Assembly (NCBI GenBank): GCA_963664815.2
Contig: CAXXHB010000003.1
Coordinates: 3,680,001-3,744,000 of the forward strand
Origin: Spirochaetota bacterium
Lineage (GTDB): Bacteria; Spirochaetota; UBA4802; UBA5550
Length of the DNA: 64,000 bases
Direction of reading: 5' to 3'
In this document: positions 1 to 64,000 of the stretch, piece after piece
Layout of the letters: each line of letters starts with the position of its first letter
How positions within the stretch are numbered: position 1 is the first letter of the stretch
The notes under the pieces: model-generated
Told to the model about the DNA's origin: nothing
Database searches by the model: none
The model's input: only the letters and a program-made list of their open reading frames with translations
Program-made: the position numbers and the translations under genes

Positions 1-547
1 CAGGAATTTTACTGTTGAAGAGAAAGATAAAGTATATGTGTCAGATATAACCTATATCTGGACATTAGAAGGCTGGCTGTATTTATGTATAGTAATGGAT
101 TTATTTTCCAGAATGATAGTCGGATGGTCAATGGCAAATCATATGAGAGCTGAACTTGTTGAAGATGCTTTTAACATGGCCTGTATGAGAAGAAATCCGG
201 GCCCTGGCCTGATATTCCATTCTGATAGAGGTAAACAATATGCCAGCAAATCCTTCAGGGAATTACTTGAATCAAAGAAATGTATTCAGAGTATGAGCAG
301 GAATGGCAATTGCTGGGATAATGCCTGTGCTGAATCTTTATTTCATTCGATGAAAACAGAAGAATTTTATTTTAATATTTACAAAACAAGGAATGAGGCT
401 AAGAGAAGTATCTTTAGATATATTGAAATATTTTATAACCGTAAAAGAAGGCATTCACATCTGGGTTATAAAAGTCCGGAGATTTTTGAAAGATTAAATC
501 TTAAAATAATGGCTTAACAAAGTGTCCATTTTTTCGGGGGAACATCA
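1..547 (+). mobile_element. IS3-family element, 3' part (OrfB DDE transposase C-terminus, ORF 38..517, plus right terminal IR)
   Basis: Protein has W..DITYI, HSDRGKQY, GNCWDNACAES and YNRKRRHSHLGYKSP motifs typical of IS3 OrfB; gtgtccattttttcgggggaacatca (522-547) ends in CA like IS3 IRR. Confidence 0.9.
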
Positions 548-960
548 TTCCTTTAGGATAAATATACAGAATTTATAATATTAATCTTCAAAGAGATCAG
601 TTGCCATCATTCTTTTCAATCTATCCACAATTACAAACGATACAGCAATTCCCTGAATATCATGCAGTTTGGAATAAACCCGGTATTGTTTAAGCATTTG
701 ACACCCATTAATTCGAATAGAACGAATTATACGTCTTTTGCATCGACTAATGAATTATAAACTCTTTCCTTCTTAATAATTTTATAAATTTAGCTTCACC
801 CGTTTCCATTTTTTAATTTCAGTCGTTCTGAGCGATTAAACGCCAAGATCTATCTCTCGCTGATTTCACTCCAACATCGCATAAAGAATCCCGATTACAC
901 CAACTTAATAATTAATTGAATGTTCATTGAATTTTTTTGTCATATATATATGTTTTTTAG

Positions 961-1018
961 TTGACAATAATTATTTTTAACTAAACATTCAATTAATTTT
1001 CATTGAATGTTTAGTTAA
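961..1018 (+). promoter_or_regulatory. Putative -35 (TTGACA) followed by an inverted operator pair upstream of the CoA-transferase gene
   Basis: TTGACA at 961-966; perfect 17-bp inverted repeat ttaactaaacattcaat (977-993) / attgaatgtttagttaa (1002-1018); related half-site at 910-931. Confidence 0.55.
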
Positions 1019-1151
1019 TTTTTTTATTAAAATAATTATTTTAATACCAAGAATCATAATGGTTATATAAAACACATTTTTTATCTTAAATCCACAGTTG
1101 AACTACAGCTAAGTTTATTATTTTATCAAATATAATATATGAGGTGATGAG

Positions 1152-3326
1152 ATGAATGGTACTACAGGAGTTATAACTAATGATCTTGAGAAGACAGTTG
1201 ATAAGGTTATCGAGCATGTCGGAAAAGACATCACGTTAGGAATGACCATCGGATTGGGGAAACCAAACTTATTTGCAAATGCGATGTATAGGAGAGCGAA
1301 GAATGACCCATCAATAAGTCTTAAATTAATATCTTCGCTAACGCCTGAACGCCCATCAATGAAATCTGAACTTGAGAAAAGATTGGCCGGTCCCATTGTG
1401 GAGAGAATTTTCTCGGGCACACCGGAATTTGAATATATGATTGACCTGCGTGCAGGTAAACTTCCTCAAAATATTGAATTATATGAATTTTACAGCCAGG
1501 CGGGTACTTACCTTAATGTATCACATGCGCAGCAGAATCACGTGTGTTCGAATTTTACCAATATAGTCCGCGATTGTAATCTAAGAGGCATGAATGTTTT
1601 TGCTCAGGTAATTACAAGCAAGGAAGAAAACGGCATTAAAGAATATTCAATGGGTTCTAACGCAGATATCTGCATAGGCGGCATTGAATCTCTGGATCTG
1701 GCCAGGTCTCAGGGGTATAATGTAGCAAAGATTGCAGAAGTTAACGAAAATATGCCATTCATGTACGGTGATGCCGTCCGTAAAGCTGACGATTATGATT
1801 TCCTGCTGTGCGGCCCGCAATTCAATTATCCCCTTTTCGCACCACCGAAAGAGTCCGTTGATTCAACAGATTATATGATCGGTCTGAATGTAAGCACCCT
1901 TGTTAAAGATGGGGGAACACTTCAGGTTGGCATAGGAGCGCTTGGTGATTCTATTGTTGCCGCACTCGAAATGAGACATTTAAATAACGATATCTATAAA
2001 AACGTTATAAATGAAATGGGAGTTTCTCAAAGATATGGACATCTGATAAACAAATTTGGCGGTATAGATCCTTTTGAACTAGGGCTCTATGGAGAATCAG
2101 AAATGTTTGTCGATGCATTTATGCATCTATATCAAAAAAAGATCATTAAGCGCAAAGTTTTTGACAACGTCGCAATTATGAAATTAATAAATGAAGGGAA
2201 ACTTTCTGCAGATACAATTCCGGAGAATATACTGGAACTTCTTCAAGAAAAAAAAGCCATCCATAAAAAGCTTAGATTAAAAGACTTTCTCATGCTGACT
2301 GAGTTCGGAATACTAAAGGACGGACTTAGATATAGTGATTATTCTATATACGATGGTAATACTAATTACTCAACAAATCTGAATGATAAAAACAATCTTG
2401 ATCAAATTAAGAATATTCTAGGAACGAAACTGAAAAACGGGAAGTTGGTACTTGCGGCATTTTATCTTGGCCCAAAATCATTTTATGATGCACTGAATAA
2501 CATGGATGAAGAAGAAAGATCCCAGTTTGCCATGTCTGGAGTTGAAAAAGTTAATCAGCTATATGGTGATGAAGAACTGAGAACCCTTCAAAGAAAAGAT
2601 GGACGCTTTATTAACACGGGTATGATAGCTACTGTTTTAGGTTCCGTTGCTTCTGACCAGCTTGAAGATGGCAGAGTTATCAGCGGTATTGGTGGACAAT
2701 ATAACTTTGTAACAATGGCTCATGCACTGCCTGATGCAAAATCCATCTTAATGATAAAAAGCACTAAAGGTTTCGGCAAATCACTAAGATCAAACATTGT
2801 GTATAATTATGGGCATTGTTCAATTCCTAAACATTTAAGGGATATTATTGTAACCGAGTATGGGATTGCCGATCTAAGGGGTAAATCGGATAAAGAAACT
2901 ATCATGGAGATGATAAATATTGCTGATTCAAGATTCCAGAAGCAACTCGTCGAACAGGCCAAGAAGATGGGCAAACTGCCCACTGATTATCAGATACCCA
3001 ATCAATATCGAAATAATACACCGGAAAAAATTAACAACCTCGTTAAAAAATATCAGCCGCAGGGTTTATTTAATCCTTTCCCATTTGGCTCGGATTTATC
3101 ACCTGTTGAGCTCATGTTAGGTAATTCCCTTAATAAACTGAAAAACGCCATGGCGGACAGCCCTTTAAAAATGCTGGGGAAATTGTTGATTGAGTTTTTC
3201 AGGTCAGATTCAGATAAAGCATTACCATTTCTTAAGAGAATGAAGCTTGATCATGTATCTGGATTAAAGTTAAAAAGTTTACAGAAAATGGTTATGCTTG
3301 CCCTGAGAAATAGCAAATATATATAG
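1152..3326 (+). CDS. Long acetyl-CoA hydrolase/CoA-transferase family protein
   Basis: GGTLQVGIGALGD, EMFVD, SGIGGQYNF and DIIVTEYGIADLRGK motifs. Confidence 0.85.
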   Translation: MNGTTGVITNDLEKTVDKVIEHVGKDITLGMTIGLGKPNLFANAMYRRAKNDPSISLKLISSLTPERPSMKSELEKRLAGPIVERIFSGTPEFEYMIDLRAGKLPQNIELYEFYSQAGTYLNVSHAQQNHVCSNFTNIVRDCNLRGMNVFAQVITSKEENGIKEYSMGSNADICIGGIESLDLARSQGYNVAKIAEVNENMPFMYGDAVRKADDYDFLLCGPQFNYPLFAPPKESVDSTDYMIGLNVSTLVKDGGTLQVGIGALGDSIVAALEMRHLNNDIYKNVINEMGVSQRYGHLINKFGGIDPFELGLYGESEMFVDAFMHLYQKKIIKRKVFDNVAIMKLINEGKLSADTIPENILELLQEKKAIHKKLRLKDFLMLTEFGILKDGLRYSDYSIYDGNTNYSTNLNDKNNLDQIKNILGTKLKNGKLVLAAFYLGPKSFYDALNNMDEEERSQFAMSGVEKVNQLYGDEELRTLQRKDGRFINTGMIATVLGSVASDQLEDGRVISGIGGQYNFVTMAHALPDAKSILMIKSTKGFGKSLRSNIVYNYGHCSIPKHLRDIIVTEYGIADLRGKSDKETIMEMINIADSRFQKQLVEQAKKMGKLPTDYQIPNQYRNNTPEKINNLVKKYQPQGLFNPFPFGSDLSPVELMLGNSLNKLKNAMADSPLKMLGKLLIEFFRSDSDKALPFLKRMKLDHVSGLKLKSLQKMVMLALRNSKYI

Positions 3327-3426
3327 AAGATGATGAATTTCGGGAAAACAATGAGTATCTGGCGGATATAATTAAATATTCTCCAGATACCAGAAATAAG
3401 CAGCTAGCGAGTACAGAATATACGAG

Positions 3427-3711
3427 CTAATCTTTGTAATAATTATTATTTTTTTTCCAATACCACCACTTTGACTTATTAACATCATGTTCTGATTTCG
3501 ATATTGTTGCATAATATACAGCACAACGAAAAACATATAAAAGACATCTATTCAGGACAGGGCCATAATATTTACTCGATAGATTTTCCGGGTTATGATT
3601 CTTTATTTCCTCAATGTTTCCAATACTAATGTTCCATAAATCGTTTACAATTGATTTACCAACGCCCGGAACTGTCGATAATTCTTTTATTGACTATTCT
3701 TTATTCACCAT
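3427..3711 (-). pseudogene. Helix-hairpin-helix Cdd1/'pathogenicity locus'-type small protein with an early TAG stop
   Basis: Manual translation MVNKE*SIKELSTVPGVGKSIVNDLW...NRCLLYVFRCAVYYA...KWWYWKK. Confidence 0.6.
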
Positions 3712-3812
3712 AATTTTAAATTGTCATTTTGATCAAATTCCCAATATGGGTTAAATGCTACTTCAAATATATGCCCGTCAAAATCTTTAAAATAACCGCT
3801 ATAACCACCCTG
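3712..3812 (-). pseudogene. VOC/glyoxalase family C-terminal fragment
   Basis: Manual translation GGYSGYFKDFDGHIFEVAFNPYWEFD; the 5' part is replaced by an IS-like end. Confidence 0.55.
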
Positions 3813-4130
3813 TGCAACCCGACGACATCGGTAACACTCTACTGTGCCTTTGTACCATATGTTTTATAAATAATCAAGCCGGTTATTTTATCCAGTATGT
3901 CTATCAAGAAAATCATCAAACCGGATTTCCAGTTCACCCTTGTTTTTTTATGCCCACATTATAACCGGCAAAGGGATTGCCTGCGAATAACTTCTAACTC
4001 ATGTTCAGCAAGATAAAGGAGTATAAACATTTCCAGAGATTCTATCACCGTGGGAACCGGAAAAGGTTAACACAATCCGGGCTCTTATCTGTATTGCTCA
4101 TAATTTCCGTAATCTCGCCCGGCTGGAGTA
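3811..4130 (-). mobile_element. Degenerate IS remnant, possibly IS481-like
   Basis: tgtgcaacccgacgacatcggtaacac resembles an IS481-type end and truncates the VOC gene; decayed coding fragments (GNPFAGYNVGIK) follow. Confidence 0.3.
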
Positions 4131-4346
4131 CGGATTATAATTGTATAAGTTAAAATATTCCGAAGATACACGATCTTCGGAATACAGACAGTGATGTAAA
4201 AATAAAATCAGAGGATATTCAGTCGATCTTATTTTAGACTACTCATTTTTTTTAATAAGTTACTTTTACGACAGACTCCTTTCTTGTACGCCGTTTTATA
4301 AAATAATGAGTTTTTTCTAAAGAATATAAAAATGCTGCATTATCAC

Positions 4347-4916
4347 CTACAAACCCATACTCAATGATTGGCTAACATTTTGAGCAAGGAACAATAATTC
4401 TTTATTTTCACTAGCTGGAGTACTCCGTGTTCCTGCAGCAATCAGCAGATCGATTACATTGAATTCCAATTTCTGAAACATAGCTTTTGTATAATCGTAG
4501 TAGAGTTTAAAAAGAGTTTTGTCGGGATTTCCCTGGGTAAAAACGATAGCTAGCTTTTTGCCAGCATTTTCTTCTTTAAAATTTGGAGCGAATCGGGGAT
4601 GAAATTCTGCATACAATCTATCTACGAAAATTTTTGTCTGTCCGCTCATCTGTCCCATATAGACAGGTGATCCTACAACCATAGCATCTGAGATTGAAAT
4701 GGAGGAATACAGTTTCTGCATGTCATCATTGACAATACAGTGTTCATCTCCCTTTTGGCATGCATTGCAGCCTCTGCAAGGATTGATTGTTAAATCGCTG
4801 GAATGCCATATTTCTGTTTCGGCGCCATGTTTTTTTGCCTCTTCCAGTATTTTACTGATCAGCCAGGCTGTATTACCATTCTTGTGAGGACTACCGTTAA
4901 ATCCTATAATCTTCAT
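4347..4916 (-). CDS. Iron-sulfur flavoprotein / NADPH-dependent FMN reductase (flavodoxin-like)
   Basis: GSPHKNGNT, CRGCNAC...C..NDDM and GSPVY motifs; start chosen at MKIIG after a ggaga RBS. Confidence 0.85.
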   Translation of the reverse strand: MKIIGFNGSPHKNGNTAWLISKILEEAKKHGAETEIWHSSDLTINPCRGCNACQKGDEHCIVNDDMQKLYSSISISDAMVVGSPVYMGQMSGQTKIFVDRLYAEFHPRFAPNFKEENAGKKLAIVFTQGNPDKTLFKLYYDYTKAMFQKLEFNVIDLLIAAGTRSTPASENKELLFLAQNVSQSLSMGL

Positions 4917-5273
4917 TATTTCTCCTTGGGTATAGTATAATTCACATACCTTCATAATTAAGTATTAGGAAATGTTCTGGTTTTTCGAGAAGAATAGGAA
5001 AGAATTTCTCTGCACACGTTTTTGAAGTGAAACGGTGGTATCTGCCATTGGTGGGTAACCACCAGATTTCCGACTTTTATAGTCTCCTATTTTTGAAGAT
5101 GAACTTGTCAACATTTTTTTAGAAAACATACTTTATGTCTTCTAGATTTGTCAGGTATATAGCACGTATTTTTATCTAATATGACCGTTTCAATCAATCT
5201 GATTGGCAGTCGTTATACTATAAGTGTTTTACCTTTGAGGCATGGATGCCATAAAGGTCACAAATAATTCACA

Positions 5274-6260
5274 TTATATTAAATCTAATTTTTTTAACAT
5301 AAATAACGGTGCAAGCAATGAATAAAAAATATATACTAAACCCACAAATGTTTCTGGGAAATCATAAAAATTTATTCTTCTTAACCATGAAATCTTTTTT
5401 TTCTTTTCATTATTAAAACTCTGCATTGACAAATGAGTTTGTTGATAAAGAATAAAAGCTTTAATTTTTCCATAATTTGAATAAGATGAATTAATAATTA
5501 CAGGGAGCCAACGTCTTCTATATAATTTTAAAATTGAAACTTTACTTCCAGGAACGGGTTTACAATGTCTTATCTCTGTAATTTTTTCCCATTCTATTTT
5601 TCTTTTGATTAACAAGCGCCATTGTATGCAGTACTTTGAAGTGATAGTTATCTTTTCATAAAAAATGACTCTGGCTAGAAAAAAATATAATATAACAGGA
5701 TGTATCATAATTAAAATTGGTTTTATTTGAAATGAATAGTTTTCCCATCCAACATTTTTCGTGTATACTATAAGCATAATTATTACAATAGAAATATAGG
5801 TCGAAAAAAACGGCATAAGTCTTTTTCCTGTATAATTCCCAGTAATACCATAGCGTAGAATATTCTGTATGTCATCTTTGAAAGGTTCATCCGGATATTT
5901 ATTTTCAACATTTCCCCAGATATCATATCCGGGAACTGGTCCATTCCATAAATTATATGGTAATTGAAAAATTTTATTCACTCTTTTTGATTTTTTAAAA
6001 AATAAGATTACAATTCCAATAGAAATAATCATTACAATTATTTTACTATATATCTCAAATGAACCGAAACCGATATATTCTTGAATCTGCTTATCGATCC
6101 TGTATTCAATACTTCCGCTATAAAATACCAGCTCAAGAAAATCATATATACAATAATAAGTAATAATTATTGCCATCAAGAATGGAATACATATTAAACA
6201 AATAGAAATCAATTTAAAACTAAAATTTTTTATTACCTGTTTCAGACCCCACCTCTGCAA
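5274..6260 (-). CDS. Hypothetical multi-pass membrane protein (very AT-rich)
   Basis: 328-aa ORF with several hydrophobic segments and an I.W..I..I bacterial-PH-like stretch. Confidence 0.55.
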   Translation of the reverse strand: MQRWGLKQVIKNFSFKLISICLICIPFLMAIIITYYCIYDFLELVFYSGSIEYRIDKQIQEYIGFGSFEIYSKIIVMIISIGIVILFFKKSKRVNKIFQLPYNLWNGPVPGYDIWGNVENKYPDEPFKDDIQNILRYGITGNYTGKRLMPFFSTYISIVIIMLIVYTKNVGWENYSFQIKPILIMIHPVILYFFLARVIFYEKITITSKYCIQWRLLIKRKIEWEKITEIRHCKPVPGSKVSILKLYRRRWLPVIINSSYSNYGKIKAFILYQQTHLSMQSFNNEKKKKISWLRRINFYDFPETFVGLVYIFYSLLAPLFMLKKLDLI

Positions 6261-6343
6261 TTTTTTACATACTTAAAAATATTTCACATCATCATATTTT
6301 GCTTTTCTTCCGGCATGAATGCCGGATTTCTTAATTTTGCTTT

Positions 6344-6742
6344 GTCTGGCAGGTCCGGGAGCTCGCAACCCCCTTTCCCCCATAAGAACCTTACGTGAAA
6401 GTTTCTACAACGGGTACTTACTGCGTCCGCCTTCAAACGGCTCAATCCGTCTGAAGCTGATTATACTACCAGCCGCTGTTATCTGCTTTATTCCCATTTT
6501 TCTATAATAGAAATAATCAGAATCTTCTTTTAAAAATGGGTTCCTGTCAAGACTTATCATTCTGTGCCGTACAATTTTAATGTGTCCCGCAGTAATGAGA
6601 ATCTCCTCATCAGAGCAGAAAGTTTAAGTACCGGTTTTTAAGCCATAAAGAATTTTTCATCGGGTGTCTGAATCTGCCCCATCTCCATAGAGCCTGAAAA
6701 AGAACAGTATCGAGTTTTTTAAAGGCTTCTTTTAAAACCATT
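6344..6742 (-). mobile_element. Group II intron 3' remnant (decayed maturase tail, domains V-VI), copy 1
   Basis: Minus strand gagccgtttgaagg..gaaactttcacgtaaggttc (DV) and DVI ending ...acctgccagac; homologous to 11791-12212 with an internal deletion. Confidence 0.8.
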
Positions 6743-6745
6743 CCA

Positions 6746-7001
6746 CGGAGTTTTTGAAATTTTGCATAAAATCGCCATTCACAGTCTATCAGATAACTGT
6801 AGAAATAATTATTTTACGGGATTATTATTTTTTCCGGTAAGATCATCGGATTATTATTGAATGTTATTACAAAGACCGGGAGAAAATGGGATTCAATTCC
6901 TATATATACTGTTCGATCTTAATAGCCCCTTCAAGTATTACCGGATCTGAATCTGATTCAATTCCTATATATACTGTTCGATCCCAGTGGTTTCGTCCAA
7001 C
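6746..7001 (+). mobile_element. Noncoding 3' end of IS91-like element B (oriIS-like motif), copy 1
   Basis: Homologous to 10220-10412, which follows an IS91-type transposase C-terminus; attcaattcctatatatac motif is duplicated here (6890-6918 and 6955-6983). Confidence 0.6.
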
Positions 7002-7119
7002 AGAGTCTTAACATAGTTGTTGTCTGAAGATTGAAATTATCTGTTCAATGTTTTTATACCGCTAATAAAGATTAGCGGTTTTTTTGAGGCAACTACGTTA
7101 AGACTTCTATAAGTTATGC
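6995..7119 (+). repeat. attC-like site type B, copy 1
   Basis: GTCCAAC...GTTATGC with arms agtcttaacatagttg / caactacgttaagact and an inner hairpin accgctaat...attagcggt; three near-identical copies in the window. Confidence 0.7.
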
Positions 7120-7146
7120 GAAGGTCTGCCCCCGGTTTTCAATAGC

Positions 7147-7479
7147 TTAATTTCTGATTAATCTTTTTAAGATTATATCTTCGAAATTTCTTCTAGAGTC
7201 AATCATTGAAAGAATATATACTTTTTGTTCTTCTATTCTATAAACTATTCGCCATGGAGTTATAATCAGTTCTCGATAATTACTAATATTATGAAAATCA
7301 AGCTCAGGAACAGTTCTTCCTCGTTCAGGAAAATTTTCTAATTTGATTGTTTGCTTTTTGATTTTTTCAAATATTTCTGCGGCTGTATTCAGACTATCTA
7401 ATGAAATATATTCAATTATTTCAATAAGATCATCTTGTGCAATTTTTGTCCAATATACTGTATATTTTTTTGATGTCAT
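7147..7479 (-). CDS. RelE/ParE family toxin, copy 1
   Basis: YTVYWT..AQDDL..I..YI, LENFPERGR, YRELI..WRIVYRI motifs; directly downstream of the antitoxin. Confidence 0.9.
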   Translation of the reverse strand: MTSKKYTVYWTKIAQDDLIEIIEYISLDSLNTAAEIFEKIKKQTIKLENFPERGRTVPELDFHNISNYRELIITPWRIVYRIEEQKVYILSMIDSRRNFEDIILKRLIRN

Positions 7480-7483
7480 ATTC

Positions 7484-7762
7484 TTATCTTTTTTTTAGAA
7501 TTTTATCTTCGATTGCAGAAAAGAATGAATTCTGCTCTGTGAATTTTCCATTTTTTACATCGTTTTCTCCCATGGAAATTAGTTTTAAAATCCCTATCGC
7601 GTTTTGCATTGAATCATAACTTTCTGTATCCATTAATACAGCTTTTGCTTCCCCATTTTGAGTTATGATAATTGGACGATGAGTTTCGTTAACTTGATCA
7701 AGCATGTTTGCAGCATTTGCTTTTACGAAAGAAATGGGGCGTATATCTTGTTTGGTATTCAT
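7484..7762 (-). CDS. Phd/YefM family antitoxin, copy 1
   Basis: IRPIS.VK.NAA.ML.QV.ET.RPIIITQNGEAKAVL motif. Confidence 0.9.
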   Translation of the reverse strand: MNTKQDIRPISFVKANAANMLDQVNETHRPIIITQNGEAKAVLMDTESYDSMQNAIGILKLISMGENDVKNGKFTEQNSFFSAIEDKILKKR

Positions 7763-7861
7763 TTTTTTATCCTCTATGGTGTTTCTATTGATCTAAATAT
7801 GGTACTAAATTAAGTTTTAAAGGTCAAGAATAATTTTCTAAAACGACGGGGGCAGACTTTC

Positions 7862-7924
7862 GCATAACGTTAAGAAGAGTATCTTAATCAATCTTCTCCG
7901 ATTGAGATACTCTTCAAGTTGGCC
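7862..7924 (-). repeat. attC-like site type A, copy 1
   Basis: Minus strand GGCCAAC-ttgaagagtatctcaatc...gattgattaagatactcttc-ttaac-GTTATGC; three copies in the window. Confidence 0.7.
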
Positions 7925-7940
7925 GGCTTTTTTATAACAT

Positions 7941-8025
7941 CACTTCGACGCCGCTCATTTCGACATACTCAATACAAGCAGTGCATCGCCTGTTATATGC
8001 CGGCAGGTGGTCACTGAGCCTGCCG
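7941..8025. repeat. REP/REPIN-like inverted doublet, interrupted by IS110
   Basis: cacttcgacgccgctca...gtgcatcgcctg pairs with caggtggtcactgagcctgcCG|aagtg, whose last bases resume at 9429 after the IS. Confidence 0.55.
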
Positions 8026-8068
8026 TCTATGATGAAAATCAACACTTTTTAAAAATATTTATAAAAAA

Positions 8069-9154
8069 TCATGCAGCTAATGCTGACTCATATTGTTTCA
8101 GCTTTGCAGCATGGTTTTTTTCATCAGTATAGTAATACATTTTATTCTCTTTCAGCATATTATAAATGATAACGATGATCTTGCGCATTACTGCAACACG
8201 AACCTTTCCGGCATTCTTACCTTTCCTTTTTTCAAAATAAAACTTATGAAGCCTGTCACTTGAATCAATGAAATGCTTTATACTCTCTGTCATTAAACTG
8301 GCAGTCAATGTCCTTGACTGTTTATTCACCTTACCGACATGTGCTGTGTTCCCTGATGCATCTATTCGGGGAGCCGTTCTTAAATACGAGCATAGTTTTT
8401 TAGCACTGGGAAATCTGTTAATATCTGCAATATCTGACATTATTGCAATAGCAAGAAAAGGGCTTATCCCGCGAATACTTGTCAGAATCCGTATCTCTCT
8501 GTAAAATATCTTCCCTTTCTTCAGAATTGCTTTCTTTATATTCTCTTTTTCATTTTCAAGAGAATTGAGCGTTGATAGCAGAATATTGATTTGAACTGAA
8601 AATACCTCACTGACAGGCAGACTCCTGATCCTGTCCTGTATGTGGTTGTATGAAAGATTTTCCTTTGAAAATCCGAAAATACCATTCTGACGGAAAAGTG
8701 ACCTGATACGATTCTTTGTCATACATGCCTGTTTCTTGAGCATCTCATACGTTACAAACATGCTTCTCAACTCGCTAACTTCTTTTGACGGAATGTAGAT
8801 TGTCGGAAATTCATCCGATGATTTATCATAGCATACATAATATTTCAATTTCTTTGCCAGTTTAATGGCATCAATCTTATCAGTCTTCTTCCTGGAATTC
8901 GATATTATTGAAAACTTGTAAGGATCTACAACATAGACCTCCTTTACATATTCTTTAACCTGTTCCACAAACCAGAATGTATTGGTTGATGCCTCAACGA
9001 CTATATAATCCTCAATCATCAGTTTACTTAAAAATCTCTTAAATGCTTCTGTTTTTAAACTGACTGTTTCCATTGTCAGTTCGTCCGTTTTTTCCCCTAA
9101 AACTGCTGCTTTAAAACTATCTGTGTGAAGATCTATCCCATAAAACATTGACAA
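8069..9154 (-). CDS. IS110 family DEDD transposase/recombinase
   Basis: YGIDLH, VVEAS, KTDKIDA and DINRFPSAKKLCSY...DASG motifs. Confidence 0.92.
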   Translation of the reverse strand: MSMFYGIDLHTDSFKAAVLGEKTDELTMETVSLKTEAFKRFLSKLMIEDYIVVEASTNTFWFVEQVKEYVKEVYVVDPYKFSIISNSRKKTDKIDAIKLAKKLKYYVCYDKSSDEFPTIYIPSKEVSELRSMFVTYEMLKKQACMTKNRIRSLFRQNGIFGFSKENLSYNHIQDRIRSLPVSEVFSVQINILLSTLNSLENEKENIKKAILKKGKIFYREIRILTSIRGISPFLAIAIMSDIADINRFPSAKKLCSYLRTAPRIDASGNTAHVGKVNKQSRTLTASLMTESIKHFIDSSDRLHKFYFEKRKGKNAGKVRVAVMRKIIVIIYNMLKENKMYYYTDEKNHAAKLKQYESALAA

Positions 9155-9405
9155 TCAATCCCCCTTATGATATTTTTGATACTCAAGACCAACTTGACGG
9201 GTTAAATGAATGGTCCACTCGTCTATTCGGGTTTCAGGGAGAATATCCCGTTCCCATTCTTTTGGTCAGGAAGGAGGCTGGACTAAACGAAGCAACGGGC
9301 TTTTTGTAATGTCACTTACAGATATCCCAGGCAAGCTCTCAGCCTCCTTCTCTTCTTGAATATCTAAGAAGAGAATTTACCTCATTCCTGCAACCGTCAA
9401 GATTT
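9155..9405 (-). ncRNA. Putative bridge-RNA-like noncoding region of IS110
   Basis: Two stem-bounded loops (9208-9259 and 9270-9350) contain short matches to the donor junction and to the REP target. Confidence 0.5.
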
Positions 9406-9451
9406 TGTTGATTGTCATCATAAAAACGAAGTGCAAACGTCATGTTTGCTC

Positions 9452-9957
9452 GACAGAACCGCCTGAGCAACAGCCCGATATAATATTAATGGATTTTAAA
9501 TTACCGGATTTATAATTGCAAGAATAATTCGTATGTAGAAATTTGAATAAATAAACAATTGCATCTTTATAACAACCAATATATCTGCTTTTAAAACACT
9601 GTTAAACGGCATTCCCAAGAATAAATTATCATTATTTCTCAGTTATCAGAATAAAAGTATCCCTTCATGGTCTTTTTATCGTTACCATAATCATAAGATA
9701 TTAATATGCAGATAATAATCTACAACCGCTCTGGTTCGCCGGAGGTGAACGATACCTCACCGGTTCAGGAATCTCTTTTACAATAAGCCTTCCGGTTTTG
9801 CATGTAGGGCAGCATGAAAGATTTTTACCTGTGACGCGCAGATAGATTTCACTCCATGTCTGCGGTATACTTTCATTATTCTTTTGAATTTCGTAAAACT
9901 CGCGGCATGCCTCAACAGCCTTCTTTTTATTCCGGTGAGAGAGAATTCCGAAGTACC
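9452..9957 (-). mobile_element. 3' remnant of IS91-like element A (transposase C-terminus plus noncoding end)
   Basis: Near-identical to ~15141-15640; translation YFGILSHRNKKK...CCPTCKTG...YRSPP. Confidence 0.85.
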
Positions 9958-10412
9958 AACAGGGCAAACAGTCCTACCCTTTGCCTGATGTTTCCCGGTC
10001 AGCCCCTGGCGGAGCAGGATGAGCTGAGCAAAGAGCTTCCTGAGGATACAGCTTCCCTGTTCTGGAAATATTTCAGGATTGATATAACTCTCTGCAGGGA
10101 GTGCGAAAAGGGACACATTCATTATATCCATGGCCAGTCGACTTACGGTTAGCTGTTATAAAGAGTATAGCTGTACTTCACAGATTTAAAAAACTGTTTC
10201 ATAGAGAGGATAAGTATGCCCGGAGCTTTTAAAATTTTGCATAAAATCGCCATTCACAGTCTATCAGATAACTGTAGAAATAATTATTTTACGAGTTTAT
10301 TATTTTTTCCGGTAAAATCACCGGATTTTTACTGTATGTTATTTCAAAGATCGGGATAAAACGGTATTCAAATTCCTATATATACTGTTCGATCCCAGTG
10401 GTTTCGTCCAAC
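9958..10412 (+). mobile_element. 3' remnant of a different IS91-like element B, fused back-to-back with the A remnant
   Basis: LFWKYFRIDITLCRECEKG C-terminal CxxC tail (stop at 10152), then attcaaattcctata oriIS-like motif and terminal GTCCAAC. Confidence 0.6.
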
Positions 10413-10530
10413 AGAGTCTTAACATAGCTGCTGTCTGAAGATTGAAATTATCTGTTTAATGTTTTTATACCGCTAATAAAGATTAGCGGTTTTTTTAAGG
10501 CAACTACGTTAAGACTTCTATAAGTTATGC
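10406..10530 (+). repeat. attC-like site type B, copy 2
   Basis: Near-identical to 6995-7119. Confidence 0.7.
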
Positions 10531-10539
10531 GTAGTGCCA

Positions 10540-11769
10540 TTATCTATGAAAATGACAATAATCTCTATAAGTTAATATTTCACAGGGTTTGCCTTCTATT
10601 TCTCTACTTCTGCAAGGTGCCCCACATTCATGAGGTTGACGGTCAAGAAACCTATTATATAAAGATAATCTGTGTTTGACTTCTTCCTCTGTGAAAATTT
10701 CCTCAATTTGATCATCCTTTGATTTAAATGCTTTAACAATTAAAACCCCGGCTGTAGTCACTGATTGAATTAAATTATCATTTTCATTGTATATAGGTTC
10801 GCATTTATATTCATGCAATTTCGAATAATCTTTTGAATTAATCAATTCAATAATTTCTTTATCGATACCAATAAAATATTTATATTTACCAACATTGCTT
10901 GTAAGTTTTGAAAACAATTGATCAATGTCTTTACTTGAATCTTTAAATTTTATAATATTATCAACGATTAATCTTCTATCAAAGTATTCACCTAAATAAA
11001 CTTTTCCATTTAGTTTATATTTCCCAAAAAATTTATTTGCTTCAATTTTAATTTTTTTCTTTTCACCATTTAATATAGGTTTAATTATTTTATTAAAATT
11101 TCTTGAATCGAGAATATAACTTAATGTTGAAGCGTAATTTTCTAATATTGTAATAGATGGATCACCCTCATCACTATTTATATCTTCAGGTGGATCGTCA
11201 CAGATAAGACAATATGATTTTTTATTATCATTTTGATTTAAAAGATGAAAAATAGTACCATATCTTAAATGAATATTTTTTTTATTTTGCTTTTTACTTA
11301 AGATATCATTTCTCATTGTAGAATTATTTGAACCAACTGTTCCTTTTGTTTCAATTTCATATTTTTTAGAATTAATAGTAACGCTATAGTCTAGATATTT
11401 TCCATCAGTTATTGGGGCAATTTTTTTAATGCGATTTGGATTAATTTTTAATAATTCTATTGAATAGAGTAAACCTACCGCAACTCCGGAACCTTCCGAA
11501 ATCAATTTTTTAACACGATCATCATTCGATAGGTTTATGAGTGAGTTATTTTCAAATTTAATAAAAGTTGAAAATAACGATTCAAATGCTGGCACTTGAC
11601 TTTGAAGATAATCAAAATCAGATTCTTTAATGTGTTTTGGTACTTCCCACATCATCACAGCATAGCGGAATAAATCAATTTTATTTAGTTCAATAGTTGA
11701 TATTGTTTTAAATATCTGAACTTGTTTTGCACTATCATCAATTTTTATTGGTATATTTATTTTATTCAT
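10540..11769 (-). CDS. Hypothetical cassette protein, putative PD-(D/E)xK nuclease with C-terminal Cys/His zinc knuckle
   Basis: E...G.AV helix, YLDY-x9-EIETKG motif; C-terminal CGAPC...C...CHFH. Confidence 0.55.
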   Translation of the reverse strand: MNKINIPIKIDDSAKQVQIFKTISTIELNKIDLFRYAVMMWEVPKHIKESDFDYLQSQVPAFESLFSTFIKFENNSLINLSNDDRVKKLISEGSGVAVGLLYSIELLKINPNRIKKIAPITDGKYLDYSVTINSKKYEIETKGTVGSNNSTMRNDILSKKQNKKNIHLRYGTIFHLLNQNDNKKSYCLICDDPPEDINSDEGDPSITILENYASTLSYILDSRNFNKIIKPILNGEKKKIKIEANKFFGKYKLNGKVYLGEYFDRRLIVDNIIKFKDSSKDIDQLFSKLTSNVGKYKYFIGIDKEIIELINSKDYSKLHEYKCEPIYNENDNLIQSVTTAGVLIVKAFKSKDDQIEEIFTEEEVKHRLSLYNRFLDRQPHECGAPCRSREIEGKPCEILTYRDYCHFHR

Positions 11770-11790
11770 TGGAACCTCGTTTTAATGGCA

Positions 11791-12212
11791 GTCTGGTAGG
11801 TCAGGGAGTTTGCACCCCCTTCCCCCCATAAGAACCGTACGTGAAAGTTTTACCACAGGCACTTCCTACGGTCGCCCTTCATACGACTCAAGCCGCCTAA
11901 AGCTGATTATACAACCAGCCGCTGTTATCTGTTTGTATTCCCATTTTTCTATAGTAGAAATAATCAGAATCTTCTTTTAAAAATGGGTTCCTGTCAAGAC
12001 TTATCATTCTGTGCCGTACAATTTTAATGTGTCCTGCAGTAATAAGAATCTCCTCATCAGAGCAGAAAGTCCAATCCCTGTTTCCTATGCGTTTCCAGTA
12101 CCGGTTTTTAAGCCATAAAGAATTTTTCATCGGGTGTCTGAATCTACCCCATCTCCATAGAGCCTGAAAAAGAACAGCATCGGGATTTTTAAAGGCTTCT
12201 TTTAAAACCATT
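11791..12212 (-). mobile_element. Group II intron 3' remnant, copy 2 (includes maturase tail ORF 11897..12211)
   Basis: LWRWGRFRHP.K...WLKNRYW...GNRDWTF...IVRH...NPF maturase tail; DV gagtcgtatgaaggg..aaactttcacgtacggttc; ends ...gacctaccagac. Confidence 0.85.
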
Positions 12213-12215
12213 ACA

Positions 12216-12408
12216 CGGAGCTTTTGAGACTTTGCATAAAATCGCCATTCACAGTCTATCAGATAACTGTAGAAATAATTATTTTACTGGATTATTATTT
12301 TTACCGGTAAAAATCACCGGATTATTACTGTATGCTATTTCAAAGATCGGGATAAAACGGTATTCAAATTCCTATATATACTGTTCGATCCCAGTGGTTT
12401 CGTCCAAC
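12216..12408 (+). mobile_element. Noncoding 3' end of IS91-like element B, copy 3
   Basis: Homologous to 10220-10412 and 6746-7001. Confidence 0.6.
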
Positions 12409-12526
12409 AGAGTCTTAACATAGCTGTTGTCTGAAGATTGAAATTATCTGTTCAATGTTTTTATACCGCTAATAAAGATTAGCGGTTTTTTTGAGGCAAC
12501 TACGTTAAGACTTCTATAAGTTATGC
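12402..12526 (+). repeat. attC-like site type B, copy 3
   Basis: Near-identical to 6995-7119. Confidence 0.7.
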
Positions 12527-12553
12527 GAAGGTCTGCCCCCGGTTTTCAATAGC

Positions 12554-12886
12554 TTAATTTCTGATTAATCTTTTTAAGATTATATCTTCGAAATTTCTTC
12601 TAGAGTCAATCATTGAAAGAATATATACTTTTTGTTCTTCTATTCTATAAACTATTCGCCATGGAGTTATAATCAGTTCTCGATAATTACTAATATTATG
12701 AAAATCAAGCTCAGGAACAGTTCTTCCTCGTTCAGGAAAATTTTCTAATTTGATTGTTTGCTTTTTGATTTTTTCAAATATTTCTGCGGCTGTATTCAGA
12801 CTATCTAATGAAATATATTCAATTATTTCAATAAGATCATCTTGTGCAATTTTTGTCCAATATACTGTATATTTTTTTGATGTCAT
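12554..12886 (-). CDS. RelE/ParE family toxin, copy 2
   Basis: Protein identical to 7147..7479. Confidence 0.9.
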   Translation of the reverse strand: MTSKKYTVYWTKIAQDDLIEIIEYISLDSLNTAAEIFEKIKKQTIKLENFPERGRTVPELDFHNISNYRELIITPWRIVYRIEEQKVYILSMIDSRRNFEDIILKRLIRN

Positions 12887-12890
12887 ATTC

Positions 12891-13169
12891 TTATCTTTTT
12901 TTTAGAATTTTATCTTCGATTGCAGAAAAGAATGAATTCTGCTCTGTGAATTTTCCATTTTTTACATCGTTTTCTCCCATGGAAATTAGTTTTAAAATCC
13001 CTATCGCGTTTTGCATTGAATCATAACTTTCTGTATCCATTAATACAGCTTTTGCTTCCCCATTTTGAGTTATGATAATTGGACGATGAGTTTCGTTAAC
13101 TTGATCAAGCATGTTTGCAGCATTTGCTTTTACGAAAGAAATGGGGCGTATATCTTGTTTGGTATTCAT
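12891..13169 (-). CDS. Phd/YefM family antitoxin, copy 2
   Basis: Protein identical to 7484..7762. Confidence 0.9.
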   Translation of the reverse strand: MNTKQDIRPISFVKANAANMLDQVNETHRPIIITQNGEAKAVLMDTESYDSMQNAIGILKLISMGENDVKNGKFTEQNSFFSAIEDKILKKR

Positions 13170-13268
13170 TTTTTTATCCTCTATGGTGTTTCTATTGATC
13201 TAAATATGGTACTAAATTAAGTTTTAAAGGTCAAGAATAATTTTCTAAAACGACGGGGGCAGACTTTC

Positions 13269-13331
13269 GCATAACGTTAAGAAGAGTATCTTAATCAATC
13301 TTCTCCGATTGAGATACTCTTCAAGTTGGCC
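13269..13331 (-). repeat. attC-like site type A, copy 2
   Basis: Identical to 7862-7924. Confidence 0.7.
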
Positions 13332-13380
13332 GGCTTTTTTATAACATCCTGTTATATGCCGGCAGGTGGTCACATAGGGG

Positions 13381-13744
13381 GTAGAGAGTGCTAAAGCTAA
13401 CAGTCTTGAGCCGTATGCATACCTGCGATTTTTATTCTCTGAGTTTCCATTGGTGTCGACCAGAGAGGAAATGTTGAAGCTTCTGCCATGTTTTGTCACA
13501 AATGATATGATTTACGGACATAATACCGGGCTACCATTTTCAACCATCTTTTTCCAGTTGTATATCGTTTGATCCGATATCCCCATTTCCCTGGCTATTT
13601 CCGGAATGCTTCTATTTTCCGGTGGTAATACCTTCTTGAGCACTGATTCTTTAAACCTTTTACTGTATTTCATAATCATCTCCTGATTTATTTCAGGCGA
13701 CAACTATCTTGGCACATAGGGTACACGGTGAATTTGACGCTTAC
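13381..13744. mobile_element. Nested IS scar: IS66 TnpC C-terminal fragment and terminal IR with an internal IS3-family orfA fragment
   Basis: + strand VESAKANSLEPYAYLRFLF...LLP from 13381; ...gacgcttac end at 13744 (GTAAGCGTC reversed); - strand MKYSKRFKESVLKKVLPPENRSIPEIAREMGISDQTIYNWKK HTH (13512..13703). Confidence 0.7.
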
Positions 13745-13761
13745 AATTAATGCAGCATTTC

Positions 13762-13861
13762 GGCTAACGTTTTGCTTATGGAAATCGCGGCAGTTTTTTC
13801 GCCGCGATTTGGCGTAGCCCGAACGACCGCCAGGGAGTGAAGCGCATAAGCTTTGTTAGAC
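13762..13861 (-). repeat. attC-like site type C, copy 1
   Basis: Minus strand GTCTAAC-aaa-gcttatg...cataagc-aaaac-GTTAGCC with GC-rich inner hairpin aaatcgcggc/gccgcgattt, 10 nt after a stop codon. Confidence 0.85.
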
Positions 13862-13871
13862 GACGTATATA

Positions 13872-14315
13872 TTAGAATGTATTATTGTGATTATTGATAT
13901 TATTAATAGTATCTTTTATAAAATTCAATTTTCTTTTTTCAACAATAGATTTTGGTATATCTAGACCTTTATTAATATCCAATGATACTCGTGTAATAAT
14001 ATTATTAATATTAGTTGTTACTTTCATTTTAATTGATTTAATATTGTGTCGTTTGAAATCTAATATTTGTATTGCAACGAGTATTCCATTAGTTGATTCA
14101 ATAAAACAAATATATTCAGTTTTGCGAACAACAGTTTTTTTAATATTATATTCGAATAATATTTCAAATATATCCTTATTTTCATCATAACCATACTTTT
14201 GAATCTTGGGAATGTTATCTAAAGATGGCAGTACATTATAATTACATCCATTTATTTTTTCATTAGAATAATTATTGAAATATGAATTATACAAATTATT
14301 AATTTCTTTATTCAT
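13872..14315 (-). CDS. Hypothetical protein (cassette gene 2)
   Basis: 147-aa ORF overlapping the upstream stop by 4 nt; ends just before attC. Confidence 0.6.
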   Translation of the reverse strand: MNKEINNLYNSYFNNYSNEKINGCNYNVLPSLDNIPKIQKYGYDENKDIFEILFEYNIKKTVVRKTEYICFIESTNGILVAIQILDFKRHNIKSIKMKVTTNINNIITRVSLDINKGLDIPKSIVEKRKLNFIKDTINNINNHNNTF

Positions 14316-15049
14316 ATATTACCTCTTTCAAATAAAAACGATATTGAATTTATCATTTCTTCAATTTTTCTAGACTTTTTAACATCGAGCGACATATTAA
14401 TTTCATTATCAATTACTACAACACCCCATGTCATAGATTTTGTAAATGATTTTAAAGGAAGACAAAAAAACCAAGATGATTTTGAATTTACCTTGCGAGC
14501 AATTTTTTTATTTAAAGACAATTCTTTTTCGCATTGATTGAAATAAATGTCTGGGTTTTCTGGATCATAATCGTTAATGCTTTTTTGGATAATGTTTTGT
14601 GTTGCAAAACACACTCCAGCACAACCTTCTCCATGTTTAAATTTTATTTTTGTATTTATAATTGGAATTCGCGTTTGATATCTGGCTATTTGTTTTAGAT
14701 ACGCTTTTGAACTGTTCATTTTGTAGGCTTTAAAAATTGTAACCCTTAAATGATGTTTATGCTCATCTTTTAAATCAACAGTCATTTTATCAAATATTAA
14801 GTGAGCCATATTTTTGAACATTGATTTGTCTTTTGTTAGTTTATTATAAACAATGTTTAAAACATGTACAATAATATAAATAATAAAAAGTACTAAAAAT
14901 ATTTTTACAGAATTTTTCGAAATCGTTTCATAAGATCCAGGTTTGAGGTAGTCATCAAAAATAAGTATTTTGCTTTCCGAAATGCAATTGTAAAAATAGC
15001 CAATAATTGCCACTATAATAATTTTTATAATTTCAAATACTATTTTCAT
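14312..15049 (-). CDS. Two-TM protein with putative GAF-like domain (cassette gene 1)
   Basis: Two N-terminal hydrophobic helices; LRVTIF, F..GEGCAG.CF and FFCLPL...WGVVVID GAF-like strands. Confidence 0.6.
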   Translation of the reverse strand: MKIVFEIIKIIIVAIIGYFYNCISESKILIFDDYLKPGSYETISKNSVKIFLVLFIIYIIVHVLNIVYNKLTKDKSMFKNMAHLIFDKMTVDLKDEHKHHLRVTIFKAYKMNSSKAYLKQIARYQTRIPIINTKIKFKHGEGCAGVCFATQNIIQKSINDYDPENPDIYFNQCEKELSLNKKIARKVNSKSSWFFCLPLKSFTKSMTWGVVVIDNEINMSLDVKKSRKIEEMINSISFLFERGNI

Positions 15050-15080
15050 AATACACTACCTTATTAAGTTTATATATGTC

Positions 15081-15143
15081 GTCTAACGTTAAGAAGAGTA
15101 TCTTAATCAATCTTCTCCGATTGAGATACTCTTCAAGTTGGAC
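15081..15143 (-). repeat. attC-like site type A, copy 3 (uninterrupted, at the end of the recombinase-transposase unit)
   Basis: Minus strand GTCCAAC...GTTAGAC with the same internal hairpin as 7862-7924. Confidence 0.75.
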
Positions 15144-15385
15144 AGAACCGCCTGAGCAACAGCCCGACACAATATTAATGGATTTTAAATTACCGGATTT
15201 ATAATTGCAAGAATAATTCGTATGTAGAAATTTGAATAAATAAACAATTGCATCTTTATAACAACCAATATATCTGCTTTTAAATTATTGTTAAACGATA
15301 CTTTCCGGAATAAATTATCATTATTTCTCAGTTATCAGAATGAAAGTATCCCTTCATGGTTTTTTATAGTTCCATAATCATAGTA

Positions 15386-16585
15386 TTAATATATAGATAA
15401 TAATCTACAACTGCTCTGGTTCGCCGGAGGTGAACGGTACCGTACCGGTTCAAGAATCTCTTTTACAATAAGCCTTCCGGTTTTGCATGCAGGGCAGCAT
15501 GAAAGATTTTTACCTGTAATACGCAGATAGATTTCACTCCATGTCTGCGGTATACTTTCATTCTTCTTTTGAATTTCGTAAAACTCGCGACATGCCTCAA
15601 CAGCCTTCTTTTTGTTTCTGTGTGATAGAATTCCAAAGTATCTGATGCGGACAAACCTTCTCGGTACAACATGCATTATGAAGCGGCGAATAAAAGACTC
15701 TGCCGGGAGTTCCATGAGCTTTTCCCTGTTCCCGTCAGCGTAATCCCTGTATCTGAATCTTATTATATCATCTTTAACAGAAACTATCCGGTGATTGCTG
15801 ATGGCTATGCGATGAGTATACCTCGCAAGATATTCAATTACACTCTCTTTGCCCTGGAAGGATTCTTTGAGATATACAACCCACTCCGCGGCGAAGAGTG
15901 AATCAATCATTGTCTGAAAATTTATGGCATCAGTGACATGCGTACCTTTAAGATATAATTTTTCTGTTCTATAAAGTTCCTTCAATCCCTGCAGAAAGAG
16001 GCTTCTGAACCGCAGCTTCAGAACCTGCACAGGTACAAAATAGTTATTCGGAGCATGAATCCATCTCTGCTTTTTCTCCGAATAACCTCCGCCCGGAACC
16101 ACACAATGAAGATGGGGATGTAAATTAATCTTCTGCCCCCATGTATGTAGGATGGAAAAGAATCCTATATCAGCGCCGAAGTATTTTTCATCACCGCTGA
16201 CAGAGAGTAGTGTCATTCTGCATACATCAAACATAAGGTCGTAGATAACTCTTTTGTTTCTGATAACAACCGGGTTAAGCATATCTGGAAGTGTGAATAC
16301 AACATGAAAGTAAGTGAACGGGAGAACTTCATTTTTTCTTTCCATAATCCACTTCTCTTTTTTCATCGACTGGCACTGTGGACAATGCCTGTTTCTGCAT
16401 GAGTTGTAGAGAATCACTTTATGGCCGCAGATGCTGCATTCCTCAACTCTTCCGCCGAGGGCTTCTGTCCTGCAGATCTCAATTGAACGCATCACCTTTC
16501 TTTCATGCAAAGAGACTTCGGGATGTTTCAGAAGATAAGACTCATCGTAATTCCGGAATATTTCATTAACGGTTGGCTGATTCAT
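15386..16585 (-). CDS. IS91 family (HUH/Y2) rolling-circle transposase
   Basis: Zn-binding C..C...YNSCRNRHCPQCQ, YFHVVFTLP, LHTWG...HPHLH (HUH) and YLARY (Y2) motifs; start chosen at MNQPT. Confidence 0.93.
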   Translation of the reverse strand: MNQPTVNEIFRNYDESYLLKHPEVSLHERKVMRSIEICRTEALGGRVEECSICGHKVILYNSCRNRHCPQCQSMKKEKWIMERKNEVLPFTYFHVVFTLPDMLNPVVIRNKRVIYDLMFDVCRMTLLSVSGDEKYFGADIGFFSILHTWGQKINLHPHLHCVVPGGGYSEKKQRWIHAPNNYFVPVQVLKLRFRSLFLQGLKELYRTEKLYLKGTHVTDAINFQTMIDSLFAAEWVVYLKESFQGKESVIEYLARYTHRIAISNHRIVSVKDDIIRFRYRDYADGNREKLMELPAESFIRRFIMHVVPRRFVRIRYFGILSHRNKKKAVEACREFYEIQKKNESIPQTWSEIYLRITGKNLSCCPACKTGRLIVKEILEPVRYRSPPANQSSCRLLSIY

Positions 16586-17429
16586 TTTTAAATCTGTCTG
16601 CATAGACATCAAGAGGACTTCGGGCCACGGTCTTCTCTTCATTCAGATGCACATAAACCAGAGTCGTAGTCAGATGTCTGTGTCCCAGAAACTTCTGAAG
16701 TTGAAACACTCCGCTCCCTGTCTCTATCATATGTGTCGCAAAGGAGTGACGCAGTGTATGAATACCGCACTGTTTTGTTATACCGGCTCTCTTCTTCGCG
16801 CGATGATACGCATGCTGTACTGCCCTGATTGACATCTGTTCACCTGGGTATCTTCCGCAAAACAGCCAGTTGTCCGGCCTGTAGGTTTTCCAGTATTGCT
16901 CAAGCTGGATTAAACATATTTCTGAAAGCAGGGTATACCTGTCCCTGCCCCCTTTGGCATCCCGTACTTTAAGACGCATTGAATCCCGTGAGATATCGTC
17001 TACCTTCAGATTTACAAGTTCACCCACTCGGAGACCTGAGGAATACGTGAGCATCAGTATTGTTTTATGTTTCAGATTATCAGCGCTGTGAATAATCCGA
17101 AACACCTCTTCTACCGTAAATACTTCCGGAAGTTTTCTTTTCTTTTTCTGAATGGGAATGTTTTCAACTTCAACGTCTCTGCCGATTGTCTGGATAAAAA
17201 AATAGCATATTGCGCTTCTTGCCTGACGGAATGATGATTCTGATAGTTTCCGGTCTTTGATTAAGTAATACAGGTAGTCTTTTATGGTTTCTTTTGTGAT
17301 CTCCTCCGGCGGTTCCTTGCAGTATTCAAGAAAACTGCTCAAGCTCCGGTAATAGGTGATCTGTGTCCTCAGGCTGTATCCGCGAAGGGCAAGGTCTCTT
17401 TTGTAGCTTTGTAAAATCTGTTCTGACAT
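16566..17429 (-). CDS. Tyrosine recombinase (SAM_4-type N-terminus), not an IntI
   Basis: LRGYSLRT N-terminus; GLRVGE, KG, HTLRHSFATH, LGH and Y catalytic motifs; lacks the IntI-specific insertion between KG..DR and WLF. Confidence 0.92.
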   Translation of the reverse strand: MSEQILQSYKRDLALRGYSLRTQITYYRSLSSFLEYCKEPPEEITKETIKDYLYYLIKDRKLSESSFRQARSAICYFFIQTIGRDVEVENIPIQKKKRKLPEVFTVEEVFRIIHSADNLKHKTILMLTYSSGLRVGELVNLKVDDISRDSMRLKVRDAKGGRDRYTLLSEICLIQLEQYWKTYRPDNWLFCGRYPGEQMSIRAVQHAYHRAKKRAGITKQCGIHTLRHSFATHMIETGSGVFQLQKFLGHRHLTTTLVYVHLNEEKTVARSPLDVYADRFKNESANR

Positions 17430-17533
17430 GAAGATTTCCTCCGTTAATTTTGGTTAACGGAAGTTTATCATGGATTGTAATAAAAGTGAAATCTTTCATA
17501 TGGGATAGAAAGCCGCCGCCTTCAGGCGGTTTT

Positions 17534-17634
17534 GTTCAACGCCTTGCTTACACGACGTCGCGGCGTCTTTTTGCCGCGATGTGGCGAAGCCCAAGCGAGG
17601 TACTCCGAGCGCAGCGTTGTAAGCTTTGTTGTGC
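17534..17634 (-). repeat. attC-like site type C, copy 2
   Basis: Minus strand GCACAAC-aaa-gcttaca...tgtaagc-aaggc-GTTGAAC; clearly homologous to 13762-13861. Confidence 0.85.
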
Positions 17635-17652
17635 GCAGTTGATAATTCACAT

Positions 17653-19326
17653 TCAAGTTAATGACCACCGAGTATTTCTTGTATTACCTTTTTTTTGAAT
17701 GAATTTTATCTGTGAAAGGAAACTACTTAAACTAGATTTGTTTGAAAATGTTAATATGTCTGATAGTTCATCACTTGAAGCTATATTATATTTTTTTAAA
17801 TATGTATATAGCGAAACATATTTACTTGAGTTTGGTGCGATTTTAGGCTTTTTTGAAATTTTAAAATAATCAAGAAATTCATTACTTACAGAAATAAAAA
17901 TGTCATTCTTATCACCATGTATTACGAAATAATGCTTTAAAATACCTTCTTCTATTGAAGATTTTATGTCTTCCCATGGATTTAACGAAATTTTCATCAT
18001 TTCTTTTTCCAGGTCTTTACATGAAATAGTACCTTTAAGTGAGACTTTATTTAATATGAATAATTCACTCAATTTAAACTTATCAATATTATTTGTTGTT
18101 ATTACAAAGATTTGTGGGATACAATATTCAGTAACCATTGAGACTTCTATTGAATCATTATTTTCACAAAAAATCGGAAAACTTCGTCCATAGATCAATG
18201 ATCCAATTCCCATTCTTAAAACACCCATTCCTGCTCTATCAACAAGATTAAAGAGCATTAAACATTTTGCTAATTCTTTATTTCTATGACGTGGATCATG
18301 AAATGCAATATTAGATTCATTTACACCACCATAAAAATTCCCTGGATTTGTTATTTTTATACCATTTGATGTGAAAATAATTGATATTAATCCATTGATT
18401 GAATAATCTCGATGAACAATAGCATTTAATAATGCTTCATGAAAAGCTTTTTCATCTAACGCAGGGCAATTATATTTATTGTCATTGAATTCTATTTGTA
18501 ATATTTTATTATATTCGCTAAATTTATTTTTAATAATTTTTATTGAATTCCAAATATTATCGCTCCAAATATAGTTTTGAAGTAACTCACCTTGATTGGA
18601 TTTATAACTAAAACGAAATTCATAATCACCTAGGTGTTGTTTTATTTGATCTTTATGGCCGAACATCAACACTGCTGTTTTTGTAACAACACCATTTTTC
18701 GTTGCATTAATTGCTTCCAAAAAGTCAATATTACTAATATCCGTATTAAGATTTCTTCTAAATATAAAATCTTTTTTTGCTTCAATTAATGTTTCCTGAT
18801 TTAATTCTTCAATTTTTATATGATCAATCTCATCAGCACTCCAATCATATGTCTGAAGATTCTTTACAGCAGATTCTATTTCGTATGGCTCCATAGGTCT
18901 GCTGCTTTTACCATCTCTAATGTATACTTTACCACTTGTAGTTGTTACTAGTACGTGGTTTATTTTAGGAACATCAATAACCACATAACGGATAAGTTTA
19001 TGAAAATGATAATAAATTTTAAAATCAATTTTCGGCTTTATTCTTCCTCTTAATCTTTCGGATGTAACGTCAAAATCAATTTCTTGAAATCCATTTAATT
19101 GCTTTTCTATTAAAGCTAAATCATTTTTATCGTTATCGATTACTCCAATGATTATTTTACCACCAAATTTATTAGCAAGAGCTACAAATTCGTTTGCTAA
19201 TTCCTTGTCATTATTCAAGGCATTAATATCTTTATAATTTTTGAATTCAATAGTTTCCGATTCAACAGATTGACTTGGTTCTTTTTCAAGTTTTAAAAAT
19301 ATTTGATCAATTGTTTTTATACTCAT
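17653..19326 (-). CDS. Schlafen/AlbA_2 + HATPase_c_4 + winged-HTH protein (RecG-C-like), first cassette
   Basis: ESETIEFK, VALAN..GG.IIIGV.D, EALLNAIVHRDY, ITNPG, RN..LA and DRAGMG motifs; start at MSIKT after a gagga RBS. Confidence 0.85.
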   Translation of the reverse strand: MSIKTIDQIFLKLEKEPSQSVESETIEFKNYKDINALNNDKELANEFVALANKFGGKIIIGVIDNDKNDLALIEKQLNGFQEIDFDVTSERLRGRIKPKIDFKIYYHFHKLIRYVVIDVPKINHVLVTTTSGKVYIRDGKSSRPMEPYEIESAVKNLQTYDWSADEIDHIKIEELNQETLIEAKKDFIFRRNLNTDISNIDFLEAINATKNGVVTKTAVLMFGHKDQIKQHLGDYEFRFSYKSNQGELLQNYIWSDNIWNSIKIIKNKFSEYNKILQIEFNDNKYNCPALDEKAFHEALLNAIVHRDYSINGLISIIFTSNGIKITNPGNFYGGVNESNIAFHDPRHRNKELAKCLMLFNLVDRAGMGVLRMGIGSLIYGRSFPIFCENNDSIEVSMVTEYCIPQIFVITTNNIDKFKLSELFILNKVSLKGTISCKDLEKEMMKISLNPWEDIKSSIEEGILKHYFVIHGDKNDIFISVSNEFLDYFKISKKPKIAPNSSKYVSLYTYLKKYNIASSDELSDILTFSNKSSLSSFLSQIKFIQKKGNTRNTRWSLT

Positions 19327-19335
19327 AATATCCTC

Positions 19336-19420
19336 AATTATCAATTGCGCACAACTTGTACTATCCGAATAATCTTTCGCATAACACAGGAAAAATCCGG
19401 AAAAATGCGAAAGAAGTTAC
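19336..19420 (-). other. First core site of the array (GTTGTGC) and candidate attI-like primary site
   Basis: aattatcaattgcgcacaac (19336-19355) is a 19/20 inverted match to 17628-17647; no attC hairpin beyond it. Confidence 0.45.
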
Positions 19421-20114
19421 GTACAGTAACCCCTATATCTCCAGTGGACTCTTAATATTCCCGGATTTCCCCGTACATACATGTGTATAAATCATAATTG
19501 TATCAGGACTTTACCGTCCTGATAGTTCCTGTATTCTTCGTTACTCTGTTCAGGCAGTTGTGTAGTAAATTTATCCCTTGATGAGTTATCTTTAACCGTT
19601 TTCCATTCCGTCATTTACAACATTCCGTTGAAACCAGTCCGCACAAATATCCCCCGTTGCTACTCCCCTTCTCCTGATCTTTTAATAAACGGTTTCCATG
19701 ATGATCCCTGCAGGATGGGGCTGTATGCATTTAATTTATTCACTCATTAAACAGCAGTTATTTCAATACTTTTTTTCAAATATTCAAATAAATATCCGGC
19801 TTGTTTCAAGATTGGCATTTGCAGCCCTCAGGAAACCTTGAGTGTGTTTTATTAAGGGGCTTCGCCCCTTATACCCTGTAAAAAAGTTGTCTCTTTTTTA
19901 TAAAGAACGTTAATTACTTTGTTGAATTGGCTGCTTTGCAATAAAAACATATGATGTGTTATATGCACAAATTGTGCCGAAAACTGCTGTACACTGCAGT
20001 GATTATACCCAATCTGTCGCCATGTATATGCCGTTTATCCGCCACGAATCCGCCATCTATCCGGCGAAGTAACATCAGAATTTTTTTGCTTTTTCAGTAA
20101 ATTTTTTAAATTCC

Positions 20115-20532
20115 CCGGTTTCTTAAACCACACCGCTCCCCGGGTGTTTCCAGTGAAACTGGAAATGTATCAAGGGGACCACTATAGGAAAACTGTTTTC
20201 TTAAAACTTATTAATATTATCAATATACCAGGATTAATTCATGGACAGCTCCTCCCGGTTTCTTAAACCACACCGCTCCCCGAGTGTTTCCAGTGAAACT
20301 GGAAATGTATTGAGGGGATCACTACAGGATTAAAAGTCCTGCAGGATTTCCTGCAGAGTGAACAGACATTGGTTCATGTGCTCTTTGTTGATCTCTTTGA
20401 TGCTGTCCGTAATGTAATATTATCGATATGCCAGTGTCAGCTCCGGAACCACCTTTTCCGGTTTCTTAAACCACACCGTTCCCCGAGTGTTTCCAGTAAA
20501 ACTGGAAATGTATCGAGGGGACCACTATAGGA
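20115..20532. repeat. Three direct copies of a 75-bp REP-like hairpin repeat (20115-20189, 20255-20329, 20458-20532)
   Basis: ccggtttcttaaaccacaccgctccccgagtgtttccagtgaaactggaaatgtatcgaggggaccactatagga consensus with an internal stem tttccagt/actggaaa. Confidence 0.85.
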
Positions 20533-20708
20533 TTAAGATCTCTGCAGGATTTTCTGCAGACAAGTGTATCGTACACGAACATACTTAAATCGTGCATCAT
20601 CTGGTTCAGATTCAAATTCACTGCAGATTTATGACAAAATCCCGACTCTGTTTACAGAGTATTCAGTTTCGCTTACATTTCGCTTCAATTACGCCTCAAA
20701 CACGCTAC

Positions 20709-21254
20709 TTACAGCTTTAAAAGCGCGTTTTTCTCTGTCGGTAACGGAGTTGAAACGGTATTGAAACGGTTTTTAACAGGGTCTGCATACTGCTTAAGTC
20801 CTGTTTTAACAGCTTCACCTCTGTCTTTTACTGCATTAATATTACTATGTCCATCTGCTGATCTGCTGTTTTCTGAACAGTAAAAGGTATATTCTGTAAT
20901 ATCACCAGAGGCAGATACACCCACTGCATCCCCTGTACCGCCGCTTCCCGATGGAGTAACAGGTGAACCTGGAGCAATGCCGCGAAGGTATTCCGACATA
21001 AAAAGATTATACCCTGACTTTTTCTTCCTCTTTGCCCTGTTTCTGTAGAGAGCTTTCTCCTCTTCCGGAAGAACCTGCCAGGCCTTTACGCCGCCGCCGA
21101 AATTACCCCTGCACTTCACCTGCGGTTCAGTACGCGGATTGGAGGGAATTGTGCGTGCTTTAATGTAGATTTTACCATAGCGTCTGTAAAACACAAGATC
21201 GCCCATACCTCCATGCGCAGTTCTTAAATAAGGATGAAGCTTTACTTTTGCCAT
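20709..21254 (-). CDS. Small basic hypothetical protein (DUF6266-like N-terminus, HMG-box-like motifs)
   Basis: G.MGDLVFY...GK.YIK...P.NPRTE.Q...R..F N-terminus; aggag RBS; C-terminal half is low-complexity. Confidence 0.6.
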   Translation of the reverse strand: MAKVKLHPYLRTAHGGMGDLVFYRRYGKIYIKARTIPSNPRTEPQVKCRGNFGGGVKAWQVLPEEEKALYRNRAKRKKKSGYNLFMSEYLRGIAPGSPVTPSGSGGTGDAVGVSASGDITEYTFYCSENSRSADGHSNINAVKDRGEAVKTGLKQYADPVKNRFNTVSTPLPTEKNALLKL

Positions 21255-21606
21255 AGATATACACTCCTTTATTGCTGTTATATTTTATCGTTATTTATAT
21301 AGAAACTTATGTCTCCTATAACCAGTGCGGAAAAACAAATGACATGGGGCAAGCATATTTTTAAAAATTTTATATGTTAATAAAACAGGTTTATCAAATT
21401 TGCATACTGCTTTGCCACCTCCGGGGGTGCGGGGGCTGATAAGTCCAGGTTGCTGAAGGTATACTATACCTGCGAACAGCCCCCATAAACCTTCAAATCC
21501 CCCCTGCATTTAATTAAAACAAATTTTTTATTGAAAATAACATGGCACTTCTGATGCTATGGTTAAGAAATAAAAAGTTTAAATTTTTCAGCAAGAGAAA
21601 ACCGCA

Positions 21607-23451
21607 ATGATAAAAGTAATTAACCTGAACAAATCCTTCGGAAAACAGGTGATTTTTGATGATATCAGCTTTAATGTAAACCCCGGTGAAAAGATCGGCT
21701 TAACAGGCAGAAACGGGCATGGGAAAACCACGCTTTTAAAAATGATCATCGGTGAGGAACATGCCGATTCCGGGGAGATAGTAATACCTAAAAGCTATAC
21801 CATAGGACATGTAACACAGCATATAAGCTTTAAAGAGAACAGTGTAATTGCCGAGGGCTGCCGGGGGCTGCCGGAGGACCATAAAGATGATAAATGGAAG
21901 GTTGAAAAGATACTTTCCGGCCTGGGGTTTTCTGCGGGGGATATGCTGCGCAATCCAGCAGAATTCTCAGGGGGTTATCAGGTTAGGCTCAACCTCACGA
22001 AGGTGCTGGTTTCGGAACCGGGAATGCTGCTTCTTGACGAGCCGACCAACTATCTCGACATCATCTCCATCAGGTGGCTTGAATCTTTCCTTAAGCAGTG
22101 GAGCGGCGAGCTTATTCTCATCACGCACGACAGGTCATTTATGGACAGCGTGACCACACACACAATAGGCATTCACAGGCAGAAGGTGCGAAAGATCGAG
22201 GGATCAACCGACAAGCTGTATGACCAGATTCTGAAAGAAGAGGAGATCTACGAAAAGACAAGGATCAATGACGAGAAGAAGAGGAAGGAGGTGGAGCTCT
22301 TTGTCTCCAGGTTCAGGGCCAAGGCGCGTCTGGCGGGGATGGTGCAGTCGAGGGTGAAAGCCCTTGAAAAGCAGCAGACTCTCGACAAGCTTGAAAAAAT
22401 AAAGGACCTTGAGTTTTCATTCAACTACAAACCGTTCAATGCAAAAATGCTGATGTCCGCCGAAGAGTTATCCTTCTCATACAACAGCGAAACACCAATA
22501 GTAAAAAATTTCGACCTCAATGTCCGGAGCGATGACAGAATATGCGTTATCGGAAAAAACGGACGCGGGAAAACCACACTGCTCCGCCTTCTTTCCGGCA
22601 ATCTTGCTCCTGACAGCGGAAAAGTAAGCATGCACACAAATACAAAGACCGGATACTTCGCCCAGACCAACGTAATCAATTTAAATAATAACCTTACGGT
22701 TGAAGAAGAGATAGGAAACTGCGGATGCGAAAAACAGGCTGCAAGGAATATCGCCGGCGCCATGATGTTTGAAGGGGACGACGCTCTTAAAAAAATCGGA
22801 GTACTCTCCGGCGGTGAGAAAAACAGGGTTCTTTTGGGGAAGATTCTTGCAACACCGGCAAACCTTATATTTCTCGACGAACCGACAAACCACCTTGACA
22901 TGGAATCATGTGACGCCCTTCTTGCGGCAATAGATGCATTTCCCGGCGCCGTGATTATGGTAACGCACAACGAGATGTTTCTTCATTCCCTTGCAAACAG
23001 GTTTATTGTTTTTCAGAGCAGCGGTATTATTCATTACGAGGGGACATACAGCGGGTTCCTTGAAAAGATAGGCTGGGATGAAGAGAAGAGTGATGAACGC
23101 AGCGCTGCTGACGAGACAAAAAAAGAGACATCATTCAATAAAAAAGATATAAGAAAACTCCGTTCCGACATAATAACAAAACGTTCAAAAGAGATTAAGC
23201 CCCTGGAGGATAAAATCACAAAAACCGAGAATTCAATATCTGAAAAAGAGAAGCTTCTTGAAAATAAAAACCGTGAAATAATTGAAGCATCGGGTACCGG
23301 CAAAAGCCGTGAAATAGAAACACTCTCAAAGGAGATACATATGCTTCAGAAAGAGATAGATTCTCTCTTCGGAGAATATGAAAAGCTGAGTGTAACTCTT
23401 GATGAGAGAAAAGATTTCTTTGAGTCAGAACTTAAGAAGCTTGAGGATTAA
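21607..23451 (+). CDS. ABC-F family ATP-binding protein
   Basis: Two ABC domains (GRNGHGKT/FSGG/LDEPTN; GKNGRGKT/LSGGE/LDEPTN), no TM segments, coiled-coil tail. Confidence 0.93.
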   Translation: MIKVINLNKSFGKQVIFDDISFNVNPGEKIGLTGRNGHGKTTLLKMIIGEEHADSGEIVIPKSYTIGHVTQHISFKENSVIAEGCRGLPEDHKDDKWKVEKILSGLGFSAGDMLRNPAEFSGGYQVRLNLTKVLVSEPGMLLLDEPTNYLDIISIRWLESFLKQWSGELILITHDRSFMDSVTTHTIGIHRQKVRKIEGSTDKLYDQILKEEEIYEKTRINDEKKRKEVELFVSRFRAKARLAGMVQSRVKALEKQQTLDKLEKIKDLEFSFNYKPFNAKMLMSAEELSFSYNSETPIVKNFDLNVRSDDRICVIGKNGRGKTTLLRLLSGNLAPDSGKVSMHTNTKTGYFAQTNVINLNNNLTVEEEIGNCGCEKQAARNIAGAMMFEGDDALKKIGVLSGGEKNRVLLGKILATPANLIFLDEPTNHLDMESCDALLAAIDAFPGAVIMVTHNEMFLHSLANRFIVFQSSGIIHYEGTYSGFLEKIGWDEEKSDERSAADETKKETSFNKKDIRKLRSDIITKRSKEIKPLEDKITKTENSISEKEKLLENKNREIIEASGTGKSREIETLSKEIHMLQKEIDSLFGEYEKLSVTLDERKDFFESELKKLED

Positions 23452-23553
23452 TTAAATGTTGACTTTAACAGCTATATGGATCTTCTGTTTGTGATTGATT
23501 TTTTCTGTTGAAATTCTGATAATACCGGTATTATAATATAACGAAAATATGCC

Positions 23554-25374
23554 ATGAAAATAATCTATTCTAAAGATGACTGGAAAGAGATAATCAAAGC
23601 CATGGGGCTTGTCTTCGGAGATATAGGGACAAGCCCTATATACACCCTTTCGGTAATTATACTCTTTATCAAGCCTACTGAAGCAAACATTACAGGAATT
23701 CTTTCACTCATCATATGGACTCTTATTGTACTTGTCAGCGTTGAGTATGCATGGCTTGCCATGCGGCTTGAAGACCACGGCGAGGGTGGCACAATCATAT
23801 TAAAAAAAATACTTGAAAAGAATATGAAGAAGGGGAGAAAAGCGGCTATAGTAACTATCCTCGCCTATGCAGGGGTCTCGCTTCTTATGGGTGACGGAGT
23901 TATTACACCTGCCATAAGTATACTTTCGGCAGTTGAAGGTCTCGCTCTCATCCCTGCTTTCAACAGCATACATCAGTCGCACATAATAATAATATCCATA
24001 ATAATAACAATAGGCCTCTTCTTCTTTCAGCCGAGGGGAACAGACCAGGTATCTGCCATCTTCGGCCCTGTAATGCTTGTCTGGTTTATAACACTGGCAG
24101 CGAGCGGAGCTGTTTCGCTGTTTCACTATCCTGCAGTTTTAAAGGCTGTTAATCCGATCCACTTTATAATCTTTTTTAAAAATAACGGATTTGCCGGTTT
24201 CCTCATTCTGTCAGAGGTAATACTCTGTGCCACAGGGGCGGAAGCGCTCTACGCCGATATGGGACATCTTGGTAAAAAACCTATAATCAGCGCGTGGCGT
24301 ATAATATTCTTCGCGCTTGTCCTTACGTATCTGGGGCAGGGTGCATTTATTTTAAGCCATGGCCCCGTAAAGAACGTGCTATTTTCAATGGTTCAGAGCG
24401 AATCAACATTATTATATATCCCTTTTCTCATAATAGCCATATTCGCAACAATTATAGCCTCCCAGGCTCTTATAAGCGGTGTTTTTTCAATCGTATACCA
24501 GGGTATAACAACCAGAATATTCCCGCGTGTAAAGGTTGATTTTACCTCCACAAAACTTAAATCACAGATTTATATCGGCGGAGTCAACTGGATTCTTATG
24601 GTTGCCGTTATTTTTATAATGCTCTTCTTCGAAAAATCTGAAAAGCTCGCTGCAGCTTACGGGCTCGCTGTAACAGGAACCATGTGTATAACCGCAATGA
24701 TGATGATAATGATATATTACATAAGGAAGGAGAGACTGAGCTACATCGCCGCATCTCTAATCTTTCTTGTAAACCTCTCATTCCTCATCGCCAATTTCAG
24801 CAAGTTTTCACATGGAGGATACTGGTCTATAATTCTCGCTTCCATACCCTTTACAATCATCATCATCTGGCGGAGAGGACATAAAAGGATGTACAAGCAG
24901 CTTATGCCTACAGATCTCGAGACATTCCTGGTCAGTTATGAGCAGATATATAAAAAGGGCAACACCATCCCCGGAACCTGTCTCTTCTTCGTCGGGAACT
25001 ATAATGTAATCTCCCCCTACATTACTCACTGTATAATAAGCGCGAACATAATTTATGAAACGAATATTTTCATCATAGTAAATATAACCGATGATCCTGT
25101 AGGCATTCAGACCCGTTTTATACACGATATAGGTACCGGGCTTCACGCCTTTGAAATACGTGCCGGCTACAAGGTTGAGATTGACATTACAAACGAGATC
25201 GCAAAAGCCGGGATACAACCGAAGGTAATTTTCTACGGCACAGAGGAGATCACTACAAAAAACATATTCTGGAAAATATATGCCCTTATAAAAAAGCTTA
25301 CACCGCATTTTGTCCAGTTCTACAGGCTGCCGGTGACAAAACTGCATGGAATCATTACACGGGTAGAGATGTAA
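23554..25374 (+). CDS. kup: KUP/HAK/KT potassium transporter
   Basis: GLVFGDIGTSPIY, GEGG, TPAISILSAVEG and EALYADMGH motifs. Confidence 0.95.
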   Translation: MKIIYSKDDWKEIIKAMGLVFGDIGTSPIYTLSVIILFIKPTEANITGILSLIIWTLIVLVSVEYAWLAMRLEDHGEGGTIILKKILEKNMKKGRKAAIVTILAYAGVSLLMGDGVITPAISILSAVEGLALIPAFNSIHQSHIIIISIIITIGLFFFQPRGTDQVSAIFGPVMLVWFITLAASGAVSLFHYPAVLKAVNPIHFIIFFKNNGFAGFLILSEVILCATGAEALYADMGHLGKKPIISAWRIIFFALVLTYLGQGAFILSHGPVKNVLFSMVQSESTLLYIPFLIIAIFATIIASQALISGVFSIVYQGITTRIFPRVKVDFTSTKLKSQIYIGGVNWILMVAVIFIMLFFEKSEKLAAAYGLAVTGTMCITAMMMIMIYYIRKERLSYIAASLIFLVNLSFLIANFSKFSHGGYWSIILASIPFTIIIIWRRGHKRMYKQLMPTDLETFLVSYEQIYKKGNTIPGTCLFFVGNYNVISPYITHCIISANIIYETNIFIIVNITDDPVGIQTRFIHDIGTGLHAFEIRAGYKVEIDITNEIAKAGIQPKVIFYGTEEITTKNIFWKIYALIKKLTPHFVQFYRLPVTKLHGIITRVEM

Positions 25375-25444
25375 AACTTATATCTTCATTATCGCCTTTG
25401 TCATGAAATCCGTACTTTACGGACTGCATGGATAACTATAATGA

Positions 25445-25687
25445 TCATGCCACAATCTTATACTTAATCCGACCCGTTAGACCGTATGATCCGCGTCTTT
25501 CCACGCCGTCATACATCCCGCCCGAGCCCCTGATAGGATTTATTCCAACCATTGCCCATCCTGCTGACCTCATAAACATCTTTATTCTGTCAGCTGAAAT
25601 CATCTGGTCGAGAAGAGCGGCATCAATAAGTCCCTCCTTGTTATCCTGAAAAACTACACGCATATTCATATCATACCTCCTTTTCAC
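25445..25687 (-). CDS. Small hypothetical protein (GSU3473-like)
   Basis: LDQMI....I..F.RS.GW..VG..PIRG....YDG.ERR pattern. Confidence 0.6.
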   Translation of the reverse strand: MKRRYDMNMRVVFQDNKEGLIDAALLDQMISADRIKMFMRSAGWAMVGINPIRGSGGMYDGVERRGSYGLTGRIKYKIVA

Positions 25688-25943
25688 CGTATGATATCAA
25701 CAGGAATATCCTGTACTGTACGTAATATATGTAACTATAAACTGCGGAGGAATCTAATTTTTTTCCATTATAATTATAAAAAATACCCTTAACCTCCGTG
25801 TATAATTATAGACAAAACAGGGCTCGAATCTACATTCATGCATAAAAAAAATTATCTGCCGCCGGCAACGGCGGGTGGTTAAATATTTTTATTTAAAAAA
25901 TATAAAAAATGATACTAAAAATACTATTTAACAGGGATGAAAG

Positions 25944-27056
25944 ATGAAACAGCTTTTTGAAAAAACAGATATCAACGGTCTGGAAATGAAAAACAGATTT
26001 ATACGCTCCGCCACGTGGGAAAGAATGGCTGACGATGAAGGGCACCTGACCGACAGGCTTATTAAAGTTTATGAAAATCTTGCAGATGGCGGCGCTGCCG
26101 CAATAATTACCGGATACGCATACGTTTTAAAGGATGAACAGCCGAACCCGAAGATGATGGGTATATATGACGATTCTTTTATTGAAGAGTATAAAAAACT
26201 GACTGATGCTGTTCATAAAAGAGGGAGCCGGATAATTCTCCAGATAGTTTACGGAGGTCCATTTTCATGGTTTAAAGCCTCAGAACGCGTCATATGGGGG
26301 CCATCGGCTGTCACCAATAAACTATCCGGCGTTACTCCGAAAGAGATGACCAAGGATGAAATAAAAATACTGGTTGAAGCCTTCGGAGACGCTGCACTCA
26401 GAGCGAAAAAAAGCGGTTTTGACGGCGTTGAGATTCATGGTGCGCACAGCTACCTGCTGAATATGTTTCTCACTCCGATGTTTAACACAAGGGGGGATGA
26501 ATACGGCGGAAACAGGGATAACAGGGCAAGAATAATATACGAGGTATATGACAATGTACGGGCTAAAACAGGGAAAGACTACCCGGTGCTTATAAAGCTT
26601 AACTGTTCCGACTTCAGCGGTGATAAAGGATTTACATTTAATGAATGTAAAACTCTGTGCAGTAACCTTGGAACTATGGGAATTGATGCTATAGAGATAA
26701 GCGGAGGGACTGTTTTCAAAGCCCCTAAACCTGAAAAAGATCCCTCAAACTTCAGCGCTGAAGCCATTGGAAAAGAATCGTACTTTGCAGAGTATGCGAA
26801 GGAGATTGCAGAAACAGTTAACGTTCCGGTAATCCTTGTCGGAGGGAACAGATCATTCGAAAAAATGGAGAATCTGCTGTCCGATTCGGGTATTGAATAC
26901 TTTTCACTATCAAGGCCGCTCTTAAGCGAACCGGATCTTATCAGCAGATGGATGACAGACAGAAGCGTTAAACCAAGATGCATCTCATGCGGGAAATGCT
27001 TTAACAATGACGGAAATCACTGTTCCCTTGATGATGAGAAGAAAGAGGCTATATAG
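25944..27056 (+). CDS. NADH:flavin oxidoreductase (old yellow enzyme family)
   Basis: NRFIRSATWE, GFDGVEIHGAHSYLL, YGG...NRAR and C-terminal CISCGKC motifs. Confidence 0.92.
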   Translation: MKQLFEKTDINGLEMKNRFIRSATWERMADDEGHLTDRLIKVYENLADGGAAAIITGYAYVLKDEQPNPKMMGIYDDSFIEEYKKLTDAVHKRGSRIILQIVYGGPFSWFKASERVIWGPSAVTNKLSGVTPKEMTKDEIKILVEAFGDAALRAKKSGFDGVEIHGAHSYLLNMFLTPMFNTRGDEYGGNRDNRARIIYEVYDNVRAKTGKDYPVLIKLNCSDFSGDKGFTFNECKTLCSNLGTMGIDAIEISGGTVFKAPKPEKDPSNFSAEAIGKESYFAEYAKEIAETVNVPVILVGGNRSFEKMENLLSDSGIEYFSLSRPLLSEPDLISRWMTDRSVKPRCISCGKCFNNDGNHCSLDDEKKEAI

Positions 27057-27203
27057 GCAAAATTTATTGCGGTTTACATAATCCGGGAATTACGGATCCT
27101 GTAAACCGCATCTGTTTTATTGTTCAACCTGCTGTAAAACAGGCAGAACCGGAGAGAATATGATTCCAGATGAAAATCACTATGCAGGTGCAGTTATTAA
27201 TGA

Positions 27204-28169
27204 TTAATAAAGAAAATTCCCGCAGATTTTATAACACTCGGATTTTTTAAATACTTCGGGTATCTCCGAACCGCTCAGCAGCAGGTAAGGGATAACCTCA
27301 TCTGCAAGATATGCCGGCAGCGTATTCAGTTTGACAAGCCTTTCCGTCTCATGTATGAGCGCGGTCAGTGTTGAATAATATTTACTCTCCTCAAAAACAA
27401 AATCTCCGGCACTGTTGTATATCTCCATATCCCTTGACAGGATTACATTTACCCCCCCATGCCTTACATAGACATGAATGGAATTTCCGTAACCGTCGGC
27501 ATCAATTATCTCAAGTATCTGAACCCTGTTTTCCTCTATGTTCGCGTTCTTTATAATAAACTCCTTCTCGCGTGCAGCCATATCCATATTCATCTTTGCC
27601 ATCAGTATCCTCACACCCTCAATCCCGGCATCATCGGAATTGAAAAGATTTCCGCACTTCTTCGGTTCTGCGGGATATATCCTCGACTCGGCAATTCCCC
27701 CGCCGGATCCGTAAAACCCGAAACGCTTGAGGTTGAGGCTGGCATAATGGCCGGTACTTTCAAGAAATCCGAAAAGCGACTCCTTCAGGAATGTTGTCGG
27801 GCAGGAAAGATGACTATGGGTAACACCTGTGTAATTGATAACAGAACGGAAGTCATTATAAAAAAGTGAGGGGAGCAGAAAGAGTTCTATCTCTGATATA
27901 GGTGAATACTTATCCGTCCCGAAATTATATGTTCCGGCGGGAATACCTTCCGGGGTGAAAATAATATCCCCTCCGGACCCGGTCAGCATACCGGACCCGG
28001 TTTCAAAGACAAACCTTTTAAGATCATTAAAAAGCGGCATCAGATCATAATTCTTTTCAATGAACTCAAATCCGTTTTTTACGGCAACCGGCTCCTTTTT
28101 AAAAAGAGCAAGTGAGAGCGCCATCCGTATATGCCGCCAGTTAAATGTATTTAATTCGATTATCATCAT
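27204..28169 (-). CDS. RNA 3'-terminal phosphate cyclase-like protein (degenerate)
   Basis: RMALSLA, F.P, G.TH....P, GFYGSGGG and YLADE motifs of the RTC fold. Confidence 0.65.
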   Translation of the reverse strand: MMIIELNTFNWRHIRMALSLALFKKEPVAVKNGFEFIEKNYDLMPLFNDLKRFVFETGSGMLTGSGGDIIFTPEGIPAGTYNFGTDKYSPISEIELFLLPSLFYNDFRSVINYTGVTHSHLSCPTTFLKESLFGFLESTGHYASLNLKRFGFYGSGGGIAESRIYPAEPKKCGNLFNSDDAGIEGVRILMAKMNMDMAAREKEFIIKNANIEENRVQILEIIDADGYGNSIHVYVRHGGVNVILSRDMEIYNSAGDFVFEESKYYSTLTALIHETERLVKLNTLPAYLADEVIPYLLLSGSEIPEVFKKSECYKICGNFLY

Positions 28170-28207
28170 GATTATATACGGGTTTTCACTAATGATTTAC
28201 AGCGGAA

Positions 28208-29461
28208 TTACATGTATTTCTTCAGAACTTCCGGGATTTCAAAGTTCCCGTCTGCTGTCTGATAGTTTTCAATTATCGCGGCCATTGTTCTCCCCGCTGC
28301 GAGTCCTGAACCGTTCAGCGTATGCAGATAAGCCGGCTTTTCCCCCTTTTTCCTGTATCTTATCATTGCCCTTCTTGCCTGGTATTCGAGAAAATTTGAG
28401 CATGATGATATCTCCATGTACCTGTTAAGTCCCGGCATCCAGACCTCCAGGTCGTATGTCTTTGTCGATGATGCAGAGGTATCTCCTCCGCATAACAGGA
28501 CGGTTCTGTAATGAAGATTAAGTCTTTTCAGAACCTCTTCAGCGTTAAGTGTCAGTTTTTCAAGTTCGTCAAAAGAGTTTTCAGGCTCAACAAACTTGAC
28601 AAGCTCAACCTTCTGGAACTGGTGAACCCTCACAAGTCCCCTTGTGTCTCTCCCCGCGGCGCCTGCCTCGCGCCTGAAGCACGATGACTGCATGGTGAGA
28701 TATATCGGCAGATTATCAGCTTCGAGAATCTCGTCCCTGTAAATATTGGTAAGGGTTACCTCCGCAGTGGGTATAAGTGAGAGACCATCCCTCTCCATTT
28801 TATAATATTCATCCTTGAATTTCGGATACTGCCCTGTCCCGGTCATGCTCTCGTCATTAACTATAAACGGCCCGAAAGTCTCCTCGTAACCATGTTCCTT
28901 TGTGTGAAGATCAAGCATAAAGTTTATGATTGCCCTTTCAAGTCTAGCAGCCAGTCCATGATATACATAGAACCTTGCACCGGCAAGTTTTACACCTCTC
29001 TCAAAATCAAGTATGCCGAGCTTTGTTCCTATTTCATAGTGGGGCTGCGGCTCAAAATTAAATTCCGGTTTTTTACCCCACTCTCTCACTACAACATTGT
29101 CCTTCTCGTCTTTCCCTTCAGGAACTGACGCATCAAGTATATTGGGAACTGAAAGATGAAGGTCCGCAAACATCCCGTTAAGCTCCTCAAGCCTGTCGGA
29201 AAAGGTTTTCAGTTCGTCGGAGATTGTCTGGACTTCTTTCATTGCATCTGCGGCATCTTTTCCCTGTGATTTAAGCTGCCCGATTGTTTTAGAGAGCCTG
29301 TTTCTCTTCTCTCTCAGGTCGTCAGATTTAAGTGAGAGTTCACGTCTCTCATCATCAATACTTTTAAGTTTATCAACATCAACTGCGCTTTGCATGTTTC
29401 TTTTAACAAGAAGCGTTCTGATCGAATTTATATCATCTCTTATTATTTTTGGATCTATCAT
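28208..29461 (-). CDS. serS: Serine--tRNA ligase
   Basis: [40 protein letters not shown] and HTLNGSGLA motifs. Confidence 0.98.
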
Positions 29462-29618
29462 AAATTTACCTCAAATTCCTGAAACTATGATTAATTGCGG
29501 AAACAGATAATTTTTTGTCAAGAGGTAAAAAGTATATGCACTTACTCATGTTATATTTGTCTTGACCATTTTTAACTATATATTTGATTTAATATCATAA
29601 TAACGGGACGATGTTTCA

Positions 29619-30638
29619 ATGCTTAAAGACAGCAAAGTAAAATATTACTCGATTCTTTTCATCTGTCTGATTGTATACCTTACAGCAGTAATTTCATATG
29701 TGGTATGGTCCAACCATGAACGCAAACAATTAATAATTGCAGAAATAGACAACAAACTCTCAACTGCCGCTAAAGGTATAAAATATATGCTTGCCCCCGA
29801 TTTCCATGACAGGGCTTTAAATAAAAACAGTATTTCTTTTAATGAAGAAATGAAGAACCGGAAAGCAATTAATGGTTTTGTCAAAGAGACAGAATTCACA
29901 TGGATTTATACCCTTGTCGAGTATGATGGAAAATTTTATTTTTCAGCCCCCACCGTTACTTCTCAGGAGGCGATTGACAGGAAATCATGGTATTTTTATC
30001 CCTACAAAGATATTCCGGATGAATTTGTTAAGGCTTTCAACGGCAGAAAGCCCTGTTTTGTAAATTATACAGACCAATGGGGTGCTTACAGATCTGTGGC
30101 GATCCCTCAGGTTTCTCCGGGGGGCCGTCTTTATCTTTCATGTGCAGATTTTGACATCAGTTATATCGATGTCATCCTTAAGGATAACCTGATAAAATCA
30201 GTTTTCAGCGCATTATACTTTATGCTTTTTTCTCTTCCGTTTATATTCGTATTCAGACGTTTTTTCAGATCATACACCATCACTCTTAAAAATATGAACG
30301 ATGAACTTGTTTCCCACAGGGAAAATCTAGAATTACAGATTAACAAACGCACCTCAGAGTTAAAAATGGCCTATGACAGGCTGAGTGATGAACTCCTTGA
30401 AAAAGAAGCTATAGAAAAAAATCTTACTGAAGAGCGGAACAGACTTATTGAGGCTATAACTGAAGTTAAAACACTGAGCGGGCTTCTCCCCATATGTGCT
30501 TCATGTAAAAAAATCAGGGATGACAGCGGGTACTGGTACCAGATAGAAAAATATATACAGGAACATTCCGAAGCAACATTCAGTCATGGGATATGTCCCG
30601 ATTGCGCCGGGAAGTTATACCCGGGATTAAGCAGTTAA
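29619..30638 (+). CDS. Membrane sensor (Cache-like) with C-terminal Cys-rich domain and no kinase domain
   Basis: Two TMs flanking a YTDQWG-containing periplasmic domain, a coiled coil, then LSGLLPICASCKKIRDD...FSHGICPDC. Confidence 0.75.
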   Translation: MLKDSKVKYYSILFICLIVYLTAVISYVVWSNHERKQLIIAEIDNKLSTAAKGIKYMLAPDFHDRALNKNSISFNEEMKNRKAINGFVKETEFTWIYTLVEYDGKFYFSAPTVTSQEAIDRKSWYFYPYKDIPDEFVKAFNGRKPCFVNYTDQWGAYRSVAIPQVSPGGRLYLSCADFDISYIDVILKDNLIKSVFSALYFMLFSLPFIFVFRRFFRSYTITLKNMNDELVSHRENLELQINKRTSELKMAYDRLSDELLEKEAIEKNLTEERNRLIEAITEVKTLSGLLPICASCKKIRDDSGYWYQIEKYIQEHSEATFSHGICPDCAGKLYPGLSS

Positions 30639-30668
30639 CAGATACAATGGAGTTTTAAATTACCGGAT

Positions 30669-30704
30669 AAAAAAATATACCGGTGGAATCACCGGTATAT
30701 TTTT
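30669..30704. terminator. Bidirectional intrinsic terminator
   Basis: aaaaatataccggtg-gaat-caccggtatattttt between convergent genes. Confidence 0.8.
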
Positions 30705-30723
30705 CAACGTGACGGGAGGATGA

Positions 30724-30924
30724 TTATTTAGCTGCTTCTTCTTTTTTAGCTTTTTTTGCTTTTTTAGTTTTTGCAGGTTTTTTTGCTGTATCTGATTTAG
30801 CAGCTTCTTTTTTTACTTCAGCAGCTTTAGGATCAGCAACTTTTGTATCAGCAGCAAAAACCATGGAACCGGAAACAAGCGCGATAGCTACGAATGCAAC
30901 AACAACTTTAACGAGTCTTTTCAT
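30724..30924 (-). CDS. Small secreted Lys/Ala-rich protein
   Basis: Signal peptide ending VFA-A, highly basic low-complexity mature part, aggag RBS. Confidence 0.75.
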   Translation of the reverse strand: MKRLVKVVVAFVAIALVSGSMVFAADTKVADPKAAEVKKEAAKSDTAKKPAKTKKAKKAKKEEAAK

Positions 30925-31004
30925 GAAAAAATCTCCTTTCTTTTTATAATTACCGGTTAAACCGGAATTTGCAGTTTTAACAAAACAGGAAGCGCTACAC
31001 TTCT

Positions 31005-31370
31005 CTATTTATTCATTTTACCCTTTGGCACAGATTTATATTTAACTTCCATGCCCGCTGATTCATTCTTCTGTTCAGAAACTGTAATTGTAATTATCTG
31101 AAGAGTTTTATTATTACAAACTTTATATGCAATGTCAACTTCAAAATTAATCTTATCTTTAAACTTTTCACAAATATCTGACGAAGCGTGAAATTTTACA
31201 ATCCTTGAATTCTCTTTAATATAAATTGATTTTTTCTTTACCTCAACTCTTACCAATATGCCGGTAATTGTTTTATTATTATCGTTTTCAATTTCTGATG
31301 AGAAAACCGGAGAGCCAGAAAAGATTGCAATATACAGAATCACAATAACCGAGTTTAAAAATCTGCTCAA
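31005..31370 (-). CDS. Small secreted hypothetical protein
   Basis: Signal-peptide-like N-terminus and beta-rich mature region. Confidence 0.6.
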   Translation of the reverse strand: MSRFLNSVIVILYIAIFSGSPVFSSEIENDNNKTITGILVRVEVKKKSIYIKENSRIVKFHASSDICEKFKDKINFEVDIAYKVCNNKTLQIITITVSEQKNESAGMEVKYKSVPKGKMNK

Positions 31371-31455
31371 TCCGGCTCTCCTTCAGATTATATCATTTAT
31401 CATTTTTCACAGAACATTAACCAATGTTCATGCTGCCATGTTACATATTATATAC

Positions 31456-31470
31456 GCACATTACGTGCCA
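31456..31470 (-). promoter_or_regulatory. Putative sigma54 -24/-12 promoter
   Basis: Minus strand TGGCAC-gtaat-GTGC (GG-N10-GC) directly downstream of a sigma54 activator gene. Confidence 0.65.
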
Positions 31471-31596
31471 GATATTTCAGTCCAGGAATTAACGCAAAAA
31501 GGGTTATTTTAATTAGAAAAAGAGGTTTTAATGGACAAAATAAATTATTTGTCGTGGTAAATTATTTTTTATGTATGGTAAATAGACCATCTTTAA

Positions 31597-32985
31597 TCAG
31601 TTCTTTTTATAGTTTTCAGGATCTATATTATACTTCTGCACCAGTTGCCAGAAGTTCTTCCTGTCAATTTCAGCTTCCCTGGCTGCTGCGGCAATGTTCC
31701 CGTTGTTCTTTTCAAGCATTCCTGAAAGATACTTCTTTTCAAACTCCTCCACTACCCGGGCTTTTGTATCCCTGAAATTCATATTTATTTCATCAAATGA
31801 TTCATCCGGTTCCGTTATAAATGACGCTATATCCCCTCTCCTGATAATATTATTTTCGCAGAGGGCCGATGCACTCTCTATACAATTTTTCAGTTCCCGC
31901 ACATTTCCGGGCCAGTCATATTTCATAAGAATGTTAACAGATTCATTTTCGATTTCAACCGGTTCATTTCTGTGAATATTGATTTCATCGAGAAAACTGT
32001 TTACAAGAAACGGTATATCCTCTTTCCTTTCGCGCAGAGGTGGAATGTGAATTGAAAGCACCTTAAGCCTGAAATAGAGGTCATCCCTGAACTCTTTCTT
32101 TTTAATCAGCTCCTCAAGATTTTTATTTGTTGCTGAAATCATCCTGACATTCAGAACCATTGATTTTGAATCCCCTATTCTGCGTATTTCCCGATCCTGA
32201 AGAAACCGGAGCAGCTTCCCCTGAATATCAATGCCGATATCACCAATCTCATCAAGAAAAATTACACCGTTATCAGCCTGTTCAAAAAGTCCGGCCCGGC
32301 TGTCACCGGCTCCGGTAAAAGATCCTTTTCTGAATCCGAAGAGTTCACTTTCAAGAAGATTCACAGGGAGCAGGCTGCACTGAACCGGCACAAAGGGTTT
32401 ATCCTTTCTTTCACTGATGGAATGGATATACTTCGCTATGACCTCCTTCCCCGTGCCGCTTTCCCCCGTTATAAGCACGCTCAGCTGCGTGTCTGCAACC
32501 TTTCTGCAGAAAACGAGTATCTCCTGCATCCTCCTGCTTATAACATTCAGCGTGCTGCCCCTCTGGAGAAGTTCAATCTCTTTCTTTAAACGTATATTCT
32601 CATCAACAAGTTTAATATGATCGAGAACCTGCTTCACCGATATCCGTATTTCATCACCCTGAAACGGTTTAGTTATATAATCAAATGCCCCGAGCCTCAT
32701 TGCATCAACCGCATTCTCTATACTGCCATAGGCTGTGATCATTATAAAATGAAGCTCCTGCCTTAATGATATTGCCTGTTTTAAAAACTCAATTCCATTC
32801 AACTCCGGCATGTTTATATCTACAACAGCAATATCAAATGTTTCTTTGCGGACTATTTCCAGCGCCTTCACTGATGATGTCATTGTGATGACTTCATATC
32901 CTTCAGGTGACAGAATGCTTTTCAGCAGTTTACACATACCCTCTTCATCATCAAGTACAAGTATTCTGACATTGTTATTTTCCAT
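31597..32985 (-). CDS. Sigma54-dependent response regulator (NtrC/AtoC family)
   Basis: Receiver domain, GESGTGKE, ESELFG, GSFTGA, WPGNVREL and Fis-type HTH. Confidence 0.95.
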   Translation of the reverse strand: MENNNVRILVLDDEEGMCKLLKSILSPEGYEVITMTSSVKALEIVRKETFDIAVVDINMPELNGIEFLKQAISLRQELHFIMITAYGSIENAVDAMRLGAFDYITKPFQGDEIRISVKQVLDHIKLVDENIRLKKEIELLQRGSTLNVISRRMQEILVFCRKVADTQLSVLITGESGTGKEVIAKYIHSISERKDKPFVPVQCSLLPVNLLESELFGFRKGSFTGAGDSRAGLFEQADNGVIFLDEIGDIGIDIQGKLLRFLQDREIRRIGDSKSMVLNVRMISATNKNLEELIKKKEFRDDLYFRLKVLSIHIPPLRERKEDIPFLVNSFLDEINIHRNEPVEIENESVNILMKYDWPGNVRELKNCIESASALCENNIIRRGDIASFITEPDESFDEINMNFRDTKARVVEEFEKKYLSGMLEKNNGNIAAAAREAEIDRKNFWQLVQKYNIDPENYKKN

Positions 32986-34450
32986 TTCTTTCCCTCGGTA
33001 TGTTTATGACAAATTCAGCTCCATGCCCCGGTGCTTCGCCGATCTCAATTGAACCGTTATGTTTCTGTATAATATCCCGGCATATGGCAAGCCCAAGTCC
33101 CACCCCCCTGCTTTTTGTTGTATAAAACGGCGTGAAAATCTTTTCTCTCTCCTTCTCCCTGATTCCCGGACCGTCATCAGTAATTCTTACCTCCGCCAGT
33201 TCCGAGGTATAGGATAATACTATATTAACAGACCCTTTATATTCCATCGCTTCGCATGAATTGAGCATCATGTTTAAAAGAACCTGCTTAATCTGAACAG
33301 CATCAATTTCAATTTCCACCTCTTCCTGCGGTTTTTTAAACTCAAACCTTACATCCCTGTATTTATCCTGATTCATCAGCAGCTTTACAGTTTCACGTAT
33401 TACGCTGCTGATATTATTCAGAATATAGCATGGAGCAGGCGTTCTCGCAAAATCAAGAAGCTCTCCCAGAAGTTTTTTACAACGCACAGCCTCTCCGTGT
33501 ATATCACCGATATACTCCATGTCTGCATCACTCAGGGATTTTTTCTGCAGAAGCAGTTCTGCAAAACCGCAGATTATGCCTATCGGGTTATTCAGTTCAT
33601 GGGATATCCCCGCAGCTATCTCTCCGACTGCAGCTCTCCTTTCCGATACTATCAGTTTCTGCTGGTTAGCCGTAAGAGTATCTATCATCATCTTGAATCT
33701 CTCCCTGAGGCTTTCCATCTCCACCTTATCGGTACTAACCGGCATAAGGTTATCACTTGCCATTTCGATCTCTTTTATCGGATCAACAATACTTTTTGTT
33801 ATAATAATGACCAGCAGCACGCCAAGTATGATAAAGCATACTATTATTACATACGCGAGATACCTGCTGTTATTTATATATCTTTTGAGTTTACTCTCCG
33901 ACTCGGCAATTACACTTCTGTTAACAGTAATCAGCTGCTCACACCCGTTATAAATTGCATTATAATGGTTCATTGATTTAATAAGAAGAAGCTTTATCGC
34001 CTGGTCCTTCCTTCCGCTGTCAGCAAGGTAAATTATCTCCTTGTGGGATTTCATATAACTTGAAAATTCAAGAGACATTATCGACAGAATATCTCTCTCC
34101 TCGTCGGTGTTTGCCACCTGGAATGCCTGGTTATACCAGAAGTTGAACTGCTCGACTTTTTCATCAAACTCCTTCAGCCACCTTCTGTCGCCATCAAGCA
34201 TATAGTTAGCCTTCAGCTCTTTCAGATTAAGAAGTGAATTTTCAACATTATATCCGGCTGTTATGCTTGTTAGATTCTTTAAAAGTATTTCGCCATGCAG
34301 ATCCTGCATCTTATGAGTTATTACCAGAAGTACAATAAAAATCATAATTGCAGGAATCATCATAAACTGAAATATTATTAAAATTTTGTACCAGATTTTA
34401 AGATTTCTTATACTATAGAGTTTCATAATCCTTTCCTGTAAGAACATCAT
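32975..34450 (-). CDS. Sensor histidine kinase with four-helix-bundle sensor
   Basis: Two TMs, ISHELNNP H-box, DDGPGI and GLGL motifs. Confidence 0.95.
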   Translation of the reverse strand: MMFLQERIMKLYSIRNLKIWYKILIIFQFMMIPAIMIFIVLLVITHKMQDLHGEILLKNLTSITAGYNVENSLLNLKELKANYMLDGDRRWLKEFDEKVEQFNFWYNQAFQVANTDEERDILSIMSLEFSSYMKSHKEIIYLADSGRKDQAIKLLLIKSMNHYNAIYNGCEQLITVNRSVIAESESKLKRYINNSRYLAYVIIVCFIILGVLLVIIITKSIVDPIKEIEMASDNLMPVSTDKVEMESLRERFKMMIDTLTANQQKLIVSERRAAVGEIAAGISHELNNPIGIICGFAELLLQKKSLSDADMEYIGDIHGEAVRCKKLLGELLDFARTPAPCYILNNISSVIRETVKLLMNQDKYRDVRFEFKKPQEEVEIEIDAVQIKQVLLNMMLNSCEAMEYKGSVNIVLSYTSELAEVRITDDGPGIREKEREKIFTPFYTTKSRGVGLGLAICRDIIQKHNGSIEIGEAPGHGAEFVINIPRERNGK

Positions 34451-34732
34451 CCCGGGAAGTAATAATTGTCAAGATTTTCATTTTAACGGCAAAACAACTT
34501 TTTTATAATCAATATCCCTGTAAAAAACCTGTTTTTTACCATATATATTTCCATCTTTACATCCTTACCCGGATGGAACCGGAGCAAGGGGGGAACATGA
34601 ACAGGAAAAGAGCTGTTTCACAGATAATTACCGGAAGCATATTGACAAAAACCGGGATTGCAGCTTTATTTGATTCAGTATTAAATTACGACTGAAGATT
34701 TCATTTTAATCTGAATATCAGCCGGGGGGCTA

Positions 34733-35350
34733 ATGAAAAGCGCATTTTTTAATATACCTGAATCAAAGAGAGAAATAATAATCAATGCCTGCATAGATGA
34801 ATTTGCATCACACGGATATGAAAAAAGTTCAACAGACAGAATTATAAAAGCAGCGGGGATATCAAAAGGGGGGCTTTACGAATATATTACCGCGAAAGAG
34901 GAACTCTTCATATTCATAACTGAACATGCCTACAGGGAGCTTTACGGATTTATAAGAAACGGGCTTAAATGTGAGAATGACACTCTTCCGGATGATATTC
35001 TTGAAAGATTCAGACTGGTTTCCTCAATTGCGATAGATTTTTATATAAAACACCCCGAATATATACGCTTTATAGCAAATACCTACAGAATAAACGACCA
35101 GGTTCTTGAAGAGAAGGTTAAAAAGATCTTCATGAAGCAATTCCTTAATATCTTCGGAACTATCTGCGGTGAAACACTGCTCTACGACAGGGAGAAACTG
35201 ATAGACCTTCTTATATGGCTCCTTGCCAAAACACGGGATGATTTCCTTCACGCACTGAAGAAGAATAAGAATATCAGGAGACTCAAGTCAGTATATATGG
35301 ACAACTGGGATTTTTATCTTTCGATTCTTAAAACAGGAATTTACAGATAA
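34733..35350 (+). CDS. TetR/AcrR family regulator
   Basis: EFASHGYEKSS..RII..AGISKGGLYEY HTH. Confidence 0.9.
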   Translation: MKSAFFNIPESKREIIINACIDEFASHGYEKSSTDRIIKAAGISKGGLYEYITAKEELFIFITEHAYRELYGFIRNGLKCENDTLPDDILERFRLVSSIAIDFYIKHPEYIRFIANTYRINDQVLEEKVKKIFMKQFLNIFGTICGETLLYDREKLIDLLIWLLAKTRDDFLHALKKNKNIRRLKSVYMDNWDFYLSILKTGIYR

Positions 35351-35548
35351 TATGCAGCTTCCGGACAGCCCATTCCCGATCTGCAGATACATCCCCGGAT
35401 CACATGGAAAAATGTTTCCGGTCACCCAAGGGTCTGAGTTAACAGTATTTAAACACCGCTCTCCCGTCACCCCCTCTTCCCGATGTTTGGTAATTAAGCT
35501 TTTCCCGTACATTATTCACATTATTTATTTTCCCCGGATTTCAATTAT

Positions 35549-35579
35549 AAAAAAAAGGGCTGCCATTAAGGGCAGCCCT
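35549..35579 (-). terminator. Intrinsic terminator of the beta-oxidation operon
   Basis: agggctgcc/ggcagccct stem followed by a T-run on the minus strand. Confidence 0.75.
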
Positions 35580-35638
35580 GGTGGTTTATTTTATGACCTT
35601 ACCTGAAGATTAAAAATCATTATAAATAAAAGAGAGGA

Positions 35639-38041
35639 TTACAGCATCAAAGGTTTTCCTTTAGTTGCCATATGTTCAGCCATCTTCCGTGTGTTTTCAG
35701 TTTTCCAGAGGCCGACAAAAGCTTCTCTTTCAAGTCTGAGCATATACTCTTCAGATATTTCATTTCCCTGTTTCACATCTCCCCCCGACAGTACATATGC
35801 TGCCGTTCTTACTATATGAGCCATATGAGGTGTTATCTGGAATGCTGCCAGCATATCAGGAAGATTAGCATCAATTGCACCCATTGCATCTGACCCCATT
35901 ACTTTAATCGGAGTTTTTGCCGGAGGAACATACCCGTCTTCAACCATCCTCAGAACTTCTTTTTTAGCCTCTCCTATAAGATAGTCCTTATTAAAAATGA
36001 TTCTGTCCTGTGCCCTTATAAAACCTGATTTTTTCGCATCCATTGCCGATCCGCCAACTTTAGCCATTGCTATCTGCTGGAATGCCTGCAGGAATATCGC
36101 AAGCATATCTGTTGAGGGTGCAACAGGTGTTTCTATAAGTCTTCTCCACAAAGCTACACAGCCTCCACCTGCCGGTATCAGTCCTGCCCCAACTTCAACA
36201 AGTCCCATGTAAAGTTCACAATGTGCTATAATTTTATCCGTCCAGAGGCATATTTCACAGCCTCCGCCTAGTGTCATACCATAAGGAGCTGAAATCACCG
36301 GGTATGTGGAGTATTTGGTTTCCTGCATTCCCAGATGTACATTAGCGATAAAGCTGTCTATCTCTGAAAACTTTCCTGCTGATGCAAGACCCAGCATGTA
36401 TTTCAAGTCTCCCCCAGCACTGAATGCACCCGGAATTCCGCCCGCCTGATTCCCTATAACAAGGCCGATACCGTTTTTATTGATATATTCACGGACTTTT
36501 GCGCCTGTATCAACTATTTCACCATTAACGGCATTCATCTTTGTATGATATTCAAAGCAGAATACACCATCTCCGATGTCTACAAGAGACGCGCTGTTAT
36601 TTTTAATGACTTCTTTTGCCGAATCAGATTTTATATTATCGAGAAAAATCATCTGCGGGCTGTACTGGATATTCTTGTAGGTCATGGTTGTGAAATCCCA
36701 GTATTGTTTTCTGCCATTCTGTACCCTGTAGAACGAAGTACCCCCCTTTTCAAGCATGGTATTAATAGCAGCAGGTATTGCATAACCAGATTTTTCAATA
36801 CCTGACAAAGAGTCCTTCAAGCCTATACAATCCCACATTTCAAACGGTCCATACTCATACGCATAGCCCCACTTCATCGCATTGTCTATTTCTATGAGAG
36901 TATCGCATATTTCCGGAATCCTGTTTACGGAGTATACAAACTCACATGAGAGAAGTCTCATCGCGAATTCACTGTTGTTGAATATGTATTTTATCTTTTC
37001 AGGAATTGTCTTAAACACCTTTGTTGCTTCCACAACAGGATAAGATGCATTTGCATCATAATCAACATGCTGCAGTGTTTTGATATCTATTACTTTTTTG
37101 AATTTTTTTCCGTTTGCATCTTTGCCTGAAAAATAAAATCCCCCCAGCCCTTTTGCCTTGTTTCCGAACATCCCCTTAGCCATCATATCCTTGAAAAACT
37201 TCGGTGTTTTATACTTCTCTCTGAATTCGTCATTTACGAGAAGTTTGTAAGAGTTGTCCGCTATATGGTCTGTCGTATCGGCACCGACAAAGTCAGTAAG
37301 TCCGAATATTCCTGTTCCGGGAATACCCATCGGCTTTGAAAATATAGCATCAGCTTCAGGAATTGTTATAATCCCTTTTTCCAGCAATATCAGTGCTTCA
37401 CATATAGAGATCATCCCTATCCTGTTCCCTATAAAATTCGGAGTGTCTTTCCCCCAGACAACGCCCTTACCAAGAGTCTGTTCGCCCCACTTTGAAACGA
37501 AATCACAGACTTCTTTTGTTGTTTCCGGACCTGCAATACACTCAAGAATTTTCATGTAACGTACGGGATTAAAGAAATGCAGTATAAGAAAATGCTCTTT
37601 AAAATCCCTGCTCCTTCCTTCAGCCATCTGTGAAATCGGAAGTCCTGAAGTGTTGGAAGCTATTATAGATCCTGGTTTTCTTATTTTTTCAAGTCTTCCG
37701 AAAAGATCCTGCTTTACTTTAAGATTTTCAACAACAACTTCAAAGATGATGTCACACTCCTTAAGCCTGTCAAAATCATCTGTGAGATTGCCTGTCTCAA
37801 TAAGGGCAAGATCATGTTTTTTGTCCATGAGTGCTGCAGGTTTTGCTTTAACCTGTCCCTCCAGCCCCGCCGCAACAATTCTGTTTTTTGCAATGCGATC
37901 ATTCTTCTCTTCATCTTTAAGGTCAAAAGGGGCAATATCCAGTAAAAGCGTCTTCACTCCCGCACTGGCACATAGTGCAGCTATGCCCCCTCCCATAATA
38001 CCCGATCCGATTACAGCTGCTTTTTCAATCCGTCTAGTCAT
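35639..38041 (-). CDS. Fused 3-hydroxyacyl-CoA dehydrogenase / enoyl-CoA hydratase (FadN-like)
   Basis: GSGIMG, SNTSG, HFFNP and C-terminal crotonase LGGGCE..GLVEVGAGLIPAGGG. Confidence 0.92.
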   Translation of the reverse strand: MTRRIEKAAVIGSGIMGGGIAALCASAGVKTLLLDIAPFDLKDEEKNDRIAKNRIVAAGLEGQVKAKPAALMDKKHDLALIETGNLTDDFDRLKECDIIFEVVVENLKVKQDLFGRLEKIRKPGSIIASNTSGLPISQMAEGRSRDFKEHFLILHFFNPVRYMKILECIAGPETTKEVCDFVSKWGEQTLGKGVVWGKDTPNFIGNRIGMISICEALILLEKGIITIPEADAIFSKPMGIPGTGIFGLTDFVGADTTDHIADNSYKLLVNDEFREKYKTPKFFKDMMAKGMFGNKAKGLGGFYFSGKDANGKKFKKVIDIKTLQHVDYDANASYPVVEATKVFKTIPEKIKYIFNNSEFAMRLLSCEFVYSVNRIPEICDTLIEIDNAMKWGYAYEYGPFEMWDCIGLKDSLSGIEKSGYAIPAAINTMLEKGGTSFYRVQNGRKQYWDFTTMTYKNIQYSPQMIFLDNIKSDSAKEVIKNNSASLVDIGDGVFCFEYHTKMNAVNGEIVDTGAKVREYINKNGIGLVIGNQAGGIPGAFSAGGDLKYMLGLASAGKFSEIDSFIANVHLGMQETKYSTYPVISAPYGMTLGGGCEICLWTDKIIAHCELYMGLVEVGAGLIPAGGGCVALWRRLIETPVAPSTDMLAIFLQAFQQIAMAKVGGSAMDAKKSGFIRAQDRIIFNKDYLIGEAKKEVLRMVEDGYVPPAKTPIKVMGSDAMGAIDANLPDMLAAFQITPHMAHIVRTAAYVLSGGDVKQGNEISEEYMLRLEREAFVGLWKTENTRKMAEHMATKGKPLML

Positions 38042-38163
38042 AAAACCTTTCTCCTCTGTTTTTGTTTATGGGCATAAACAATGTTTATTACCCTGAAATA
38101 TTTAACACCCGGATCAAATTATAACTAATTCAATACACTACGGTTCCCTTCTTCACCTGCTCT

Positions 38164-39348
38164 CTACTTTATATTCTCAACAATAAATGCACACGCAGGA
38201 CCGCCACTCGCACACATGCTTGCACATGCATACCGTCCGCCCCGGCGCTTAAGTTCATTAATCGCCGCCATAATAATCCTTACACCTGTCATGCCTACAG
38301 GGTGACCTATTGGAATGCCCGATCCTACAGCGTTAAGATTCTCAATTGAAATTCCCAGTTCTTTCTGGCATCCTATTGCCTGTGCAGCAAAGGCTTCATT
38401 AAGCTCCCAGTAATCTATATCTTTGACAGTTAGTCCTGCAAATTTCAGAGCCCTGTGTACTGCCGGGACAACCCCCATCCCCATGATCCTCGGTTCCACT
38501 GCACCTGATGCGGACGATACAACCTTTGCAACCGGTTTAATCCCCAGCATACCAGCCCTGTCTGCCGACATCAGTATCATGGCAGCCGCACCGTCATTTA
38601 ATCCTGAAGCGTTGAAAGCCGTTACGGTTCCATCTTTTTTGAAGGCCGGCTTAAGACCGGCAGCCATTTCCATTGTTGCATTCGGATTCGGATGTTCATC
38701 AGTATCAAATATTTTCACACCCTTTTTTGTTTTAACTTCAACCGGTACAATTTCATCTTTCAATAAACCTTCAGCAATAGCTCTGCAGGCCCTTTTGTGG
38801 CTCAGCAGTGAATATTCATCCTGCTCTTCCCGTGTTATGCCGTACTTTTCTGCAATGTTTTCAGCAGTTATTCCCATATGATACCCTTCAAAAGCGCATA
38901 CAAGTCCTCCTATCATCAGACTATCCTGAATTTTTTCACCATCGCCAAGACGATACCCCTTTCTGCCGTTCATCAACAGATAAGGGGCATTGGTCATACT
39001 CTCCTGTCCTACTGCAGCCGCTACTTCCACCCTGCCGAGCATAATTTCCTGTGCAAGTATGTCCGCCGCCCGCATCGATGATGGGCATTGCTGGTGAACT
39101 GTTGTCGAAATTGTCTCTACCGGGCAGCCGGATTTAAGCGTAACCCACCGGGCTGAGTTTCCCGGTGAACCTGCCTGATTACACTGACCTACAATTACCT
39201 CTTCAATAATATCAGGATTAATTCCTGCTTTCTGGATGGCCCCCTTAAGCGCGAATACACCAAGTTCGTGTCCCTTAAAGCTCTCCAGTGATCCATTAAA
39301 ATCACCTACAGCTGTTCTTGCTGCACTTATAATTACTGCTTCTTTCAT
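38164..39348 (-). CDS. Acetyl-CoA C-acyltransferase (thiolase)
   Basis: Catalytic Cys (QQCPSS), NEAFA, GHP.G and C-terminal MCASGG. Confidence 0.92.
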   Translation of the reverse strand: MKEAVIISAARTAVGDFNGSLESFKGHELGVFALKGAIQKAGINPDIIEEVIVGQCNQAGSPGNSARWVTLKSGCPVETISTTVHQQCPSSMRAADILAQEIMLGRVEVAAAVGQESMTNAPYLLMNGRKGYRLGDGEKIQDSLMIGGLVCAFEGYHMGITAENIAEKYGITREEQDEYSLLSHKRACRAIAEGLLKDEIVPVEVKTKKGVKIFDTDEHPNPNATMEMAAGLKPAFKKDGTVTAFNASGLNDGAAAMILMSADRAGMLGIKPVAKVVSSASGAVEPRIMGMGVVPAVHRALKFAGLTVKDIDYWELNEAFAAQAIGCQKELGISIENLNAVGSGIPIGHPVGMTGVRIIMAAINELKRRGGRYACASMCASGGPACAFIVENIK

Positions 39349-39595
39349 TGTTAAATCTCCTTAAACATTCATTATCTTTACTTAAAAAATATCCGGTTTT
39401 TTATAGTTCCAAAGCCAGCTTTATAGTTTTTTAAAACTCATCTTATAATGTCTGTATTACATTTTATAACAGTATCATGTTAATGAACGATAATTAACTT
39501 GATACGGAAAAAAATAACTCCATTTAATAATTCTACTGATAAGTGTTTAAAATCTCCGGTATTCATCAATATGTTTAACATATTGTTCCATCTCA

Positions 39596-41035
39596 CTATT
39601 CAATACCGCCGAGTTTTTTCGCGTTTTTCTTTTTCTGTTCCATATTTACAAGCCGTGAAATCATAATACGCTGCGCCTGCGGCGAACCTGCACCATGCAT
39701 CGATTCAGTAAGATAACCTACCGCTGCAGAACCCATGGTAATGTTTTCTATAAGCCTCATTATTCTCATCCGGTTAACAGTTGAAACATCTGCCCTTCCT
39801 TTAAAATATTTATGAACCCACTTTCCGGTTTCAGGGGAATTCAGATCATCTTCCGAGGGGAGCGTAACCATCAGCCCTCCTGCTATATCCTGTGCAAGCC
39901 GCGCGATTTCATAAGGAAACCTTGTTACATTCTGTTTGCAGACATTCGCAAGAAGAGTATCTACAAGATATGTACCTGAAGGCTGCTCAGTTCCCTCCTG
40001 AGCACACGCCAGGGAGCCACAAAAAAGTGTTTCATTCAGATGATTCATCTCAATAATCTTGTCTTTAACATGTGATGCCTTATCAGCACCGTTAAATTCC
40101 GCAGCTACCTGTGATGCACCAATCAGCACATCTCCTACTCCGACCTTGCAGGCATAACTCTGTCTGTGATAGGATGCAAAATTCTCAACCAGTTCTCCGG
40201 AAAAATCATATTCCCTCAGCATAAACACACGTTCCCATGGGACAAAAACATTATCAAACACTATCAAAGCCTCATGCCCTCCGAAAAAGGCATTACCTTT
40301 ATCAATCTGACCATTTTCTGTTTTTCTCGTGTCACAGGACTGCCTCCCGTAAATATAAATGATACCCTCTGCATCGGAAGGTACGGCAAACGATACAGCA
40401 TAATTCTTATCTTCCTCCTTCATCGAAACCGTGGGCATCACAATTATCTCGTGAGAATTAACCGCACCAGTCTGATGAGCCTTGGCGCCGCTGACTACTA
40501 TACCATCTTCCCTCTCCTCAACAACGTGAAGATACATATCAGGATCAGGCTGCTCATGAGGAGACAGTCTCCTGTCACCTTTGGGATCTGTCATTGCTCC
40601 GTCACAGACAAGATCCTCATTCTGCACGTATTCAAGATATTTAAGAAACCTTTTATTATATTCCGACCCGTATTTCCGGTCAATATTAAATGTTGTGATT
40701 GAAAGGGCATTTAATGCATCCATTCCTACGCACCTCTGAAAACAGCATCCTGTCAGTGAACCAAGGAGGCGCTCCATCTTCGTTTTTTTAACAAGATCAG
40801 CCGGACTCCGGTGTATATTAGTAAACCTGTTTATTCTTTTCCCGGTAATATGCGATGCTGCTGTTAAAAGATCTTCATATTCAGGTTTCAACGCCAGATC
40901 ATAAGTCAGCTTCACAGCATTCATTGACGGTCGTATTATCGGGTCATCTGCCGGATTTTCAATCTTCCTGCCGAACATGTAAACTTTCAACTTCAGTTTT
41001 CTCAGACTGTCTTCATATTCTTTACCTGTTTTCAT
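39596..41035 (-). CDS. abfD: 4-hydroxybutyryl-CoA dehydratase / vinylacetyl-CoA isomerase
   Basis: CFQRCVGMDA, AMTDPKGDR, GAKAHQTG, YHRQSYACK and ESMHGAGSPQAQR motifs. Confidence 0.85.
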   Translation of the reverse strand: MKTGKEYEDSLRKLKLKVYMFGRKIENPADDPIIRPSMNAVKLTYDLALKPEYEDLLTAASHITGKRINRFTNIHRSPADLVKKTKMERLLGSLTGCCFQRCVGMDALNALSITTFNIDRKYGSEYNKRFLKYLEYVQNEDLVCDGAMTDPKGDRRLSPHEQPDPDMYLHVVEEREDGIVVSGAKAHQTGAVNSHEIIVMPTVSMKEEDKNYAVSFAVPSDAEGIIYIYGRQSCDTRKTENGQIDKGNAFFGGHEALIVFDNVFVPWERVFMLREYDFSGELVENFASYHRQSYACKVGVGDVLIGASQVAAEFNGADKASHVKDKIIEMNHLNETLFCGSLACAQEGTEQPSGTYLVDTLLANVCKQNVTRFPYEIARLAQDIAGGLMVTLPSEDDLNSPETGKWVHKYFKGRADVSTVNRMRIMRLIENITMGSAAVGYLTESMHGAGSPQAQRIMISRLVNMEQKKKNAKKLGGIE

Positions 41036-41098
41036 TTACAATTCTCCTGTTAAATCAGACCTGATTGAAATTTAATTGCATTTAATTTCATTATTAGT

Positions 41099-41971
41099 TC
41101 ACTTAGCTGAATAATCATACCATCCACGCCCTGATTTCTCACCAAAGTATCCATGAACATATCTTTCAACAACACCTGGTGACGGCATATCGGCTCTGTC
41201 TCCGCTGTTTTTAAAAGCTTCTGTTTTCATCAGATATTCAAGATCAATACCGGTAAGATCCATGAGGCGGAAAGGCCCCATCGGATGACCTGCTCCATAT
41301 AAACATGCCTTGTCAATATCTTCAAATGAAGCTATCCCCTTTTCATACAGCCAGAGTGCCTCCTTTGCCAGGGCTCCGAGTACCCTGTTAAGAATAAATC
41401 CGTCAATCTCACTGTTAAGCATAACAGGGATCTTGCCGAGTTTTTCACAAAACCTGAAGGAAACTTCAACAGTTTCGGCATCACAATGAGGGGCTTTTAC
41501 AACTTCGACCAGTTTCATAACAAGTGCTGGATTAAAGAAATGCAGGTTACACACTTTTCCCGGACGTCCGGTAGCATCGGCTATCCTGGAACTGACAATC
41601 CTCGAACTGTTTGTTGCAAGTATGGCGTGTTCCGGAGCAAGCCTGTCGAGATCAGCAAAAAGTTTTCTCTTAAGATCTAGATTTTCAATTGCCGCTTCAA
41701 TTACATAATCCGTATCCATAACCGCTTCTTTAAGATCAGAAACAAAAACTATCCGCTTTCGTATAGCGATTGATTCCGCTTCCGCAAGCTTGCCTTTTTT
41801 CACTCTTTCTTTCAGGTAATTATCAGCAAACAATTCAGCTTTTTTCAGAGTATCTGCATTAACATCAGTACACACTGTATTGTAACCACTGATTGCGCAT
41901 ACCAGAGTCAGCTGATGACCCATATTGCCAGCACCTATTATTGAAATGTTTTTCACGTCATTAATGTCCAT
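41099..41971 (-). CDS. 3-hydroxybutyryl/3-hydroxyacyl-CoA dehydrogenase
   Basis: GAGNMG, HFFNP, GFILNR and PMGPF motifs. Confidence 0.92.
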   Translation of the reverse strand: MDINDVKNISIIGAGNMGHQLTLVCAISGYNTVCTDVNADTLKKAELFADNYLKERVKKGKLAEAESIAIRKRIVFVSDLKEAVMDTDYVIEAAIENLDLKRKLFADLDRLAPEHAILATNSSRIVSSRIADATGRPGKVCNLHFFNPALVMKLVEVVKAPHCDAETVEVSFRFCEKLGKIPVMLNSEIDGFILNRVLGALAKEALWLYEKGIASFEDIDKACLYGAGHPMGPFRLMDLTGIDLEYLMKTEAFKNSGDRADMPSPGVVERYVHGYFGEKSGRGWYDYSAK

Positions 41972-42250
41972 ATAATATCTCCTTTTCTAATTGTTCTTTT
42001 TAACAAAACTATAACAGTTCACAACTAAATCAATTTATCCATTGGCCTTTATGCATTTATTCAATATAGATTGAGGCTGCACGATGCATTTCGGCAAACA
42101 TGTTTTCAGCATGATGCTGCTGTTTGCAGGCTGATAAACTTTCAATCCGACCTCAGCTGTATGCAGTTTTTGAAACTATCTTTCCGGAGATAAAGAAAAG
42201 CGGCCTTTACCATATTCACGATAACATATTAAAACATTCCGTGAACCGGC

Positions 42251-43150
42251 CTAAGAATTCAATTCCCCCCGCATTCTATTCCCTTCATATTTTATAAAAT
42301 TCTTTCCTGAATTTATCCCTGATAAATAAGTCTCATCCAGCACCTTCCGGTTTTTTGTTACTCTGCTGATTTTAAGATTTTCCGGTGGCGATATCTCATA
42401 TACTTCAACACCTTCCGGCGGATTATTAATGAAATTAACAGCTTCCATATATCTCTCATGCCTTTTTCTCATCGCCTCAGCCATCACCGGATATCTTAAG
42501 AATAAAGCTTTATACATGAAAGAAAACCAGCTTTTTCTTTTTACATAATATTTGTGACGTGACCTGATGACTACAATGCGTTTTGCTCCCCGCCTATATG
42601 CTTCAATTACCGGTATAGAATCAGCGATCCCTCCGTCTGCTGCTTTTACCCCATTCACTTCAGTAATATTTCTGTACAGGAGCGGAAGTGAGCTTGATAC
42701 CTTGAGACAGTATTCAAGATTTTCCCTGTCAGGAATAATGTATAGAGGATTTCCCGTTACCATTGATGTGGCAACTATGATGTACTCTTTTTTATCATTC
42801 ACGGTAACGCGTAATATATTATCCAAGTCAAGCCTGCATTCCCGTATAGTTATACCCCATAACCAGTCCAGGTCCATATAGTGGCCTCCGGATAAGAACC
42901 TGGGCAAACTGATAAACCTCGATGTAGCTGAGTATTTTTTCACTATATAATAATTCCTGTCATTTTGGCCCGCAAGATGAGATGCGAGGTTACAGGCTCC
43001 TGCCGAAACTCCTATATAAATATCAAAGGGATCGAATTTCAATGTACCAAAGGAATTCAGTACTCCGGCAGAAAATACTCCCCGCATCCCGCCCCCTTCG
43101 ACAACCAGCGCAGTTTTATTTTTTTTATTCATATGATCCGGACTTCCCAA
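42251..43150 (-). CDS. Patatin-like phospholipase (YjjU-like)
   Basis: EGGGMRG, GVSAG and DGG motifs. Confidence 0.92.
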   Translation of the reverse strand: MGSPDHMNKKNKTALVVEGGGMRGVFSAGVLNSFGTLKFDPFDIYIGVSAGACNLASHLAGQNDRNYYIVKKYSATSRFISLPRFLSGGHYMDLDWLWGITIRECRLDLDNILRVTVNDKKEYIIVATSMVTGNPLYIIPDRENLEYCLKVSSSLPLLYRNITEVNGVKAADGGIADSIPVIEAYRRGAKRIVVIRSRHKYYVKRKSWFSFMYKALFLRYPVMAEAMRKRHERYMEAVNFINNPPEGVEVYEISPPENLKISRVTKNRKVLDETYLSGINSGKNFIKYEGNRMRGELNS

Positions 43151-43175
43151 GGCATTCTATTCCTTAACCGGGTTA

Positions 43176-45032
43176 TTAATCAGGGGCGCCTGAGAATATT
43201 TCAGAGAAAGATTCTGTAACTGCAGTTTCACCGGAAAGTATCGCATCTGAAAGCGCAAAAAATTTCCTGAATTCCGTTCCTATAAAAAATCTCGCAGATA
43301 GTACCTTCCCATAATAAAAACCAGCCTCCCTGCTATCCTTTGCCATCTCTTTAATTTTTCCCTCTTGATTATCACCACAGATCTTTCTCAATTCTTCCCA
43401 GGCGATAGTCATTGCCCACAGATGAAGCCATGAATGAGTCAACAATCTGAATGCCTGTTGAATTACTGTCGCACAGGCAAGAATATCACTCATCCTTTTA
43501 TCCGCTTTTTGTTTATTCAGGTAATCCACTACTTCATTAATCTTCACGATTCCTGAAGCAATAGAAGAAATATATTTTTCCTCCACTACACCGGATGCTG
43601 TTTTAATAGTCTCTTCTATGCGTTTTTTTAATACTTCGAAATTATACATATCTGGATTGAGAATAAGCTTTCTCATTGTCAGGTCGATTGATTGAATTGC
43701 ATTTGTACCTTCATAGATAGCAAGTATCTTTGAATCCCTCGCGAGCTGTTCTACCGGATAATCTGAGCAGTATCCATATCCACCATAAACCTGTATTGCT
43801 TCCGCTGTTATAAGCCATGCAAGGTCGGTATTCCCGGCTTTGCATATTGGTATAAAAAACTCGAACAAAGCCTGCGCCTCTTTCTTTTCCTCGCCTTCCG
43901 CATTTGTATAAATATCAAAATTATGTGCAGCAAACATGGATGCCATTCTCATAGCCTCAACATTCGATTTCATCCAGAGCAGCATACGCCGTACATCGGG
44001 GTGATTTATTATTGCTGTCTGTTTTAAACTGTCGGTCTGATCAGTACCCTGTTTCCTGTTTCTTGCATATGTTACAGCATGCATATAGGCCGAACTTGCA
44101 ACACCCAGTCCCTCCACAGAAACATCAATTCGCGCCTCGTTCATCATTTGAAACATAATCTTCATCCCTTCCCGCTCTTTACCAAGCAGGAAACCGGTGC
44201 AGTTATCATTATCCCCAAAACTTAAAGTACATGTAGCTGATCCCTTTATACCCATTTTATGTTCAATACCCGAGCACACTACATCATTCTGTTCGCCGAT
44301 CGATCCATCCGGATTCACGTGGAATTTCGGCACAAGAAAAATTGAAATTCCCTTCGTCCCGGCAGGATCACCTTCAATTCTCGCAAGCACAGGATGCACC
44401 ATGTTTGAATATAAATCGTTGTCTCCCGAAGAAATAAATATTTTCTGACCTATTATGCGATAAGTACCGTCCGGCTGTCTTACTGCTTTGGTTTTTAATG
44501 CTCCTACATCACTCCCCGCTTCAGGCTCTGTAAGACACATTGTTCCGCCCCATTCTCCTGATATCATTTTTCCGAGAAACATTTTTTTCAGCTCTTCAGA
44601 AGCCCAATGACTGACAAGACCTGTTGCTCCAGCACTTAGAGTTATGTGCATTGTATAAGCGAGACTCCCTGCAAATAGATACTCCAGAACACTTCTGTAT
44701 ATCACGTTTGGCATGCCCATTCCGCCCCATACCGGATCATGTTCCATTCCGGGAAATCCGGACTCATTTACTACCTGTCGTGCTTTGTGATAGGGCTGCG
44801 GTACCACAACCTTCTTTGTAACCGGGTCATACTTTGCACCTTCTTTATCACCTGCTGCATTTACAGGATATATGTCAGCAACAGCAACTTTCTCAGCCAA
44901 TTCCAGAATGGATTCAAATGTATCTTTATCAAAACCAGAAAATTTTTCATACTTCACAAGCCCATCAACTTTTAGCATCTCAAACAATAAAAATCTCACA
45001 TCACGTGAATCAACCAGCAAATTTAATGACAT
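43176..45032 (-). CDS. Acyl-CoA dehydrogenase
   Basis: MCLTEPEAGSD, G.KIFIS, EHKMG, QVYGGYGY and IYEGTN motifs. Confidence 0.95.
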   Translation of the reverse strand: MSLNLLVDSRDVRFLLFEMLKVDGLVKYEKFSGFDKDTFESILELAEKVAVADIYPVNAAGDKEGAKYDPVTKKVVVPQPYHKARQVVNESGFPGMEHDPVWGGMGMPNVIYRSVLEYLFAGSLAYTMHITLSAGATGLVSHWASEELKKMFLGKMISGEWGGTMCLTEPEAGSDVGALKTKAVRQPDGTYRIIGQKIFISSGDNDLYSNMVHPVLARIEGDPAGTKGISIFLVPKFHVNPDGSIGEQNDVVCSGIEHKMGIKGSATCTLSFGDNDNCTGFLLGKEREGMKIMFQMMNEARIDVSVEGLGVASSAYMHAVTYARNRKQGTDQTDSLKQTAIINHPDVRRMLLWMKSNVEAMRMASMFAAHNFDIYTNAEGEEKKEAQALFEFFIPICKAGNTDLAWLITAEAIQVYGGYGYCSDYPVEQLARDSKILAIYEGTNAIQSIDLTMRKLILNPDMYNFEVLKKRIEETIKTASGVVEEKYISSIASGIVKINEVVDYLNKQKADKRMSDILACATVIQQAFRLLTHSWLHLWAMTIAWEELRKICGDNQEGKIKEMAKDSREAGFYYGKVLSARFFIGTEFRKFFALSDAILSGETAVTESFSEIFSGAPD

Positions 45033-45156
45033 ATACAGACCTCCGGAAATTATTTCTGAGAACAGCCGCTAAAAAGCGATATTCTGCATTTTATTTTTTT
45101 ATTTTCATACTTTAAAATAACAGCAAACTTCTGTTAGTACATTATGCTTTCTCATA

Positions 45157-45927
45157 CTATTCCCCTGTAAAAAACGGTTTTCTTTTCTCAATAAATGCGC
45201 TCATACCTTCAAACTGATCTTTCGTCGAAAAACAACTGGACCAGATTTCCTCTTCATATTTTATTCCGGCATGAAGTTCTCTGCCCAAACCAAAATTCAC
45301 TGTCCGCTTGGCACCGGCAAGAGCAGTCCGTGAAAGTTTTATCAGTTTATCTGCAAGTACAAATGCCTCCTCAACAGGATCCCCTTCGGAAAGTATATTA
45401 CATAATCCAAACTCAAGAGCTTTATTCGCATTAATAGGTTTTCCCAGAAAAATCATCTCTTTTGCCCTTCCGGCTCCAATTATCTTCGGCAATCGCTGAG
45501 TACCTCCAGCCCCCGGGAATATACCAAGTTTAATCTCAGGAAGGCCCATTGTAGCATCCGCTGAGCATATCCGTATATCACATGCAAGAGCCAACTCAAG
45601 CCCTCCACCAAGTGCATATCCTGAAATCGCGGCGATCACTGGTATTTCAAGATTTTCAATTGCATTATATGCTTTATTAAAAGTACTCTTTCTTGCTTTT
45701 TCCTGTTTCATTTCAATCATTGGTAAAATATCTGCGCCTGCTGCAAAATTCCCTTCAATGCCGGATATTATTAAAACACGTATATCTTTATCTTCATTCA
45801 GAGTACAGACTACTGTATATATTTCATTGATCATCTCAAAATTAAGAGAATTCATAACCTCAGGTCTGCTCAGTATTAAATGTGCAATACCCACTTCTTT
45901 AATTATTTTTATAAATTTTAATTCCAT
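45157..45927 (-). CDS. Enoyl-CoA hydratase (crotonase)
   Basis: FAAGADI, ALGGGLELA and PEIKLGIFPGAGGTQRL motifs. Confidence 0.93.
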   Translation of the reverse strand: MELKFIKIIKEVGIAHLILSRPEVMNSLNFEMINEIYTVVCTLNEDKDIRVLIISGIEGNFAAGADILPMIEMKQEKARKSTFNKAYNAIENLEIPVIAAISGYALGGGLELALACDIRICSADATMGLPEIKLGIFPGAGGTQRLPKIIGAGRAKEMIFLGKPINANKALEFGLCNILSEGDPVEEAFVLADKLIKLSRTALAGAKRTVNFGLGRELHAGIKYEEEIWSSCFSTKDQFEGMSAFIEKRKPFFTGE

Positions 45928-46003
45928 ATATCCCTCTCTTTAAATCTCAATTATAAAACATTTATGAACGACCATTAATATTATAACATAAAAAATCTAT
46001 TTT

Positions 46004-46618
46004 TTATTTACGATATTTATGTTCCACTCTTGCACCGAGTGCTTTAAGAGAGAAATCAAACATAAAAGTAATTATATCATCCACTGAATATTCCCCGTTT
46101 GGTGTATACCATATTCTTGAGCGTGCAATCATCGACGCAATACAGTAAACAGCAAGTCTCGCATTATTACATGAAAAAACACCTTCCCTGTTTCCACGTT
46201 CAAGAACAGTGATACATATTTTGTCATACTCATCCCGCTGTTTTATAATTTTTTTACGGTTTTTCAAAGTCAGGTTATTAAGCCCGGAATCAAAAAGTAA
46301 TTTTGATTTTCTTTTTTCTCCGAGTGTCATACGAAGATGATTTTCTATTACCATCTTAAGTCCATCCCGAGGTTCAATTGTCTCATCATTTTCAAGTCCA
46401 CGTATTGGAGCGAGTATATCCTCCATTTCCTGATAAAGAATTTCGAATAATATAGTTTCCTTGTTTTCAAAAAAATTATATATATTAGCTGGGCGGAATC
46501 CGCATTCATTTGCTATATCTTTCATGCTTGTTTCAGCATAACCCTTTTCCCAGAAAAGGCTGCTTGATTTAGATAAAATCAGTTTCTGCTGAATCTTGTT
46601 TTCTTTCTCTTCAGGCAT
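46004..46618 (-). CDS. TetR family regulator (KstR2/PaaR-like)
   Basis: LFWEKGYAETSMKDIA..CG....NIYNFFENKE HTH; C-terminal WY.P.G. Confidence 0.9.
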   Translation of the reverse strand: MPEEKENKIQQKLILSKSSSLFWEKGYAETSMKDIANECGFRPANIYNFFENKETILFEILYQEMEDILAPIRGLENDETIEPRDGLKMVIENHLRMTLGEKRKSKLLFDSGLNNLTLKNRKKIIKQRDEYDKICITVLERGNREGVFSCNNARLAVYCIASMIARSRIWYTPNGEYSVDDIITFMFDFSLKALGARVEHKYRK

Positions 46619-46637
46619 ATTTTTTATTACCGTAAAT

Positions 46638-46681
46638 AAATGGAATATAGTTAATGATCGACCATTAACTATATTCCATTT
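46638..46681. promoter_or_regulatory. Extended palindromic operator upstream of the TetR gene
   Basis: aaatggaatatagttaatg-atcgac-cattaactatattccattt, 19-bp arms. Confidence 0.65.
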
Positions 46682-46955
46682 TCATGTCAAGGATTTTTCG
46701 AAATAAAACTGTTTTTTAATCTTATAGGTTATCCTGCAGTCGAAATATTTTAAATTTAAAAATAAGTTATCTTCCCGTTTCTATAATTTAATATGATAAT
46801 ACCCTTTTATTATCATATTAAGTTACGAATTTACAAATAAAATTTTAATCTACTGCTTTGATTTGCCGCACAAATAAAAAAATCCACCCCTCTTTTGGAT
46901 TTTCTGATAAAATATTTAATATTATCATGTTTTTCCAAAAATATAGGTTGACTTT

Positions 46956-47017
46956 TTGACCATATTATGAATGGTCATTCATTTATATAAATGAATGACC
47001 ATTCATAATATGGTCAA
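46956..47017. promoter_or_regulatory. Perfect 62-bp palindrome made of two inverted operator copies
   Basis: ttgaccatattatgaatggtcattcatttat|ataaatgaatgaccattcataatatggtcaa. Confidence 0.75.
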
Positions 47018-47118
47018 CTAAACCCAAAACCAATACATTTTTATCATTATAGTCCAATTGCATTCTCATTTCAAAATTTTACTTAATATAATTAAAATAG
47101 CATAAAGGAGGTTATTAC

Positions 47119-48465
47119 ATGAACTGGCAAGACATTTACAGAAGCCGTATAATGACGCCGGAACAGGCGGCAAAGCTCGTCAACACGGGCGATGCTATTT
47201 ACACCCCATTGGGATTGGGTCAACCATCCATGCCCATTATGGATGCGATCGCAGACAGGAAGGACGAACTGAGCGATATAGAGTACTTCAGCGCCCTGAC
47301 TCTGCGGCCATATAAAATCTATAAACCCGAATATCGCAAGACCTTTACGCTGATTTCCGGATTCATGGGCAGTCCTATATTACAGGCGATTGGCCGAAGT
47401 GAGTTTGCAAACTATTATCCTAACAATGCTTCTGATGGTTATGTACGTTTTAGGATGCACAGGCAGAGGCATAAATTCAGAAAAGTTATTTCAGTGCAAC
47501 AGGTAACTCCTCCGGACGAACACGGCTACATCAACATAGGGCTTGATGGTTTTATGACTCAAATGAACTTTGAAGATGCCTATGAAACGGGTGGTCATTG
47601 TATTGCACAAATTAATCCGTATATGCCTCGGACGCATGGCGCAACAAACTTTCATGTATCTCTTTTTTCGGCTTTTATCGAGATTGCCGAACCATTGCTT
47701 CAGATGCCTACACCTGAGGCAACAGAAGTAGAGATCGCCATGGCCAAAAATGTTGTCGGCCTGCTCAGGGATAGAGACTGTATCCAGATCGGCATAGGCG
47801 CTGTACCCATGATGGTAAGTAAACTGCTTGCTGAGTCAGGCCTCAAGGATTTAGGAGTTCATACTGAAATGGTACCGGCTGGAGCAGGAATCCTTGTTGA
47901 TAAAGGTGTAATCAGCGGTAAATATAAAAAGAATCATACAGGAAAAATTGTTACTGCTTTCACTGTTGGAGACAAAGCGACATACGACTTCTGTGCAAAC
48001 AACCCCATGGTAGAATTCTACGGCACTTCCTACACAAATAGCATGTGGACAATCGCTTCTGAAGACAACGTGGTAGCCATTAATGGTTCGGTTGAAGTTG
48101 ACCTACTGGGCCAGATTGTATCTGAAAGTATCGGTGATATTATGATTAGTGGTTCGGGTGGGCAGCTTGATTTCGCCATCGGAGCATTCTGGTCAAAGGG
48201 CGGTCGTGCAATCAACCTTGTTCCATCGACCACCTCAGACGGAAAAATCTCAAGAATTGTCCCATTCCTGAAGCCAGGGTCACGTATCACAGTTCCACGA
48301 AACTACGCAGGTTATATTGTTACTGAGTACGGTGTCGCTGATTTATATGGAAAATCTGAACCAGAACGGACTGAGGCTTTAATAAAAGTTGCACATCCAA
48401 AATTCCGAGAAGAACTTGAAAAGAGCGCCAGGGAAAGGAATCTTTTATCACCAAAAATCTTTTAG
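47119..48465 (+). CDS. 4-hydroxybutyrate CoA-transferase-like (acetyl-CoA hydrolase/transferase family)
   Basis: IQIGIGAVP, DLGVHTEM, SGSGGQLDF and VTEYGVADL motifs. Confidence 0.88.
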   Translation: MNWQDIYRSRIMTPEQAAKLVNTGDAIYTPLGLGQPSMPIMDAIADRKDELSDIEYFSALTLRPYKIYKPEYRKTFTLISGFMGSPILQAIGRSEFANYYPNNASDGYVRFRMHRQRHKFRKVISVQQVTPPDEHGYINIGLDGFMTQMNFEDAYETGGHCIAQINPYMPRTHGATNFHVSLFSAFIEIAEPLLQMPTPEATEVEIAMAKNVVGLLRDRDCIQIGIGAVPMMVSKLLAESGLKDLGVHTEMVPAGAGILVDKGVISGKYKKNHTGKIVTAFTVGDKATYDFCANNPMVEFYGTSYTNSMWTIASEDNVVAINGSVEVDLLGQIVSESIGDIMISGSGGQLDFAIGAFWSKGGRAINLVPSTTSDGKISRIVPFLKPGSRITVPRNYAGYIVTEYGVADLYGKSEPERTEALIKVAHPKFREELEKSARERNLLSPKIF

Positions 48466-48515
48466 TCTGTAAATATATTCCGATTAATTAAATTATTATA
48501 AAAGGAGAGTAAAAT

Positions 48516-49016
48516 ATGTCAGAAAAAAAAGGTTTCAAGAAGGAAACAACTATCGCAGCGGTTATTGTTGCCGCATGGTTATGCGTAACCCTTACATTGA
48601 TGGGAGTTTTCAAAATTCATCATGCATGGCCGGCCCTATTAACTCTATTGTTCTTTTTTGAGAAAAATGGAGACATCAAAAATCTCCCGAACATTTTTAT
48701 AGGTTCGGCCGTCGGATTATTGTTGGCGGCTGGCGTACCTCATATTGTGGGTTTCATCGCGCCGATATCCGGGACAGCAGCTGCTACTCTTATAACAGTT
48801 TTTCTAATTGTTTTTCTACTTATAGCACTAGGCGATGTAGCCCATATGTTTTTCAATAATTATGGATTTGTTTACTTTACAATTGCATTGATATTTGCAG
48901 AAGCGCAATTAACTGTTCAGTGGCTTATAGTTCTTGTAGCAGGAGGAGCTTTTTTTACCGGAGGTGTTCTTGTCTTTGCCAAGATATTTGGTCTGGATGG
49001 AGAAACTAAAAAATAA
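48516..49016 (+). CDS. Small multi-pass membrane protein (DUF1097-like)
   Basis: About six hydrophobic helices with a WPA motif; aggag RBS. Confidence 0.65.
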   Translation: MSEKKGFKKETTIAAVIVAAWLCVTLTLMGVFKIHHAWPALLTLLFFFEKNGDIKNLPNIFIGSAVGLLLAAGVPHIVGFIAPISGTAAATLITVFLIVFLLIALGDVAHMFFNNYGFVYFTIALIFAEAQLTVQWLIVLVAGGAFFTGGVLVFAKIFGLDGETKK

Positions 49017-49048
49017 TTCTGTATAATAAGTATTATATAAATAATACT

Positions 49049-49077
49049 GATATTGGGGTACAGATAACCCCAATATC
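49049..49077. terminator. Intrinsic terminator between convergent genes
   Basis: gatattgggg/ccccaatatc stem followed by a T-run. Confidence 0.7.
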
Positions 49078-49088
49078 TTTTTCAGTTA

Positions 49089-50525
49089 CTAATCTTTTTT
49101 AATACCTGCAAGTGTTTTCGCGAGATTCTTTTTGCTCTCTACATCATAAGTACTCATAATTGCTATATCTTCCATAATTGGAGAGCCCCCTCCGTGGACA
49201 CCCGCAACCATCAATGCTGTACCTATATCTCCACATAATATATCACTGGCCAGATGATAAGCACGATAATGATTTTCTTCCGAGACACCAGCACGACGTT
49301 TCGTATACTTTCTTACAAAATCACCGACAGCCGGACTATTGTATTCTTTGGTTAATGGTAAGGTTGCAGGAAGCCCTCCAGCAACATCACAAAGAATATC
49401 ATACTCATGATATATATTATGACCTGCATGTCTTCTACCAACATTGGCATAAACAATGTTTGGAACTTGTGTCCCGGATGCAGCTTTTGATGATTTTACG
49501 CTTGCCGCAATTCCAGCTGCAAATACCAGTTCAGCCACACCAATCAATTCAGCAAGCTTCTCTTTAGTATGACCGGTCTTCCCCACTCCATTATAATCAG
49601 CTAAAAGCGCTGTCATACCAGTCATAACATCCCCGATGCCTGGCTTGCACCCTGTATAGCTGTGTCTATGATAAAGAGCAAACATAAGTGCAAGCTCACC
49701 GCCTATATCCGTTTCACCATTAAGAAAAATTCTATCATTTGGAATAAAAACATTATCAAAAACAGTAAAACTCTCAATACTCCCGAGATTATTATAAGGT
49801 GCCTGAATATTGTCTCCATGACGTTTGACTGAAAAATCTTCCCGACCGATAAGGTAAACCCCTTCAGCATCAGCTGGAATTGCAAATGCGATGGCATAAT
49901 CTTTCTCGTCTTTGGTAAGCGCCCTGGTCGGGAAAACAAGCAGTTCATCAGCATATGGTGCCATCGTATTATGGAGCTTGGCGCCTTTCACAACTACACC
50001 GTCTGGCCTTCTCTCGACTACATGAAGATACATATCAGGATCTTCCTGTTCATGAGGTCTTAGACTTCTATCTCCTTTGGCATCTGTCTGTGAAGCTGCA
50101 CCGATCAGATCATTATCCTGGAAAAATTCCAGAAATTTCAGAAAACGTAAATGATAATTGGTGCCATATTTTATATCAGCGTTTTTTGTTGAAACAGAAA
50201 GACCATTCATGGAATCAGCTCCCATACAGCGGTAAACACAGCCACCTGTGATATTGCAGAGTTTTCTTGTCATTTCCTGTTTCAAAAGCAGATCATCTGC
50301 TGATTGATGTATGTGGTTAAAACGATTTATAGGTTTACCTGTAATGTGTGAAGTTGTTGTCATCCATTTACTATATTCCGGATCACTCGCTTTATCGAAT
50401 GTCATTTGTATCGTTTTACTGGCATGGAGCACTTTGGGATGATCTCGCCCGATGCATTCCCCGTCTACATAGATATTCGGTCTCATTTTAGCAATTCTTG
50501 CAAGATACTCTTTTGATGTTATCAT
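49089..50525 (-). CDS. Second, divergent 4-hydroxybutyryl-CoA dehydratase family protein
   Basis: CVYRCMGAD, QTDAKGDR, GAKLH, YHRHSYTGCK and HGGGSP motifs. Confidence 0.82.
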   Translation of the reverse strand: MITSKEYLARIAKMRPNIYVDGECIGRDHPKVLHASKTIQMTFDKASDPEYSKWMTTTSHITGKPINRFNHIHQSADDLLLKQEMTRKLCNITGGCVYRCMGADSMNGLSVSTKNADIKYGTNYHLRFLKFLEFFQDNDLIGAASQTDAKGDRSLRPHEQEDPDMYLHVVERRPDGVVVKGAKLHNTMAPYADELLVFPTRALTKDEKDYAIAFAIPADAEGVYLIGREDFSVKRHGDNIQAPYNNLGSIESFTVFDNVFIPNDRIFLNGETDIGGELALMFALYHRHSYTGCKPGIGDVMTGMTALLADYNGVGKTGHTKEKLAELIGVAELVFAAGIAASVKSSKAASGTQVPNIVYANVGRRHAGHNIYHEYDILCDVAGGLPATLPLTKEYNSPAVGDFVRKYTKRRAGVSEENHYRAYHLASDILCGDIGTALMVAGVHGGGSPIMEDIAIMSTYDVESKKNLAKTLAGIKKD

Positions 50526-50648
50526 TTTTAATCCTCTCTTTTATATTGTAAGATCAATATATATTATTAATGAATGACCATTCACTTTATTATACACTAT
50601 AGTCAACTATTATTTTTTAAATAATTTTCATCAGCATTTTACAACTAT

Positions 50649-51551
50649 TTAAATTTGAAAATCCTGCCTTGTGAATTCCGGATTGGGATAGGTATAAATT
50701 CCTTTTTTAACTTTTCTGCCTAATTTACCCTGCTCCACATAATTTCTGATAAATTCAGCATTTTTAGCCCCTTGGGGGTCTTTTGCTTTTTTTGCTGTAT
50801 TTGCTGTGGCTTTATAGATTGTATCAAGACCGATATTATCCATCATGCCGAACGGTCCCATATTCATATGCGTGACACCCATCCATGCCCTGTCAATATC
50901 CCACGGAACTGAGACTCCATTTGCTGCAAGTGATAATGCCGAATAAAAAAGTGCAGTAAGCATATTATTAAAAACATACCCATTACTCTCCACCTTAAGC
51001 ACAATTGGTGACTGACCTAATCTTTCAGCAAAATTCTTCACTGCCTCAATTGACTCCATTGATGTGCCAGGATGAGGCATAACATCCACAACCTTTGTAA
51101 GAGTAATATCATGGAAATGAAATGCCAGAAATTTATCCGGTCTTCCTGTAGAAGCAGCCAGATCTGACGGAAGTAGCGTTGACGTGTTAGTAGTGAATAT
51201 TGTTTGTGGAGAACAAAGAAGATTGAACTGACTGAATATTTTTCTTTTTAAATCCGGATCTTCAGGAACGTTCTCACTCAGAATATCCGCACCATCAGCA
51301 GCCTCCACAGGATCTGATGTATATGATATATGTTGATATGCCAAATCAGCCTCCGTCCGAGTTATCATTTTCCAGTTTACCATATTATTAAGCATTCTGA
51401 ATATCTTACTCTTTGCACTCTCCAGAATTTCATTATTAATATCATAAATTTTCACCAGACATTCTTTAATTGCAGACTGTATTCCAATCTCCTGCCCCAT
51501 AGTGCCTGCCCCGATAATGAGTACGTTTTTAATACTCTCCCCTTTCATCAA
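50649..51551 (-). CDS. 3-hydroxyacyl-CoA dehydrogenase
   Basis: GAGTMG, TNTSTL, GYVFN and MGPFG motifs. Confidence 0.9.
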   Translation of the reverse strand: MMKGESIKNVLIIGAGTMGQEIGIQSAIKECLVKIYDINNEILESAKSKIFRMLNNMVNWKMITRTEADLAYQHISYTSDPVEAADGADILSENVPEDPDLKRKIFSQFNLLCSPQTIFTTNTSTLLPSDLAASTGRPDKFLAFHFHDITLTKVVDVMPHPGTSMESIEAVKNFAERLGQSPIVLKVESNGYVFNNMLTALFYSALSLAANGVSVPWDIDRAWMGVTHMNMGPFGMMDNIGLDTIYKATANTAKKAKDPQGAKNAEFIRNYVEQGKLGRKVKKGIYTYPNPEFTRQDFQI

Positions 51552-51819
51552 ACCCTCCTTTTTGGTTAATAAATCTTCATTTAATTAGCTGCTATAAACG
51601 ATCAATCTGATTATATATAATGAGACGATCATTTAAATTATAACATTAATGAATGACCATTAACTATTTTCTCCAGCAAAGTCAAGTTTATTTTATGAAA
51701 ATTAACACAACAGCAAATATCGATTTAACCAGCATTTAAATTTGGCACCATACGAAAACTCTACAAAAACAGACATAACTTAAAAACGAAGGAATAAGAA
51801 GCAAAATATAAAACACAAT

Positions 51820-53292
51820 TTATAAAGTACCCCCGGTTCTGCAATTATCACAGTTCCCGCATTCTGAAAGCCCCATTCCGAAATATCGGTATATAGTCTC
51901 CCTTCTGCAATCACTGCTCTTTGCATAATTGACAATATCTATCAGTCTCTGCCTGTCCCTTTCCATTTTTGACCTTACGAATTGCTCGTCAAGCAGGTCA
52001 TCAGGGACCTCTCCAATAAGCTTCAGATTTTTGGCTTCAATGGTTCCCTCTGTTACGCCATACATATCAAAGAGATTGAGCACAGTCTGCAGCCTGTGGT
52101 CATCTCTGTGTTTATGAACAACCTTCTCCTGAATATCCTCATATTCATATGAATTAACATGCTCACCAAGCGAATTGAGAAGAGAATAGACATTCCTGAT
52201 GAATATAATATCGGGATTTTTCCACTGGAGAAAGCTTATCTGCACAGCAAGATCATCCTGCCCATAAAGCAGGATGCACCTTGTTTTTTTACCATCGCGC
52301 CCCCCCCTTCCTATTTCCTGGTAATATGATTCAATGGAATCCGGTATTTCCGCATGGATTATCATTCTTATGTCCGGCTTATCTATCCCCATCCCGAAGG
52401 CATTTGTTGCAAGCATCAACACACTCCCGGCCTCCATAAATTCCTTCTGTATTCTCTTTCTCTTTTCCGGAGCAAGTTTCCCGTGATAAATTATGTATTT
52501 TATCTTTCTCATATCAAGGAACTCCGCAAACCGCTCTATTCCCTTTATCAGATTAAAATATATAACAATAATACCAGGCTCTTCTTTTATCTGCTCGAGA
52601 ATAATATTGTATTTTTCCTCATCGTCAATGACATCAAACACTTCAAGCGAAAGATTTGGTCTGCATATACCCTCATTAAATATTTTAATCTCACCCGCAT
52701 CGATACCAGTCTTCTCTATAATATCCTTCTGCACATGAACAGTTGCTGTTGCAGTGAGAGCAATCGTAACAGGATTGCCGATAATCCTTCTGAATTCTCC
52801 TATTCTTGAGTAATCCGGGCGGAAATCGTTACCCCACTGGCTTACGCAATGAGCTTCATCAAGGGCGAGAAGTGAAATCTCTCTCTGTTTTATTGCATCA
52901 AGGAATCCCTTCTTCCTGAAACGTTCAGGTGAAACATAGAGTAACTTATAATTACCGTTTTTTATCCTGCTATAGCGCTTCTCTCTTTCGCTTTTGCCGA
53001 GGGATGAATTGACAAAGGAAGCATCAATTCCAAGCTTCTTCAGCTGGTCTACCTGGTCCTTCATCAGCGCAATAAGCGGTGAAATTACTATTGTGAGCCC
53101 GTCAAATATCAGGGCCGGAAGCTGGTAACAGAGCGATTTCCCCATTCCTGTGGGCATAAGCACCAGCGAATGTTCCCCATCAAGCGTACGGAGGATCACC
53201 TCCTTCTGTGACGGCCTGAATTCTTCAGCACCGAATGACTCACGGAGAACTCTGTATATTTTCTCTTCATCAGATATCATGTTATGCTCCAT
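51820..53292 (-). CDS. recQ: RecQ family ATP-dependent DNA helicase (short form, no HRDC)
   Basis: MPTGMGKSLCYQLP, DEAHCVSQWG.DFRP, ATNAFGMGIDK, QEIGR.GRDG and CGNCDNC motifs. Confidence 0.9.
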   Translation of the reverse strand: MEHNMISDEEKIYRVLRESFGAEEFRPSQKEVILRTLDGEHSLVLMPTGMGKSLCYQLPALIFDGLTIVISPLIALMKDQVDQLKKLGIDASFVNSSLGKSEREKRYSRIKNGNYKLLYVSPERFRKKGFLDAIKQREISLLALDEAHCVSQWGNDFRPDYSRIGEFRRIIGNPVTIALTATATVHVQKDIIEKTGIDAGEIKIFNEGICRPNLSLEVFDVIDDEEKYNIILEQIKEEPGIIVIYFNLIKGIERFAEFLDMRKIKYIIYHGKLAPEKRKRIQKEFMEAGSVLMLATNAFGMGIDKPDIRMIIHAEIPDSIESYYQEIGRGGRDGKKTRCILLYGQDDLAVQISFLQWKNPDIIFIRNVYSLLNSLGEHVNSYEYEDIQEKVVHKHRDDHRLQTVLNLFDMYGVTEGTIEAKNLKLIGEVPDDLLDEQFVRSKMERDRQRLIDIVNYAKSSDCRRETIYRYFGMGLSECGNCDNCRTGGTL

Positions 53293-53367
53293 AGAATTTG
53301 CAATACTTCAGATAAAAGATATTCATGGAAGCAAAATACTTAAAAAACATAAAAAAAACATATATAC

Positions 53368-53381
53368 TTGACTCAAATCAA
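53368..53381 (+). promoter_or_regulatory. Crp/Fnr-family (HcpR-like) box upstream of hcp
   Basis: TTGAC-tcaa-ATCAA, one mismatch from TTGAT-N4-ATCAA. Confidence 0.6.
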
Positions 53382-53425
53382 GGATATCCACCCGGAAATT
53401 TGTTAATTTATTTTTATCAATAACA

Positions 53426-55069
53426 ATGGAGGATCAGATTATGAGTATGTTCTGTTTTCAATGTCAGGAAACTGCAAAAAATCATGGGTGTGAAATAAAA
53501 GGGGTCTGCGGGAAAGAGGCAGCAACCGCAACACTTCAGGACCTTTTAATATTTAATCTGAAAGGTATAGCTTTTCTTTCGGAAATGAAAATGAAAAACG
53601 GGAAAGATATCACAGGCGCTTCAAAGTTTATTATTGATTCACTCTTTACTACAATAACAAATGCGAATTTTGACAATGAGCGTTTTATTGAGCTTATCGA
53701 CGAATCAATTAAAATAAAAAAAGAACTCCTCTCTTCCGCCGGGAGCTCTCTTCCTGAAGCCGCAACATGGATCAACCAGGAAAACAGTGACCTGTCGATA
53801 AAAGGTTCAGGCGTGGGTGTTCTTTCAACTGAGAATGAAGATGTCAGATCTTTACGGGAATTGCTGATTTATGGCCTTAAAGGTGTAGCAGCATATACTC
53901 ATCACGCTTTTGTTCTCGGATATGAAGATAAGGATGTGTATAATTTTATAGTTGAAGGTATGGCATCAACCCTCAAAGATCTGACAATTGATGAAATGGT
54001 TGCCGTTGTCCTTAAATGCGGAGATACTGCCGTAAAAGCAATGGCGCTGCTCGATAAAGCAAACACTGAGACATATGGCAATCCCGAACTTACAAAGGTT
54101 AATATAGGTGTCAGGGCAAATCCCGGCATTCTCATATCCGGTCACGATCTTAAAGATATGGAGGAGCTTCTGAAGCAGACAGAGAATACCGGAATTGACA
54201 TTTATACTCACAGCGAAATGCTTCCGGCAAATTACTACCCTGCTTTTAAAAAGTACAGCCACTTTGCAGGCAACTATGGAAATGCATGGTGGAAACAGGG
54301 CGAAGAGTTCGATAAATTTAACGGTGCAATTTTAATGACAACAAACTGTATCATCCCCGTGAAGGATACATATAAAGACAGAATATATACAACAGGGATG
54401 GCGGGCTACCCCGGAATAAAGCATATTACCGACAGGAAAGCCGGTGGAGTAAAGGACTTTTCTGAAGTAATAAACAGAGCGAAAAAATGCCCACCCCCTG
54501 TTGAGATAGAAAAGGGTGAAATAACAGGGGGTTTTGCGCACAATCAGGTCTTTGCTCTTGCAGATAAAGTCGTCGAAGCGGTAAAGAGCGGTGCTATAAA
54601 AAGATTTGTTGTAATGGCAGGATGCGACGGAAGAATGAAATCAAGAGAATACTTTACAAATGTGGCAGAGGGGCTCCCGGAGGGAACAGTTATCCTCACC
54701 GCCGGATGCGCAAAATACAGGTATAACAAACTGAATTTAGGAGACATTAACGGAATACCAAGAGTACTTGATGCGGGTCAGTGCAACGACTCCTATTCAC
54801 TTGCACTTATCGCGCTTAAACTAAAGGATATATTCGGGCTCAGCGATGTCAATGAACTTCCTTTATCATTTGATATTGCATGGTATGAACAGAAAGCAGT
54901 AGCTGTTTTGCTTGCTCTGCTTGCTCTCGGATTTAAGGGTATGAGACTGGGGCCCACTCTCCCGGCGTTCCTGTCGCCTAATGTTGCCAGGGTACTGATA
55001 GATAATTTCAATATAAAAGGGACAGGTGAGGTCTCTACAGACATTGATTCAATGATGGCAGGGAAATAA
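53426..55069 (+). CDS. hcp: Hydroxylamine reductase / hybrid cluster protein
   Basis: MFCFQCQET....GC...GVCGK, SGHDL, THSEM, TTNC, GCDG, GQCND and WYEQKA motifs. Confidence 0.96.
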
Positions 55070-55133
55070 TATAAGTATGGGTCGGAGCATTGGATGAAAA
55101 TGTTCTGACCTTTTTCCATATGATTTTATTTGT

Positions 55134-55715
55134 TTATTCTTCACTCCTCTTCTGATTACTTTTCTCCACATACCATCCGGTGGAAACGACTGAGATAATT
55201 CTGTCGGCCATCTGATCGGCGAGACTGTTTATTGCCCTGAATTCGTTCATAACCGGGGGTGTTATTTCCGAGTACACAAAATCGGACTCAATTTTTTTAT
55301 TTTTTATCTTTTCCTCTCCGGTCTGAGTGGATATAAGCCAGACATATGAACAAAGCCGTAATTTTGTAACTTCAACTTCACCCGAAGAATTATATTTCAC
55401 CGCTTCAGAGGAATAATTCCCGAGATCTATTCTTAGCGTCATATCACTTTTTTCCGCTGAATCAACTACTGCAAGTTTTTCACCAAGATTAATTTTTCTT
55501 TTTAAAGATGAATTAAGAGCCTCCGTTAAGGTAATATTTATATTTTCATTCGTTATTTTGTCGATGTATATCCTGTTAACCGCTTCAGGAAGAAAACGGT
55601 TTCCTTTAAAAATCCTGGATATAACAGGAGCATCTTTTTCAGCAGTAGAACAGCTGCAAACGATAACTGATAAAATCAGAAGAATGTGTTTAAATAGTTC
55701 CGGTTTTCTGCACAT
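55134..55715 (-). CDS. lptE: LptE-like lipoprotein
   Basis: Lipobox-like VIVC; LP..V.RIYI....N.......T..L fold pattern. Confidence 0.55.
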   Translation of the reverse strand: MCRKPELFKHILLILSVIVCSCSTAEKDAPVISRIFKGNRFLPEAVNRIYIDKITNENINITLTEALNSSLKRKINLGEKLAVVDSAEKSDMTLRIDLGNYSSEAVKYNSSGEVEVTKLRLCSYVWLISTQTGEEKIKNKKIESDFVYSEITPPVMNEFRAINSLADQMADRIISVVSTGWYVEKSNQKRSEE

Positions 55716-55978
55716 AATTTATACGCCTCATATTAAAACGCATATTCATTAAATATCAATAACAATTCTGCAATGATATAATTTTTTTCCCGTCGATGAC
55801 AGCTGTTAACGATTGGATCAGCTCATTTTCCGTCATTCCCGCGGAGGGGGAGATCCCATAGAATATGTATTATGAGACTCCGGCAGTACAGCCACAACGG
55901 CTGCCTGCATGCACGAAACAGGATGATTGTTTAATGCCTGCTTTCGTTATCACTACGTCCGGAATGCCGGTATATAAA

Positions 55979-56284
55979 TCAGTCGAAGTAATATGGCTGC
56001 ATAAAATATACCGCCAGATAAAGTTTATCCCCTTCAAATATGCATCTTAAAATCTGCCCTGATAATTCTCTTGCATCGGCATCAGGAGTATTAATTTTAA
56101 ATGAAACGTTATCACCAATTTCAATAAATGATGGATGCGCCGGATTTTCAACTTTTAAATACGCACCATAATTGGAAATATTCTCAATTTTACAGAAAAT
56201 TGAATTAACCCTGTGATTTATTATAACATCACCCGGGATAACAAATCTTTCATATTGTCTCTTCTCAATACACATAATCCACAT
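55979..56284 (-). CDS. PilZ domain protein
   Basis: EKRQYER (RxxxR) and NISNYG (D/NxSxxG) motifs. Confidence 0.85.
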   Translation of the reverse strand: MWIMCIEKRQYERFVIPGDVIINHRVNSIFCKIENISNYGAYLKVENPAHPSFIEIGDNVSFKINTPDADARELSGQILRCIFEGDKLYLAVYFMQPYYFD

Positions 56285-56635
56285 CCTTTCAGAAAGGTTT
56301 TTGATCTTATCAGTAATAATTCCAGAATATATATTTCTATTATAGTTAATACATTACCGCTGATTAAGGCGGAGAGATTAAAATACTTTTACTTAAAAAT
56401 AAGAAATAATATTGATTTTAAGCAATTATACTTCCGCTTGTTTCATTAAATATCATCATTTAAAGTGCTGATGTCAAGCAGGGGTTTCAATTTTATTTAA
56501 AAAAACAACCATGATATTTTTTCAATTTTACTGGAACTTCATCCGTTTGACCTGCAGGTCTGCATTAATTATTCTATGAACTTTTTTGTTAAAGAATTAT
56601 TCATATCATACCGATAGATAGATTTAAGGATATAT

Positions 56636-57112
56636 ATGATTTCAACAGACATTCAAATTATCGGGAAATTGACCGCCGGTCGTGTACTCGTAGCAAAAAA
56701 TCATGATGAAGATACTCACAACATCAATAAACAGAAAATTATTGAACAATTGAAAAAACGCGACAGCGATGTCAGGAATCACGAGATGGCACATGGAGCA
56801 AATCCCGAATTAATTACAATCGGCCCGACACAATTTGATTATACTATCGGACCTGACGGTAAGGCTTATGCAACCGGTGGGAAAGTTATACTTTCAACCG
56901 GAAGAGCAAAAACCGATGAGGAAGCCCTTGTAAAAGCCGAGGCATTAAAAAAAGCGTCCATGGCTCCCGGCGAACCTTCATCGCAGGACTTTCAGGCATG
57001 GAATGCCGCAGTCGCTATGGAATCTGAAACAATAAACCGTATATACTCCAAAAATAATAATAAAATAATTAATCCTCTTCTTAAGGGGATAAACTTTAAT
57101 ACCTACTCATAA
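56636..57112 (+). CDS. SprA-related / CJM1_0395-like protein
   Basis: LKKRD..VR.HE.AH, GPDGK.YA.GG.V and AP..PS.QD motifs. Confidence 0.8.
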   Translation: MISTDIQIIGKLTAGRVLVAKNHDEDTHNINKQKIIEQLKKRDSDVRNHEMAHGANPELITIGPTQFDYTIGPDGKAYATGGKVILSTGRAKTDEEALVKAEALKKASMAPGEPSSQDFQAWNAAVAMESETINRIYSKNNNKIINPLLKGINFNTYS

Positions 57113-57126
57113 ATACAGGAACTAAT

Positions 57127-57771
57127 ATGAAAGCAGTAATCATTGGAGCTACAGGCCTTACAGGAAATGCTCTTCTTCTTAAACTATTGACAAAAGACCA
57201 GTTTCCAGACATCACCTGTTTCGTTCGAACAATACCTGACGACAGACAGAAAAGCACAAACTACATACAGACAGATTTTGACATGATCCACTACCAGAAA
57301 TTTAAAGCCGACGTCGCATTCACCTGTCTCGGTACTACCATGAAAAATGCCGGATCAAGAGAAAAATTTTACAGAGTGGATTATTACTACAATCTTATGT
57401 TCGCGGAGGCATGCAAAGAACAGGGGGTTGAAAGATTTGTTCTGATGTCGGCACTCGGCGCCAACAGTAAATCATCAGTATTCTATAACCGGGTTAAAGG
57501 TGAACTTGAAGAAGCCATAATAAAACTTAATTTTAAAAGCCTTACCATTGTCAGACCTTCTCTTTTAGAAGGTCCAAGAATGGAGAACAGGAAGAGCGAA
57601 ATTTTAGCAAAAAAAATGATGAAACTCTTAAATCCACTTCTCATCGGAAGATTTCGCAGATACCGTTCAGTAAACATCGATAATGTTGCAGGTATAATGG
57701 CAGAATCGGCATTATTAAACTATCCCGGCGTGAGAATCATTGAAAATGAGGAAATACTTTCCTGTAAATAA
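57127..57771 (+). CDS. NAD(P)-binding oxidoreductase (YraR/HTATIP2-like)
   Basis: GATGLTG, CLGTT...AGS, SALGA...S..FY.RVKG and RPSLL motifs. Confidence 0.88.
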   Translation: MKAVIIGATGLTGNALLLKLLTKDQFPDITCFVRTIPDDRQKSTNYIQTDFDMIHYQKFKADVAFTCLGTTMKNAGSREKFYRVDYYYNLMFAEACKEQGVERFVLMSALGANSKSSVFYNRVKGELEEAIIKLNFKSLTIVRPSLLEGPRMENRKSEILAKKMMKLLNPLLIGRFRRYRSVNIDNVAGIMAESALLNYPGVRIIENEEILSCK

Positions 57772-57853
57772 CCTGGAAAATAAATTTCCTTTTCCCCCGG
57801 GCAGGTTCTCTCCCCCGTAAACGGGAGAAAGAACGAACCATCACAAAACCATT

Positions 57854-59434
57854 CTAAACACCCGTCCCGTTCATCGGCACCTTTTTCTGACCCGCTTTTT
57901 TCATATTCTCAAGTTTATTAATAGCATCAACAAAAGAGAAAATACCAGCCACCGAGATATCAATACTCATCCCGTTTCCAAAGACTTTAAGTATAGAACC
58001 GTTGTATTCCTCCTCTGCAGTAACAGATACCTCACAGAGAGCATCCGAACCACCTGTTATAGCAACAAGGTTAAAAGCCTTAATATACGCTTTTGTACCT
58101 GTTATCTTTTTAACGGCATTAACACCGGCATCTACACCACCATTACCATTGGCTACTTCAAAAACCTCTTCATTATTATTCTCGTTATCCTTAAGGTTTA
58201 CAAGCGCCATAGGGGGGGAAAAGAGTCCCGTAGATATCTGTATGTTGGAGACAGTATATCTCCACTTCTGATCCATCTTGTGAAGGACTTCACCTATAAT
58301 AGCCACAAGATCTTCTTCAAAAATTTCTTTTTTTCTGTCTGCTATACACTTAAATCTTGTGAAGAATGAATCAATTTCGTCAGGTTTCAGATCATAACCG
58401 AGCTCTTTTAACCTTGAAAGAACAGCATGCCTTCCCGAGTGTTTTCCCAGTACGAGTTTGGATTTGGTTATTCCTACATCTTCAGGCCTCATTATCTCGT
58501 AAGTCATTGCATGTTTCAATACTCCGTCCTGATGAATACCCGATTCATGCGCAAATGCGTTATCACCGACTATCGCCTTATTAGGCTGAACGGAAACACC
58601 AGTGATGTTAACAAGGAGTTTGCTCGAAGGGATGATAAGTTTTGTATTTATATCAGTATGAACATTAAGAATGTCACTTCTTGTCTTTATTGCCATTACC
58701 AGTTCTTCCATGGCGGTATTTCCCGCTCTCTCACCAATACCGTTTACTGTACACTCGACCTGTCTTGCGCCAGCCTGTATTGCTGAAATTGAATTCGCCA
58801 CCGCAAGTCCGAGGTCGTTATGACAATGAACTGCGATTATTGCATTATTGATATTCTTTACATTGTCAAAAAGATATCTGATCAGACTGTAATACTCATT
58901 AGGAACCGTATAACCCACAGTGTCAGGGATATTTACCGTCTTTGCACCATTTTCAATCACTGCCTGAACCATCTCCGCAAGATACTTCCTGTCACTTCTT
59001 GTTGCATCCATTGCTGAAAATTCCACATTATCAGTAAATGTTTTTGCCAACCTGACTGCTTCAACAGCCTGTTTCAGCACTTCATCCCTCGTCTTCTTCA
59101 ACTGGTACTCAATATGGATATCGGAACTTGAAATAAATGTATGAATCCTGGGGTTCACAGCTTTTTCAAGTGCCCTTGCGGCAGATTCAATGTCTTTCGC
59201 CCCGGCCCTTGCAAGTCCTGCCACCTGTACTTTTCTCACTTTTTCAGCAATAAGGCTCACCGCCTCAAAATCTCCATCTGAAATAACAGGAAAACCAGCC
59301 TCAATAATATCCACTCCGAGTCTCTCCAGCTGATCTGCAAAAATAAGTTTTTCTTCAATGTTCATGCTGAATCCCGGGGACTGTTCTCCATCTCTCAGCG
59401 TTGTATCAAAAATATAAATTTTATCTCCATCCAT
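57854..59434 (-). CDS. leuA: 2-isopropylmalate synthase
   Basis: DTTLRDGEQ, HCHNDLG, GERAGN, HESGIHQDG and LGKHSG motifs plus regulatory C-terminal domain. Confidence 0.96.
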   Translation of the reverse strand: MDGDKIYIFDTTLRDGEQSPGFSMNIEEKLIFADQLERLGVDIIEAGFPVISDGDFEAVSLIAEKVRKVQVAGLARAGAKDIESAARALEKAVNPRIHTFISSSDIHIEYQLKKTRDEVLKQAVEAVRLAKTFTDNVEFSAMDATRSDRKYLAEMVQAVIENGAKTVNIPDTVGYTVPNEYYSLIRYLFDNVKNINNAIIAVHCHNDLGLAVANSISAIQAGARQVECTVNGIGERAGNTAMEELVMAIKTRSDILNVHTDINTKLIIPSSKLLVNITGVSVQPNKAIVGDNAFAHESGIHQDGVLKHAMTYEIMRPEDVGITKSKLVLGKHSGRHAVLSRLKELGYDLKPDEIDSFFTRFKCIADRKKEIFEEDLVAIIGEVLHKMDQKWRYTVSNIQISTGLFSPPMALVNLKDNENNNEEVFEVANGNGGVDAGVNAVKKITGTKAYIKAFNLVAITGGSDALCEVSVTAEEEYNGSILKVFGNGMSIDISVAGIFSFVDAINKLENMKKAGQKKVPMNGTGV

Positions 59435-59608
59435 AATTAATCTCCTGATTTATCTTATTTCATAATAACTTAAAAGGCCCCCTGATGGGACAAAACCATA
59501 ATCCCTTCCAAGTCAGGGGATACGACGGCTGTTGTAAAGCATTCATTCTTCTATTCTAAGCCTATACGGGAAACTCATTCCCTTCACCTCCGGACTTATC
59601 CATAAAAT

Positions 59609-59641
59609 AAAAAAGGCCGTCACTTTTTTCGTGACGGCCTT
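59609..59641 (-). terminator. Attenuator terminator upstream of leuA
   Basis: Minus strand aaggccgtcac-loop-gtgacggcctt followed by a T-run. Confidence 0.85.
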
Positions 59642-59668
59642 CTAAGAATTCTTATTTAGCAGTAGACA

Positions 59669-59746
59669 TCACGAAATCACGCCGGCTTTAAGCAGGCTAA
59701 GAAGGAGAAGACCGAGTAATAAACTTTTATGATTTAGTGATTTCAT
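59669..59746 (-). CDS. Leucine-rich attenuator leader peptide (25 aa)
   Basis: Manual translation MKSLNHKSLLLGLLLLSLLKAGVIS* (10 Leu), aagga RBS, immediately before the terminator. Confidence 0.85.
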   Translation of the reverse strand: MKSLNHKSLLLGLLLLSLLKAGVIS

Positions 59747-59851
59747 TTTTATCCTTATATTATCAATTAAATTCTCGGCCGGAAGTTGTCAATAAAAAAT
59801 GGTGTATACTTATTTTTTTTAAATAAAAAATTTATTCCGGGAAATAAATTT

Positions 59852-61582
59852 TCAGAGCTTCCCGAATTTCCCTTCAAAGCCGGCTTTATAGATTTTTAAA
59901 CCCAGTTTATTCTGCTGTTCGATTATCTCCTGAAGAATTTCAGGGGTCGTGAGAGGATTGATAGTTATCGCCCTGAGAATAACACAGTCCTGATAAAAAT
60001 AAAGAGGACAATCAATCATAGTTCTGGATACAAAACTTTCATCCTCCTCCCTTATTGCTTTATGCAGTTCAGTGTTAAGTTCATTAAGTACAATATTAAT
60101 ATTCTCAATTTTACGGAGGTACTTAACCTTTACAAGATCATTTTTACGTTCACTGAGTTCTTCGTTTTCAATCTTAGCCATTAGCCTGTTCAGCTTTTCC
60201 TTAATTTTTTTAGGGATAAACCTGTAATTAAAAATAAAGAGTTCAGGCTGGTTCATTGCCTCAAAGTTGCAATGCATCTCCACAAGACCCCTTAAAACAG
60301 ATGTAAGTTTAAAGGCATTATCAAAAATAAGTTTGAAGCCGTCACGACCGAAAATTTTAATTGTTGCCCATGGTTTCAGTGAAGCAAAGGGACGGGATCC
60401 CTCAAGCGAATGGCGTCCCAGATCCATCGAATCCGGCCTTATAATATAATTGGAATAATGCTGTATAGCTTTGAGCTCTGTTCCATTCCTGAAGAAGACC
60501 ATCCCAAGTGAAGGGGGTGCATACAGAAGTTTATGCGCATCAACAGTAACAGAATCGGCGTTCTCAATTCCGGCAAAGAGATACCTGTATTCATCAGCAA
60601 GAAGAACCGAACCTCCCCATGCGGCATCTACATGAAAAAATATTTTATATTTTTTTGCTATTATCCCCATCTCATGGAGATTATCAATATTGCCGGTTTC
60701 AGTTGTACCGGCGATACCAACCATTGCTATAATTTTTGTTTTTGGTCCGCCACTCCTGTTTGTAGCTTCAATTTCTATAATTGTCTTTTCAAGCTTTATC
60801 AGATCTATTTTGTTTTTTGAATCCACCGGAATTTTTATTACATTCTGGTTCCCCAGACCAAGCGACCTTCCTACTTTTTCAATTGAATAGTGTCCTCTTC
60901 TTGATACGAGTATCACTGCTCTTTCATAACCATAATATTTGTATGCTTCAAACAATCCGGCTTCTCTTATACCGGGAAATTTTCCATCAGGCCCGAATGC
61001 CATATTCCGTGCAATCATCAAAGCTGTAAAATTGGCCATTGTCCCGTCCAGGGTAATATTCCCCAGTACAGTTTCCCTGTTCTGGATGTTGTCTTTATAA
61101 AATTTCGGAGAGCGGTTGAAAACTATACGATGCATCCATGAAAGAAATTGCTTTTCAAGAAAGGTTGATGCTTTAGCCGATTCTATCTTCACCTGGTTCT
61201 GGTTCAATGCCGCAATGATCATTTCAAGCAGTATAACAAAATAGGGAACTGCGCTGGTCATATGCCCTATATAATAAGGATTCGCAACTTTAACCGAATG
61301 AGATATCACATTATTTTTAACTTCATATAAAACGTTTTTTAAACGCTGCGGTGTTTCGGGAACATCAATTTTTGAAAATAATTTGGCCAGATCAGGGAGA
61401 AGAATTGAACTGTGGATTCCCCCTTTTTCTGTAAAAAAATTATGTATCATATCAAGAAGTTCATTGCCGAACTCATGAAATTTGTCTGCGGAATCAGGCA
61501 TTATAAAAAGCTTTCTGATCTGTTCCATATCTAACGGGATGTCATCTCTTCTTTTATTGTATTGTTTTACGTTTGAGTACAT
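59852..61582 (-). CDS. panP: Pyridoxal-dependent aspartate 1-decarboxylase (group II PLP decarboxylase)
   Basis: YIGHMTSA, LNQNQVKIE, AGTTETG, HVDAAWGG, DAHK and LEGSRP motifs. Confidence 0.85.
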   Translation of the reverse strand: MYSNVKQYNKRRDDIPLDMEQIRKLFIMPDSADKFHEFGNELLDMIHNFFTEKGGIHSSILLPDLAKLFSKIDVPETPQRLKNVLYEVKNNVISHSVKVANPYYIGHMTSAVPYFVILLEMIIAALNQNQVKIESAKASTFLEKQFLSWMHRIVFNRSPKFYKDNIQNRETVLGNITLDGTMANFTALMIARNMAFGPDGKFPGIREAGLFEAYKYYGYERAVILVSRRGHYSIEKVGRSLGLGNQNVIKIPVDSKNKIDLIKLEKTIIEIEATNRSGGPKTKIIAMVGIAGTTETGNIDNLHEMGIIAKKYKIFFHVDAAWGGSVLLADEYRYLFAGIENADSVTVDAHKLLYAPPSLGMVFFRNGTELKAIQHYSNYIIRPDSMDLGRHSLEGSRPFASLKPWATIKIFGRDGFKLIFDNAFKLTSVLRGLVEMHCNFEAMNQPELFIFNYRFIPKKIKEKLNRLMAKIENEELSERKNDLVKVKYLRKIENINIVLNELNTELHKAIREEDESFVSRTMIDCPLYFYQDCVILRAITINPLTTPEILQEIIEQQNKLGLKIYKAGFEGKFGKL

Positions 61583-62281
61583 ATTATATAATGCCTTAAA
61601 ATTTTTTGCCAGTTAATTAGTTAATTTTTATTTTACAAGATATTTTTATAAATTCAAACTTAAACAGGGGCAGGAATAATAAACTTATGTTTAAAAAATT
61701 ACTAAATGGCAGATTTTATATATAATTCTGTATTTTCCAGAGACCTATATTGATAAAACCTGAATTTGTTTAACTATAGTAATCGCCTGCTTTTCAATAA
61801 AAAATCTGAACTGTACTGATATTTTATGTAATGTGCTCCTTTATGGACGCGTTTTTTTTAATAATTACAAATACTCAATAAAAATTAAAAAATATATTCT
61901 TACTCATAACATTATATTCGCAGTATAATCTTACTAATCATAATTTTTACATTGATTTTTAATATGTAATGCAAAATAACAACCCAAATAACATACAAAA
62001 TGTAAGAATTTATGGCAAAAAACAGTATTTCTTTTTGACAAATCTCAATACTCTTTTAAATTATGACTACTTTTTTAATTTTTTAAAACCGGCTAAAATT
62101 GCAGAGCTGCAATAGCTCATATTAGTAATTCATTCGGTTAGATTTTCAGGTTATATTATAATTGATCCGGCTTTCGGCATATAACATACAACAACCATTC
62201 TGCCTTACAGAATTAGCACAGGCCAACTGTTGCGCCTGTTCTATAATATAGTGCAAAAAATATATTTTTACGGGGTAAAAG

Positions 62282-64000
62282 ATGAACGGAAAGAAAGGTG
62301 TAATTTACAATGATGTAAAAAAGAGTGTAGATGATTTTCTGGAGTATATGGGCAACCAGGACATCTCATTTGCCATGCCACTCGCACTGGGTAAACCAAG
62401 TTTGTTTATAAATGAACTTTACAACAGAGCAAAAAAAGACCATACAATTAAATTAAACATTATGACGGCGTTATCACTGGAACGTCCAAAACCTAAAAGC
62501 GATATGGAAAGAAGATTTCTGGAGCCTCTTCTGGACAGAGTATTTGCAGGTGCTCCGGTTTATGATTATATGACTGACTACAGTTCCAAGAATCTGCCGA
62601 AAAATGTACAGATTTTTGAATTCTACGCTAAAGCCGGCGGGGTAATGAATATACCTGAGGCCCAGAGAAATCACCTCCATTCAAACTATGCACATGTTGT
62701 GCGTGATGCCATCAGTTTTGGCGCCAATGTTTTAGGACAGCTTCTTTCAAGCCGTGAGATAGACGGTAAAATGGTATACTCCATGGGATGCAACACGGAT
62801 ATCGCCGTTCAGGGCATGGCAGAACTGCTCAAATTAAGAGAAAAGGGACAGAAGATTGCGCTGATAGGAGAGGTCAACAACAATCTCCCATTCATGTATG
62901 GGGACGCTATACGCGATTCAGATTCATATGACATGCTTCTTGTCGGACCACAATTTAATTATTCACTTTTCGGACCTCCAAAGGATTCCGTAAACCTCAG
63001 AGACCACGCAATAGGCCTTCATGTAAGCCCGCTCGTAAAAGACGGCGGGACTCTTCAAATCGGGATTGGCGCCCTTGGTGACGCTATATCTTCAAGCCTT
63101 AACATGAGGCAGAATCAGAATGAAGAGTATAATAAAGTGCTTAAAGAAACGGGCATTCTTGATAAATACAAAGGGATTATAGATAAACTCGGCGGAACAG
63201 GAAAGTTTGATCAGGGGCTTTACGGATCTTCAGAGATGTTTGTCGATGCTTTTTTACAACTATACAAGAGCGGGGTACTAAAACGTAAAGTATATGACAA
63301 CGTTGCAATTCAGAAGCTTATAAATGACGGAAAACTTGCAACAAATAAAATCCCATCCAACATCATAGAACTTATGATTGAAGAAGAGGGAATCTACCCC
63401 AGACTGCGACAAAAAGATTTCGATATGCTCACAAATTTCGGTATCCTGAAAAAAGGACTTACTTTCAAAGACGGATATATTTCAGACGGTAGCAAAAAAA
63501 TTTCTGCCGACTTCTACGATGAAAAGAATTTATCAGAAATAAAAGAATTTCTGGGGACTGAGTTGAAAAAAGGTCAGGTTATACTGGGCGCGTTTTTTCT
63601 GGGGCCACGCGCATTTTACAATTCACTCAACGAAATGAGCGAAGAGGAGAGGATGCAGTTTGGAATGTCCGGTGCCGAAAAGGTTAATCAGCTCTATGGA
63701 GATGAAAAGCTCCGCTCACTGCAGAGAAAAGACGGCCGCTTTATAAACACCGGAATGATGGCTCACGTTCTCGGAGCAATTACGTCGGATCAGCTGGAAA
63801 GCGGGCGGATTGTCAGCGGAGTCGGCGGACAGTATAACTTTGTTTCCATGGCCCATGCACTTCCGGACGCGCGATGTATTATGATGATAAAAAGCACAAG
63901 GGGTTCCGGTAAAAATGTCAAATCAAATATTGTATACAACTACGGACATACTACAATTCCAAGGCATCTCCGTGATATAGTTGTTACCGAATATGGTATC
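62282..64000 (+). CDS. Long acetyl-CoA hydrolase/CoA-transferase, paralogue of 1152..3326, truncated by the window end
   Basis: Manual translation MNGKKGVIYND...LALGKP...GGTLQIGIGALGD...SEMFVD...SGVGGQYNF...DIVVTEYGI; missing from the ORF track because it has no stop in the window. Confidence 0.9.
   Translation, partial: MNGKKGVIYNDVKKSVDDFLEYMGNQDISFAMPLALGKPSLFINELYNRAKKDHTIKLNIMTALSLERPKPKSDMERRFLEPLLDRVFAGAPVYDYMTDYSSKNLPKNVQIFEFYAKAGGVMNIPEAQRNHLHSNYAHVVRDAISFGANVLGQLLSSREIDGKMVYSMGCNTDIAVQGMAELLKLREKGQKIALIGEVNNNLPFMYGDAIRDSDSYDMLLVGPQFNYSLFGPPKDSVNLRDHAIGLHVSPLVKDGGTLQIGIGALGDAISSSLNMRQNQNEEYNKVLKETGILDKYKGIIDKLGGTGKFDQGLYGSSEMFVDAFLQLYKSGVLKRKVYDNVAIQKLINDGKLATNKIPSNIIELMIEEEGIYPRLRQKDFDMLTNFGILKKGLTFKDGYISDGSKKISADFYDEKNLSEIKEFLGTELKKGQVILGAFFLGPRAFYNSLNEMSEEERMQFGMSGAEKVNQLYGDEKLRSLQRKDGRFINTGMMAHVLGAITSDQLESGRIVSGVGGQYNFVSMAHALPDARCIMMIKSTRGSGKNVKSNIVYNYGHTTIPRHLRDIVVTEYGI

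Follow-up and report, generated by a model that had tools for sequence, protein, structure and literature searches.

The window, by which we mean the whole 64,000-nucleotide stretch of DNA that was analysed, contains on its minus strand a complete mobile unit of 2,453 bp, reading in minus-strand order from position 17539 to position 15087 (w, where used, marks a window coordinate). It carries two ORFs, both for mobility enzymes, namely a tyrosine recombinase (YR) and an IS91-type transposase, and its non-coding ends measure 245 nt and ~110 nt. Judged by its sequence, the two-gene module is an intact member of the IS91+YR (YR plus Y2-HUH) subgroup, which includes ISAzo26. The unit, its parts and the site preceding it are as follows.

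17534 to 17640, minus strand: attC of the preceding cassette (~100-nt family), whose R' box G|TTGAAC is the left boundary of the unit
15087 to 17539, minus strand: complete mobile unit, 2,453 bp, with left repeat, YR gene, IS91 transposase gene, right repeat and hairpin, and G|TT on both sides
17522 to 17540, minus strand: left inverted repeat GTTGAACAAAACCGCCTGA (plus strand TCAGGCGGTTTTGTTCAAC)
17429 to 16566, minus strand: predicted YR of 287 aa without the IntI insertion (PF00589, 7e-37; PF13495; NCBIfam matches all below their cut-offs)
16642 to 15386, minus strand: predicted IS91-family Y2-HUH transposase of 418 aa with a zinc-binding N-terminal domain (NF033538, PF04986, PF14319)
15168 to 15188, minus strand: conserved subterminal motif AAATCCATTAATATTG, spotted by eye (most relatives have AATCCCCATAG; the right repeat follows 15-40 nt further on)
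15137 to 15155, minus strand: right inverted repeat, TCAGGCGGTTCTGTCCAAC on the gene strand (plus strand GTTGGACAGAACCGCCTGA), in which GTCCAAC is the R'' box of the hairpin site
15081 to 15143, minus strand: 63-nt attC-like hairpin ending the unit (R'' GTCCAAC, 2 nt, stem-loop, TTAAC, G|TTAGAC), with the crossover between 15087 and 15086

An earlier, sequence-only reading had held that the unit has cassette-type boundaries, and this is borne out: it starts at the G|TT of the preceding attC and ends at a second G|TT (core sites G|TTGAAC at 17540..17534 and AACG|TTAGAC at 15091..15081), and homology to a copy of 82% identity in another organism (locus L052) extends from w17541 to w15084 and is lost immediately past AACG|TTA. 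Because this homology runs through the hairpin before it ends, the hairpin belongs to the unit. The inverted repeat and the unit's own 63-nt hairpin, also described in that reading, are present with small corrections of their coordinates. The two repeats match at 17 of 19 positions (by our own arithmetic, chance alone would yield ~0.03 such pairs in 3.4 kb), and the hairpin folds as DNA at -11.4 kcal/mol (z -3.6; 0/200 shuffles fold as well); by eye its R boxes pair, with spacers of 2 versus 5 nt and no clear extrahelical bases. A small palindrome, CCGCC-TGAA-GGCGG (plus strand, 17516-17529), overlaps the left repeat, so that the bottom strand reads palindrome-N4-GTTC, which is terIS-like. The subterminal motif at 15168..15188 may be a recognition or nick site of the HUH enzyme.

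The genome holds one full copy of the unit, that of the window. Five sequencing runs contain the stretch, all of them in the form of assembled contigs, and contigs from four of these join the unit to the left attC (a 2,011-nt contig over 15598-17608). In the contigs of these four runs we saw neither a circle junction nor an empty site nor an excision product, which we count against the main reading developed below, although contigs cannot reveal rare forms. In one run a joint of 15281 to 16982 was seen (side 28), below the reliability bar.

The two enzymes

The YR and transposase genes share their orientation and overlap by 77 nt, with the YR gene upstream. The transposase scores 429.5 bits against NF033538 (cut-off 125) and matches PF04986 (5e-59) and PF14319 (1e-30), and its HPHLH motif (H175/H177/H179) and Y271/Y275 are invariant in 8/8 aligned relatives. 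The YR has its catalytic motifs (R134, K159, H224-x-x-R227, H250 and Y259, assigned by motif). Against TIGR02249 it matches profile positions 1-179 and 237-313 and leaves 180-236 unmatched (164.6 bits versus a cut-off of 265), and in the alignment with VchIntIA (2a3v) the gap region holds 27 query residues versus 69, in agreement with the earlier statement that the recombinase lacks the IntI insertion. Lacking the IntI-specific additional domain near patch III, the YR falls outside IntI. Likewise, the window has no canonical intI, as had been noted, and a profile search of the 96%-complete genome found none either (best match 126 bits).

YRs borne by IS91 elements are described as IntI-related, insertion-less and the closest homologues of IntI in the part of Smyshlyaev et al. 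(bioRxiv 10.1101/542381) available to us. The YR of the window is nearer by sequence to archaeal XerA (4a8e, 6.6e-34) than to IntI4 (2.3e-26), which speaks against the main reading; so does the fact that the IntI domain, which the element's YR lacks, is said in an excerpt of PMC4792948 to be necessary for the single-strand pathway of integron integrases. Our recombinase tree recovers IntI, the YRs of array heads (see below) and the IS91 YRs as groups but not the deep order among them, so we make no claim of descent.

Ends shared across the IS91+YR family

In 14/18 loci from Bacteroidota genomes and in 72 of the 80 metagenome loci the YR gene immediately precedes that of the transposase, and ISAzo26 and Clostridium plasmids carry the pair too. 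The transposase is 35-83% identical to those of the relatives found, and a scan for its close relatives in species genomes returned one locus. After 8 spurious pairs had been dropped, both end repeats were found in 46 of the 94 sequences examined, and in 43 of these 46, Clostridium plasmids and ISAzo26 included, a hairpin directly follows the right repeat; the complementary repeats and adjoining hairpin described at this locus recur among homologous recombinase-IS91 pairs. The left end of all members examined conforms to N|TTGNAC-N4-CCGC-loop-GCGG, the pattern of the window element being conserved in its relatives, and in the right end a conserved CCATAG-type motif is followed by the complementary repeat GCGG-N4-GTNCAA and then by an imperfect hairpin (~35-110 nt), with a spacer of 5-7 nt between the hairpin and N|TT. 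In ISAzo26 (Aromatoleum), which has the same gene pair in the same order and ~40% YR identity, the ends match those of the window element (left TTGGACTAAACCGC-loop-GCGG; right GCGGTTCAGTCCAAC, hairpin and A|TT); the window copy differs from ISAzo26-type elements in that it sits in an integron-like array.

Co-variation is seen at the outer positions of the repeats, with all four Watson-Crick variants present (TTGAAC/GTTCAA, TTGGAC/GTCCAA, TTGTAC/GTACAA and TTGCAC/GTGCAA), and the repeat 5-mers are identical in 25/46 elements (shuffles: mean 4.2, maximum 12). All 20 hairpins tested fold at z -3.0 to -8.4, values that are inflated since the hairpins were picked by our own folding script. Comparison of related copies (window versus L052, L055 versus L067, and L177 versus L182) shows that the hairpin moves as part of the unit; when breakpoints were mapped across the metagenome copies, only 3 pairs were informative. 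Hairpin families track the phylogeny of the elements, and the hairpins diverge together with the element body. The attC-like end is the family-wide terminus of IS91+YR elements and not, as the sequence-only reading had proposed, a special packaging of the machinery as a cassette in this one array.

The array around the element

Further features of the array lie on both sides of the unit.

19342 to 19705, minus strand: array head, with an attI-like site (19342-19435, ending AAG|TTGTGCGC) after the remnant of a 357-aa YR gene
13267 to 13329, minus strand: hairpin copy, 58 of 63 nt identical, part of a duplicated segment also found at 7860-7922
9452 to 9955, minus strand: what is left of a second IS91+YR copy, a decayed 3' fragment with 92% identity to 15141-15640

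Of the 357-aa YR gene at the array head, found by tblastn, the last 35 codons (19436-19540) are readable and ~840 bp are deleted relative to the one intact copy elsewhere in the genome; the head is colinear with C3:1972066-1974758. The array had been described as IntI-less, which in a functional sense does not hold, because it is headed by this mostly deleted YR gene and an attI-like site. The head YR also lacks the IntI insertion but is of a different type from the YR that lies inside the cassette-like unit. An alignment of 6 array heads shows that homology ends at AG|TT, and intact homologues of the 357-aa YR head arrays in 5/5 same-genus genomes searched. Canonical IntI is present in 5/61 related genomes, and no clear arrays were seen at these loci in the pieces examined.

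The 63-nt site type has 14 copies in the genome, and cargo sequences in this genome terminate in it. The ~100-nt attC family recurs at w13762-13861 and has at least 40 copies in the array of a same-genus genome (G006). All IS91-transposase matches in the genome (9/9) lie within ~5 kb of attC-family repeats. The decayed fragment at 9452..9955 is separated from its hairpin (7860-7922) by a 125-nt segment and an IS110-family insertion. Generic scans of window and genome for AAC...GTT plus a hairpin were noisy, picking up terminators and coding sequence, and served as pointers only. An IS110-family element and group II intron fragments occur in the same array, and an Rfam scan of the window returned a group II intron only.

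A proposed mode of movement

Where the right end meets a left end, as in a circle or a tandem copy, the repeats pair and enclose the hairpin, giving an attC-like fold in which the crossover lies 1-3 nt inside the outer stem. Junctions of the window element fold at -26.0 and -28.4 kcal/mol (z -6.6 and -8.0) and a natural tandem junction in L153 at -51.3 kcal/mol (z -9.5); tandem or hairpin-element-hairpin arrangements are found in L133, L153, L167 and L191. Insertions sit at N|TT, beside hairpins or within palindromes, and the left junction keeps a variable target spacer whereas the right junction keeps the element's own, as in the six Clostridium insertions, where GTCGTGAAA and 6-7 variable nt precede the element and TTTCACGAC follows it. 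The flanks are complementary at 7/8 positions or more in 11/27 elements, versus 8.5% of cross pairs; flank palindromy is absent in the other 16/27, which weighs against the main reading.

On balance we lean to the view that the YR exchanges a single strand at the folded attC-like junction and that the HUH enzyme supplies single-stranded circles. The HUH transposase would make a single-stranded circle by rolling-circle displacement, like IS91 itself, which uses bottom-strand circles according to the portion of PMC13181058 available. The YR would then exchange a single (bottom) strand of the folded junction with a target that is a hairpin or resembles dif, and replication would resolve the product, as it does for integron cassettes and CTX phage. 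Preferred targets in this genome would be the attC sites of integron-like arrays, which would explain why the element sits in the array exactly like a cassette. These observations suggest that the whole IS91+YR family moves like a self-propelled gene cassette. Of the self-mobilising cassette system that the sequence-only reading had put forward, the fit of the conserved architecture with hairpin-site recombination stands, whereas the notion of a peculiarity of this array does not; its further suggestion, that the HUH enzyme supplies single-stranded DNA and the element's YR shuffles cargo cassettes, may also apply.

The usual integron cassette carries one promoterless cargo ORF, which IntI mobilises in trans, whereas the unit described here consists of two ORFs for mobility enzymes. 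It resembles such cassettes in its G|TT boundaries, the absence of target duplication, its occurrence in arrays, tandem insertion, a YR from the IntI-related group, the imperfect hairpin at its 3' end and outer (R) boxes that are complete only in the circular form. It differs from them in carrying its own recombinase, which lacks the IntI-specific domain, together with an HUH transposase, in an R stem of 14-19 bp and in belonging to a family that spans lineages without integrons. Compared with a textbook attC, the spacers are asymmetric (0-3 versus 5-7 nt) and extrahelical bases are not obvious, a point against the main reading. CTX-type phages and other Xer-using elements provide a folded single-stranded site and undergo single-strand exchange at dif. 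The likeness proposed is one of chemistry, in that a single strand takes on by folding the shape of a core site with two arms, exchange is confined to one strand, and the product is resolved through replication; the targets likewise have two inverted arms and a ~6-nt spacer, as in dif; here, however, the recombinase is encoded by the element, and the single-stranded DNA would come from the element's HUH enzyme and not from phage replication.

An ordinary IS91 rolling-circle mechanism is an unlikely alternative, in which the HUH enzyme alone cuts and joins at oriIS and terIS, the hairpin is the subterminal palindrome of oriIS, and the YR has an accessory part, either in resolving dimers or cointegrates or in making termination more efficient, like Orf121 in IS91. 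The element shares with canonical IS91, IS801 and IS1294 its transposase family (here intact, with invariant HUH and Y2 residues), subterminal palindromes, a GTTC-type tetranucleotide at the terIS-like end, the lack of target duplication and, plausibly, single-stranded circles; its left end is palindrome-N4-GTTC on the bottom strand, and GTTC/CTTG occurs in and beside the right repeat. The sections of PMC13181058 available give IS91 and IS801 two imperfect palindromes at oriIS and one at terIS beside GTTC (the terIS of IS801 and IS1294 being a palindrome plus GTTC), describe subterminal palindromes at both ends of canonical members, name bottom-strand circles as the substrate and report an upstream overlapping accessory ORF in IS91. 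These sections also describe IS91 ends as distinct oriIS and terIS without terminal inverted repeats, whereas the window element has palindromes at both ends, the left one terIS-like, plus long, co-varying inverted repeats of 14-19 bp. Moreover, IS91-type insertion would lie beside GTTC/CTTG abutting oriIS, but the outer boundary here is N|TT beyond a large hairpin, with no duplication and with GTTC only inside the right repeat. The targets are split palindromes with heterologous spacers, solo right-end modules stand behind cargo genes (as where a GNAT cargo gene is followed by a solo right-repeat-plus-hairpin module), and the gene for the second enzyme is kept in 72/80 loci, all of which is at odds with the HUH enzyme acting alone.

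That the element is instead a passive integron cassette, picked up a single time together with an attC and mobilised here solely by the array integrase (either the 357-aa YR or an IntI encoded in the 4% of the genome that is not assembled), is improbable. In favour of such a cassette, the G|TT boundaries are exact, the hairpin is of the type that ends cargo in the same genome, the array does have its own head integrase type and attI-like site, and canonical IntI does occur among the related genomes; yet ISAzo26, Clostridium plasmids and dozens of metagenome contigs have the same ends, and the hairpins diverge along with the element body. Firmicutes are listed as lacking complete integrons, and alpha-proteobacteria as lacking complete integrons, In0 and CALIN, in the part of Cury et al. 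2016 (PMC4889954) available. Mobile elements that home to attC sites (PMC3001079, in excerpt) offer a further comparison, in which the hairpin would be host target DNA, and we consider it very improbable that the unit is an insertion sequence of this kind. IS1111-attC elements and group IIC-attC introns reside, like the unit, in attC arrays, where all nine transposase matches of this genome lie and where the IS110-family element and intron fragments are also found, but they use different enzymes, and here the hairpin belongs to the element and insertion mimics a cassette. The hairpin is kept despite different downstream flanks in different genomes, its families follow the element phylogeny, and the solo modules contain the right repeat besides the hairpin.

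Returning to strand exchange by the YR at a folded junction, the conserved attC-like junction and the palindromic targets with unlike spacers provide a concrete, testable mechanism for the second gene, and no paper describing an attC-like end or a role of the YR in two-gene IS91 elements was found in the literature searched. If true, the mechanism would link rolling-circle transposons with integrons and give hairpin-site recombination a natural source of single-stranded DNA. Hairpin sites together with IntI-related recombinases without the IntI domain would make the family a candidate evolutionary intermediate for integron recombination. A wider proposal, which we put forward tentatively and consider less likely than not, is that IS91+YR elements are autonomous 'cassette transposons', with a bottom-strand HUH circle, an attC-like fold of the joined ends, insertion by their own YR at the N|TT of hairpins, dif-like palindromes or attC sites, and mobilisation in trans of cargo bearing the same end module; the family would then be a living relative or possible source of integron recombination, and the Bacteroidota arrays headed by the 357-aa YR would form a second type of integron, unrecognised so far, with exchange of sites between these arrays and the family. 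Arrays that current tools would call integrase-less (CALIN) may in Bacteroidota be complete non-canonical platforms.

We take ISWz1 and others to be IS91-family elements with an upstream tyrosine recombinase gene. According to an excerpt of PMC11322121, ISwz1 forms circular intermediates, and relatives such as ISwz1 occur in multidrug-resistance islands, so that their mode of movement matters for tracking these islands.

Structure and conservation of the two-gene unit

The mobile unit contains a tyrosine recombinase (YR) gene that lies upstream of, and overlaps, a gene for an IS91-family (Y2-HUH) transposase. Its boundaries were read from the sequence (window coordinates):

17640..17534, minus: attC, roughly 100 nt, of the preceding cassette, whose last box, G|TTGAAC, is the start of the unit
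17539..15087, minus: mobile unit, 2,453 bp
17429..16566, minus: YR gene, 287 aa
16642..15386, minus: IS91-family transposase gene, 418 aa, downstream of the YR gene

The transposase scored 429.5 bits against NCBIfam NF033538 (cut-off 125), a domain profile search recovered its Y2_Tnp and zinc-binding domains, and an alignment with seven relatives shows no variation in the HPHLH motif or at Y271/Y275. The YR has PF00589, a SAM-like N-terminal domain and catalytic motifs that are intact by their positions in the sequence, and scores under the cut-off of all NCBIfam models. Only positions 1-179 and 237-313 of the integron-integrase model TIGR02249 were matched, and 27 residues stand opposite 69 of VchIntIA (2a3v); therefore the IntI-specific insertion is absent, as the sequence-only reading had proposed. 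The limits given by that reading also held: on the gene strand, the G|TTGAAC of the upstream attC core is followed by AAAACCGCC-TGAA-GGCGG, the far end is TCAGGCGGTTCTGTCCAAC, a 17/19 complement of the unit's start, and after this right repeat come a 63-nt hairpin and TTAACG|TTAGAC. The hairpin is part of the mobile unit, because relatives keep homology through it and diverge past it: locus L052 (a contig of 'Bacteroidetes bacterium ADurb.Bin145'), 82% identical over window 17541-15084, diverges straight after AACG|TTA; L055 and L067, two copies in one genome (G070), remain alike through the hairpin as far as G|TTA and differ beyond it; and L177 and L182 part past ACGTTT.

The gene pair and the architecture of its ends are, on the sequences compared, a conserved property of the family. 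The transposase was matched in 17 of 401 genomes of the phylum (E<=1e-60), and a YR gene lies directly upstream in 14 of the 18 loci examined; two contigs stop within the transposase, and no YR was found at L063 and L065, where the upstream stretch covered 505 and about 1,500 nt, respectively. A metagenome scan yielded 588 relatives, of which 80 were kept (YR upstream in 72, missing in two, upstream sequence too short in six), and the same pair is annotated on plasmids of Clostridium estertheticum and C. tagluense and, as ISAzo26, in Aromatoleum. The phylum loci, Clostridium plasmids, ISAzo26 and metagenome loci all have a left end of the form N|TTGNAC-N4-CCGC-loop-GCGG, and their right end comprises, in order, a CCATAG-type motif, GCGG-N4-GTNCAA, the hairpin, a 5-7-nt spacer and N|TT. 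The suggestion that the machinery is packaged as this array's own cassette was thus not upheld, since Clostridium plasmids, ISAzo26 and metagenome relatives have the same ends.

From 94 sequences, 54 candidate end pairs were obtained, and 46 were kept after dropping eight without the core motif. The hairpin directly follows the right repeat in 43 of the 46, the exceptions being L151, which has none, and two contigs that stop 19 and 29 nt past the repeat. Twenty hairpins (the window's and 19 of the 23 metagenome hairpins of <=115 nt) folded with z of -3.0 to -8.4, scores biased upward by our own folding filter, through which they were chosen. The repeats co-vary (TTGAAC/GTTCAA, TTGGAC/GTCCAA, TTGTAC/GTACAA, TTGCAC/GTGCAA, GAAGAAC/GTTCTTC, ATAGGAC/GTCCTAT), and their outer 5-mers are identical in 25/46 elements, whereas 2,000 shuffles gave 4.2 on average and never more than 12.

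Folded junctions, insertion targets and a possible mechanism

When the right and left ends in the window are joined, either strand folds as DNA into one long imperfect hairpin (-26.0 and -28.4 kcal/mol; z -6.6 and -8.0). A natural head-to-tail junction exists at L153, where the right repeat pairs with the left repeat of the next copy, with the hairpin enclosed between them (-51.3 kcal/mol, z -9.5); L133, L167 and L191 have tandem or hairpin-element-hairpin arrangements. Compared by stem layout, the junction resembles attC in geometry: besides an inner stem, it has an outer stem whose R boxes are complete only once the element is circular, and the crossover falls 1-3 nt inside that outer stem. 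It differs from attC in its outer stem of 14-19 bp, in asymmetric spacers (0-3 vs 5-7 nt) and in that clear extrahelical bases were not seen.

Six Clostridium insertions in differing contexts read GTCGTGAAA plus 6-7 variable nt, element, TTTCACGAC, and ISAzo26 lies between (TTC)CATAA-GGGTCG and TTATG(CAA), a pattern repeated at L058 and L140. Left and right flanks are complementary at >=7/8 positions in 11 of 27 elements (8.5% of cross pairs) and at 8/8 in three (0.4% of cross pairs); in the remaining 16 they are not complementary at >=7/8. In this layout a spacer of about 6 nt is flanked by two inverted arms; the variable spacer of the target ends up on the left, and the constant one of the element on the right. 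Classical two-strand YR exchange requires spacer identity and cannot produce this layout of unlike spacers; by established YR chemistry, it is what single-strand exchange at one spacer edge would leave.

The reading we consider best supported, and somewhat probable, is that, in this family, the HUH enzyme would make a single-stranded circle of the element, and that the YR would recombine its folded junction by single-strand exchange, in an integron- or CTX-like manner. IS91 itself transposes via bottom-strand circles, according to PMC13181058. Plain rolling-circle transposition, with the YR only an accessory, is the main rival and we consider it rather doubtful, although subterminal palindromes also occur in IS91 members, the left end of the element is terIS-like, and catalysis by the YR is a prediction. 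Assembled contigs of four sequencing runs, which would not reveal rare forms, contained no circle junction or empty site. Since hosts without integrons also have the end architecture, we consider a purely passive cassette unlikely.

The element subgroup is already catalogued and the kinship of its YR to IntI is in print, IS91-borne YRs being named the closest homologues of IntI in 10.1101/542381. The attC-like terminus, cassette-like insertion, palindromic targets and cargo-plus-site modules were not found in the literature searched, though ISfinder/TnPedia entries and paper supplements may bear on this.

Array-head recombinases and cargo with the element's end site

The absence of intI noted earlier extends beyond the window: no canonical IntI was found in this 96%-complete genome (best TIGR02249 match 126 bits) or in seven other genomes of the genus, and 5/61 relatives have one; the array does, however, have a head, with an attI-like site and the remnant of a gene for another recombinase, YR357:

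C3:1972136-1973209: YR357, 357 aa, intact copy in this genome
window 19342-19435: attI-like site, kept in the window
window 19436-19705: decayed YR357-type gene remnant, about 840 bp of the gene deleted

The same deleted head occurs in two other arrays (91-93% identity). YR357 is extended by about 85 aa at its N-terminus, lacks the IntI insertion and is 36.5% identical to the element's YR. Its homologues (48-60% identity) head attC arrays with co-oriented cassettes in 5/5 same-genus genomes searched, one array (G006:C1:4328808-4428000) having about 100 kb and at least 40 attC copies. The region 3' of the YR357 stop codon is an attI-like site: it is conserved over 80-130 nt and ends in AG|TTA(T/G), where homology between arrays stops (six loci), and this site was seen by eye in 19 of the 21 assessable loci, of 23 across the phylum. 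Across the phylum, full-length homologues are likewise followed by this site (L106-L110 and L200-L225 among the loci examined). YR357-headed arrays appear to form a non-canonical integron-like platform; they would count as CALIN by the criterion of Cury et al. (PMC4889954). Current tools would label them integrase-less. A 15-kb plasmid of Chondrinema litorale (NZ_CP111070.1) encodes a 386-aa integrase akin to the array-head recombinase; a GNAT gene and a group II intron come after it. The arrangement may be a mobile version of the platform.

On two plasmids of C. tagluense the stop codon of a GNAT acetyltransferase gene leads straight into a solo module of right repeat and hairpin that has no IS91 genes; this is a cassette-like cargo unit in a Firmicute:

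NZ_CP077607.1, 21696-22260: GNAT gene and solo right-end module
NZ_CP086156.1: GNAT gene and solo right-end module

The 63-nt site type occurs 14 times in this genome; some sites terminate decayed IS91 copies, directly or with a 125-nt inserted segment between, others come after unrelated sequence that is apparently cargo (1378104, 1381534, 1400319). With one or two exceptions, the sites are followed by G|TTAT-type cassette starts.

The array around the element

In the first 20 kb of the window, minus-strand cassettes form an array whose attC sites fall into at least three families (63, about 98 and about 100 nt). Alongside them lie a second, decayed IS91 copy, an IS110-family element and fragments of IS3 and of group II introns. 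The genome has one full IS91+YR copy, and 9/9 transposase-like matches have attC-family repeats within about 5 kb, a count that leaves out DNA-only fragments at C2:302k, C3:1048k and C3:1103k. Decayed IS91 3' fragments (window 9452-10420; C3:2543697, 3587397 and 1964273) begin exactly where the full copy does and switch at the equivalent of window 15640 to another common sequence, CCAACAGGGCAAAC; most have a 125-nt two-hairpin segment between GTC and CAAC of the right repeat. An IS110-family transposase gene (window 8069-9154, minus) is inserted within this segment, where it separates an IS91 remnant from its 63-nt hairpin; it may belong to an attC- or hairpin-targeting element of IS1111 type; a similar copy ends near C3:2543600.

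Window 6368-8014 and 11814-13373 are a segmental duplication, in which a toxin-antitoxin cassette (RelE/ParE-like and Phd/YefM-like; 7147-7762 and 12554-13169) is repeated with identical proteins. A group II intron 3' fragment is present twice (6368-6960 and 11791-12400, minus; Rfam RF00029 at 11791-11891, maturase C-terminal ORF at 11897-12211), each copy next to a 98-nt attC, a position expected for attC-associated group IIC introns. A sequence of about 750 bp with a 181-aa ORF (20544-21300; ORF 20709-21254, minus) has >30 genome copies at 72-95% identity and is preceded here by three tandem 146-nt repeats (20072-20560), and both also flank other array heads. The 563-aa product of the first cassette (17653-19344, minus) has Schlafen AlbA_2 and HATPase_c_4 domains, and the next cassette (13872-15049) has two ORFs, one with a weak nuclease-domain match; defence-type cargo is possible in both.
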